Assembly: GCA_052327205.1 (NCBI GenBank)
Contig: CM126223.1
Location: 62,930,001 to 62,994,000, forward strand
Reading direction: 5' to 3'
DNA from: Somniosus microcephalus
Lineage: Eukaryota
DNA length: 64,000 nt
Positions 1 through 64,000 of this stretch are shown piece by piece. How positions within the stretch are numbered: position 1 is the stretch's first letter; the number at the start of each line of letters is the position of its first letter. A model generated the notes under the pieces. The model saw nothing but the letters and a program-made list of their open reading frames with translations. It searched no databases and was not told the origin of the DNA. The position numbers and the translations under genes are program-made.

Positions 1-12330: not shown

Positions 12331-12517
12331 AATAGGGTTTAGAACCGGTAAGGGAACTGGCCATACTGGATTTAGCGATGAGTAACAGACCAGAAATAGT
12401 TCACAATCTGATGGTAAGGGAGCATTTTTCAAATAGTGATCATAATATGATGGAATTTAATATTAGGTTTAAGAGGGAGAAGGGAGAATCAGAGGGCACA
12501 ATCTTAACATTAGGTTT

Positions 12518-12772
12518 CGGCTATTTAGGAATGAAACCAGGAAGCATTTTGCACACCAAGGGTAGTGGAAATCTGGAGCTCGCTCCCCAAAAGGCTGTGG
12601 ATGCTGGGTCAACTGAAATTTTCAAGTGATTGATAGACTTGTGTTGGGTAAGGGCATCAAGTGATATGGAGCAGAGGCACGTAAATGGAATTGAGGTACA
12701 GATCAGAAAAGATCTAACAGAATGGCAGAACAGGCTCGAGGGGCTGAATGGACTGCTCCTGTTCCTATGTTC
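12518..12772 (+). mobile_element. CR1 3' end fragment
   Basis: WSSLPQKAVDA and tail caggctcgaggggctgaatggactgctcctgttcctatgttc. Confidence 0.75.
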
Positions 12773-13014
12773 CCTTCCCAATTACCAACTCATGCTGGGA
12801 CACTGATCCACAGGCAGCCGCAGCCCTTGGGTACCTTTCCAAACTGGCCATCCTTCACATGTGCGGACTGTAGATAATAGATGCCAGCAGGCTGTTTGTT
12901 TGTGAGGGAGTCACTAGACAATGATGAGGAGTGGGCTGGCTGATTATACCTACCCTCCAGCCCAGGGTGAGGCCAATTGCAGAACACCCAATGCTCTGGC
13001 TAAAATCAGGTTTT

Positions 13015-13430
13015 TTTAATTCGTTTTTATGGGATGTGGGCGTTGCTGGCAAGGCCAGCATTTATTGCCCATCCCTAATTGCCCTTGAGAAGGTGGTGGT
13101 GAGCCGCCTTCTTGAACTGCTGCAGTCCATGTGGTGAAGGTGCTCCCACAGTGCTGTTAGGTAGGGAGTTCCAGGATTTTGACCCAGCGACAATGAAGAA
13201 TCGGCGATATATTTCCAAGTCAGGGGAACGTGGAGGTGGTGGTGTTCCCATGCACCTGCTGCCCTTATCCTTCTAGGTGGAAGAGGTCGCGGGTTTGGGA
13301 GGTGCTGCCGAAGAAGCCTTGGCAAGTTGCTGCAGTGCATCTTGTAGATGGTACACACTGCAGCCACAGTACGCGGGAGTGGGAGTGAATGTTTAAGGTG
13401 GTGGATGTGGTGCCGATCAAGCGGATAACA
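13015..13430 (-). mobile_element. Non-LTR retrotransposon 3' fragment (CR1/L2-group, different family)
   Basis: RTVAAVCTIYKMHCSNLPRLL...SWNSLP...FKKAAHHHL-type ORF2 C-terminus; a second fragment lies near 54855-54965. Confidence 0.65.
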
Positions 13431-15381
13431 AGGGATGGACTTCAACTCAGACATCTTTAGTCAGAAGTGGAGATGAGAATGTTGGAAAATAAAATCCTGC
13501 CTTTTCACTTACACCCAGCAGAAAGACATGAAAGGCTTGGTATGGTACTGGTTTTAATCTCTTATTTATAGTATACTGCCACAAAAAAAGTAACTGTGGA
13601 TTCACAAAGGGAACAAAGCCTCTGTGACTCTAGGGTTAGGCAATATGGTAACAGGATAAAACCTTTAATGATTTCTGAATGTAATTGTTGAACAGCAGAA
13701 GTCCTTGCATTTTGCAGCAAGACTGATAATCTGTCAGCTATGTGTACAATTACTTGCCTCAAAGGTTTGACATTTCTGGCTGACACCAAGCATTTTATAT
13801 GTGAGGAAATCATTCTGGATCTCCCTTTTGAAGTGTAGCACAGTGAAAGCTTCTTAATGGGAACTGTTGGGAAAATGTTAATCCAGGGGCTCTTATTAAC
13901 CATTGTGTGGGTTCTGTTCAGGATTGATGCATCGTGTGAATGCTCAAAAGTGGAAGTCCATTAGAAGGGCTTTACCTACCTTAAGGAGCATGAGTTAAAA
14001 CCACTATTTTCACCTGTGTACAATTGACTCAAATTTTAGTGCCTCCAGCATTGAATTTGAACCTTAACCCTGAATTGCATTAAACGTTCATCTCTGTACA
14101 ATCTGTTGTAGCAGCAAACTGTTATGTGTTGCATTTGTATCTGTTGGGGAAAATACTCATTTGGCAAAAGCCTGGAGGCCGAGATCATGGTGCAATTCAA
14201 CAGCTGATGTGGCAGTTTACAGGTGAAGACTTTATTCCTTTCTGATCTTGTGAGTAGAACCTGCACTATTGCTGCACGGCACATTGCAATAAAGCAAACT
14301 GAGGCCGCAAACAGTTTCAAATTTGAAGCAGACCGACATTCATTTTGGTCACCGAGATTGAAAGTTAATGGAGAATTTTGATGAAACTTCAACTCCAGCC
14401 TGAATCTATTCATTTTTCCCCCAACTTAAAGTCTACTTTGTGATTGTCAAGTTGTGAATCGGGTTTCTTGCCTATTGATCCTAATTGTGATTTTGGTTAT
14501 GATGAGATCCCATATCACAAGCCTTGATTCAGCTCAGCATGACATCACCCAGTAGGACCTCTTGGCCAAGACTTTCCTCAAAGGAGGCTGGAGCGCCGTA
14601 GGTGTGGCAGGGTCGAATCTCCGACCGCCTGACAGATGTGACGCTGAGCCTGGAACAATTTTGGGGTCGCTCTAATTGAATTACTTCTTTGGCGGAGTTT
14701 TTGCCATGACCAGGAGCAAGGGGTGGTGGGGGGCGGGGGTGCTATCTCTGCTCCTGCAGGACTCTGGCACCTCCTGCAGCTGATGGGAGCCTGCTGCCTT
14801 TGGGGTATCGGGCAGTGAGGGAGGGGGCGGGCGGGCAGTGAGGGAGGGGGCAGGAGGGGGGTGGCAGTGAAATATTAACACAGTGGCTGGAAACTGTGCA
14901 TCGATTGCCCAGTCTAAAGTCCTGATTTGCTTCAGAAAACCACTTGCGAGGCAAATCCTGCGTTTTGATAAGATGATGGGTTGGGTTGGTCCCTACTTGA
15001 ATACGGCCGCATCTGAGGTAATGTATTCACAAAGTAATAAAATACTTCTCTCCCTTTTTGTTTTAGTAAGTCAAGGACCTGCGCCAGCACTCTGAATCAT
15101 TACAAGGAAAATGTTAAGATCAGTCAGAAACTCCCTGCCTGGGTGCACTATGCAAAACAACGTGATTTAGAACAAATTACTGTCCCCCAAGATTACGTGC
15201 TGATCAGAATGCATGTGGGATACATCTAAGGGAAGTTTGAGACGTTGCTGCATTTGGTGGAGCTGCCAGCCTTGACGTTTTTAAAATGAATATCACAAAG
15301 ACTAAACCAGAAACACCTTGTAATTACTTTACCAATTGCACAAAACATCAAATATTCCTGTTTTCAGTGCTTTTAAAACTA

Positions 15382-15781
15382 AATGAGAGGGGATCTCATT
15401 GAAACTTATAAAATTCTAACGGGACTAGACAGACTAGATGCAGGAAGGATGTTCCCGATGGCGGGGGAGTCCAGAACCAGGGGTCACAGTCTAAGGATAA
15501 GGGGTAAGCCATTTAGGACTGAGATGAAGAGGAATTTCTTCACCCAGAGAGTGGTGAACCTGTGGAATTCTCTACCACAGAAGGCAGTTGAGGCCAATTC
15601 ATTAAATATATTCAAGAAGGAGTTAGATATATTTCTTAAGGCTAAAGGGATCGAGGGATATGGGGAGAAGGCAGGGACAGGGTACTGAATTTGGATGATC
15701 AGCCATGATCTCATTGAATGGCGGAGCAGGCTCGAGGGGCCGAATGGCCTACTCCTGCTCCTATCTTCTATGTTTCTATGT
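15382..15781 (+). mobile_element. CR1 3' fragment (young)
   Basis: ORF 15383-15688 (RGDLIETYKIL...WNSLPQKAVEA) plus tail ending ttctatgtttctatgt. Confidence 0.9.
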
Positions 15782-15841
15782 AAACTCACATGATTAAGAA
15801 GTGGAATTAGAGTAGAGTATCCCTGATTTTCATCACTCCAC

Positions 15842-16052
15842 AATTGGTCGCTGTGTCATCAGCTGTCTAGGCCCAAAGTTCAGAAATTCTCTCCCTAAAC
15901 CTTTCTGTCTCTTCACCTCCCCTCCTTTAAGACACTCCTTAATACCTAGCTCTTGGAAAAGCTTTTGGGCACCTGTCTTAATGTCTCCTTATGCGGCTCG
16001 GTGTCAAATTTTGTTTGATAATCGCTCCTGTAAAGTGCTTTGGGATGTTTAA
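15842..16052 (+). mobile_element. L2 3' fragment
   Basis: Matches the 3' UTR of the L2 copies at 34710-35170 and 44314-44705 (ggctcggtgtcaaattttg). Confidence 0.7.
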
Positions 16053-16500
16053 CCAGCCATGGCTTAGTGGGCAGCACTCTCACCTCTGAGTCAGAAGGTT
16101 GTGGGTTCATAGTCCCATTCCAGAGACTTGAACACAAAAATCTAGGCTGACGCTCCAGGGGAGTGCGGCATTGTCGGAGGTGCCGTCTTTCGGATGAGAC
16201 GTTAAACCGAGGCCCCGTCTGCTCTCTCAGGTGGACATAAAAGATCCCACGGCACTTTTGAAGAAGAGCAGGGGAGTTATCCCCGGTGTCCTGGCCAATA
16301 TTTATCCCTCAATCAACATAACAAAAACAGTTTATCTGGTCATTATCACAGTGCTGTTTGTGGGAGCTTGCTGTGCGCAAATTGGCTGCCACGTTTCAAC
16401 AGTGACTCCACCTCAAAAGTACTTCATTGGCTGTAAAGCACCGTGGGACGTCCTGAGGTCGTGAAAGGTGCTATATAAATGCAAATGAAAGTCTTTCTTA
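16053..16500 (+). mobile_element. SacSINE1-like DeuSINE
   Basis: tRNA head, Deu-domain ggtgccgtctttcggatgagacgttaaaccgaggccccgtctg, and L2-like tail. Confidence 0.88.
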
Positions 16501-18414
16501 TATAAATGCAAGTTGTTGTAGAGTAGCTGTGATGTGGAATTAGTACCGGCATGTTGGGTCGAAAGACCGACAGCAGTGCTGACGTATTTATGATTCATAT
16601 TTTGGACTAACATGGACACCATCAACCAATTTGAGAACCACATACATCTGCAGATTTATGTCCTGACCGCCTGAACTTTGCTGCCTAGAAACCAGATGGT
16701 TTTGGTTCTGTTTTCAGTTCTGTTCTTGCATCAGAAGCAAACTTCATTTCTGGGACACTGCGGAGTAAGGGGGATATAGTCGGACAATGCCACTGTTGGA
16801 GAGCTGCAACGCTGAGCTCAACCAGGACTGATTTGGTTGTCCTCCCTTCCCCCCATCCACCGCCCCCCCCCCCCCCCCCCACCTAATTTTAGCATCCCCG
16901 CCATCAATTTATCTGGGATCGGCTAACTGGGCTCAGAAATTGAAGCTGGGCCTTAACTAACTCAGAGTTCAAGGCACTTTTCGAAGTGATTAACTTTAGG
17001 TTAGTGTGGTTGTTTAGAAAAAAAAACTTATTTTGCGTATCATTTCCTGGAGCCTGCTGATAAAGGGGAAATGAGTTTTGGGAGTTTGAACACTCAGTGC
17101 GTTCTTTTGCACCTCCATAAGGAACTGAAATACTTCGGTGAAAATTGTTCATAATGGACGGTTTGAGGTGAAATGTACAGGGCCTGGCGAAACTCAACTG
17201 CTGTTGTCGCTATCTCCGTTCTGGAGTTATAAACATTTTGAAATGCGTTTCGGTGTAAACTATTCCATGCAAGCAGCCAACAGTATCATTATTGGCCACT
17301 CAAAGTATATTTATGATACTAGAATGTAGATAAATCTCTTTAAAAGTATCTTATTGTTGTACACAAATAACTGTCCATTAAAGGTGGTTTACACAATCCA
17401 CATGCAATGTCACCACTGTTTACCTGGAATGTTAATGATATGGAGAAGTTATGGCTATAAAATTTGATAATGGTTTGCACATAGAGGGCAGGACCACCGC
17501 ATGTGGTACATATTTCAACATAGGACAAGTTACCCTCTGCATGTGGTAGATGTGGTTGACAGTAGAATCATAGAATGGTTACAGCACGGAGGAAGGCCAT
17601 TCGGCCCGTCGAGCCCGTGCCAACTCTCAGCTAGTCCCACTCACCCGCCCTTTCCCCGTAGCCCTGCAAATGTTTTTCTTTCATATACTTATCCAACTCT
17701 CTTTTGAAAGATAAGATTGAGTCTGCCTCCTCCACCCTTTCAGGCAGCGCATTCCAGATCTTAACCACTCGCTGCATAAAAAAAAGTTTTTCCTCATGTC
17801 GCCTTTGGTTCTTTTGCCCATCACCTTGAGTCTGTGTCCTCTGGTTCTCGACCCTTCCGCCAATGGGAACAGTTTCTAGCTACCCTGTCCAGACCGCTCA
17901 TGATTTTGAACACCTCTATCAAATCTCCTCTCAATCTTCTCTGCTCTAAGGAGAACAACCTCAACTTCTCCAGTCTATCAAAGTAACTGAAGTCCCTCAT
18001 TCCTGGAATCATTCTCGCAAATCTTTTCTGCACCCTCTCTAAGGCCTTCACATCCTTCCTAAAGTATGGTGCTCAGAATTGGACACAGTACTCCAGTTGG
18101 GGCCGAACCAGTGTTTTATACAGGTTCATCATAATTTCCATGCTTTTGTACTCTATACCTCTATTTATGAAGCCCAGGATTCCGAAAGCTTTTTTAACCG
18201 CTTTCTCAAACTGCCCTGCCACCTTCAGCGATTTGTGCACATATACCCCCAGGTCTCTCTGTTCATGCACCCACTTTAGGATTGTACCATTTAGTTTATA
18301 TGTCCTCTCCTCATTCTTTCTCCCAAAATGTATCACTTCTCACTTTTCCGCATTAAATTTCATCTGCCACATGTCCGCCCATTTCAGCAGCCTGTTTGTC
18401 TTCCTGAAGTATAT

Positions 18415-19258
18415 GGGCAGGATTTTCATTGGGCCGTGGAGGCGGGATTGGAGGCATGTAGGGGGTTAAAATCCCGAAATCGGGGGGCACGAACCCATCC
18501 CGCACCCAACCCACCTCCATGCCAGTTTCAAAGGAGGCTGGTACCTGACCCGCACTGGGACCCGCCTCCCCGAGGTGGGAAGGGGATTAGTGCCAATTAA
18601 CTGCCTGTTACAGGTAGTTAACAGGCAATTTTTAGCCTAATCCCTATTTTTAATATTGAAGTGTGGGATTCCCGATGGCTCCAAACCATGCTAAGTTAGA
18701 GGAGGCGGGCCGTCGGGATGAAGGGCTTGGAGGGGTCGAGATGTCCGGTGTTCAGGTGAGTGATGGGTGCATGAGTGCAGAGGTAAGTGTGTTTGGTGTG
18801 TGTAAAGTGTTTAAATAAGTTTTACATACCTTTACTTACCTTTACAGCCTTCCTTCCTTCAGGTCTCAGGAGTCCCTCATCTCACTGGCACAGAAAGCAG
18901 AATGGCTGCGAGCTGTCAAAAATTGCAGCATTCAGCTTTCTGCTCCGGGGAGATCTCTAAATCATCCTGACAGGAAGGAATTAACTTGGAGTACAGATTG
19001 TCAGTGTTTGACAGCTTCAAACAGCTGTGAAACGCTGATATTTCATCTGTCAAATGTTCTTGAAAGATGAAATTTCAATCTGTGACGTCACTTGTTGCCA
19101 GGTGGCCGTTAATTGGCCTGCTGAGCCCGCTGGGCGGGCTCAACAAGGTCAATCAAGTCATTATCGCGTGGGTTGGCCACAACTCGATGGAGGCGGGACT
19201 ACAACCCCGAAAGTTGTAGTCCCGCCTCCTACCCGACTCCTCAATGAAAATCCAGCCC
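18415..19258. mobile_element. Harbinger-like MITE (same family as 45032-45815, opposite orientation)
   Basis: TIRs gggcaggattttcattg / caatgaaaatccagccc; near-identical in reverse complement to 45032-45815; interrupts a CR1. No clean TSD. Confidence 0.8.
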
Positions 19259-20969
19259 ATCACTCTCCTCCTCACTGTTCACTATACTTCCAAATTTTGT
19301 GTTATCTGCAAATTTTTAAATTATGCCCTGTACACCCACATCCAAATCATTAATTAATATATATCAAGAAAAGCAGTGGTCCTAGAACTGACCCCTGGGG
19401 AACACCATTGTATACCTTCCTCCAGTCCAAAAAACAACCGTTCACCACTACTCTCTGTTCCCTGTCACTTAGCGAATTCCGTATCCATGCTGCTACTGTC
19501 CCTTTTATTCCATGGACTTCAACTTTGCTGGCAAGCCTATTATGTGGCACTTTATCAAACACCTTTTGGAAATCCATGTACACTACGTCAACCGCATTAC
19601 CCTCATCAACCCTCTCTGTTACCTCATCAAAAAACTCAATCAAATTGGTAAAACACGATTTGCCTTCAACAAATCCGTGCTGGCTTTCCTTAATTAATCC
19701 ACACTTGTCCAAGTGACTGTTAATTTAGTCCCTGATTATTGTTTCTAAAAGCTTTCCCACTACTGAGATTAAACTGACTGGCCTGTAGTTGCTGGGTTTA
19801 TCTTTACACCCTTTTTTGAACAATGGTGTAACATTTGCAATTCTCCAGTCCTCTGGCACCACCCCCGTATCTATGGAGGATTGGAATATTATGGCCAGTA
19901 CCTCCGCGATTTCTTCCTTCACTTCCCTCAGTGTCCTAGGAGGGATTACATCCGCTCCTGGTGACTTATCTACTTTAAGTACAGCCAGCCTTTCTAGTAC
20001 CTCATCTTTATTAATTTTATCAATTTTTATACTATCAAGTGTCTCCACTACCTCCTCCTTCACTATGTCTATGGCAGCACCTCTTCCTTGGTGAAGACAG
20101 ATGCAAAGTATTCATTTAGTACCTCAGCCATACCCTCTCCTCTGCCTCCATGCACAGGTCTCCTTTTTGGTCCCTAATCGGCCCCACCCTTCCTCTTACT
20201 ACCCGTTTACTATTTATATGCCTATAGAAGACTTTTGGATTACCTTTTTATGTTGGCTGCCATTCTATTCTCATACCCTCTCTTTGCCCCTCTTATTTTC
20301 TTTTTCACTTCTCCTCTGATATTTCTGTATATAGCCCGATTCTCAGCTGCATTTGCAACCTGACATCTGTCATACGTGCTCTTTTTCTGCTTTGTAAAGT
20401 CTGTGGGTTGTGCAGTTAATAACGACACAGACTTCAGGAGTAACAAACAAACAGGACTTTACTATTCGAAGGTCAGGGCGAATCTGCCCTATAAATCATG
20501 CCACAGCACTTATATACCGGTGTGGTCACCGTCGGTATTACCGTATACAGAAGCCAAACAAGTAGTGCCACACCTAAAATAGTTCTCTTAAAGGTGAACG
20601 GTTACATACAATAGTCTCTTAAAGGTAGACGGTTACATACACTACAATCCTCCCTTTTTAGCTTACAACATACGTATTCCCCATTAAACATAACATATAT
20701 TCAACTTCATGTAAAACAATTTACAGATATAGTCTCTGCGGAAAACAGTTCACAGGTTCAGTCTCTGGTCTTGACTCGGTCCGAACAACATCTCTGTGGT
20801 GTAGCCGGTTCACATTGCTAGCGTGACTCATCCAATAGTCTTTCCCTTGACGTAACAGCTTGAACTTCCGTCCTGCTGAACCAGCAGTGCTGACTTTTAC
20901 AAACAGCTGGACTGCCTTCGTAATTTTTCCCTACTTTCCCATTAGAAGTAATAATGATTTAGATGGTTA

Positions 20970-22913
20970 TCATCTTCGGCTTCGTCTTTTCCTTTTTTGC
21001 TTCTTGGAGACTCTCGGGGCTCCCTTATCAGCTGCCAGCTGTAGCGCCACCATCTCCCTATGTTCTTTAGACTTTAAGTGCTTCATCCTGATTTCTGCAC
21101 TTTGGGAGTTTTCATCACAAGCTGGGCAGACCAAGTCCTCGTAATATTCCGTGTCACTCAACAGGTCATGGTAATATTCGGTGTCATCCTGAGCTAGTCC
21201 AGCGAGAGGGCCTGCTACTTCTTCCTTACCCAACTGGACGTTAGCCGACTGTTGTTCCCTCCCTAGACATCTTTCCTGAAGAGACTTCTTTATGCGTTCA
21301 TATTCATCCCACTCTTCCTGGGTTTCCTGCAAATCCTTCACTAATGACTTCAATACTTCCCCTTCCATCGGAGATTGATTGATCGGGCTATTCAATCCTT
21401 CTACTGGAGCATCTGTTTCAACAGTCTGTTGTTCCCATTGACGTGATTCAGCGTACTTTTGGCATCCCAGTAAAATCCGTGTTGCACCCTCAGCTATATC
21501 CGTAACTTTTGAGAGCTCCGAACTCCTTCCCTCTGAAGATTGAAGCTCGTGTTCAGATTGTTCCCATTGCAGAGTCTTGTCCCTCAACATATGAAGGAGT
21601 TGGCTGACCGTTAACTCTTCCGCGGGAACACTGTGAATCAGAGTCTTCTCCATTTCATCCACCTTTTCCTCCAATGCTTTCACCTTCTTTTCCTCTTGGA
21701 CTTTGGCTTTCAGCGCTCGGAGAAGTTGTGCCATGATGCTATCTAGCTCTTGTGCCATGATGCTCTCTAGCTCATGTCTTACAGTCTCTGTGTTTCTTAC
21801 AGTTTCCTTTTCTTCCGCTGAAAGGATTCCCAGTTGAATCTGTTCTTCAAGTTGTTGAACCTCGGTCATTGCCGCCTCATATTTGTCTTGGGTTTCCTTC
21901 AATAATTTTCTGAGTTCTTGGACATCTTGCCTTTCATGTTCTGCCATGTCTTTCACCTCTAATTTCTCCTCTATGGATGGAACTTCTACCGATGAGTCTG
22001 TCTTGGCCTTGAGCTCATCAAGAATTTCCTGCAGCCTTTGGACTTCTTGCTCATGTTCAACCTTTAGTTGCTCATATGCTTCTACTGAAACTAGCTTTTC
22101 GGAGGTTGCCGAGTTAACCCCCTCCAGAATTGTAGCCTGGGCCTGTTCATACTGTTCTTTCAACTTCTCACACTCTGCTTGTAAGGAGTCGTAGAGAAGA
22201 ACTGGAATAAAATCCTGGCTTCCTGAAGATTCCTCTTCATTTGCTTCTTTCGCAATTTTCTGTTGGAGTTCAGCCAAGGCTGCTATGCTATCTGCCTCTT
22301 GAAGTCTCACTGCCATCAAATCTTCTTTATTCTTGCAGTCTATCTCAGCCATTTTCCCTTTACTTTCATTTAACTGAGTGAGTAGTCCCTTATTCTGGGC
22401 TGAGAGATATTGCACCTTCTCCTGTAGAACATCGCACTCCTTCTCTGCTTGACATAGCTGGTTACTGCTGATTTGGTTCTGTGTTTCAAGTTCCAACATC
22501 CTTTGCTTAGCTTCTTTCAGTTTCGCCCCTATAAGCTCCTCTTGCAACATGGCCACATTATTCTCATCAGGTAAAGAAGCGTTTCTCTTTTCTATGTCCA
22601 AGATTTTTTTCTGCATCTCTTTAAGTGCACACTGCGATTCAGCTTCTCTTAACCTTGCCTGCACTAGCTCCGTCTCCAATTGCAGAACAAAATCCTCAGT
22701 GTAGCGTGGTTTGCCTTTATGCTGTATCTCTAGATCATGCAAATATTCTAACTCCTGAACATCATAAGGGAGATGTGATCGGTAATTGGTCACGATGGCT
22801 CTATGGTCGCTCTCTGCTTGAGCTAGCTGCTTCTGTTGTCTTTCCAGATTCTCCCATTTGGTGTCATAGAACTTTTTCATTGTTTTCATCTCTTGTACGA
22901 GACGGTAACTCAA
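20970..22913 (-). CDS. Element A cargo ORF: chimeric coiled-coil (STK10-, ANKRD24/RAI14-, EVI5-like) plus DNAJC21-like C2H2 finger
   Basis: 647-aa ORF in the same frame as the upstream protease, separated by a single TGA. Segments were recognised from recalled vertebrate protein sequences. Confidence 0.8.
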   Translation of the reverse strand: MSYRLVQEMKTMKKFYDTKWENLERQQKQLAQAESDHRAIVTNYRSHLPYDVQELEYLHDLEIQHKGKPRYTEDFVLQLETELVQARLREAESQCALKEMQKKILDIEKRNASLPDENNVAMLQEELIGAKLKEAKQRMLELETQNQISSNQLCQAEKECDVLQEKVQYLSAQNKGLLTQLNESKGKMAEIDCKNKEDLMAVRLQEADSIAALAELQQKIAKEANEEESSGSQDFIPVLLYDSLQAECEKLKEQYEQAQATILEGVNSATSEKLVSVEAYEQLKVEHEQEVQRLQEILDELKAKTDSSVEVPSIEEKLEVKDMAEHERQDVQELRKLLKETQDKYEAAMTEVQQLEEQIQLGILSAEEKETVRNTETVRHELESIMAQELDSIMAQLLRALKAKVQEEKKVKALEEKVDEMEKTLIHSVPAEELTVSQLLHMLRDKTLQWEQSEHELQSSEGRSSELSKVTDIAEGATRILLGCQKYAESRQWEQQTVETDAPVEGLNSPINQSPMEGEVLKSLVKDLQETQEEWDEYERIKKSLQERCLGREQQSANVQLGKEEVAGPLAGLAQDDTEYYHDLLSDTEYYEDLVCPACDENSQSAEIRMKHLKSKEHREMVALQLAADKGAPRVSKKQKRKRRSRR

Positions 22914-22928
22914 TTGTTCTAATTGTTG

Positions 22929-24304
22929 TCATTGTTCGGTGGAGTTCTGTTCTGAAACTTTGTTCTTCTCTGGAGCATAAGCCTTTATGCATGCCTTCGT
23001 TTTTCCAACCTTCGTCGGCAAGTCCATTTCAGCCTTGTCTTTCATATTTGGGTTGGTCTTATCGTCATCCGTTTCAGAATCTGAGCTGCTTGTCTGCACC
23101 GAGTCCTCACTCGTTATGGCTTTTAGATAGTGCCATTCCATGTCTATTTTCTTGATCCACTCCCGTCCTAGAAGTGGTGGTCCTCCCTCATGTAGTACGT
23201 ATAAGTTCATTCTTGGGTGTTCTTTACCCCTATCTCTCACTTTGACTCTTATCTTTCCCATGGGGTATACTTTATGCCCCTTGTATGTCTGCAATACGAA
23301 CTTGGTATCTCTTAAGGGTATATGTGAGAATAGCCGGTGGTAATCCCTTCGATTTATGACTGATAGAGCTGATTAAGTGTCCAACTCCATTTTCACTTGG
23401 ATTCCAGCTATTTTCAGCATGACCCAGATAGTTTGTAGGTCAGCTTCCTTACTCACATTGTGAATTCTCAGACTACCCAGCTCCTGGCCGTTTGGGTCTG
23501 AGTCTGAATTCTGTTCGTCTGAACTCTTCTCAGCCACCTTGTGTACCTTGTTGTACCTTTCCTGTGATGGCTTCCTTTGGTTGTTGGTCCTTTGGTTGTT
23601 GGTCCTTTGGTTGTTGGTCTTCTTCCCTGACCGGCATACCTTAGCTATGTGACCCAGTTTGCCACATTTCCTACATTCCTGGTTCTTAAACCAGCATTGG
23701 TTCTGGTCGTGTGTTGTCTTCCCACAACGATAGCATTTTGTTGTTGTCGAGGTAATTTGATCCACACTTAGTGCTGCTGTCTTTAGCTGCATTTCCGCAG
23801 TTCCCTTCACTGCGGCTTCGTGCGATGCTGCAATAAGGACAGCCCTGTCAAGTGTAAGGTCGTTCTTTTCGAGTAGTCGCTTTTGCGTTCCTTCCTTTGC
23901 CAACCCGCACACGAACTTGTCTCGCAATGCCTCTGTCAGATTCCCTCCAAACTGGCAGTATTTCGCTAGTCTACGCAGTTCGACCAAGTATTCTGCGTTG
24001 CTTTCGTCTTTCCATTGCGTTCTCGCATAGAATTTGAATCGTTCAGCCAACATCAACGGTGTAGGGTTCAAGTGGTCCTCAGGACAGCCACAATATCATC
24101 GAAAGTCTGATCCGCCGGTTTAGCTGGTGCTAGTAGATGCTTCAAGAGCCCGTATGTCTTTGCGCCCATCGAGTTCAGCAAGGTTATAGCTTTGTCATCT
24201 TCTTCTATTTTATTGGCCTCACAATAGATCTCAATGCGTTCCACGTACGTGGCCCAGTCTTCTACCTCGGAATTAAAATCATTGATGTTACCACGCTTAG
24301 GCAT
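22929..24304 (-). pseudogene. Element A gag-protease (one frameshift at ~24070; in-frame stops at 23373 and 22929)
   Basis: EDWATYVERIE, ERFKFYAR, LRDKFVCGL, CCHC knuckles CYRCGKTTH...C and CRKCGKLGHIAKVC; protease MELDT*S and LLGREWI. Confidence 0.9.
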
Positions 24305-24519
24305 CTTCCTCTCTTTGGGAACAACACAAGTATTTCTTTAAATTATTATTTCTTTTTTTTTCTAAGATGGCGGCTTTTCCCGCGAAAATGGCGGTTTCCC
24401 GCTCTTTCCTTCTCTCCCCGCCCCTTCAATGGCGGTTTCCCGCGTCTGTCATCTTCTCCGCCTAATGGCGGCTTCCCGCGTTTCTTCCCTGGTGGGAGGG
24501 GTACGCTTTCCCCACAGCG

Positions 24520-24815
24520 GACAGGTTCAGCCGCTGGGCTGGCTCTCGCACAGTTCCCCTTACTCGGCTCTGTCTCTCTCTCCCGCTCGCACGGCTCTAC
24601 CGGCTCTGGGTACACCCCGTTGACGGAGAACAGTTCAGCCGCTGGACTGGCTCTCGCGCAGTCTCTCTCCCCTTGCTCGGCTCTGTCTCTCTCTCTCCCG
24701 CCCACTCGGCTCTACCGGCGCTGGGTACTCCCGTTGGCGGAGAACAGTTCAGCCGCTGGACTGGCTCTCGCGCAGTCTCCCTTGGTCGGCTCTGTTTCTC
24801 CCGCACGCTCGGTTC
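24520..24815. repeat. Tandem ~110-bp GC-rich units in the leader of element A
   Basis: Three copies of gttcagccgctggRctggctctcgcRcagt...cggctctgtYtctc. Confidence 0.8.
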
Positions 24816-27619
24816 CCATTCGCCTCCCAGCCCTCTCGCAGTCCGGTGCTTCCCTCCCCGGCTGCGGCTGAGTTTCTCTCTTCCCGCGCCTACGCTCCCA
24901 GTCTCAGCGCTTCGTGGCTTCGGTCGCTGCCCGGCTTTCCCGTCGATCGTGGTCTGGCTGTCTCACGACGCCGTTGGACCCGACTTTCCGTCCGGCTCCT
25001 TTCCCCCTCAACCGTGGTCGAGTGCACAGCCCTTATCCTCCGGATATTCTTTACACTTTCCCTTACTCACAGTCTCCGTGGCCGCCTTGCTTCCTGCTGA
25101 TCGGCTCACTCCGCACCGTGGCAGAAGGGACAGTCAGTGCCTGTTGCTGATGGAAGCTTTTGTTGCTAAGTCTTCCTCCTTTCTATTGCTGCAGCCTCGT
25201 GTTTTCTCCCAGCAGAACGACGAGGGCGGTTGCCTCTCTTCGACGCTCTTTAGTTGCTTTGGTAGTCTTGCCGCAGGGTACGATCGGACTCGTCGCCACT
25301 GTAAAGTCTGTGGGTTGTGCAGTTAATAATGACACAGACTTCAGGAGTAACAAACAAACAGGACTTTACTATTCGAAGGTCAGGGCGAATCTGCCCTATA
25401 AATCATGCCACAGCACTTATATACCGGTGTGGTCACCGTCGGTATTACCGTATACAGAAGCCAAACAAGTAGTGCCACACCTAAAATAGTTCTCTTAAAG
25501 GTGAGCGGTTACATACAATAGTCTCTTAAAGGTAGACGGTTACATACACTACATGCTTCATCACATTGGCTATCTGTTTCGTCATCCAGGGAGCACTGAC
25601 TTTAGTTGCCCTACCTTTCCCCCTCGTGGGAATGTACCTCGACTGTACCCGAACTATTTCCTCTTTAAAGGCAGCCCATTGTTCCACTACAGTTTTGCCT
25701 GCCAATCTTTGATTCAAGTTTACCCGGGCCAGATCCGTTCTCATCCCACTGAAATTGGCCTTCCCCCAGTTAAACATTCTTACTCTAGATTTCTCCCTGT
25801 CCTTTTCTATAGCTAATTTAAACCTTATGATACTATGATCACTGTTCCCTAAATGTTCACCTACTGACACCTACTCCACTTGACCTACCTCATTCCCCAG
25901 AACCAGATCCAGCAATGCCTCCTCTCTCGTTGGACCGGAAACATACTGATCAAGAATGTTCTCCTGAACACACTTCAGAAATTCTTCCCCTTCTCTGCCC
26001 TTTACACTATTACAATCCCAGTCTATATTACGATAGTTGAAGTCCCCCATTACCACTACTCTATAGTTCTTGCACCTCTATGTAATTTCTCTGCAAATTT
26101 GCTCCTCCATATCTTTCCCACTATTTGGTGGTCGAGAGAATACACCTAGTAGTGTAATGGCACCTCTATTATTTCTTAACTCTAGCCATATAGATTCTGT
26201 CCTTGACCCCTCCAGGACATCCTCTCTCTCCAGCACTGAAACGTTCTCCTTAACCAATACTGCCACAGCACCTCCTATCTTTTCTTCCCTATCTTTCCTG
26301 AACACCTTATATCCAGGAATATTTAATATCCAATTCTGCCCTTTTTTGAGCCAGGTCTCAGTTATTGCCACAACATCATGTGGCAATTTGTGCCTGCAGC
26401 TCACTTACCTTGTTTCCTATGCTTTGTGCGTTCACATGCATACACTGTAAACCCATCTTAGACCATCCTGTATTCTCGCTTAGTTGGACCCCACCTAATA
26501 CCTTACTATTTCTTAGTGCTCTCTGCCTCTCCCAATTCCCCTTTCTAATGTTACATCCTGGTGCCCATCCCACTGCCAAATTAGTACTTTCAGTTAATGA
26601 CCCCCCTTTTGACTTCCCACTTCCTGCCCAGCAGGTAGCTCGGAGAAACCCGTGCTAGGCAGTGCCAGCTAATGTGCCACTGCCCCAAGGCAATACAATA
26701 ACTGCACACGAGGCTGAAAATCAATGACATTCCTTTATAGCTATTTATAACTGGATTACATCCTGTCATGTGATATCAAATTAAAGGGTGTTGCATTTAG
26801 ACAGAGTTAATCATTTAAAAATCTGCAACCCAGCAATTTTCCAAAATGGCTGCTTCTGATTCCCAGAATATGTCGAGTTCAGTATTCGGTAAATGAAAAC
26901 TTCCCAAAAACATCTAAACCTAATCCCTGTAACACTGTGCTTGACAATTAAAATAGATTCTGGTACGTTTTCTTCTTAAAATTTGCATTTAAAGTCAGTG
27001 ATCTATGGTTGCCAAGGACCCATCTGTTGTTTCTACAGGCCCCTGTTTGAGTCGGCTGGAGTTGTTTTGAGTGTGACTGGATTAGAGTGCCACACACTCC
27101 TGCTAAACATGTGGCTGATCCTTCAGAAACATTTTATAAATCTGTATTAAAGTTGCAGCCTGCCTGATGAGCTCATGGATCGGTGCACTGCCAACTAACC
27201 ACACAGGTGCACTGAGGCATTCAGAACAGAAGGCCCTCGGTTTAAATCACTGGTCTGAACTGAGTTAACTGACCACGGTTAGGGCAGGAATTGTAGTGCG
27301 ATAATTGGCTTCAATGCCCCAGGCCAAGGAGGGGAAATAGTCAGGCCTGTTCCTCATTACTATCCAGTGAGCTCTAAAGTGTGTGTGTGTATAGAAAGGG
27401 CTAGATATTAGGTAAAGGCAGATTTGGGTTGGGTCTGTGAAGTCTGTAGTGTCTAGCCATCGCTCAGTTGGTAGCACTCTCGCCTCTGAGTCAGAAGGTT
27501 GTGGGTTCAAGTCCCACTCCAGAGACTTTAGCACAAAGATCTAGGCTGACACTCCCAGTGCAGTGCTGAGGGAGTGCTGCACTGTCACAGGTGCCGTCTT
27601 TTGGATGAGACATTAAACC

Positions 27620-30600
27620 TGTAATGTATGTACCTTTAAGGGAGAGAACTACTTTTTACAGCTCCTGTATACTGTAGTACCGGCAGTGACCACACCTGTA
27701 TATAAACCCTGAGTAGGGATCTGTACACTTAGTTCTAGAGTAACCCTCATTCAGTAAACACCTGTTGATCGTTCCCTGCAGTCTCTTGTCTAATTATTGA
27801 AGGACACAACATCAAGATACACGGATCTAACATTGGCGACGAGCAGATTCAAACCTACCTGCAACTCTGCATCACCTCCCAGGGATTCGCTCCTGGAGAA
27901 CAGTGGAAGAAGGCAGAGTCCAGAAGCACGGGCGTCGACCACGGGAAACCCCCCAGTCATCCAGCGGAGATTTGCGCATCGCAGGGGAGGCTGTCGAGAG
28001 CCAGGCTTGGCTTTCCAGTCACGGTGGTCCAGCGAAACGGGCTGGCAACAGGTACTGCGCTGACCCTTCCCGGACAGCGGCGGCTAGAGCCGAGCGACGG
28101 CACAGAAAAAGGCTGAGCAGCGTCGACGGGGGAGAGAGGGTAGAGTGCACAGGGCGCAGCCGGTGTTCAGGACCGAGCGGCGTCAACAAGAGAGAGCAGA
28201 GCGCTGCCGTGGTTCAAGGGCCGAGCAGCGTCAACGGGGGAGAGAGGCGCGCAGGAAAATGCGCAGAGCGCAGCCGGTGTTCAAGGGCCGAGCAGCGTCA
28301 GCGGGGAAGAAAGGAAAGCGTGGGAGACGCCATTTTAAGCCGCAGCGGGGAAGAAAGGAAAGCGCGGGAGACGCTATTTTAAGCCAGTCTAACCACACCC
28401 AAAAATGCCGAAGAGTGGCAGTATCACAGCGTTTGACAATGAAGTCGAAGATTGGATGACATATGTCGAACGCATAGAAGTATACTGCAAGGAGAATGAA
28501 GTGCCAGATGACAAGAAAGCGCTGGTATTGTTGAATTCAATGGGTGCAAAAACGTATGGCTTACTACGAAACCTAGTAACCCCAGAGAAGCCAGTGGAAA
28601 AGGATTTTGAAAACATAGTGTCAATCCTACAGGACCACTTAAACCCCACACCGCTGCTGATAGCAGAAAGATTTAAGTTTCACAAAAGGAACCAGCATAA
28701 AGATGAAAGTAATGCTGAGTATTTAACGGAACTGCGCAAGCTATCGAAACACTGCCAGTTTGGAACGGGACTAGCAGATACTTTAAGGGGCAAGTTTGTG
28801 TGTGGGCTTCAAAGTGAAGGAACCCAGAAACGGCTTCTATCAGAAAAGGATCTTATGCTGGACAAGGTTTTCAGCATTGCAGTATCACACGAAGCAGCAG
28901 CACGGGGCGTGGCAGAGATACAACGGAGACCACAAGAATATGGCACAAATGAAATGTCATACGGAACAGTGAAGTGCTATCGCTGCGGCAGAACAACACA
29001 CGACCATAATGATTGCTGGTTCAAGGACAAGTGTGCAGACAGTGTGGAAAAGTAGGACACATAGCAAGAGTCTGCAGGTCGGGAAAGAAAACCAGCAGCA
29101 AGAAATCTCCACAGGAGAAGTACAAGAAGGTACATAAGGTGACGGAGAGTAGTTCAGACGAACAGAAAAGTGATACAGACTCCGGAAGCAAGGAGCTGGG
29201 TTGTCTGAAACTACATAATGTGATCAAAACGGAGGATCACCAAACTATCTGGGTCACGCTCAAGATAGCAGGAGTCCAAGTGAAAATGGAATTGGACACA
29301 GGATCAGCCCTAACAGTCATAAACCGAAGGGACTACAAGCGGCTATTCTCACATATACCCTGAGAGATACAGAGATTGTCTTGAAGACGTACATGGGGCA
29401 AAAAGTCTACCCCAAAGGAAAAATAAGGGTGAACGTTATATATAACGGCAAGGAAACACCAAAAATGGACCTATATGTATTGCCAGATGGAGGACCACCA
29501 CTACTAGGACGTGAATGGATCCGGAAAATACAGCTAGATTGGCATTCCATACAAGCACTGACTGTAAATGCCAAAAAGGATGACTACGTCACACCTGGAC
29601 GACTGTCAAAAATGCTAACTGACGCACAAGAAGTGTTCCAGCAGGGACTCGGAACACTAAAAGGCATAACAGCGACGATCAAAATAGAGGAAAATGCAAG
29701 CCCAAAGTTTTTTAAGGCCAGACCGGTACCTTATGCAATCCGCTCAGCCGTCGAAGCAGAGCTGGAAGGTTTGGAACGTTCAGGAGTACTGTCCAAAGTG
29801 GACTGGAGCGAGTGGGCTACACCCATCATTCCTGTAATGAAGAGTTCATTGAGTAATACGCCTGGGGAACCAAAGAAGGTTAGCATCTGTGGGGACTTTA
29901 AAGTGACAGTGAACCCAGTCCTTCACACTGTACAATATCCGCTTCCGCGGATTGAAGATATTTTCGCCTCGCTATCTGGAGGGAAACGCTTCACTAAGAT
30001 TAATCTGGCCCAGGCGTACCTGCAAATGGAGGTAGAAGAAGCCTCGAAACAGTACCTCACGATCAACACTCATAAAGGTCTCTACCAATACAATTGGCTG
30101 GTGTTCGGGGTAGCATCAGCTCCGGCTATTTGGCAAAGGGCAATGGATCAAGACCTGCAAGGGATTCCAGGGACCCAGTGTTATTTGGACGACATCCTGG
30201 TCACGGGCGAAAATGACAGTGATCACCTCGCCAACCTGGAGCAGGTGCTCACTAGATTAAAGGAATATGGGCTCCGAGCTAATCGCCACAAATGCGAGTT
30301 TTTCCAGAAGCAGATCTCGTATTGGGGCCACGTTATTGATAAAGAGGGGTTACATAAGTCCCCTGAAAAGATTGAGGCAGTAGTCAAGGCTCTGGCACCG
30401 GAAAATGTGTCACAACTGAGGTCGTTCCTCGGGCTGGTGAACTACTACCATAAGTTCTTGCCGAATTTGTCTACAGTACTACACCCACTGAACACCCTAC
30501 TGCAAACGGGGGTACCATGGAAGTGGAGTGACGAATGTAAACGAGCTTTCCAGAAGAGCAAAGCATTGATCACATCAAAAGAGGTGTTGGCTCATTTCAA

Positions 30601-32677
30601 CCCAGCACTACCAATTCGGTTGGCGTGTGACGCATCACCCTATGGCATTGGAGCGGTGCTGTCGCACAAATTCCCGGACGGCTCGGAGAGTCCAGTAGCC
30701 TTTGCGTCTCGGTCACTAACCTCAGCCGAGCGTAACTACGCCCAGATTGACAGGGAGGCCCTCAGCCTAGTGTGGGGAGTGAAAAAGTTCAATCACTATC
30801 TGCACGGGCAGAAGTTCACCTTGCTGACTGCCCACCAACCACTTGTCTCCATCTTTAATCCAAAGAAGGGCGTTCCGGTGATGACTGCGCAACGGCTACA
30901 AAGATGGTCCCTTTTTCTAGGGGCGCACCAATATGAAATCGAGTATAAGGGCACGAAACAGCATGGAAACGCTGATGGGCTATCACGCCTGCCACTGCCT
31001 ACTGCGGAGGAAGCACCAGCAGTGGATCCTGTCGAAATATTTCATTCGACTATAATTGAATGCTTGCCAGTAACTAACGCTGATATAGAGAAGGAGACCC
31101 GAAATGACCCGACACTATCTCGGGTATATGATTTGACGGTGAAGGGATGGCCAGCACATGGCGACTCACTGTTGCCAGCATTCTCATCCAGAAGAGAACA
31201 GCTGTCAGTATGCCAGGGGACCTTGATGTGTGGATCCCGAATGGTAATTCCACCCAAGTTAAGGGAGAGAGTGCTCAATGAGCTTCACGAAGGTCATCTG
31301 GAAGGGGTGAAAATGAAAAACCTTGCTCGGGCTTATGTGTGGTGGCCGGGGATCGATCAGCAAATTGAGGACCTGACAAAGAGCTGCTCAGGATGCCAGA
31401 AGGTCCAAAATGCACCACCACATGCCCCTCTACACCCATGGGAGTGGCCCTCATCTCCATGGCAATGGGTGCATATTGATTTTGCTGGTCCATTCATGGA
31501 CTCAATGTTTTTAATAGCCGTGGATGCGCACTCGAAATGGCCTGAGGTGATCAAAATGTCCTCCACCACCACGGAGAAAACTATTGCAGTCCTACGGACC
31601 ATTTTTGCCAGGAACGGCTTGCCAGAGCAGATTTGCTCTGATAACGGACCACAGTTTGTGTCCGAAGAGTTTCGAAGATTTATGAAAAGGAATGGGGTTA
31701 GGCATTACACATCCGCCCCGTATCATCCAGCCACAAATGGATTGGCTGAGAGGTTCGTACAAACCTTTAAAAAAGCAGTAAAGGCCATGTGCGATGACGA
31801 CATTCCACTGCAGCATAAGGTGGACAATTTCCTGTTAGCCCACAGAAATGCGACACATGCAGCCACCAACCAGGCCCCGGCCATGATTTTCTTTAACTGA
31901 AGGTTGAGATCTCGTCTGGATTTGCTCAGACCAAATGTACGAAGAGATGTTGAGAATAAGCAATTCCAGCACATCAATGAGAAGCCGACAAGGAGCTTCA
32001 ATGTAGGGCAACCAGTCTTGGCCCGTGACTACTGAACAGAGAAATGGCAACCAGGAACGATATGCACACAGCAGGGCCCACTAATGTACACAGTGGATGT
32101 TGGGGAGAACATTGTGAGACACCATGCTGACCAGATCCTAGAGTCACAGGAACGAGTCAACCCCATGTCTCGGCCATACGTACCTGGTGAGGAACCCGAC
32201 GTACAGGTCGCATCTACCCCAGAAACAGTAGCATCGGAAGCTGATGAACCAACCGACGACAGGGGGCCAGAATCGCCTCCGCACCAAGAGCAAGACACTC
32301 GGGAAAGGCGCTATCCAGAAAGGATCAGGAAGCCTCCCCAAAGACTGAATTTATAAATAGACTATTTTCAGCTAATGTTGCATGTTAAAAGTGTTAATTG
32401 TAATTAGTTGATATTTAGTTGTTAAATGAGTGTTATGGTACTGTTAATCTAAAAGGGGAGGAATTGTAATGTATGTACCTTTAAGGGAGAGAACTACTTT
32501 TTGCAGCTCCTGTATACTGTAGTACCGGCAGTGACCACACCTGTATATAAACCCTGAGTAGGGATCTGTACACTTAGTTCTAGAGTAACCCTCATTCAGT
32601 AAACACCTGTTGATCGTTCCCTGCAGTCTCTTGTCTAATTATTGAAGGACACAACATCAAGATACACGGATCTAACA
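27620..32677 (+). mobile_element. Mag-type Ty3/Gypsy LTR retrotransposon B (autonomous structure, this copy disrupted)
   Basis: 213-bp LTRs at 27620-27832 and 32465-32677 (1 difference by eye); TSD AAACC; PBS TGGCGACGAG at 27834-27843 (matches the tRNA-Ser(GCU) 3' end); PPT aaaaggggagga at 32451-32462. Confidence 0.95.
28405..32356 (+). pseudogene. Element B gag-pol (gag, PR, RT, RNase H, integrase)
   Basis: Gag CCHC; LDTGS; RT YLDD; RNase H DAS...NYAQIDRE; integrase HHCC and HIDFAG/SDNG/NGLAE. Frameshifts at ~29030 and ~29360, stops at 31898 and ~32034, and KINL / TAHQ in place of KIDL / TDHQ. Confidence 0.92.
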
Positions 32678-33764
32678 AAACCGAAGCCCTGTCTGCTCTC
32701 TCAGGTGGACGTAAAAGATCCCATGGCACTATTACAAAAGAACAGGGAAGTTATCCCCAGTGTCCTGGCCAATATTTATCCCTCAATCAACATCACTAAA
32801 ACAGATTATCTGGTCATCATCACATTGCTGTTTGTGGGAGCTTGCTGTGCACAAATTGGCTGCCGCGTTTCCCACATTACAACAGTGACTACACTTCAAA
32901 AGTACTTCATTGGCTGTAAAGCGCTTTGCGACGTCCTGAGGTTGTGAAAGGCGCTATATAAATGCAAGTCTTTCCTTTTGCTGATGATCACACATGGCTG
33001 TGAGGTGCGAACACCTGTCAGTGCAATGCTGAACTGGAGCAAGAGAAGGGGAGAAATTGGAAAGCTAGAGGTAAAAGGTTTACAAAGGTATGGTTTTATA
33101 TTTGTCAGTGGGCAATTTAACGGCTGAGGATGCCTTATTACACTGCTGCTTGTTTAGGTCAAATTTCCATTATCTTATGGGTCTGCAATTCTGTTTCCGA
33201 GATAAGGCAGCTGGAGTTAATTGTATAAATACTGGGAGCCAACCCACAGATACCAGTTTCCCAGAATTCAACCTAAACAAGCAGCTGTAAAGTAATAAAT
33301 GATGCACGCCATTGAGAAAACGCCAGTGTTCAGTAATTGGGTGTCGCACTGGGCTGTTCAAAATGATCAATTAAAAGATGTGCATTTACAGAAATGGAAG
33401 CCATTAATCAGTGGCTTGAATTTGAATTATCAGCATGAACTAAAACATTAATGAATGCAAAATGACCATCTTTATCATCCCCTCAAAGGAGAATGCCATA
33501 TTCTAAATGAGCCAAAGTTAATACACAGGGACATCTAACACGGCATTTTAAATTGTTTCTTCTAAACAGCAGAAACTAGTTTCCGAGTAGATGTTTTCCA
33601 TTTACTGAGAGCAGCTTTGGCGGAGATTTGGGGGCGTCTTTAATCACCAGATAATGTCGCACTGCTTTCTATGTTGCTGGCGGCTTCTATAGGGAAATTT
33701 GGTCTATATCTACAATCAGGGATTTGTTAATGGTTTAAACAGAAAAGCACCAATAAAACAACAC

Positions 33765-33898
33765 NNNNNNNNNNNNNNNNNNNNNNNNNNNNNNNNNNNN
33801 NNNNNNNNNNNNNNNNNNNNNNNNNNNNNNNNNNNNNNNNNNNNNNNNNNNNNNNNNNNNNNNNNNNNNNNNNNNNNNNNNNNNNNNNNNNNNNNNNN
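33765..33898. other. Assembly gap (134 N)
   Basis: Run of n characters. Confidence 1.
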
Positions 33899-34074
33899 TC
33901 TTTCCTTGCTGGAGCACAATTCCACGGATGCTGGCTAACCTCATAACTTGCCCAAGTGGCCGTTATTCACATCTGCGCTATGGCAGTGAGTGTGAGGAAG
34001 CTATCCAACCACAGAAGGCACCTGAGCCCATCCTCAACCACCATGGACACCTCCAGCAGGGGTGACTGGGTAGT

Positions 34075-34240
34075 CATCCAAAGATGTGCAGGTTAGGTTG
34101 ATTTGGCTATGATAAATTGACCCTTAGTGTTAGGGGATTAAATACGTGGGGTTACGGGGATAGGGTGGGATATGTGTCGGTGCAGGCTTGATGGGCCGAA
34201 ATGGCCTCTATCTGCACTGTAGATTCTGTGATTCTGTGAT
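34075..34240 (+). mobile_element. 5'-truncated HE1/V-SINE (second tail type)
   Basis: Matches the 3' half of the SINE at 61310-61630. Confidence 0.8.
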
Positions 34241-34709
34241 TCATCGAGAGCAGGAATGCTGTTGATTTTCCTTCTCCAATTGCATTGCCCCATCTGCCAT
34301 TCCAGCTAAATTCAGCTGACTCCGCACAGACCGGAGGATCAAATCTGGAATCGTCTTGGTCTATAATGCTCATTATTCACTGGATACACTCACTGGGCCA
34401 CCTGGGGAGGCAAGCAGGAGCCTGAAACGGTTTCTTCAAAATTAAATAAATGTCAGAAACAAACACAAAACTTTACTTTTTGCCTAAATGCAAAATGCCA
34501 CCTCTTCAAATAATTTCACAGTCCTTTTCGGGAGGGCTTTGTCACCTGCAAGTTTGTTCATTGATTAGACTGTGGAGGATTTGGCTTGTACCCCATGCAA
34601 TCGGCATTTGGCCAGTAGCTTCAGCCGGGCAGTGAACCACATGTCCACACCGGAGGTGGAATCACTTATTGTAATGGGGGCGGAAGATGAAAACTAAGGA
34701 AACTGGTGG

Positions 34710-35170
34710 GTGAAATGACCCCTGTGCTCGCTGACCTACATTGGCTCCCGGTTAAGCAATGTCGCGATTTTAAAATTCTCAACCTTGTTTTCAAATCCCT
34801 CCATGGCCTCGTCCCTTCCTATCTCTGTAACCTCCTCCAGCCCTACAACCTGCTGAGATCTCTGCGCTCCTCCAATTCTGGCCTCTTGAGCATCCCCAAT
34901 TTTAATCGCTCCAATTTTAATTGGTGACCGTGCCTTCAGCTGCTGAGGCCCTAAGCTCTGGCATTCCCTCCCTAAACCTCTCCGCCTCTCTACCTCGCTC
35001 TCCTCCTTTAAGATGCTCCTTAAAACCTACCTCTTTGACTAAGCCCTGCCCTAATATCTCCTTATGTGGCTCGGTGTCAAATTTTGTTTCTATAACGCAC
35101 CTGTGAAGCGCCTTGTGATGTTTTACTATGTTAAAGGTGCTATATAAATACAAGTTGTTGTTGTTGTTAT
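34710..35170 (+). mobile_element. L2 LINE 3' fragment
   Basis: TPVLADLHWLPVKQCRDFKIL...PSYLCNLLQPY...LRSS, and tail ggtgctatataaatacaagttgttgttgttg. Confidence 0.88.
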
Positions 35171-36227
35171 TGTTTTAGGGCAAAAGGAACGTTAAGTTCC
35201 TGTCTGAGAATGACTGGAAGTACACTAGACGGCTATAACACTGGGACTGCCCTCCCTGTGAAAATATAATTCAATAATAGATACAAAACAATATAGGTAT
35301 ACCAAAATAAACTTTGTTCCGTGTAATGTAAATTTAAACTTGAAAATTGTATGCTAGCATTGAGGCGTACCCCATGTTATTTTTAAACGAGACTGGTTAT
35401 TCTGCACAAGCTGGGTCTGGGAGAATTTTCTTTTATAAACTGTTTTCAGTGAAAGTGTTTTCAGTGAAAGTGAAGCAGCTTTCAACATGTCAATGAACTC
35501 ACTTCCCAAAGAGCTGTTTACCGAGTATGGCAGGTGATTGAACAGGACTGGTGTCTCGTGCAGAGTACAGCTGGAGCTGCAAACAGCCATTATGGTCAAT
35601 TACACTGACTTACACAGTGGTTCGACGTTCCATGTGAGCTTCAAAAGAATCTGGATGAACATTGTGCAGAATATCTTCCGTCAGGTAGCTGTGTAATTCC
35701 AGACTGTCTCCATGGTGACCGAGTCTGCAGCCTCTGTGAGCACAGAGCCAGATCACGACTAAACTTTATCAACCCGTGTTTACCTGATTACATGGGATGC
35801 TCACCAACTTGATTTTCTTGCTTCTAAACTAAAATAAATTGATGCTTGCGCTTTTCAACAGTGTGTTCCAGGGATATGCTATCCCTTCTTAGCTCTTATC
35901 TCAAAAGGGGCGTGGAGAAGTGGTGAGGCAGATGTTACAGCAGTTGGCACATGAAACACTTGAGGTATGACAACCATTATACAGTAAACAACATGAACAA
36001 TCTTTGCTCAGACCCTCTTTTCCACTCCCCCACCCGACGATAGTAGGCTGTGCCCCTTCCCATTTTCGAAGTAGTTAATGACGATGTCAAGTCATTTATT
36101 TTTTGACTATTTCTTCTTCCCCTCCCATCCTCAACATCTGAGATCTAGGGGCTATGCTCATCACAGTATTGATGTGCGTTTGTTGCTTTGAGTTCCTTTC
36201 TAGCCGAGCTTGTCTTGAGAGTGCAAT

Positions 36228-36667
36228 TAAAAGAAAGACTTGCATTTATATAGCGCCTTTCACGACCACATGACGTCCCAAATGTTTTACAGCCAATTAA
36301 GTACTTTTGAAGTGTAGTCACTGTTGTAATGTAGGAAACGCAGCAGCCAGCAAGCTCCCACAAACAGCAACGTGATAATGACCAGATAATCTATTTTTGT
36401 TATGTTGAGTGTGGGATAAATATTGGCCAGGACACCGGGGATAACTCCCCTGCTCTTCTTCGAAATAGTGCCTTGGGATCTTTTACCTCCACCCGAGAGA
36501 GCAGACAGGGCCTTGGTTTAATGTCTCATCCAAAAGACGGCAACTCCAACAGTGCAGCACTGCACTGGAGCGTCAGCCTAGATTTTGTGCTCAAGTCAGA
36601 GTGGAACTTGAACCCGTACCTTCTGACTCAGAAGCGAGAGTGCTACCCACTGAGCCAATGGCTGACT
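36228..36667 (-). mobile_element. SacSINE1-like DeuSINE
   Basis: Reverse complement of the 16053-16500 family. Confidence 0.85.
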
Positions 36668-37614
36668 CATAGCACTGCAAATAAAATATGAAACATTAAA
36701 GTTCGTGGAAATAATTGATGAAGATACCTAAGATGTTCTTGAAGTATGCATTCCAAACCCACTTTCCTTGACTTCCTCTTATTAGGAGAAAAAAGGAGAC
36801 CTTCTCCTCTCTCCTGCCCCTATATCTTCTCGTGCCTTATGCCGAACCCAGGGCCGAGAATCTGCTGCCAGCTCTCTACCAGTGCTGGTAGAGGAGATGT
36901 GCCAGTGGCCTGGTGTGACTCCCTCTGCTGATCTTGCCCCTTTTTTCTCCGTAGGAAATCAATTGGGCTTCACTCAACCTCTCCCAATGGCACCAAGATT
37001 GAGGTTGTGAGCTAGGGCGGCGACCATGTTATCTCAGTAAATGGTGCAGTGTGTTTTGTATTGCGCTAATACTGTTCTTTTGTAGCAAGGAATAAAACTG
37101 GTCAAAGCTAGAAAGCGACTATGTACCCACAGAGTGTAAATCATTAAAAGATTAATTGCAGAAAGCCAAAACTGATTGATTCACTTCTGCTGAAAAATGA
37201 ATGCCTTTTATTTTCTGAGATCTAGCCAATTTGATCTAGGGATAATTTGCATTTTAGATTTGAAATGTTTCAGTGACCTTTTTAATCCCATTAACATTCG
37301 ACTTTGAAGTGGGCTTTGTTTCAAAATAACTGGCTGTGAATATTCTACAGCTAATGATTTTTATTGGCCAAGACTAAGAATGGTCGTTAATGGAACTGTA
37401 ATTGATTAAGACAATGGGGCAGCGGCTCTTGTACCTGCACCCAAGACTATTGGATGACCCGGGTGCAGCGAATACAAGTAAAACAAATGAGGAGTTGCGC
37501 TTGCTGCTAATAGCACGCGTCTACCTACAAAGGTCAGAAAAGCCCATGAACAACTTCAGAACAAAACTGATCTACGCCCAGAAAACCCAAACTAGAACTG
37601 AAAAACAGCCCTAT

Positions 37615-37990
37615 AGGAAGAACTTGCATTTATATAGCCCCTTTCACAACTTCAGGATATCCTAAAGTGCTTTACAACCAATGAAGTACTCCTGAAGTGT
37701 AGTCACTGTAACGTAGGAAACGCAGCAGCCAATTTGCGCATAGCAAGCTCCCACAAACAGCAATGTGATAATGACCAGATAATCTGTTTTAGTGATGTTG
37801 GTTGAGGGAGAATTCCCCTGCTCTTCTTCGAAATAGCGCCATGGGATTTTTTTTACGTTCACCTGAGAGGGCAGCACTGCACTGGAGTGTCAGCCTAGCT
37901 TCTTGTGCTCAAGTCTCTGGGGTGGGACTTGAACCCACAAGCCTTCTGACTCAGCGGTGAGAGTGCTCCCCACTGATCCACAGCGAACAC
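37615..37990 (-). mobile_element. SacSINE1-like DeuSINE (internally deleted)
   Basis: Same family, with head and tail present. Confidence 0.8.
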
Positions 37991-38895
37991 CTATAACTTG
38001 GTCATAATTATGGACTATGACCAAGGCCACTGCTTCAATTTCCTTTTTTATTTAATTGGATTTTAGGACTTTTTTGGGGGGAAAAAAAAGTCCTATTTTG
38101 GGATCGCATTCCACAATTCAAGTTTCTGTAAAATTGAAAGCCCACGAGTCTCACTTATGACGTACGGAAAATAGTTAAGATGGGAGTGCAAGAACTTCTC
38201 ATGACTTCAGTTGCAACAACCTCAATGTCCCATTAGCTGGTATTCTATAGGGAAAAACTGAAGGACATGACCGTGCCATTTTTGCTGTGGTGAAATTAGA
38301 AATTTTTGATGCCAGAAGTGAGCTCCGATGGTGTAAAATCTATTTCATTGGGGTGGGGGTGGGGGGGATAATCTAGAGCATGCTGCCCCCTCAAGTGTAT
38401 TTGAACTTTTGGCATTCCTCTTACATTTGGAAGTGTACAGTGAGTCAAAATTAAGGAAACATAAACCCAGAGAAAGTTCAGGGACGCCAAGAGATGGGGC
38501 AGACCCAGGTGCAGCTCGTCATCACCAAGGAGCGTGACTGAAACTCGTTTGGTGTCCTAATGTCCTTGGAGTCTAAGCTCTTGTATTATTCAAGTTGATC
38601 TGAGCTCGGTGATAGCAAACCTACCACAATTAGGAGCTCAAAGTGAAACAATCGACAGGTTTTATGGCACGAGTCACATTAACAAAAGAGGCTTCTCACA
38701 CAACTGGCTGCGCGCAACAAATATGTGGGTTCTGTTCTGTGTTCTTTCACAAGGAGTTCAGAGATAGTGGTTAACATTTACAGCATTGAAATGAAGGGAA
38801 TCAAGTGTGAGCAATATACGTTTACCTTGCACCAGAACGAGCTAAAAAAGTGTTCACCAGTCGATGGGAGTCAACAATAACAACTTGCATTTATA

Positions 38896-39526
38896 AGAAC
38901 ATAAGAAATAGGAGCAGGAGTCGGCCATTCGACCCTTCGAGCCTGCTCTGCCATTCTATAAGATCATGGCTGATCTTCTACCTCATCTCCTGCACTATCC
39001 CCATATCCCTTGATTCCCTTAATATCCAAAAATCTATCGATCTCTGTCTTGAATATACTTAACAACTGAGCCTCCACAGCCCTCTGGGGTAGAGAATTCC
39101 AAAGATTCACCACCCCCTGAGTGAAGAAATTCCTCCTCATCTCAGTCCTAAATGGCCGACCCCTTATTCTGAGACTGTGACCCCTGTTTCTAGACTCCCC
39201 AGCCAGGGGAAACATCCTCCCGGCATCTACCCTGTCAAGCCCTGTAAGAATTTTGTATGTTTCAATGAGATCCCCTCTCATTCTTCTAAACTCTAGGTAT
39301 TCTAGGCCTGGTCTACTCAATCTCTCCTCATAGGACAATCCCCCCATTCCAGGAACCAGTCTGGTGAACCTTCGTTGCACTCCCTCTATGGCAAGTATAT
39401 CCTTCCTTGGGTAAGGAGACCAAAGCTGTACACAATACTCCAGGTGTTGTCTCACCAGCGTCCTATATAATTGCGGTAAGACATCTTTACTATTATACTC
39501 AAATCCTCTTGTAATAAAGGCCAAAA
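38896..39526 (-). mobile_element. CR1 3' fragment inserted into an L2 tail
   Basis: ORF 38964-39563 is the CR1 C-terminus; flanked by ATTTATA at 38889-38895 and 39527-39533. Confidence 0.88.
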
Positions 39527-40354
39527 ATTTATATAACGCCTTTAACATAGTCAGACGCCCCACGGTGCTTCACAGGAGTGAGACAAAAAGCTTCAGCGAC
39601 CGGTTTATCCTAACAATAGGATTTGGCACTTTTCACCACAAGGCATGAAATAATCCTCTGCCAGATGGCAATGGGCGGCACTCAGGCAGACTGCAGCAAA
39701 CAGAAGGTATTATGAAATATTTGAATAACTGTTCGATTATCAGTTGGAGAGCAGCCACGTTCCCAACCCACACTCGGTGCCAGCACGACCTTTTGTACCA
39801 TGTAAGCGGTGATTCGTCACATTGCAAAATAAATGAGAGGATAATTGATACCAGCGCAAGGCAGCGACATGTTGAGGAGGTTTAAATGACAAAGGGAAGT
39901 ATAAGAGTGAAGCTCAGGTTGGGAACAGATGTCACTTGAGTTAATAGTTTATAACTGCAACTTTACTAGCATAATTATTTTTGGACAACACTGGGTACAA
40001 ATTTTTAAAAAGTTTGGCCCTGAATTTGCGGTCGACGGCATAGATAAGGAGTACGCCGCTGACATCCGAAGGAGATCCGCACTTACCTTGTGCGAAGCCC
40101 CCTTTGAAAAGTTGCTTTCAAACGCTGCAGAGTTGTGCGCAGCGCAGCGCCCCACGGATCCCAGGACCGCGCCGTTGTGTGTATGCGAACCTGTGATCAC
40201 GTGGGACGGTGCTCCTTTCACTTCCTGACTCTTAGCCAATCAGGAAACAGTGGAGATTGCTGATTTTTTTCCCACAACTCATTTAAAATAATTTAGCAGT
40301 CAGAAATGCTATTTTATTAATAAATTATGATCATTGCAATAGTATTTAATATAC

Positions 40355-40689
40355 CTCAAAGCCGCCTTGGAAAAAGTGCAACATCTCCACTGACACCTGG
40401 GAATCCCTGGCCCAAGACCGCACAAAGTGGAGGAGAAGCATCCGGGAAGGCGCCGAACACCACGAGCCTCTTCGCCGGGAGCAAGCGGAAGCCAAGCGCA
40501 GGCAGCGCAAGGAGTGCACGTCAACCCAAGCACCCCACCCATCCGCCCCTTCAACCACCATCTGCCCCATCTGTGACAGAGACTGTAGGTCCCGCATTGG
40601 ACTCATCAGTCACCTGCGAACTCATTTTTAGTGTGGAAGCAAGTCATCCTCGGTTCCGAGGGACTGCCTAAGAAGGAGAAGAAGAAGAG
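40355..40689 (+). mobile_element. RTE-clade LINE 3' fragment
   Basis: Encodes TWESLAQDRTKWRRSIREG...CPICDRDCRSRIGLISHLRTH; (gaa)n-like tail; TSD atttaatatac / atttaatacac (40344-40354, 40690-40700). Confidence 0.85.
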
Positions 40690-41169
40690 ATTTAATACAC
40701 AGACCAAGATTATTATACATAAACCTATAATTACAGTCTCCTCTATTCGACTAACTAACTTTTGATTAATTTAAATAATCTAAAATCGAGAGTTTAAATG
40801 TCTGATAACATGAGGAAATCATGAAAGTGAATTAAATCCTATCTAAATAGAAGTTGGGAAATAATTAAACCAAAACTACAAAAGGCTTTTGGGCAGGAAA
40901 GAGGGTGGCACAAAAAGATCCTGTTTTCAAACTCGAACAAATTAAAGTTTCTTTCAAAGTTTGTATCCATTCAGACATGAGCCAGTGCCTCACTTTAGCA
41001 TAATTTAATACAATTTTCTCATCCCCCCCCTCCCCTTACGCTGTGCAACATGTTCCTGCACCTGTTCGGCCGCCCATGTCCTGACTCGCACCAAGTCCCG
41101 TTCGCCCATCATCCTGTGCTCGCTGACCTACATTGCCTCCCGGTTAAGCAACGCCTCGATTTCAAAATT

Positions 41170-41973
41170 CCAGTCCCACCCCAAACTATATCCGGCCGAC
41201 AGACGTAATTTTACGTCAATTGGCCTTGTTAAGCCCACCCTGCGGGCTTGCCGGCCAATTAAGAGGAAGCCAGTGTCAGATGACGCCATTTGATGACGCT
41301 TCATCTGCTGGTTTTCTTAAAGGGACCACACACAATTTTTCTTTGGTAGTTGATTTCTCAGTGTTTGACAACATTGAGGTGCTGCAAACACTGACAATCA
41401 CTGTTCACAGGTGAGCTCTTGCACCCAGGCTCTCCAGTGACGCTCTCCAGTGACTCCCTCCTTAGGCTAGAACAGATGGCAGCTGCAGGTGAGGTTACAG
41501 AAGCGATCTGTCACTGGTGAGAGAGGTTCTCCCAATGAGGTGGGACTAGACATCCAATTCAAAACTTGTTACCTACAGAAAAGTCTAAATGCATTAAAAA
41601 TGAATTTCCCAACATTTTCTTACCTCTGAAACTCACCAGTGTGCCATTGGATCCTTCACACCACTTCTGCAGCTGTCATCAATGCATAAACATTACAGCA
41701 GACTCACAACACGCCACACTTACCTGGCGTGGTGTCAGGAAGCCCGCAGTAGAAGTGTCAAAATTGGAAAGAGCCTGTTAACTGCTCGATAACAACCTGG
41801 GCCTCTTCCCGCCGCTATGTGTCAGGTTCATGCGCAAATCGGAACCTGGCTGTTGGGAAGATTGATTGGAGGCGGGTTGACAGCGGGTTTCCGACCCGCT
41901 GTCAATCTTTGCGATTTTTGTCGGATGTCCCACTTCCAAGCCCACCCGCTGAACGCCGACAAAATTCTGGCCT
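41170..41973. mobile_element. Diverged Harbinger-like MITE related to 18415/45032
   Basis: Shares aattgRccttgttRagcccRccc...ggccaattaa and ends in aaaattctggcc. Confidence 0.5.
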
Positions 41974-42789
41974 AGGTTTCCCTTCTGAAGGTGAAGGCTT
42001 GCGCTGAGGTGTCGTTCCATAGGTGGCAGTGGCCTCCCAATATTGCACCCAAGTATCCATTTTTTATGTGAGAGCCTGAACGACGCCTGCTGGTAAGTAG
42101 CTCGACAATAGGGGGCCACTCCTACTTCCCCCTCACCTCATGTTTACCGGCACATCCTTCCGGTAGAGCTCGCTGCCTAGAGATGAGGAGCAGAGGCATT
42201 TTTCTCCACCTCAACCTGAGACACTGAGGCCAATTACACTGGCATCCAAGCTGAGATCAACTAATTCAGTGACTGAATATGGGACGCTGCTCAGCTCTGT
42301 ACTATTGTACTTTTACCCACCCCTGCCCTAGTGAACCTTTGTGGAGCTTAAACACCAGAAATTATGGACCTGCTAAATCTCAATTTTAAATATCTGCCGT
42401 CAGCAATTAAGCATTCAACTGTTTTTTGTTTAGATAGATCGGCTAAGTTCAGGGGGCAGCAGAAGGTAGTTTAGCTGAGATTGCTGAAAACAATGTTTAT
42501 GTTAGGTGTGAGTGAGTTTTGTCGAGCTTTTCCTATGCAGTGTCCTCTTTACACAACTTTCATCCTAGTTTGGTGTTTCTTTTTTAATGTGGTGCCCAGT
42601 GTTATGCCATAAGAGACTAGAATGCTTGGGGGACGGGTTGCTAATGTCTGTATTTTGAAAAGTAGCAGTGTTATTTAGAGAGATATTGTGGTCTTTGCGG
42701 GGGGGGGGGGGGGGGGTGCGCAGGGGGTGAAGGAATGTTTACAGACAAGATGCTGATGCAAATTGCATCGCTTGTGTATGACATCTCAC

Positions 42790-43165
42790 GCACTGGCTAT
42801 TCTCTGATGGTTCAGCGAGATTACTCTGAGTAGCTGATGCCATTCAGGCCAAAAGGATTCCAGGGTTGATGCACGATCTGTGCTGAGTTAGTTGACCTCA
42901 GCCGAGGCAGGGGTAGGGGTGCTACAATTGCCCTCAACATCCCTGGGTTAGGGAAGAGGAGAAGCACCAGGGCTTCACCTCTTGATTGTTGTTCAGTGAC
43001 CCCCCTACTGGGCACGTGTGTGCACATCATGGAGGACAGGATTGGCCTTGGTTGTGATTTTTTTTAAAATCCCACCCACCCCCAATATCAAACCGCCTAC
43101 CGACACTCACTGCCAAGCCTCACCCATGAAGCGTGGCCACTTGGACGAAGCATCAGAGAATGGGC
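42790..43165 (+). repeat. Unclassified old interspersed (SINE-like) repeat
   Basis: tctgtgctgagttagttgacctcagcc...gctacaattg; related pieces near 27200-27445, 34240-34410, 42150-42350 and 54970-55160. Confidence 0.55.
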
Positions 43166-43825
43166 CGACTAGGCCTGTATTCACAAGAGTTTAGAAGAAT
43201 GAGAGGGGATCTCATTGAAATGTATTGACGTAAGAAAACTACTAGGCACTTGGTTTAAGTGTTAAACAAAACTGTTTTACAACATGGAGGTCTAGTTGTG
43301 TCCTTCACTAGTTCCTGTTAAGAATGTCCTGCGCAATCTGGGCCCGTGCCTGAGTATTTATACTCTCCCTGGACAGCGCCACCCGCAGGCCGCTCAGTAT
43401 TATTTCATAAGTCTTTCTTTCATGAATGACTGATTCATGTCACGTATACATTTCTGACAGGGCTAGACAGACTGGATGCAGGGAGGATGTTTCCCCTGGC
43501 TGGGGGGTCTAGAACGAGGGGTCACAGTCTCAGGATATGGGGTAGGGCATTTAGGACTGAGATGAGGAGAAATTTCTTCACTCAGAGGGTGGTGAACCTG
43601 TGGAATTCTCTACCACAGAAAGCTGTGGAGGCCAAGTCACTGAATATATTTAAGAAGGAGATAGATAGATTTCTAGACACAAAAGGCATCAAGGGGTATG
43701 GGGAGAGAGCGGGAATATGGTATTGAGATAGAGGATCAGCCATGATCACATTGAATGGCGGAGCAGGCTCGAAGGGTCGAATGGCCTGCTCCTGCTCCTA
43801 TTTTTTTATGTTCTATGTTTCTATA
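43165..43825 (+). mobile_element. CR1 3' fragment with nested solo LTR
   Basis: RLGLYSQEFRRMRGDLIE precedes the insertion; LTGLDRLDAGRMFPL... resumes after it, followed by the CR1 tail. Confidence 0.88.
43226..43442. mobile_element. Solo LTR (217 bp)
   Basis: TGAC...GTCA termini; 5-bp TSD tgtat/cgtat; cleanly interrupts the CR1 coding sequence. Confidence 0.75.
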
Positions 43826-44313
43826 ACTAGTGCCCGTGGAACTGTACCCAGCAAGGTGTCAACAATTTCTGAAGGAGAGAGGAGCAAGCTGATGGGGCTG
43901 GGGGCGGAATACTAAAATTAATGGATGCTTCTATAATGGTGCTATCTCCAATTCCCAAAGATTTTCCTGGACAATTCCTTTTTAATAGTGGAATCAGGTG
44001 AAGGAATCTGAAGTGTGTTGTTAAATCGGTGATTTACTTGAAGTTTGGTACTTCCATCAGGTAAGGCCAGGATCAGGTTCTACGAGCGCGCTAGTTTGTA
44101 ACAAAGTGACCGATTCACTGCTGTTTGATCATTCCCAGTAGCTTAATACGGTTCTATGGTCAACACAAATGACATTGTTTTCAGTACTCATAAATCGGGT
44201 CTTAATGTCTACTGCAGCAGTTATAGAATTTTTTTTCCATTTGTCAAACAAGCACTTTTAAGCCTTCAGGTACATTACAGCTTCTTGTGGTAAAAGCATT
44301 TTTACGGCTTGAT

Positions 44314-44705
44314 TCAACAACAACAACTTGTATTTATATAGCACCTTTAATGTAGTAAAATGTCCCAAAGTGCTGCACAGGAGTATTATAAGACAAAAAA
44401 TTTGACACCGAGCCACATAAGGAGAAATTAGGGCAGGTGACCAAATGCTTGGTCAAAGAGGTAGGTTTTAAGGGACATCTTAAAGGAGGAAAGAGAGGTA
44501 GAGAGGCAGAGGGGTTTAGGGAGGGAATTCCAGGGCTTAGCGCCGAGGCAACAGAAGGCACGGCCACCAATTGTTGAGCGATTATACTCAGGATTGCTCA
44601 AGGGAGGCAGAATTAGAGGAACGCAGATATCTCAGGGGTGGGGTGGGGGGGCTGAAGGAGATTACAGAGATAGGGAGGAGCGAGGCCATGGAGGGATTTG
44701 CAAAG
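44314..44705 (-). mobile_element. L2 LINE 3' fragment
   Basis: Reverse complement of the 34710-35170 family. Confidence 0.85.
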
Positions 44706-45031
44706 ACGGATGAGATGCACATCGATGTTTTGAGTGAAGCTGGGGGAAAAGATTGGGAGAGATGGTTGCACACTGTCCTTTTACATTTTAAGCCTGCTCA
44801 GCATCTTTTAAGAGGTGTATGCATTCCAGTTGTGTAACCTCTGTCAGAAAATACAAATCTACAAATGAAAGGTACCAGCAGTTTTGAGTCAGGGGGCTCC
44901 AGACTATTATTGAATTTAAGAATGCAATTTTATCTTCAAAAAAATTGCAGTGCCTCCAGCAGTGCTGCCTGTTTCTTAAGAAAGGGAATGAATGCACTTC
45001 TGTGCAAAATGGCAGTACACTCGGAGATGTT

Positions 45032-45815
45032 GGGCTGGATTTTCATTGAGGAGTTGGGTAGGAGGCGGGACTACAACTTTCAGGGTTGTAGTCCCGCCTC
45101 CATCGAGTTGTAGCCAACCCACGCGATTTAGACTTGATTGACCTTGTTGAGCCCGCCCAGTGGGCTCAGCAGGCCAATTAAGGGCCACCCGGCAACAGGT
45201 GACGTCACAGATTGACATTTCATGTCAAGACCTTTTGACAGATGAAATATCAGCGTTCGACAGCTGTTTGAAGCTGTCAAACACTGACAGTCTGTATTCT
45301 AAGTTAATTCCTTCCTCTCAGGATGATTTAGAGATCTCCCCGGAACAGAAAGCTGAATGCTGCAATTTTTGACAGCTCGCAGCCATTCTGCTTTCTGTGC
45401 CTGTGAGATGAGGGACTCCCGAGACCTGAAGGAAGGAAGGCTGTAAAGGTATGTAAAACTTATTTAAACACTTTACGCACACCAAACACACTTACCTTTG
45501 CACTCATGCACCCATCACTCACCTGAACACCGGACATACGACCCCTCCAAGCCCTTCATCCCGACAGTCCACCTCCTCTAACTTGGCGTGGTTTGGACCC
45601 GTCGGGAATCCCACACTTCAACATTAAAAATAGGGATTAGGCTAAAAACTGCCTGTTAACTACCTGTTAACAAGCAGTTAATTGGCACTAATCCCCTTCC
45701 CGCCTTGGGAATGGAGGCGGGTTGGGTGCGGGATAGGGTCGGGACCCCCGATATCGGGATTTTAACCCCCGACACGCCTCCAATCCGCCTCCACGGCCCA
45801 ATGAAAATCCTGCCC
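45032..45815. mobile_element. Harbinger-like MITE
   Basis: TIRs gggctggattttcattg / caatgaaaatcctgccc; flanks gtt/att; second copy at 18415-19258. Confidence 0.8.
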
Positions 45816-45854
45816 ATTCTGTGTCCCTGCATCCATTCTCACTCATTTTGGTTA

Positions 45855-46378
45855 GACCATGCTTAGTGCACCGTGCAAAAAGGATATAGAAGCACTGGAG
45901 AAAGTGCAAAAAAGATTTACAAGGATGATACCAGAACTGAGAGTTTACAACTATCAGGAAAGACTGAGCAGGCTGGGGGCTCTTTTCTCTAGAAAAGAGA
46001 AGACTGAGTGGTGACCTGATCGAGGTCTTTTAAAATTATGAAGGGGTTTGATAGGGTAGATGTGGAGATGTTTCCACTTGTGGGGCGAATCCAAAACTAG
46101 TAACTATAAATATCAGACACCCACTAAGTAATCCAATAAGGAATTCAGGAGAAACTTTGAGTGGTGAGAATGTGGAACTTGCTGCCACATGGAATGGTTG
46201 AGGTGAATAGCATAGTTACATTTAAGGGGAAGCTAGCTAAGTACATGAGGGAGAAAGGAATAGAAGGATATGGTGATAGGGCGAGATGATTAAGTTGGGA
46301 AGAGGCTCGTGTGGAGCATGAACACAAGCATAGACCTGATGGGCCAAATGGCCTGTTTCTGTGCTGTAAATACTATGA
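45855..46378 (+). mobile_element. Old CR1 3' fragment
   Basis: LEKVQKRFTRMIPEL...LEKRRL.GDLIEVF and tail gatgggccaaatggcctgtttctgtgctgtaa. Confidence 0.75.
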
Positions 46379-48621
46379 AGTGCATTGGCTGCTGTTATAT
46401 AGGCACTTGCAGTAGCCATTTTGCACACAGGAAGATCCTACAAACAGCAAGATGAATGACTGATTAATCTAATCAATCTTTGGTTGTGCTGGTTGAGAGT
46501 GGAATGTTGACCCGTACATCTGAGGTAACTCCCTACTTTTCAAATAGTGCCATGGGATCTTTAACATCCACCTGAACCAGCAGACAAGACCTTGATTCGA
46601 TAGGAATGAAGATGCTATGATCCCACACTTCCAGTGTGGAAGTTACACTCGCGAGGAGCACAGGTCTGAGATGGGACTACAAGATAGAGCCCTGATTCTT
46701 TGAACCACAATAACTGTTAGCACATCTATCTGCCAGAAGTGGGTATCATGCCTAATCCAAAGAACAGTACTTATGGCAATGCAGGAGACTCTCAGTACTG
46801 TTTTGAAGTAGTGTTTGAGCCCACAACCTTCTGAATCTGAGGTGAGAGTGCAGAATGGAATTCAAATGATATTAATGCATCAGGCTCCATGTTCAAATGT
46901 AGTCAAGCAATTTCACAACATAGAAACATAGAAGATAGGAGCAGGAGTAGGCCATTCGGCCCTTCGAGCCTGCTCCGCCATTCAATGAGATCATGGCTGA
47001 TCATTCAAATTCAGTACCCTGTCCCTGCCTTCTCCCCATATCCCTTGATCCCTTTAGCCTTAAGAAATATATCCAACTCTTTCTTGAATATATTTAATGA
47101 ACTGGCCTCCACCGCCCTCTGTGGCAGAGAATTCCACAGGTTCACCACTCTTTGGGTGAAGAAATTCCTCCTCATTTCAGTCCTAAATGTCCTACCCCTT
47201 ATCCTTAGACTATGACCCCTGGTTCTGGACTCCCCGACCATCAGGAACATCCTTCCAGCATCTAGTCTGTCCAGGCCTGACAGAATTTTATAGGTTTCGA
47301 TGAGATCCCCTCTCAATCTTCTAAACTCCAGTGAGTATAAGCCCAATCGACGCAATCTCTCCTCATACGTAATTCCTGCCATCCCAGGTATCAACCTGGT
47401 GAATCTTCGCTGCACTCCTTCCATGGCAAGAACGTCCTTCCTCAGATAAGGCGACCAAAACTGCACACAATACTCAAGGTGCGGTCTCACCAAGGCCCTG
47501 TACAACTGTAACAAGACATCCTTATTCCTGTGTTGTGTATGTAACCGTTTACCTTTAAGGGAACTATAGAATGTAACCGTTCGCCTTTAAGAGCACTACT
47601 TTAGGGTGGCACTATCTATTGGCTCATGTATACTGTAATACCGATAGTGACCACACCAGTATATAAGGGTTGTGATACGTTAACTAGGGCAGAAATCGCC
47701 CAGACCTCTGAATAGTAAAGACCTGTTTTGTTTGTACTTCTAAAGTCTCTGAAGTTATTTACTGCACAACCTACAGACTTTACAGTGGCGACGAGTCCGA
47801 TCGTACCCTGCGGCAAGACTAACCAGTAGCAGAGAGCTTCAAAAAGAAAACAGGAGGCTCCGTCTACTAAAAGTATAGTACTTACTGGAAGCTGGAAGAT
47901 TAACAGCAAAGCTGCGGCAGCAACAGGCACAAATTACCCTGCTACCACATCTTGAGCGAGCCAATCAGCCTAAAACAAGGCGGCCGAAGAGACTGTGAGT
48001 AGTTAAAACAAATAAATTTTTAAAAAAACGGGGTAGAAGTATTTGGAGGAGAAGGGCAAAGCATTCGGGTCCAACGGCGTCGGGTGACAGCCGGACCGCG
48101 GGCAATGTGAGAAGCCGTGCAGCAACCGCTGCCACGAAGCGCTGAGCCTGCGAGTAGGCGCGGGAGTGTCAGAGCCGAGAGCTGCGCGAGCGGGGGAGCC
48201 AGAGCCGAGCGGGAGGCGTTGCAAGCCAGCGATCGCATCTCCAGATAAGGGCCGAGAGCCGCGAGAGCGATCGGATCTACAGATAAGGGCCGGCAGCCGC
48301 TTCGCGATCCAGCGATCGCATTATAGATAAGGGCCGCACTCGGGCTGACAGACGGCGTCGGGGGACCGGGTGAAGACCGCCAAGCGCGGGAAAACCGCCA
48401 TTGAAGTGGGCGGGGAGAGCGAGAAGCGCGGGAAAGCCGCCATTTTTCGGGGAAAACCGCTGAAGAAGAAGGAAGAAGCGGGAAACCGCCATCTTGGAAA
48501 TTATTAAGAATTTCAGGAAAGTAATAAGATTTTTCAGAAAGGCTGGTGTGTTCTCAAGAAGAGAGAAGAAAATTAATAATAAGTAAAGTAATACTTGTAC
48601 TGTTCTCAAAAAGAGAAGAAG

Positions 48622-50559
48622 ATGCCTAAGCGAGGAAATATTAATGACTTTAATGCAGAAATAGAAGACTGGGCCACGTATGTGGAACGCATAGAAATAT
48701 ATTGCGTAGCCAACGAAATTGAGGATGACAACAAGGCAATAACTTTGTTAAATTCGATGGGAGCAAAAACATACGGGCTTTTGAAACATCTAATAGCACC
48801 AGTTAAACCAGTGGACCAGACCTTCGAAGAGATCGTAACAGTGTTGAAGGATCACTTGAACCCCACACCGTTGATGCTGGCTGAACGATTTAAATTTTAC
48901 ACCAGAACCCAGAGGCAAGATGAAAGCAATGCGGAATACTTAGTCGAACTGCGTAAGCTAGCGAAATACTGCCAGTTTGGAAGGAATTTGACAGAGGCGC
49001 TGCGGGACAAGTTCGTATGCGGCTTGGCCAAAGAAGGAACGCAGAAGCGACTTCTGGAAGAAAACGACCTCACACTGGACAGGGCTGTCCTCATAGCTTC
49101 ATCGCACGAAGCCGCAGCGAAAGGGACGGCGGAAATGCAGCTAAAGGCGGCGGCACTCGGGGTGGACCAAATGACTGCAAGCATTTCCAAATGCTACCGT
49201 TGTGGAAAGACAACGCACGACCAGAATCAGTGCTGGTTTAAGAATCAAGAGTGCAGGAAATGTGGCAAACTGGGTCACATCGCGAAGGTATGCAGGTCCA
49301 GAAAGAAGACCAACAAACAAAGGAAGCCACCACCACAAGAAAAGTACAACAAGGTGCATCAGGTGGCTGAAAAGAGTTCAGACGAACAAAATTCAGACTC
49401 AGACCCAAACAGCCAGGAGTTGGATAGTCTGAGAATCCACAATGTGGGTAAAGTAACTGATCTACAGACGATCTGGGTCACACTAAAAATAGCTGGAGTC
49501 CAAGTACGAATGGAGCTGGACACGGGATCAGCTGTATCAGTCATCAACCAAAAGGACTACCACCGACTATTCTCTCACATACCCTTAAGAAATACCAAGT
49601 TCGTATTACAGACATACACGGGGCATCGCGTATACCCCATGGGGAAAATAAGAGTCAAGGTGAGAGATAGGGGTAAAGTACACCCAAGAATGAATTTGTA
49701 CGTACTACCTGAGGGAGGACCACCACTTCTAGGACGGGAGTGGATCAAGAAAATAGACATGGAATGGCACTACCGACAAGCAATGACGAGTGAGGACTCG
49801 GTGCAGACAAGCAGCTCAGACTCTGAGCCGGAAGACGATAAGTCCAGCTTATGTATGAAAAACAAGGTTAACATTAACTCACAGACTAAGGTTGGAAAAT
49901 CGATGGCGTGCATAAAGACAGAGAATTCTGAGTCTGTTCAAGCTACAGACATATGCATTACGGAGGAACACCGGGCTCGAACTCAACGCTATTTCAAAGT
50001 ACAACAACAATTAGAACAATTAAGTTACCGCCTCGTACAAGAGATGAAAACAATGAAAAAGTTCTATGACACCGAATGGGAGAGCCTGGAAAGACAACAG
50101 AACCTACTGGCTCAAGCAGAGAGCGACCATAGAGCCATCGTGACCAATTACCGATCACATCTCCCTGATGATGTTCAGGGGTTAGAATATTTGCATGATC
50201 TAGAGATACAGCAGAAGGGCAAATCACGCTGCACTGAGGATTTTGTTCTGCAATTAGAGACGGAGCTAGTGCAGGCAAAGTTAAGAGAAGTTGAATCACA
50301 GGGTGCTCTTAAGGAGATGCAGAAACAAATCTTGGACATGGAAAAGAGAAACGCTTCTTTACCTGATGAGAATAATGTGGCCATGTTGCAAGAGGAGCTT
50401 ATAGGGGCGAAACTGAAAGAAGCTAAGCAAAGGATGTTGGAACTTGAAACGCAGAACCAAATCAGCGGTAATCGGCTATGTCAAGCAGAGAAGGAGTGCA
50501 AGGGTCTACATGAGAAGGTGCAATATCTCTCAGCCCAAAATAAGGGACTACTCAGTTAA
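48622..50559 (+). CDS. Element C gag-protease fused in frame to STK10-/ANKRD24-/EVI5-like coiled coil
   Basis: One ORF runs MPKRG...CCHC x2...LDTGS...LLGREWI...EEHRART...EDFVLQLETELVQ...SAQNKGLL. It ends at a 4-bp deletion (actcactc to actc) relative to element A. Confidence 0.88.
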   Translation: MPKRGNINDFNAEIEDWATYVERIEIYCVANEIEDDNKAITLLNSMGAKTYGLLKHLIAPVKPVDQTFEEIVTVLKDHLNPTPLMLAERFKFYTRTQRQDESNAEYLVELRKLAKYCQFGRNLTEALRDKFVCGLAKEGTQKRLLEENDLTLDRAVLIASSHEAAAKGTAEMQLKAAALGVDQMTASISKCYRCGKTTHDQNQCWFKNQECRKCGKLGHIAKVCRSRKKTNKQRKPPPQEKYNKVHQVAEKSSDEQNSDSDPNSQELDSLRIHNVGKVTDLQTIWVTLKIAGVQVRMELDTGSAVSVINQKDYHRLFSHIPLRNTKFVLQTYTGHRVYPMGKIRVKVRDRGKVHPRMNLYVLPEGGPPLLGREWIKKIDMEWHYRQAMTSEDSVQTSSSDSEPEDDKSSLCMKNKVNINSQTKVGKSMACIKTENSESVQATDICITEEHRARTQRYFKVQQQLEQLSYRLVQEMKTMKKFYDTEWESLERQQNLLAQAESDHRAIVTNYRSHLPDDVQGLEYLHDLEIQQKGKSRCTEDFVLQLETELVQAKLREVESQGALKEMQKQILDMEKRNASLPDENNVAMLQEELIGAKLKEAKQRMLELETQNQISGNRLCQAEKECKGLHEKVQYLSAQNKGLLS

Positions 50560-50576
50560 ATGAAAGTAAACGGGAA

Positions 50577-51584
50577 ATGGCTGAGATGGACTGCAAGAAT
50601 AAAGAAGAGTTGATGGCAGTGAGACTTCAAGAGGCAGATAGCATAGCAGCCTTGGCTGAACTCCAACAGGAAATTGCGAAAGAAACAAATGAAGAGGAAT
50701 CTTCAGGAAGCCAGGATTTTATTCCAGTTCTTCTCTACGACTCCTTACAAGCAGAGTGCGAGAAGTTGAAAAAACAGTATGAACAGGCCCAGACTACAAT
50801 TCTGGAGGGGGTTAACTCAGCAACCTCCGAAAAGCTAGTTTCGTTGGAAGTATATGAGCAACTAAAGGTTGAACATGAGCAAGAAGTCCAAAGGCTGCAG
50901 GAAATTCTTGAGGAGCTCAGGGCCAAGACAGACTCATCGGTAGAAGTTCCATACATAGATGAGGATGTAGAGGTGAAAGACATGGCAGAACTCATCAAAA
51001 TATGGAAGGAAGCCCAAGACAAATATGAGGCGGCAATTACCGAGGTTGACCGACTTGAAGAACAGTTTCAACTGGGAATGGGCCCTGAACATGAGCTAGA
51101 GAGCATCGAGGCGCAACTTCTCCAAGCACTGGAAGCCAAAGTACAAGAGGAAGAGAAGATGAAAGCATTGGAGAAAATGATGGATGAAATGGAGGAGTAC
51201 GCTGAATTACGTCCAGGGGAACAGGAGAATGGGGAAACAGCTACTTCAGTAGAAGGATTAAATAGCCTGATAACGAAATCCCTGAAGGAAGGGAAAGGAT
51301 TGAACGCACAAATGAGGCCAGGAGGGAAGGAAGGGCAGACATCCGAGGAAGAGCAGGATGAATATGATTGCTTGAAGAAGGGTTTTGACCTGTTGAGTGA
51401 CACCAAATGTTATGAGGATGTGGTCTGCCCAAATTGTGATGGGAACTCCCAAAGTGCTGAAATCCTGAGGAAGCACTTAAGGTCTAAGGAACATAGAGAG
51501 TTGGTGGCGCTACAGATGGCAGCCGGGAAAAGAGCTCGGAGAGTTTCAAAAAGGCAGAAAAGGAAAAGAAGAAGCAGAAAATAA
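50577..51584 (+). CDS. Element C cargo continuation (EVI5-like end, ANKRD24/RAI14-like, DNAJC21-like finger, basic tail)
   Basis: Collinear with the element A ORF 20970-22913; separated from the upstream ORF only by the 4-bp frameshift. Confidence 0.8.
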   Translation: MAEMDCKNKEELMAVRLQEADSIAALAELQQEIAKETNEEESSGSQDFIPVLLYDSLQAECEKLKKQYEQAQTTILEGVNSATSEKLVSLEVYEQLKVEHEQEVQRLQEILEELRAKTDSSVEVPYIDEDVEVKDMAELIKIWKEAQDKYEAAITEVDRLEEQFQLGMGPEHELESIEAQLLQALEAKVQEEEKMKALEKMMDEMEEYAELRPGEQENGETATSVEGLNSLITKSLKEGKGLNAQMRPGGKEGQTSEEEQDEYDCLKKGFDLLSDTKCYEDVVCPNCDGNSQSAEILRKHLRSKEHRELVALQMAAGKRARRVSKRQKRKRRSRK

Positions 51585-51783
51585 TAACTGTTTAAAATAT
51601 TATTACTTCTACTACCTCAGTCCGAACACTACGAAAGGTGCTAAATTTGTAAAAAAAATCCAGGGACATTATCAAGACAGCCAGTGGGTTGTATAAGTCC
51701 GCACTGCTGGTTCAACAGGACGAAAGTACAAGCTGTTAAAAAAAAAAAGGCTATGGAGGATGCTGTCTGGAACGAATTAATAC

Positions 51784-51945
51784 CAGAGACTGAATTTATG
51801 AACTGTTCCCACAGAGACTGAACCTGTAAACTGATTCCACTGAGAGTATGTTTGTAAACTGTTATATGACGTTGACTCCATTGAGAGTATATCTGTAAAT
51901 TGTTATATGACGTTGACTCCATCGAGAGTATATCTGCAAACTGTT
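51784..51945 (+). repeat. Short tandem repeats in the 3' region of element C
   Basis: cagagactgaa...taa/tga twice, then gactccatYgagagtatatctgYaaa units. Confidence 0.7.
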
Positions 51946-52939
51946 TATATAAAGTTGAAGATTGTATGTTTAACGGGATTCTGTAAGTAATAAGCTAGGA
52001 AGGGAGGAGTGTTGTGTATGTAACCGTTTACCTTTAAGGGAACTATAGAATGTAACCGTTCGCCTTTAAGAGCACTACTTTAGGGTGGCACTATCTATTG
52101 GCTCATGTATACTGTAATACCGATAGTGACCACACCAGTATATAAGGGTTGTGATACGTTAACTAGGGCAGAAATCGCCCAGACCTCTGAATAGTAAAGA
52201 CCTGTTTTGTTTGTACTTCTAAAGTCTCTGAAGTTATTTACTGCACAACCTACAGACTTTACATCCTGTACTCGAACCCTCTTGCTACGAAGGCCAACAT
52301 ACCATTTGCCTTCTTAACCGCCTGCTGCACCTGCATGCTTACCTTCAGCGACTGGTGCACAAGAACACCCAGGTCTCTTTGCACTTCCCCTTCACCCAAT
52401 CTATTGCCATTCAAATAATAATCTGCCTTCCTGTTTTTGCCTCCAAAGTGGATAACCTCACATTTATCCACATTAGAGTGCATTTGCCATGTTTCTGCCC
52501 AATCACCTAACCTGTCCAAATCGTACTGGAGTTTCATGACATCCTCCTCACAGCATACCCTCCCACCCAGCTTTGTGTCATCTGCAAATTTGGAGATATT
52601 ACATCCAATTCCCTCATCCAGATCATTAATATATATTGTATATATATACAACCCTCGCAGAATGATGTGTTGAGTTTGGCCAACTGACAGTTTTCTTTTC
52701 CTTCCCCCAGGATGACTCAAAAATAACAAAGTCTTCCTTAGGGACAGCTTCAAAAGCAAATGTCAGTTGAAAGTAGTATTCAAAACTGAACTCTGATAAT
52801 CAAGAGCCCAACACAGGACTGTTGTAGCTGCCAGGCAGTCAAATGGATAATGAAAACAGATGAGTGGAGTGAAACTTTAATTAACAGCCATGAGAGCCTA
52901 GCACCCGACGACTATCTCGGGCAAAGTTGTGCTCATGTT

Positions 52940-54044
52940 GGCCCAGAAATTCGGGTCTCCACGGGTGAGTACGCGCTGGGTACTCACCTGTAGGCCGAAT
53001 GGAAGTGCCGGTTTTCTGCATGCACTGCGCATGCGCGGTAAACCGGCACTTCCGATCCTCTGAACGAAGAGGTTCAGAGGTCGAACGCGCGCGCAGGAGA
53101 GGCTGCGCGTGCGCATCAAACTTAATTTTTTTTGCAGGTTTTCCCGGGATCGTAAGCCTGCAGGATTTAGAAATGTAAAAAACAAGGTAAGTGGTCAATT
53201 AATTAAAATAAAACATTTTTTCCACAGGTTTATTATTTTTAAATACTTTAAAGCAAGGTAAGTTTATTTTTAGCCCCGTTAGAATATAAAATTATTTTTT
53301 TCAAAAATTTAAATTATTGTTTAAACATAGAAACTAGGAGCAGGAGTAGGTCATTCGGCCCTTCGAGCCTGCTCCGCCATTCAACGAGATCATGGCTGAT
53401 CATCCAAACCTTAGCACCCGATCCCTACACCGACAACCATCCCACCCAAGCCCTATCCCCGTAACCCCACGTATTTAATCCCCCCTAACACTAAGGGCCA
53501 ATTTTTATCATGGCCAATCAACCTAACCCGCACATCTTTGGACTGTGGGAGGAAACCGGAGCACCCGGAGAAAACCCACGCAAACACGGGGAGAATGTGC
53601 AAACTCCACACAGACAGTCACCCGAGGCCAGATTTGAACCCGGGTCCCTGGCTCTGTGAGGCAACAGTGCTAACCACTATGCCACCGTGCTGCCCTAGTT
53701 ATTTAATGTAATGTATAGTTTATTTAAAAAGTGTGATTTAAAAAAAAAAATTATTTGAAGGTTTACTGCTATTTTGGGGTCGTAGTATTTATAAGTTTTG
53801 ACAGGTCTTCCTGTCAATCTTATGAATGGGCTTTTCCCTCCTCCGATTGGCTGCCCATGGCCCACGTGATCCCAGGGGACGCATCGCACTAACTGCGCCC
53901 CTGGGATACGCAAGCACAGCGCGCCGGCAGCTGGGCCAGGCCCCGGATCGGAATTCCATGGGAGCCCAGAGCTCAACTGCCGGCGCGCAAGGTAAGTGCA
54001 GGTCGGGGGCTTGCACCCGCGGGAAGCCCCTGACCCGAATTTCT
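52940..54044. mobile_element. Harbinger-like MITE with nested HE1 SINE
   Basis: ggcccagaaattcgggtc...gacccgaatttct (right TIR clipped). An empty-site paralog at 54689-54815 defines the boundaries. Confidence 0.7.
53325..53695 (-). mobile_element. HE1/V-SINE with CR1 tail
   Basis: Nearly identical to 3642-4019. Confidence 0.9.
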
Positions 54045-57000
54045 AATATATTCTCTGCCACCCCGGGGTCAGTGAATTGCTGGAGAGTCTCCTGATTCTG
54101 GAATTTGTCAGTAAACTCACCAAGATTTGAGGGATGTTGGTTCTTGTGACTTATAACTGCTAAATTACATTTGTGATGTAAATCTGGTTTGCCTTCTGCA
54201 GTGCAACATCAATTAATTAAAGTGGGCTGTGCATTGTTTAACACGCTGGAGCTCTATGACCTGAAAATAACTATAAATGGAGCCATTACTCCTAACCTAA
54301 CCTCTAAGTTGACAACTTGAAGCTTGCTGGCTCGCACAAGCTTTTCAGGTCAACTTGAGGATGGTTTAATTACCTTAAATATGTTTTTAATAAACATTGT
54401 TGTGGCCAAATCTACCATTTATTTTGTTAGATTTGAAACAAAAACTGAGGAAATGCTGGAAATCTGAAATAGGAAACGATAAAACTGTACAGCTTGTCAG
54501 TCAGCATCTGAAAGGGAAGGCTTGGTTTATGTTTCAGGTGGGGCTCTTCACCAGATCTTTTTGTTTCGGTTTTCTCCTGTCTTGGGGTTCATCCCCTTGC
54601 TCCAATCCCTCTGCTAATGCTGCTCTGCAATGCTGGGGGATATACAAAACTGAGCCCATGTGATTTTACTTTCTCTTTTTCAAAAAGAGATGAGTCAAGT
54701 GAAACTTAAATTAACAGCCACGAGAGGCTAGCGCCTGATGAATATCTCGGGCAAAGTTGTGTTCATGCTAATATATACTTTGCCATCCCCAGGGTTAAGA
54801 AATTGCTGGAGACCCATCTTTATGATGGTTCAATGGGTCAATACATTTTTTTAAACCCATTCTTGGGATCTGGGCCTCATCGGCAAAGCTAGCACATTTA
54901 TTGCCCATTCCTAGTTGCCTTTAAGAAGGTGGTGGTGGTGGTGGGCCATCATTGAACATTGCAGTTGGCCTTAGTGTTCCCAGGTAAGAAAGGGGTAAAA
55001 AGCAAGCCAAGGTTGATGCTCTTGATTGCTATCCACTGACCACTGCAGGAATGCATGTGCATGTTGGGTAATGGACAGGGTCATGCTCAGCTGTGAAGCT
55101 CTGCCAATCGCTTCATCATCTCAGCTCACAGAACGACAGGTGCCTTTGGACAGTATCTGAGGATCAACTACTGCTTTGCGGATGGTGGCGAAATCCCGCC
55201 TCTCCTCACGGAGAAGCTCCCAATCTCTGTCTGATCCCTCTCTTGATGACCCAATAAGATTGGGAATTTTCTATGTTGGGAACTGTGGGCGTCAAGCCAT
55301 ATCCTGCTACCCAGTGGCATTATACATTTGTAAGGCAGTGCACCACACTTGAAGTTGTTAAAATATTTCAGGCAAATTGTTTTTGTTTTCCACTTTTAGG
55401 GTATAATAACCTGACTATGTTTTGTTGAAGACATTCTGCAGGATTTGGCAAAAAACAATAAGACATGACGGGTTTAGAATGGAATGATCCCTCTACTGCA
55501 TATTTTATGCTTAAATGTAGGTAATGAAAATGACACAGGTAACTTAATATGAAAATACAATAAATGGAATGAATGGTGTTGTCAGCAAAGCAGATTATGA
55601 CAGAAACTCACTTTCAGCATAACCTGAATTGTTACTTTCCATTAGAGCTTTTTGTTGCTTTCAGCAAATACAGTGCCTGTAAAAAAAACTCGCAGCTCAT
55701 CCAGATTCATCCATATTTTTAAGTGTCACCAGTTCAGATCTGCCCAGACTAGAAAGTGTCATCTATAGAATTGATTAACACACTAATAGGGAGAAGGGTA
55801 AGAGGGGCCCTTTGATTCCATAGCGCAACATTGAGTCCTAAAAGTAAAGAAGGTCTCGGGTTCGATGCCTGATCTATTTGGGGCGGGGGTGATGGGATAT
55901 TCGCTATGTGGGATGAGGGTGACAGGGCAATCTGTATGGGGCGGGGGTGATGGAGAGTTACAGTTGTCTTTACTGTCCCCAAGGTAAAGAGAGGGAAGAA
56001 AGTCAATCATCGTGCCCATTCCAGTATGTTACCCCATGACCCTCGGTGGCAATGTGAAATGGATAAGGACAAGGTTCGTTGGTTGACACCCATGGTGAAA
56101 TAACTGAGACATGACACTGGCCAAGCTTCTCTCTGAAGAATCGGCACTTGGGTAAAGTACGAGGACGGGTGTGAGGGGATGGGGAGGGGGGCCGTGGTTT
56201 GCTGCTTATGGAACTCCGCATAAAGCTCCACTGAAAAAGAGTGTTTAGGGTAGAAAACTAAAAGGAGGAACAGAAGCAAATCCCCAGAATTGGTTGCTTG
56301 GACAACAGACAAAGGGGGCGCGATCCAATTTTCCCCTCCATGATCTTTCCTTCTGAACACTCCCAATCATTTCATTGTGACCCTTCATCAGAATTATTAA
56401 CGTCTCATTTTCATTAAAGGGTTGTTGAACACTTTTGCGTAAAGAAGGTAATCCTCTAAGACTGAATTGTAATTAGTTACTTGGACCATTGCTAAATTCA
56501 ACTGAAGGGCCGAAAATAAAATGTATGAGGGTTAAGAAACTGGAAGCACCTGACACAATCTTTTGACTATAACCTTGAGTGATGAAACTAGACCATTAGG
56601 AATAATTTTGTGCAACAAATTGATGCATAGATTTGGTAAAAAGTTGATTCACTGTCAGTTCCGCTGTGTTTTCATCACATCTTTCACACACCATTACAGA
56701 TAACAAATAATTCTATGAATAGTTTATCAGTGTGAATCAAAAAGTCCACAGATTCGCGGCTCCAGTCTCTCACCTGTCTGCTGAAGCCTAATGAACATTT
56801 CCAAATTTAAATCTTACCTAATGTTAAATCAAAATTATGTTGTGCAAACTCATTTATTTTAAAAGGCATTGGTTGCCTCTGGACTTTTAGCAGAGGAAGG
56901 GGAGAACTCATTCCATGTTCTGAAAAACTGAAATTAAAAAGGGGAGCTTTGGAACATAAAAATGAGGTGGGAGATATTACGGAGTAACTGATATCTGTCC

Positions 57001-57304
57001 CAATAAAAAGGCGACAAATATTATTTGAGGAAGGGGTAAATTCCGAGCAAATTCTCTCCATACTTGCATGGAAAACTTCCGCCCTGACACAATGATTCAT
57101 TCGGCATTCTGTCAAAGAAAAGGTCTGCAGCCACTGAGTGTTGCTTTGAGGTTCGGTTGCTTGAATGGGAACCTGTCTGTCAAACGTGTGGTATTTTAAT
57201 TTACGTATACTTTTTTATGATCTCACTTGTTTTTGATGTTGCAGTAGTTTCTTTCTAACGCGCACAAGTTTAACTGTCTTCATGGTAGAGCTCTTTCTGA
57301 TACT

Positions 57305-57730
57305 GAGGTGGTAGCACTCTGGCCTCCTGAGTCAGTTGATTGTGGGTTCAAGCTCCGCCCCAGAGACTTGATTTCGGCAGACACTTCAGTGCATAACTGA
57401 GGGAGTGCTGCACTGTTGGAGGTGTTGTGTTTTGAGTGAGATGTCTGTCTACTTGGGTAGACCTAAAAGATTCCATGGCACTATTTAAAGAACAGCAAGG
57501 GAGTTCTCTAGCCAGTATCTTTCCCCCAAACACAATGATTTAAAAAAAAAATTAGATTATATGATCATTTACCTCATTGCTGTTTGTGGGATCTTGCTGT
57601 GCGCAAATTGGCCGCTGCATTTCCCTATATTACAACAATGACTACAGGTCAAAAGTGCTTCATTGTCTGTGACTTGCTTTAGGACATTACGAGGTTGCGA
57701 AAGGCGCTATGGAAATGCAAGTTCATTATT
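57305..57730 (+). mobile_element. SacSINE1-like DeuSINE (degenerate)
   Basis: Head ggtagcactct...gggttcaag and tail aaggcgctatggaaatgcaag. Confidence 0.75.
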
Positions 57731-57994
57731 TCTTCCAATATACTTGGAGCCAACAATATAATCGCAAAGATTTTCTGCAGTCTTTAGGGTCGCGCTTTGT
57801 GTTTATAAGGCGAGGGAAGTCGGTGCTGGGGTGCGGAACATTTTTTCCTTGACTCCAGCATAAGCATCAGGCATTAAGATTTCCCATAGGATGAGATGAA
57901 TGGCTCCCTCTACTTCTCCCTCGCCAACCTCCACCTCAAGTTCGCTCTAAGCGGAATATTTCCACTTGTCACACTAGCTAGGCTGATGGTCTTT

Positions 57995-58185
57995 CTGAAT
58001 AAAAATGCCAATGTGTGCTGGATTATGAGTAGTTTGGTGCTGTAGCCCACGCCCCCGAGAGATTGGGAGGAGACTGTCGCAAACCCATTTCACTTGGGAT
58101 CCTTGCAGCTGGGAGACCGACAGCCACATCAAACTAGATTGGATTTGAACAAGGTTCCGAAATGTAGATCTGTGCACCATTCAGT
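57995..58185 (-). mobile_element. LF-SINE-like ancient SINE fragment
   Basis: Minus strand gttcaaatcca...gtgaaatgggtttg...cagcaccaaactac...gcacacattggc resembles the LF-SINE consensus as I recall it. Confidence 0.45.
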
Positions 58186-60253
58186 CCCTACATTAACAAA
58201 AACATAGAGGGCTAGAAATTTGTCTTGGGCAGTGGCGTAAAACGGGCGGTATTGGACCGGCCGCTCGTCATACGCAACGCCTGATATTCGGTTCCATTTC
58301 AGTCAATGCAACTGAATACCAGGTGCGGGGGGTGGGGGGGGGGCGGGGGTGGTGGTGTAGGAGAAGAGGCATTGACCTGAATCCAGTCCGTGATGGGTTA
58401 GTAACCTGTTAACTCCTGTTGAAGTCAATGCAACTGAATATCCAGCGCAGGGGGGCGGGGGTGATGGTGGAGGAGAAGGTGCATTGACCTGAATCCAGTC
58501 TGTGATGGGTTCAAACTAGAAGGTCCCAGAATCGATTCCTTCACTAGTACAAAGAGGCTCCCAACACACCCTTGGAACTGGATCCCTCCATAAGGCAGTG
58601 CTTTCAAGTAGAGGAGAGTGGGGGAAAAAAATCCTTTCAGGCAGTCGATGGATGTGGTGATACCTTCACATACAACATGACTAGGTTATACTGGTGACAA
58701 CAGAGCAAGACCCTTTATTGTGACAACAACCACTCCAAATGACTGCTTTGCCCCCTGAGGTCAGCAAGGCCTTGTGTCTTCTTCATGTCTTTTGGCAAGC
58801 TGGGATTTGTTGCATTATCTGATTTTCTTTAAAAAAAAACGATATAACATTGGACCAGGACTGTCATAGCATTAACTGACAGGAGTAAAGTGCGATCCTT
58901 GCTGGGTTGTAACACTCCTGTAATATTCACTTTATGATGAACAGTTTTAATATAAAACTCAACAGCTCCTTGAAGAAACAGTTTAAAAATACATTTTGGG
59001 AAATGGAACAAAGATCTTGCAATTAAAATTAAACCATTCCAACTATTTTGTTTGTGTCAAGTGTCTGGTTCCAATGGGAACCACGTATAACTTTTTATAT
59101 TGGCGCTATTTAATGTCTTCCAGGGGCCTGACATACATGAGTAGTCTCCTCATGTTTAGCTACTAAATCCAACTCTCTTATTCCCATGGAAGGCTTGTAG
59201 GGTTGTGAAAAACAGATTCTATATGAGTTTGCTGCTTGATAAGTGAAATAAAGAATAGATTTGCCTTCCAAAGTTGGGCTTTATTACCTTTAAAATTAGC
59301 AGCATATCTTTCTACATCCAGTCCCAACTAAGGCTAGAAAAGGACTGAATTTAAGGTAGCCACAACACATCATGTGATCATCAACTACCAATGAGATTAC
59401 AACACATATCCCAAGGCAGTTAACAAACAACGAATCATAATACTTTTACTAATCAAGGAATAATCACCACAATAAGTGAGTCTGGTTTAGGGGCATAAAT
59501 GCCAGGAGCTTTTCTCACAGACCCACGAATGGCTGCTTGAGGCCTGAAAGAAAGCAAAACGGAACTGTTCGCTTAGCTACTTGCAGCACAATTGTAAATA
59601 CGTTCATTATTCCGGTGTTTGTGATTTGACTAGAAGAGGAAATGTTTTCACATAATGTCTGTCTCTGTATTTTTACCTCGGTGTCAAGTGCCTGCTGGAC
59701 AGTGGAATCCAGCAGGAGTTAACAGGTTTCTAACCCATGACAGACTGGATTCCGGTCAATGACCCTTCTCCCCCCCGCCCCCTGAGGACAGCGCACGGAT
59801 CTTTGCCTTTGCCTCGGGCATTAATTTTAAGCTGCTCTTGAAGGAAAAATTGAAAACTTAATCTAATGGAATTTTGCACTGAGTTTATTAAAGGTATTCA
59901 TTTTCAGGCTTGTCAAGTCTCACTTTCAGTGAGGCTCATGATTTTATTAAATAAAAATTCTCCCTGTGAAGATTAAGCTCAACTCTATTCATTTACTGGG
60001 TCTATAATCTGTCTCCTGGCCTTTTCTCAAGCAACTTGATCTGTTCAAAATTTACACATGCATCGTATCTATGGGTGCGTTTGCTTCTCAAGATCAGTTT
60101 GAATTTACTAAGTGACCTTGAGCTATTTTAGAGGAACCCCAAACTGAGAATAATCAATACAGGAAACTTTCTGGTATCTGGCACTGACGGGACCGAGCTG
60201 GTGCCGTTATATCAAAACTGCTGTATAAACCAGCGCTAATGTTAAAACATACA

Positions 60254-60958
60254 GGGCTAAAAATTCAGTTTGGGGCGCCAAGCTCGCCTGGGTGCCGGAA
60301 TTACCGCTGCGTGCGGAGCCACTTGCGCCATCCGGATATTCAGTTTCTGCGCCCCAAATGGAAGCGGGCCGCTAAACGAGGCTTCCCGCGCCCCGCTTGG
60401 GGCGCTGAAACTGAATATCGGCGCGCTAAGGGCCACAGCGCCACACGCTGTGGCACGGCAGGCTGCGGTACTGCAGGCCTTCCTCCCACTGTTAAGGGGG
60501 AGGTGCCTGCAACAGCGTGATCCCCGCTCGCGAGTGCCGGCAAATGAGCCCGGCACCAAGGAGAAGTGCCGGGCTCTCGTGAAACAACCGGCAATGCCGC
60601 AGGAGGGGGGGCGCGTGTAGGAGGCCGGGGACAGAGGTGCGGGCAGGCGGGCGCCGAAAAAGCGGCCGGCCGCACCTCCACCTTAACTAGCGCCACTACC
60701 GCCACAGGTAGGCCCCTGTGTACTGGTCGCTATTTGCGGCCGGCGCTGAAGAGGCGGGCGTGACCAAATATGGCCATCGGGGCGATAGCGGGGCGCTGTG
60801 CACACCGTTGACGTCATCGGTGGCGGCGCAGCGCTACAGGCTAACGCCGCCATTAGCGCCCCGCTAAATATCGCGGTAGGTGTGGCCAGTGGCGCAAAAG
60901 CCACTGAGTGCCCTCTTTGGGCGCAAACTGGTGGCGCAGGCCACTGAATTTCTAGGCC
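60254..60958. mobile_element. GC/CpG-rich Harbinger-like MITE
   Basis: TIRs gggctaaaaattcag / ctgaatttctaggcc; 3-bp TSD ACA (60251-60253, 60959-60961). Confidence 0.78.
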
Positions 60959-61309
60959 ACAGAGCTTTTCAGCTCCGTGTGAATCAACAAACCCTGTTGC
61001 TTAGCAACAGCTTCAAAACAGTCGGCTGCAGCTGCAAGCGTCTTTAGCTGAAGCTGTTGCTTAGCTACAGACCTTGCAGAGCCTGACTGGGGAAAAAAAA
61101 AAGCAACGAGAAGTAAAAAAACTTATAGAAAACGGCTCCTGAATTTTGCCGGTAGATAGAGCTTTCCGGACTTTTAACCTCTGGTTAAACGAAAGCTTCC
61201 TGTACTTTGAATAAATTACATTACAATTAAGAGCAGTGACCACAATGTATCACATCTGCCCATTAAATTTGGATTCCAGCTTTTCACTGGCTCAGCAGGT
61301 AAATGCATT

Positions 61310-61630
61310 AGTGGCATAGTGGTTAGCACTGTTGCCTCACAGCGCCAGAGACCCGGGTTCGAATCTGGCCTCGGGCGACTGTCTGTGTGGAGTTTGCACA
61401 TTCTCCCCGTGTTTGCGTGGGTTTTCTCCGGGTGCTCCGGTTTCCTCCCACAGTCCAAAGATGTGCGGGTTAGGTTGATTGGCTATGATAAATTGACCCT
61501 TAGTGTTAGGGGGATTAAATACGTGGGGTTACAGGGATAGGGTGGGATATGTGTCGGTGCAGGCTCGATGGGCCGAAATGGCTTCTATCTGCACTGTGAG
61601 GTTTCTGTGATTTCTGTGATTTCTGTGATT
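61310..61630 (+). mobile_element. HE1/V-SINE (second tail type)
   Basis: tRNA head and V-domain; tail gcaggctcgatgggccgaaatggcttctatctgcactg(tttctgtga)n. Confidence 0.9.
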
Positions 61631-61715
61631 AGTGTGGAACTGAGCCCCTTGGCTCAGGATGGTCCCAGGTTGATTCCCGATCTTTACAGAGTTACCCAAC
61701 CTCAATGTTACAAGT

Positions 61716-62301
61716 AACAACAGAAAATGTTGGAAAAACTCAGCAGGCCAGGCAACATCCGTGGAGAGAAAATAGAGTCAACGTTTCGGGTCAAACTCTT
61801 TGTCAAGACTAGAAAAGCACAGGAAATGAAATAGATTAAGAGGCTGGGCTGGGAGAGAACAAAAGAGAAGTGAAGAGACATTAAGAGGTATTCAAAACGA
61901 GACGAGATGGTGATCGGACTAGTGGAGACAAAAGATGGCTCTAGATTAGGTGTGAAATGCGCTGGCAGAATGGGGGACAGCTGCCATGTGGGAGAGAAAC
62001 CCCATTCTGCCAGCGGATTTCACACCTAATCTAGAGACGTCTTTTGTCTCCACTAGTCCTATCACCATCTCGTCTCGTTTTGAATACCTCTTAATGTCTC
62101 TTCACTTCTCTTTTGTTCTCTCCCAGCCTGGCCTTTTAATCTATTTCATTTTCTGTGCATTTTCAGTCTTGACAAAGGGTTTGACCCGAAACGTTGACTC
62201 TATTTCTCTCTCCACGGATGTTGCCTGGCCTGCTGAGTTTTTCCAGCATTTTCTGTTGATATTTCGGATTTCCAGCATCTGCAGTATTTTGCTATCGCAC
62301 T
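61716..62301. mobile_element. Penelope-like foldback element with hammerhead-like motifs
   Basis: ~260-bp inverted arms (61718-61975 and 62000-62260); 12-bp flanking direct repeat aatgttacaagt (61704-61715, 62302-62313). Confidence 0.8.
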
Positions 62302-62367
62302 AATGTTACAAGTCTTGGGTGTGCCTTAGATGTTCTCTTAGGTACAGTGGTGCTAGTCACTCCCTTT

Positions 62368-62823
62368 AGAAAGTCTTGCATTTATATAGCGCCTTTCACG
62401 ACCTCAGGATGTCCCAAAATGCTTTACAGCCAACAAAGTACTTTTGAAGTGTAGGCACTGTTGTAATGTAGGAGACACAGCAGCCAATTTGTGCACAGCA
62501 AGCTCCCACAAACAGCAATGAAATAAATGACCAGATAATGTGTTTTAGGCGTTGGATGAGGGATTAATGTTGGTCGGGGCGCAGGGAGAACTCCCCTGCT
62601 CTTCTTCGAATAGTACTGTGGGATCTTTTACATTCACCTGAGAGAGCAGACGGGGCCTGGGTTTAACGTCTCATCCGAAAGACGGCACCTCTGACAGTGC
62701 AGTACTCCCTCAGCACTGCACTGGGAGTGTCGGCGTTGGTTTTGTGCTCAAGTCCCTGGAGTGGGATTGAACCCCCGACTCCTAATGCAGAGGCGAGAGT
62801 GCTACCACTGAGCCATGGCTGAC
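62368..62823 (-). mobile_element. SacSINE1-like DeuSINE
   Basis: Full head, Deu-domain and tail on the minus strand. Confidence 0.88.
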
Positions 62824-63549
62824 AAAAAAAAAGGGCATCGATGTCCTCCCAGCACTGTGTTCTGATGCAAAATATTTCTTTCCACTCGCATTGTAGCAAT
62901 GAAAAATTCTCTAAGGCATGCTTTTCTTTCATGCAGTCAATCCTTTTAAGATATCCCCACTGGCAGGCAGTGTTATTGAGCGGTTTAATGCAACTTTTAT
63001 GCTTTCTCTATATACCTTGAGGTTTTGTTTTATTACTTTTTTCTCCCGAGTTAATTCTCCCAGCCAAGAGAGTGGAATGGTGTAGCCCTAAACATCTCCA
63101 CAGACACCACCCCTGGCGCACTTCAATGACCAGCGAAAGGGACCCTCTTTCCTTTGGGCTGTTTTGTGTCCCTGCAGCAGATGCCATGAAATATGAGCAA
63201 AGGTGCGACCTGAGCTGAGGTCATGCCTGGCTGAGAGTCAAACACTTCTGCTGAGAGTTGTTGTTACGGAGCTGTCTGATTTGCTGAAATACTCCAAATC
63301 CTCGAAGATATTCTTGCAGCTTCTGTTGAGAACACATTCTGCGGTGCTTTGTAAAATGAGCTGTAAATTCTTTCAGAGTCATGCCCAGTAGGTTCTGTTC
63401 TGACAATTTAATCTCATTTTAAAAATGACAGTGAACTATTCTGGAGGCAGGAGAAAATGACTTTAAAAAAAAAAAACAACCTAACCTTTAAAATCCTGAT
63501 GGAACTGATGAAAATGTGCCAGTCACTGCAGAAGGAAGGAATACACATT

Positions 63550-64000
63550 GGGTCGTATATTCCGATGTCTACGGCTGTGTACACGCAGTGCACACACGCC
63601 AAGCGCATGCGCTGAAAACCGGCATTTCCGATCTGTCTCGAATCCTCTGGACAGACTGGACGCCTGCCCTGGAGAAGGGCCTCTGCGAGTGGATAGTTTC
63701 GCTTTCTGCAGAACCTCCGCCCGCAGAAAACCCTTAGAAATCTTACGGCATAAGGCCTGCTTTTACCAGCATAAGATTTGAAAAAAGTTTAAAAAAAATG
63801 TTTTTCACTCACTTATCATTTAAAAATATTTTTTAAAAAGGTAAGTTTATTTTTAGCCCTGTAAAAAAATTTAATTATTTTTTTCAAAAGATTAAATTTT
63901 TGTTTAAAATATTTAATTTATTGTAATTTCAACTCATTTTAAAAATGTGATAATGTATTTAATGTTTTACAGTGTTTTTGGGGTGATCTCCATTCATATA
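63550..64000. mobile_element. Harbinger-like MITE running off the window end
   Basis: Begins att|gggtcgtatattcc; shares taaggcctgcttttaccagc with 11597-12330 and ggtaagtttatttttagccc with 52940-54044. Confidence 0.6.

Follow-up and report, generated by a model that had tools for sequence, protein, structure and literature searches.

Non-autonomous LTR retrotransposons in a shark genome with nested host exons in place of pol, three sets of which likely derive from circular RNAs

Acutely transforming retroviruses are defective, helper-dependent elements in which host cDNA replaces pol and is fused to gag. LTR-mediated retrocopies are known from metazoans and include a mouse retrocopy composed of four genes (Tan et al. 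2016; PMC5131818); the main text of that article nowhere uses the word "circular". In maize, the LTR element Bs1 contains partial exons of three host genes, and its hybrid open reading frame is named in the title of a reference (PMC5131818; PMC5408686). In mouse, pseudogenes derived from circRFWD2 have been described, the mechanism of their formation being called "mysterious" in the text of the report (Dong et al. 2016; PMC4897178). An earlier note on the DNA analysed here, made from the sequence alone, was aware of no described family of its kind, but multi-gene in-frame cargo of LTR elements has precedents in Bs1 and the mouse retrocopy, as described in PMC5131818.

The window studied is a stretch of 64,000 nucleotides from Somniosus microcephalus (GenBank assembly GCA_052327205.1, contig CM126223.1, positions 62,930,001 to 62,994,000, forward strand). 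With good confidence, we interpret its element C and related copies as non-autonomous LTR retrotransposons in which nested, spliced host exons have taken the place of pol; three sets of these exons likely stem from circular RNAs by template switching of reverse transcriptase (RT) within the particle. Like acutely transforming retroviruses, they have host cDNA in place of pol and presumably depend on a helper; unlike these, they are gypsy-type, no env was seen in the element, and the cargo is nearly neutral and comes from several donors. With the retrocopies of Tan et al. (2016), as far as described in PMC5131818, they share spliced host sequence in place of the internal open reading frame, microsimilarity where templates were switched, chimeras of several genes, a sense and in-frame bias and secondary retroposition; in the shark, however, back-spliced units read for a single turn are among the donors, the inserts are nested, and there are thousands of copies with a graded series of intermediates. 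Bs1 likewise carries exons of several host genes in an LTR element; it is a plant element with 1-5 copies, whereas the shark superfamily has drawn its cargo from at least eight sources, numbers at least 2,938 copies and has back-splices, which the descriptions of Bs1 in PMC5131818 and PMC5408686 do not mention. The circRFWD2 pseudogenes, as presented in PMC4897178, also have a back-splice fixed in DNA, no poly(A), an LTR nearby and multiple copies; in the shark, by contrast, the putative circle lies inside an element with LTRs, target-site duplication (TSD), primer-binding site (PBS) and polypurine tract, the cargo is part of the gag-protease frame, and entry and exit microhomologies are visible, three times.

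Element C (47531-52263, plus strand) is bordered by a 5-bp TSD (47526-47530 and 52264-52268). Judged by the flanking reading frames, its insertion site lies inside a LINE fragment. The 5' and 3' LTRs (47531-47784 and 52010-52263), of the form TG...CA, are identical at 254/254 positions and enclose a PBS (47786-47795), a gag region with two zinc knuckles (48622-49340, 3' end approximate), an aspartyl protease (49477-49740; PF13650 above cut-off), cargo in the same reading frame as the protease, and a polypurine tract (51997-52009). Element A (20393-25553, minus strand), a member of a sister subfamily with cargo nested in the same way, has LTRs identical at 252/254 positions, a 5-bp TSD, a frameshift in gag and two stops. 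Element B (27620-32677, plus strand) is a damaged pol-bearing relative (PR-RT-RNase H-IN) with LTRs identical at 212/213 positions and a 5-bp TSD. In the Pfam analysis, zinc knuckle and aspartyl protease were found in C, and RT, RNase H and integrase in B only. LTR alignment and domain assignments thus bear out the earlier note in that C and A have LTRs, 5-bp TSDs, gag and protease, and that, in place of RT, RNase H and integrase, the protease frame runs on into the cargo; they do not agree with its view of C as one continuous frame, which is broken near 50545-50560 in EVI5 exon d. The homology to B that it had proposed exists, but B belongs to a different, neighbouring protease clade, and the nearest pol-bearing relative sampled is copy L082, which has a gag-pol frame of 1,321 aa and, in the protease tree, is nested among the cargo elements. 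Complementarity of the PBS to a tRNA-like 3' end extends over 25 nt in some copies; the tRNA had been named as tRNA-Ser, an isotype that we likewise assume, while ARAGORN detected no tRNA gene at the seven loci tried. C and A can be classed as young, non-autonomous LTR retrotransposons of the Ty3/gypsy type, within which their clade is presumably Mag-like.

The cargo consists of intronless exons of five host genes, each mapped to an intron-containing gene in the same genome, and introns are excised exactly in the pieces. The donors are an STK10-like gene, whose identity was reached via the PKK family and a retrocopy, an ankycorbin-like gene (E=7e-47), EVI5 (E=1e-65), optineurin and a zinc-finger gene. 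In element C, all pieces lie on the plus strand. The STK10-like piece (49789-50103) comprises part of exon S2, joined by an in-frame microhomology deletion to S3, and a forward splice to S4. It is followed by a first ankycorbin-like piece (50101-50195), in which the end of exon K-2 is spliced to K-3 and a back-splice at 50178/50179 links K-3 to the beginning of an upstream large exon. The EVI5 insert (50196-50677), one turn of a five-exon unit of 678 nt, contains the tail of exon e, a back-splice at 50211/50212, exons a and b, an in-frame 192-nt deletion, and exons c, d and e. The second ankycorbin-like piece (50678-51200) continues the large exon with in-frame deletions of 24 and 51 nt. An eroded optineurin piece in forward order (51195-51380, 3' end approximate), of which four exons are recognisable in element A and six in sister copies, and a C2H2 finger with basic tail and stop (51385-51584, 5' end approximate) complete the frame; a non-coding remnant of exon S2 (approximately 51695-51770; 20827-20899 in A) closes the putative outer circle. 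The cargo of A is nearer to the host exons, its EVI5 exons being 96-99% identical where matched in full.

The STK10/LOK-like and EVI5-like segments named in the earlier note were thereby traced to host exons, its ANKRD24/UACA-like and ANKRD24/RAI14-like segments, listed there as two, both belong to the one ankycorbin-like gene, and its unassigned segment is optineurin. The finger and basic tail, compared there to DNAJC21, map to the zinc-finger gene, which we take to be DNAJC21 because of the two-finger layout of that protein; the first finger exon and the J-domain were not found within 260 kb around the gene, a region that holds a 500-N gap. A route via PF21884 led to another gene, presumably DNAJC2, which has no cargo match and was ruled out as donor. 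PDB sequence searches with the whole cargo and with the optineurin-finger tail of copy L036 gave no match, and a homologue search with cargo residues 440-530, a short and composite query, gave 0/52 candidates. Among 127 matches in a representative-protein search, the 12 examined were EVI5-family proteins or unrelated finger repeats, none being a gag-cargo fusion. The protein searches retrieved no single host protein covering the whole cargo, and the collinearity with one host gene that would have spoken against a mosaic was looked for and not encountered. Cargo content varies freely and includes Ig repeats in some copies.

The back-splice junction within the ankycorbin/EVI5 block has 1,831 exact copies and an STK10 24-mer 2,938, the reversed control being 0 in both cases; dispersed copies in such numbers indicate secondary retroposition. 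LTR pairs differ by 11 mismatches in 3,801 nt (0.3%), 8/15 pairs are identical, and 13/15 further copies have a TSD, the other two being unclear. Spread without an own pol has been very recent, and the identity of LTRs suggests that mobilisation in trans may continue today. One open frame is present in 24 of 30 copies elsewhere, these being the best of 1,412 candidates and a sample that leans to young copies; it measures 890-998 aa.

These long frames might mean that the mosaic is selected as a protein, with a coiled coil as spacer or decoy and a tail like those for nuclear import or RNA binding, which would be compatible with the capture of circles. The donors are mostly coiled coils, the Arg/Lys-rich tail arose through two different terminal frameshifts, and dN/dS of the cargo of A versus host is 0.48-0.67 (p=0.02 at the higher value), behind which weak constraint on the cargo or host-side purifying selection may stand. 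Against this, dN/dS between C and A is 0.85 for the cargo (0.75-1.5 by block) and 0.14 for gag-protease, the values for five lineages versus host are 0.56-0.90, with 0.87-0.90 in three of them (higher transition weight), cargo content is freely variable, Ig repeats included, and some stretches are read in a shifted frame that is then compensated. Purifying selection on the captured coding sequence, as expected for a functional chimeric retrogene, was not found; with so little amino-acid constraint, a functional cargo protein is unsupported, and we regard selection of the protein as unlikely. The constraint on gag-protease may partly date from pol-bearing lineages, because the blocks differ in synonymous distance (0.06 to 0.48). 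The frame itself is kept at 21/28 non-splice junction types, which are not independent, and in-frame joins may be favoured by the microhomology between coding sequences as such. In a census of variants with little power (30 C-type copies; four shared cargo variants), 3/4 shared indels and 12/32 singletons were in frame. The frame is not strictly needed: one frameshift is common to two copies on different contigs, and a 315-nt deletion in gag to 8/30 copies.

Back-splices occur at exact GT/AG sites of the host genes, K-3 being joined to the large exon in the ankycorbin-like gene, exon e to exon a in EVI5, and S4 to S1 in STK10 (in sister copies; 25/77 of the copies examined); non-colinear joins at true splice sites thus involve three donor genes. 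The EVI5 insert has its two ends at neighbouring bases of exon e, its 486 nt and the 192-nt deletion adding up to the 678-nt unit, and the STK10 entry and exit points overlap by 14 nt in exon S2, so that in both inserts the entry and exit sites coincide, which amounts to one complete round of a circle. The inserts lie within the frame and have no poly(A), and the only exons matched in them come from between the back-splice ends. The back-to-front joins at exact splice sites make it likely that three of the five donors were circular RNAs rather than linear mRNAs; the optineurin and finger pieces show no back-splice and are both in forward order, so not all donors are demonstrably circular. If the reversed joins came from linear exon-repeat or trans-spliced mRNAs, the remaining mechanism would be unchanged, and exon repeats would formally yield an identical insert of one unit, each repeat containing the microhomology site once. 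Two forward-only donors would fit this, as would the sequencing-run contigs examined, in which no host back-splice or circle was seen; none of the runs listed as holding element sequence is on record as RNA. In run X13, a 680-nt contig is bounded by the five EVI5 exons, and no back-splice joint is listed for it. Linear templates would, however, require three such rare transcripts from three genes, the host exons are single-copy across 94-160 kb of each locus apart from one inserted element, i.e. without genomic exon duplication, and scrambled splice junctions mostly belong to circles; we consider linear templates quite improbable. That genomic fragments were captured as DNA, that the mosaic is a host gene in its own right, or that it is an assembly artefact, a repeat-rich 6.4-Gb genome being generally hard to assemble, has negligible probability and is refuted by splice-exact joins with exact intron removal and by 1,831 dispersed copies that have TSDs of their own, with contigs of independent runs bridging cargo junctions and no one host protein covering the cargo.

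The pieces sit within one another. The oldest insert is one turn of STK10-like exons in place of RT, RNase H and most of integrase, and the exon site of its entry and exit resembles both break points in pol. The zinc-finger, optineurin and ankycorbin-like pieces entered later inside the STK10 insert, and one turn of EVI5 exons sits inside the ankycorbin-like piece. Intermediates survive without EVI5 (copy L034, and in other sequencing runs), without ankycorbin, with STK10 only, and with STK10 and finger; blocks have been swapped between subfamilies. The serial capture of at least four unrelated mRNAs that had been proposed is therefore right as to several unrelated host RNAs, but these are nested and three donors resemble circular RNAs. 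Microhomology of 6-11 nt (raw lengths) is found at the seven inter-gene joins read. Host circles would be co-packaged with the element RNA, RT would switch template onto them inside the particle, and RT and integrase would be supplied by relatives that still have pol, for example of the L082 type. The frame may be kept because translation almost to the 3' end probably makes an RNA more stable or improves its packaging; the cargo would then act mainly as open-frame filler. Doubtful, in our judgement, is the further-reaching idea that particles prefer host circular RNAs and form an exon-shuffling engine, with phase-symmetric circles read for one turn in frame, a mosaic Gag-protease-cargo protein made from thousands of loci and a replication edge conferred by the re-invented basic tail.

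What the family adds to the precedents is three nested putative circles in one element, an unusually clear record of how circular RNAs would be written back into DNA. It offers a candidate nucleotide-level mechanism for circRNA-derived pseudogenes, left open in the text of PMC4897178, that recurs in one lineage whose intermediates survive. Three specific circles become targets for searches in shark RNA, and in a defective element, selection for an open frame can be told apart from selection for the protein. Annotation, too, calls for care, since this family carries intronless fragments of host genes by the thousand. In a preprint on a large shark genome, OPTN is listed with single-exon duplicates that have LINEs or LTRs on their flanks, which the passages concerned read as retrogene expansion (10.1101/2024.09.09.611499); passengers of elements such as those described here could explain such counts.

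Elements C (47531-52263, plus strand) and A (20393-25553, minus strand) are non-autonomous LTR retrotransposons in which pol is replaced by host exons, the cargo, and element B (27620-32677, plus strand) is a pol-bearing relative. As claimed in the earlier note, C and A possess TG...CA LTRs (254/254 and 252/254 identical, respectively), 5-bp target site duplications (TSDs), a primer site, and a polypurine tract, and B has the same features. In Pfam, a zinc knuckle and a protease were found in C, and reverse transcriptase, RNase H, and integrase in B only. The cargo directly follows the protease in frame, as that note had it, but the frame is no longer open throughout: it is lost near 50545-50560 in C, and A is damaged. 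The primer site of C (47785-47810) is unlike that of most C-type copies (comparison with L155-L166), and some copies show a 25-nt match to a tRNA-like end; 5' ends appear to have been swapped between subfamilies.

The proposed mosaic of unrelated host genes was borne out, since exons of five donors were located in the same genome and their edges read at each gene. The protein searches suggested in the earlier note identified EVI5 (E=1e-65; host gene on contig C3) and an ankycorbin/ANKRD24-like gene (E=7e-47; C13), best cargo matches being to sharks and rays throughout. The STK10-like gene on C8, which we take to be STK10 rather than SLK, was reached through the PKK family and a retrocopy. Optineurin on C17 was recognized by an upstream NEMO-family domain, its exons, and PDB optineurin peptides (E=5e-4), and the zinc-finger gene on C1, presumably DNAJC21, is the sole genome match to a splice-aware pattern and has a second finger downstream. 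Compared with the host genes, the cargo exons are joined with introns excised exactly. The host optineurin exons as assembled (L131:4760-5380) carry two additional bases near one junction relative to the element copies and are thus out of frame, owing to either an assembly error or a damaged allele. An intronless 3' part of the STK10-like gene lies beside a LINE outside the element family (L054, C3:354658271-354658942). One copy without EVI5 (L034:3070-7961) is inserted antisense in its own ankycorbin-like donor gene, in the intron between two exons that it carries itself.

In three of the five donors, exons are joined backwards. For the ankycorbin-like gene, A, C, and L034 have exon K-3 connected by its donor end to the acceptor start of a large upstream exon, whose natural upstream neighbour is a different exon. 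In EVI5, the donor end of exon e is joined to the acceptor start of exon a; the insert starts and ends at neighbouring bases inside exon e, and its 486 nt together with an in-frame 192-nt deletion make up the 678-nt five-exon unit. In STK10, exon S4 is joined to upstream S1 in sister copies (25 of the 77 copies examined), and the insert enters and leaves at one S2 site, which is similar to both break points in the pol of L082, an intact relative; this S4-S1 junction is gone from A, C, and L034, which keep the closing S2 remnant behind a stop. Searches of 94, 160, and 100 kb found each host exon once, with the exception of one inserted element, and the optineurin and finger pieces have their exons in forward order. 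Circular RNAs of the three donors are quite probably the origin of their pieces. In the public run X13, which is RNA by guess, stems from another organism, and has no coverage of gag and LTR, each cargo piece is covered by separate host-like contigs, including a 680-nt contig whose edges are exactly the five EVI5 exons; it fits a circle, but alternative splicing at both edges as well. This ambiguity and the lack of a back-splice joint among the X13 contigs listed were counted against a firm call. The serial capture of mRNAs claimed in the earlier note stands as to several unrelated host RNAs, but the inserts are nested and three donors are likely circular.

LTR-mediated retrocopies with microsimilarity and multi-gene chimeras, as well as maize Bs1 (PMC5131818), back-spliced pseudogenes near LTRs with the mechanism left unexplained (PMC4897178), a suggested link between the two (PMC5408686), and OPTN copies of a single exon in a shark, close to LINEs or LTRs (10.1101/2024.09.09.611499), are described in the available parts of these sources; the available part of 10.1101/2025.06.08.657570 holds nothing bearing on the element family. 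Searches of openly accessible full texts listed no account of the family or of nested circle capture. What is likely new is a variant of LTR-mediated retroposition with three likely circular donors nested in one frame.

The 77 copies include STK10-only, STK10 plus finger, and STK10 plus optineurin plus finger forms, the last also with ankycorbin (L034) and then EVI5. The seven inter-gene joins read have microhomologies with raw lengths of 6-11 nt. Side branches carry Ig repeats inside STK10 S1 (L055, L090, L098, L099; e.g., G000:C8:62222001-62230000; best PDB match titin, E=3e-51), a myosin-tail-like coiled coil of about 640 nt inside S4 (L100-L105, L107-L109, L112; PF01576 and myosin matches), presumably cingulin-like and in frame in all nine copies scored, or an in-frame insert of about 470 nt with another, C2HC-like finger between protease and STK10 piece (L056, L063, L091, L097, L099). 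Synonymous distances between A and C are 0.06 for ankycorbin/EVI5, 0.27-0.30 for STK10 and optineurin-finger, and 0.48 for gag-protease, which indicates that blocks were exchanged. In a protease tree (310 columns, 21 rows; L101 left out as too short), a single supported group unites all elements with cargo and the pol-bearing L082 and leaves B outside; being midpoint-rooted only, the tree names no donor.

The family is real, large, and very young. In the 6.45-Gb genome, the proposed count of copies and intact frames gave 1,412 candidates with a 601-nt cargo query, all 40 scored being about 100% identical, and a single open gag-protease-cargo frame of 890-998 aa in 24 of the 30 copies fetched, which are the best 30 and hence skewed to young. 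Exact patterns matched at least 1,831 times for the ankycorbin/EVI5 junction and at least 2,938 times for an STK10 24-mer (lower bounds; reversed controls 0). Among 15 full-length copies, LTR pairs show 11 mismatches in 3,801 nt, with eight pairs identical, and a TSD is visible in 13, the other two being ambiguous. Ten public runs with three organism labels contain at least roughly half of the cargo words, and their contigs span cargo junctions; one of these runs may be the source sample.

The frame is kept by 21 of 28 non-splice junction types, each seen in at least two copies and not mutually independent; the seven exceptions comprise three at the 3' end, two in an optineurin exon in which the host assembly is off frame, and two across one insert with copy-specific breaks. 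Between A and C, dN/dS is 0.85 for the cargo vs. 0.14 for gag-protease. For cargo vs. host exons, the ratio spans 0.39-0.65 across five lineages without weighting and 0.56-0.90 when transitions count threefold, and its departure below 1 is supported (p=0.02) for A alone. Two pol-less lineages have a gag-protease dN/dS of 0.30, to which recombination with pol-bearing elements could contribute. A 315-nt gag deletion is common to 8 of the 30 copies and a frameshift to two, one being the window copy, and both groups still spread. We read this as a favoured frame with largely free cargo content; the frame may be favoured through RNA decay or packaging during translation, and a functional cargo protein seems improbable. 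Two different terminal frameshifts (L090-L129; window 51540-51584) each lead to an Arg/Lys-rich tail, one of them changing the integrase C-end and the other lying after the finger exon of both A and C.

The window also contains an almost perfect inverted repeat of 206 nt around a 24-nt spacer (61770-62205) and, on the minus strand, a near-complete non-LTR element (5855-11324) with a zinc-knuckle ORF1 and endonuclease and reverse transcriptase frames, which we assume to be Tx1/L1-like.
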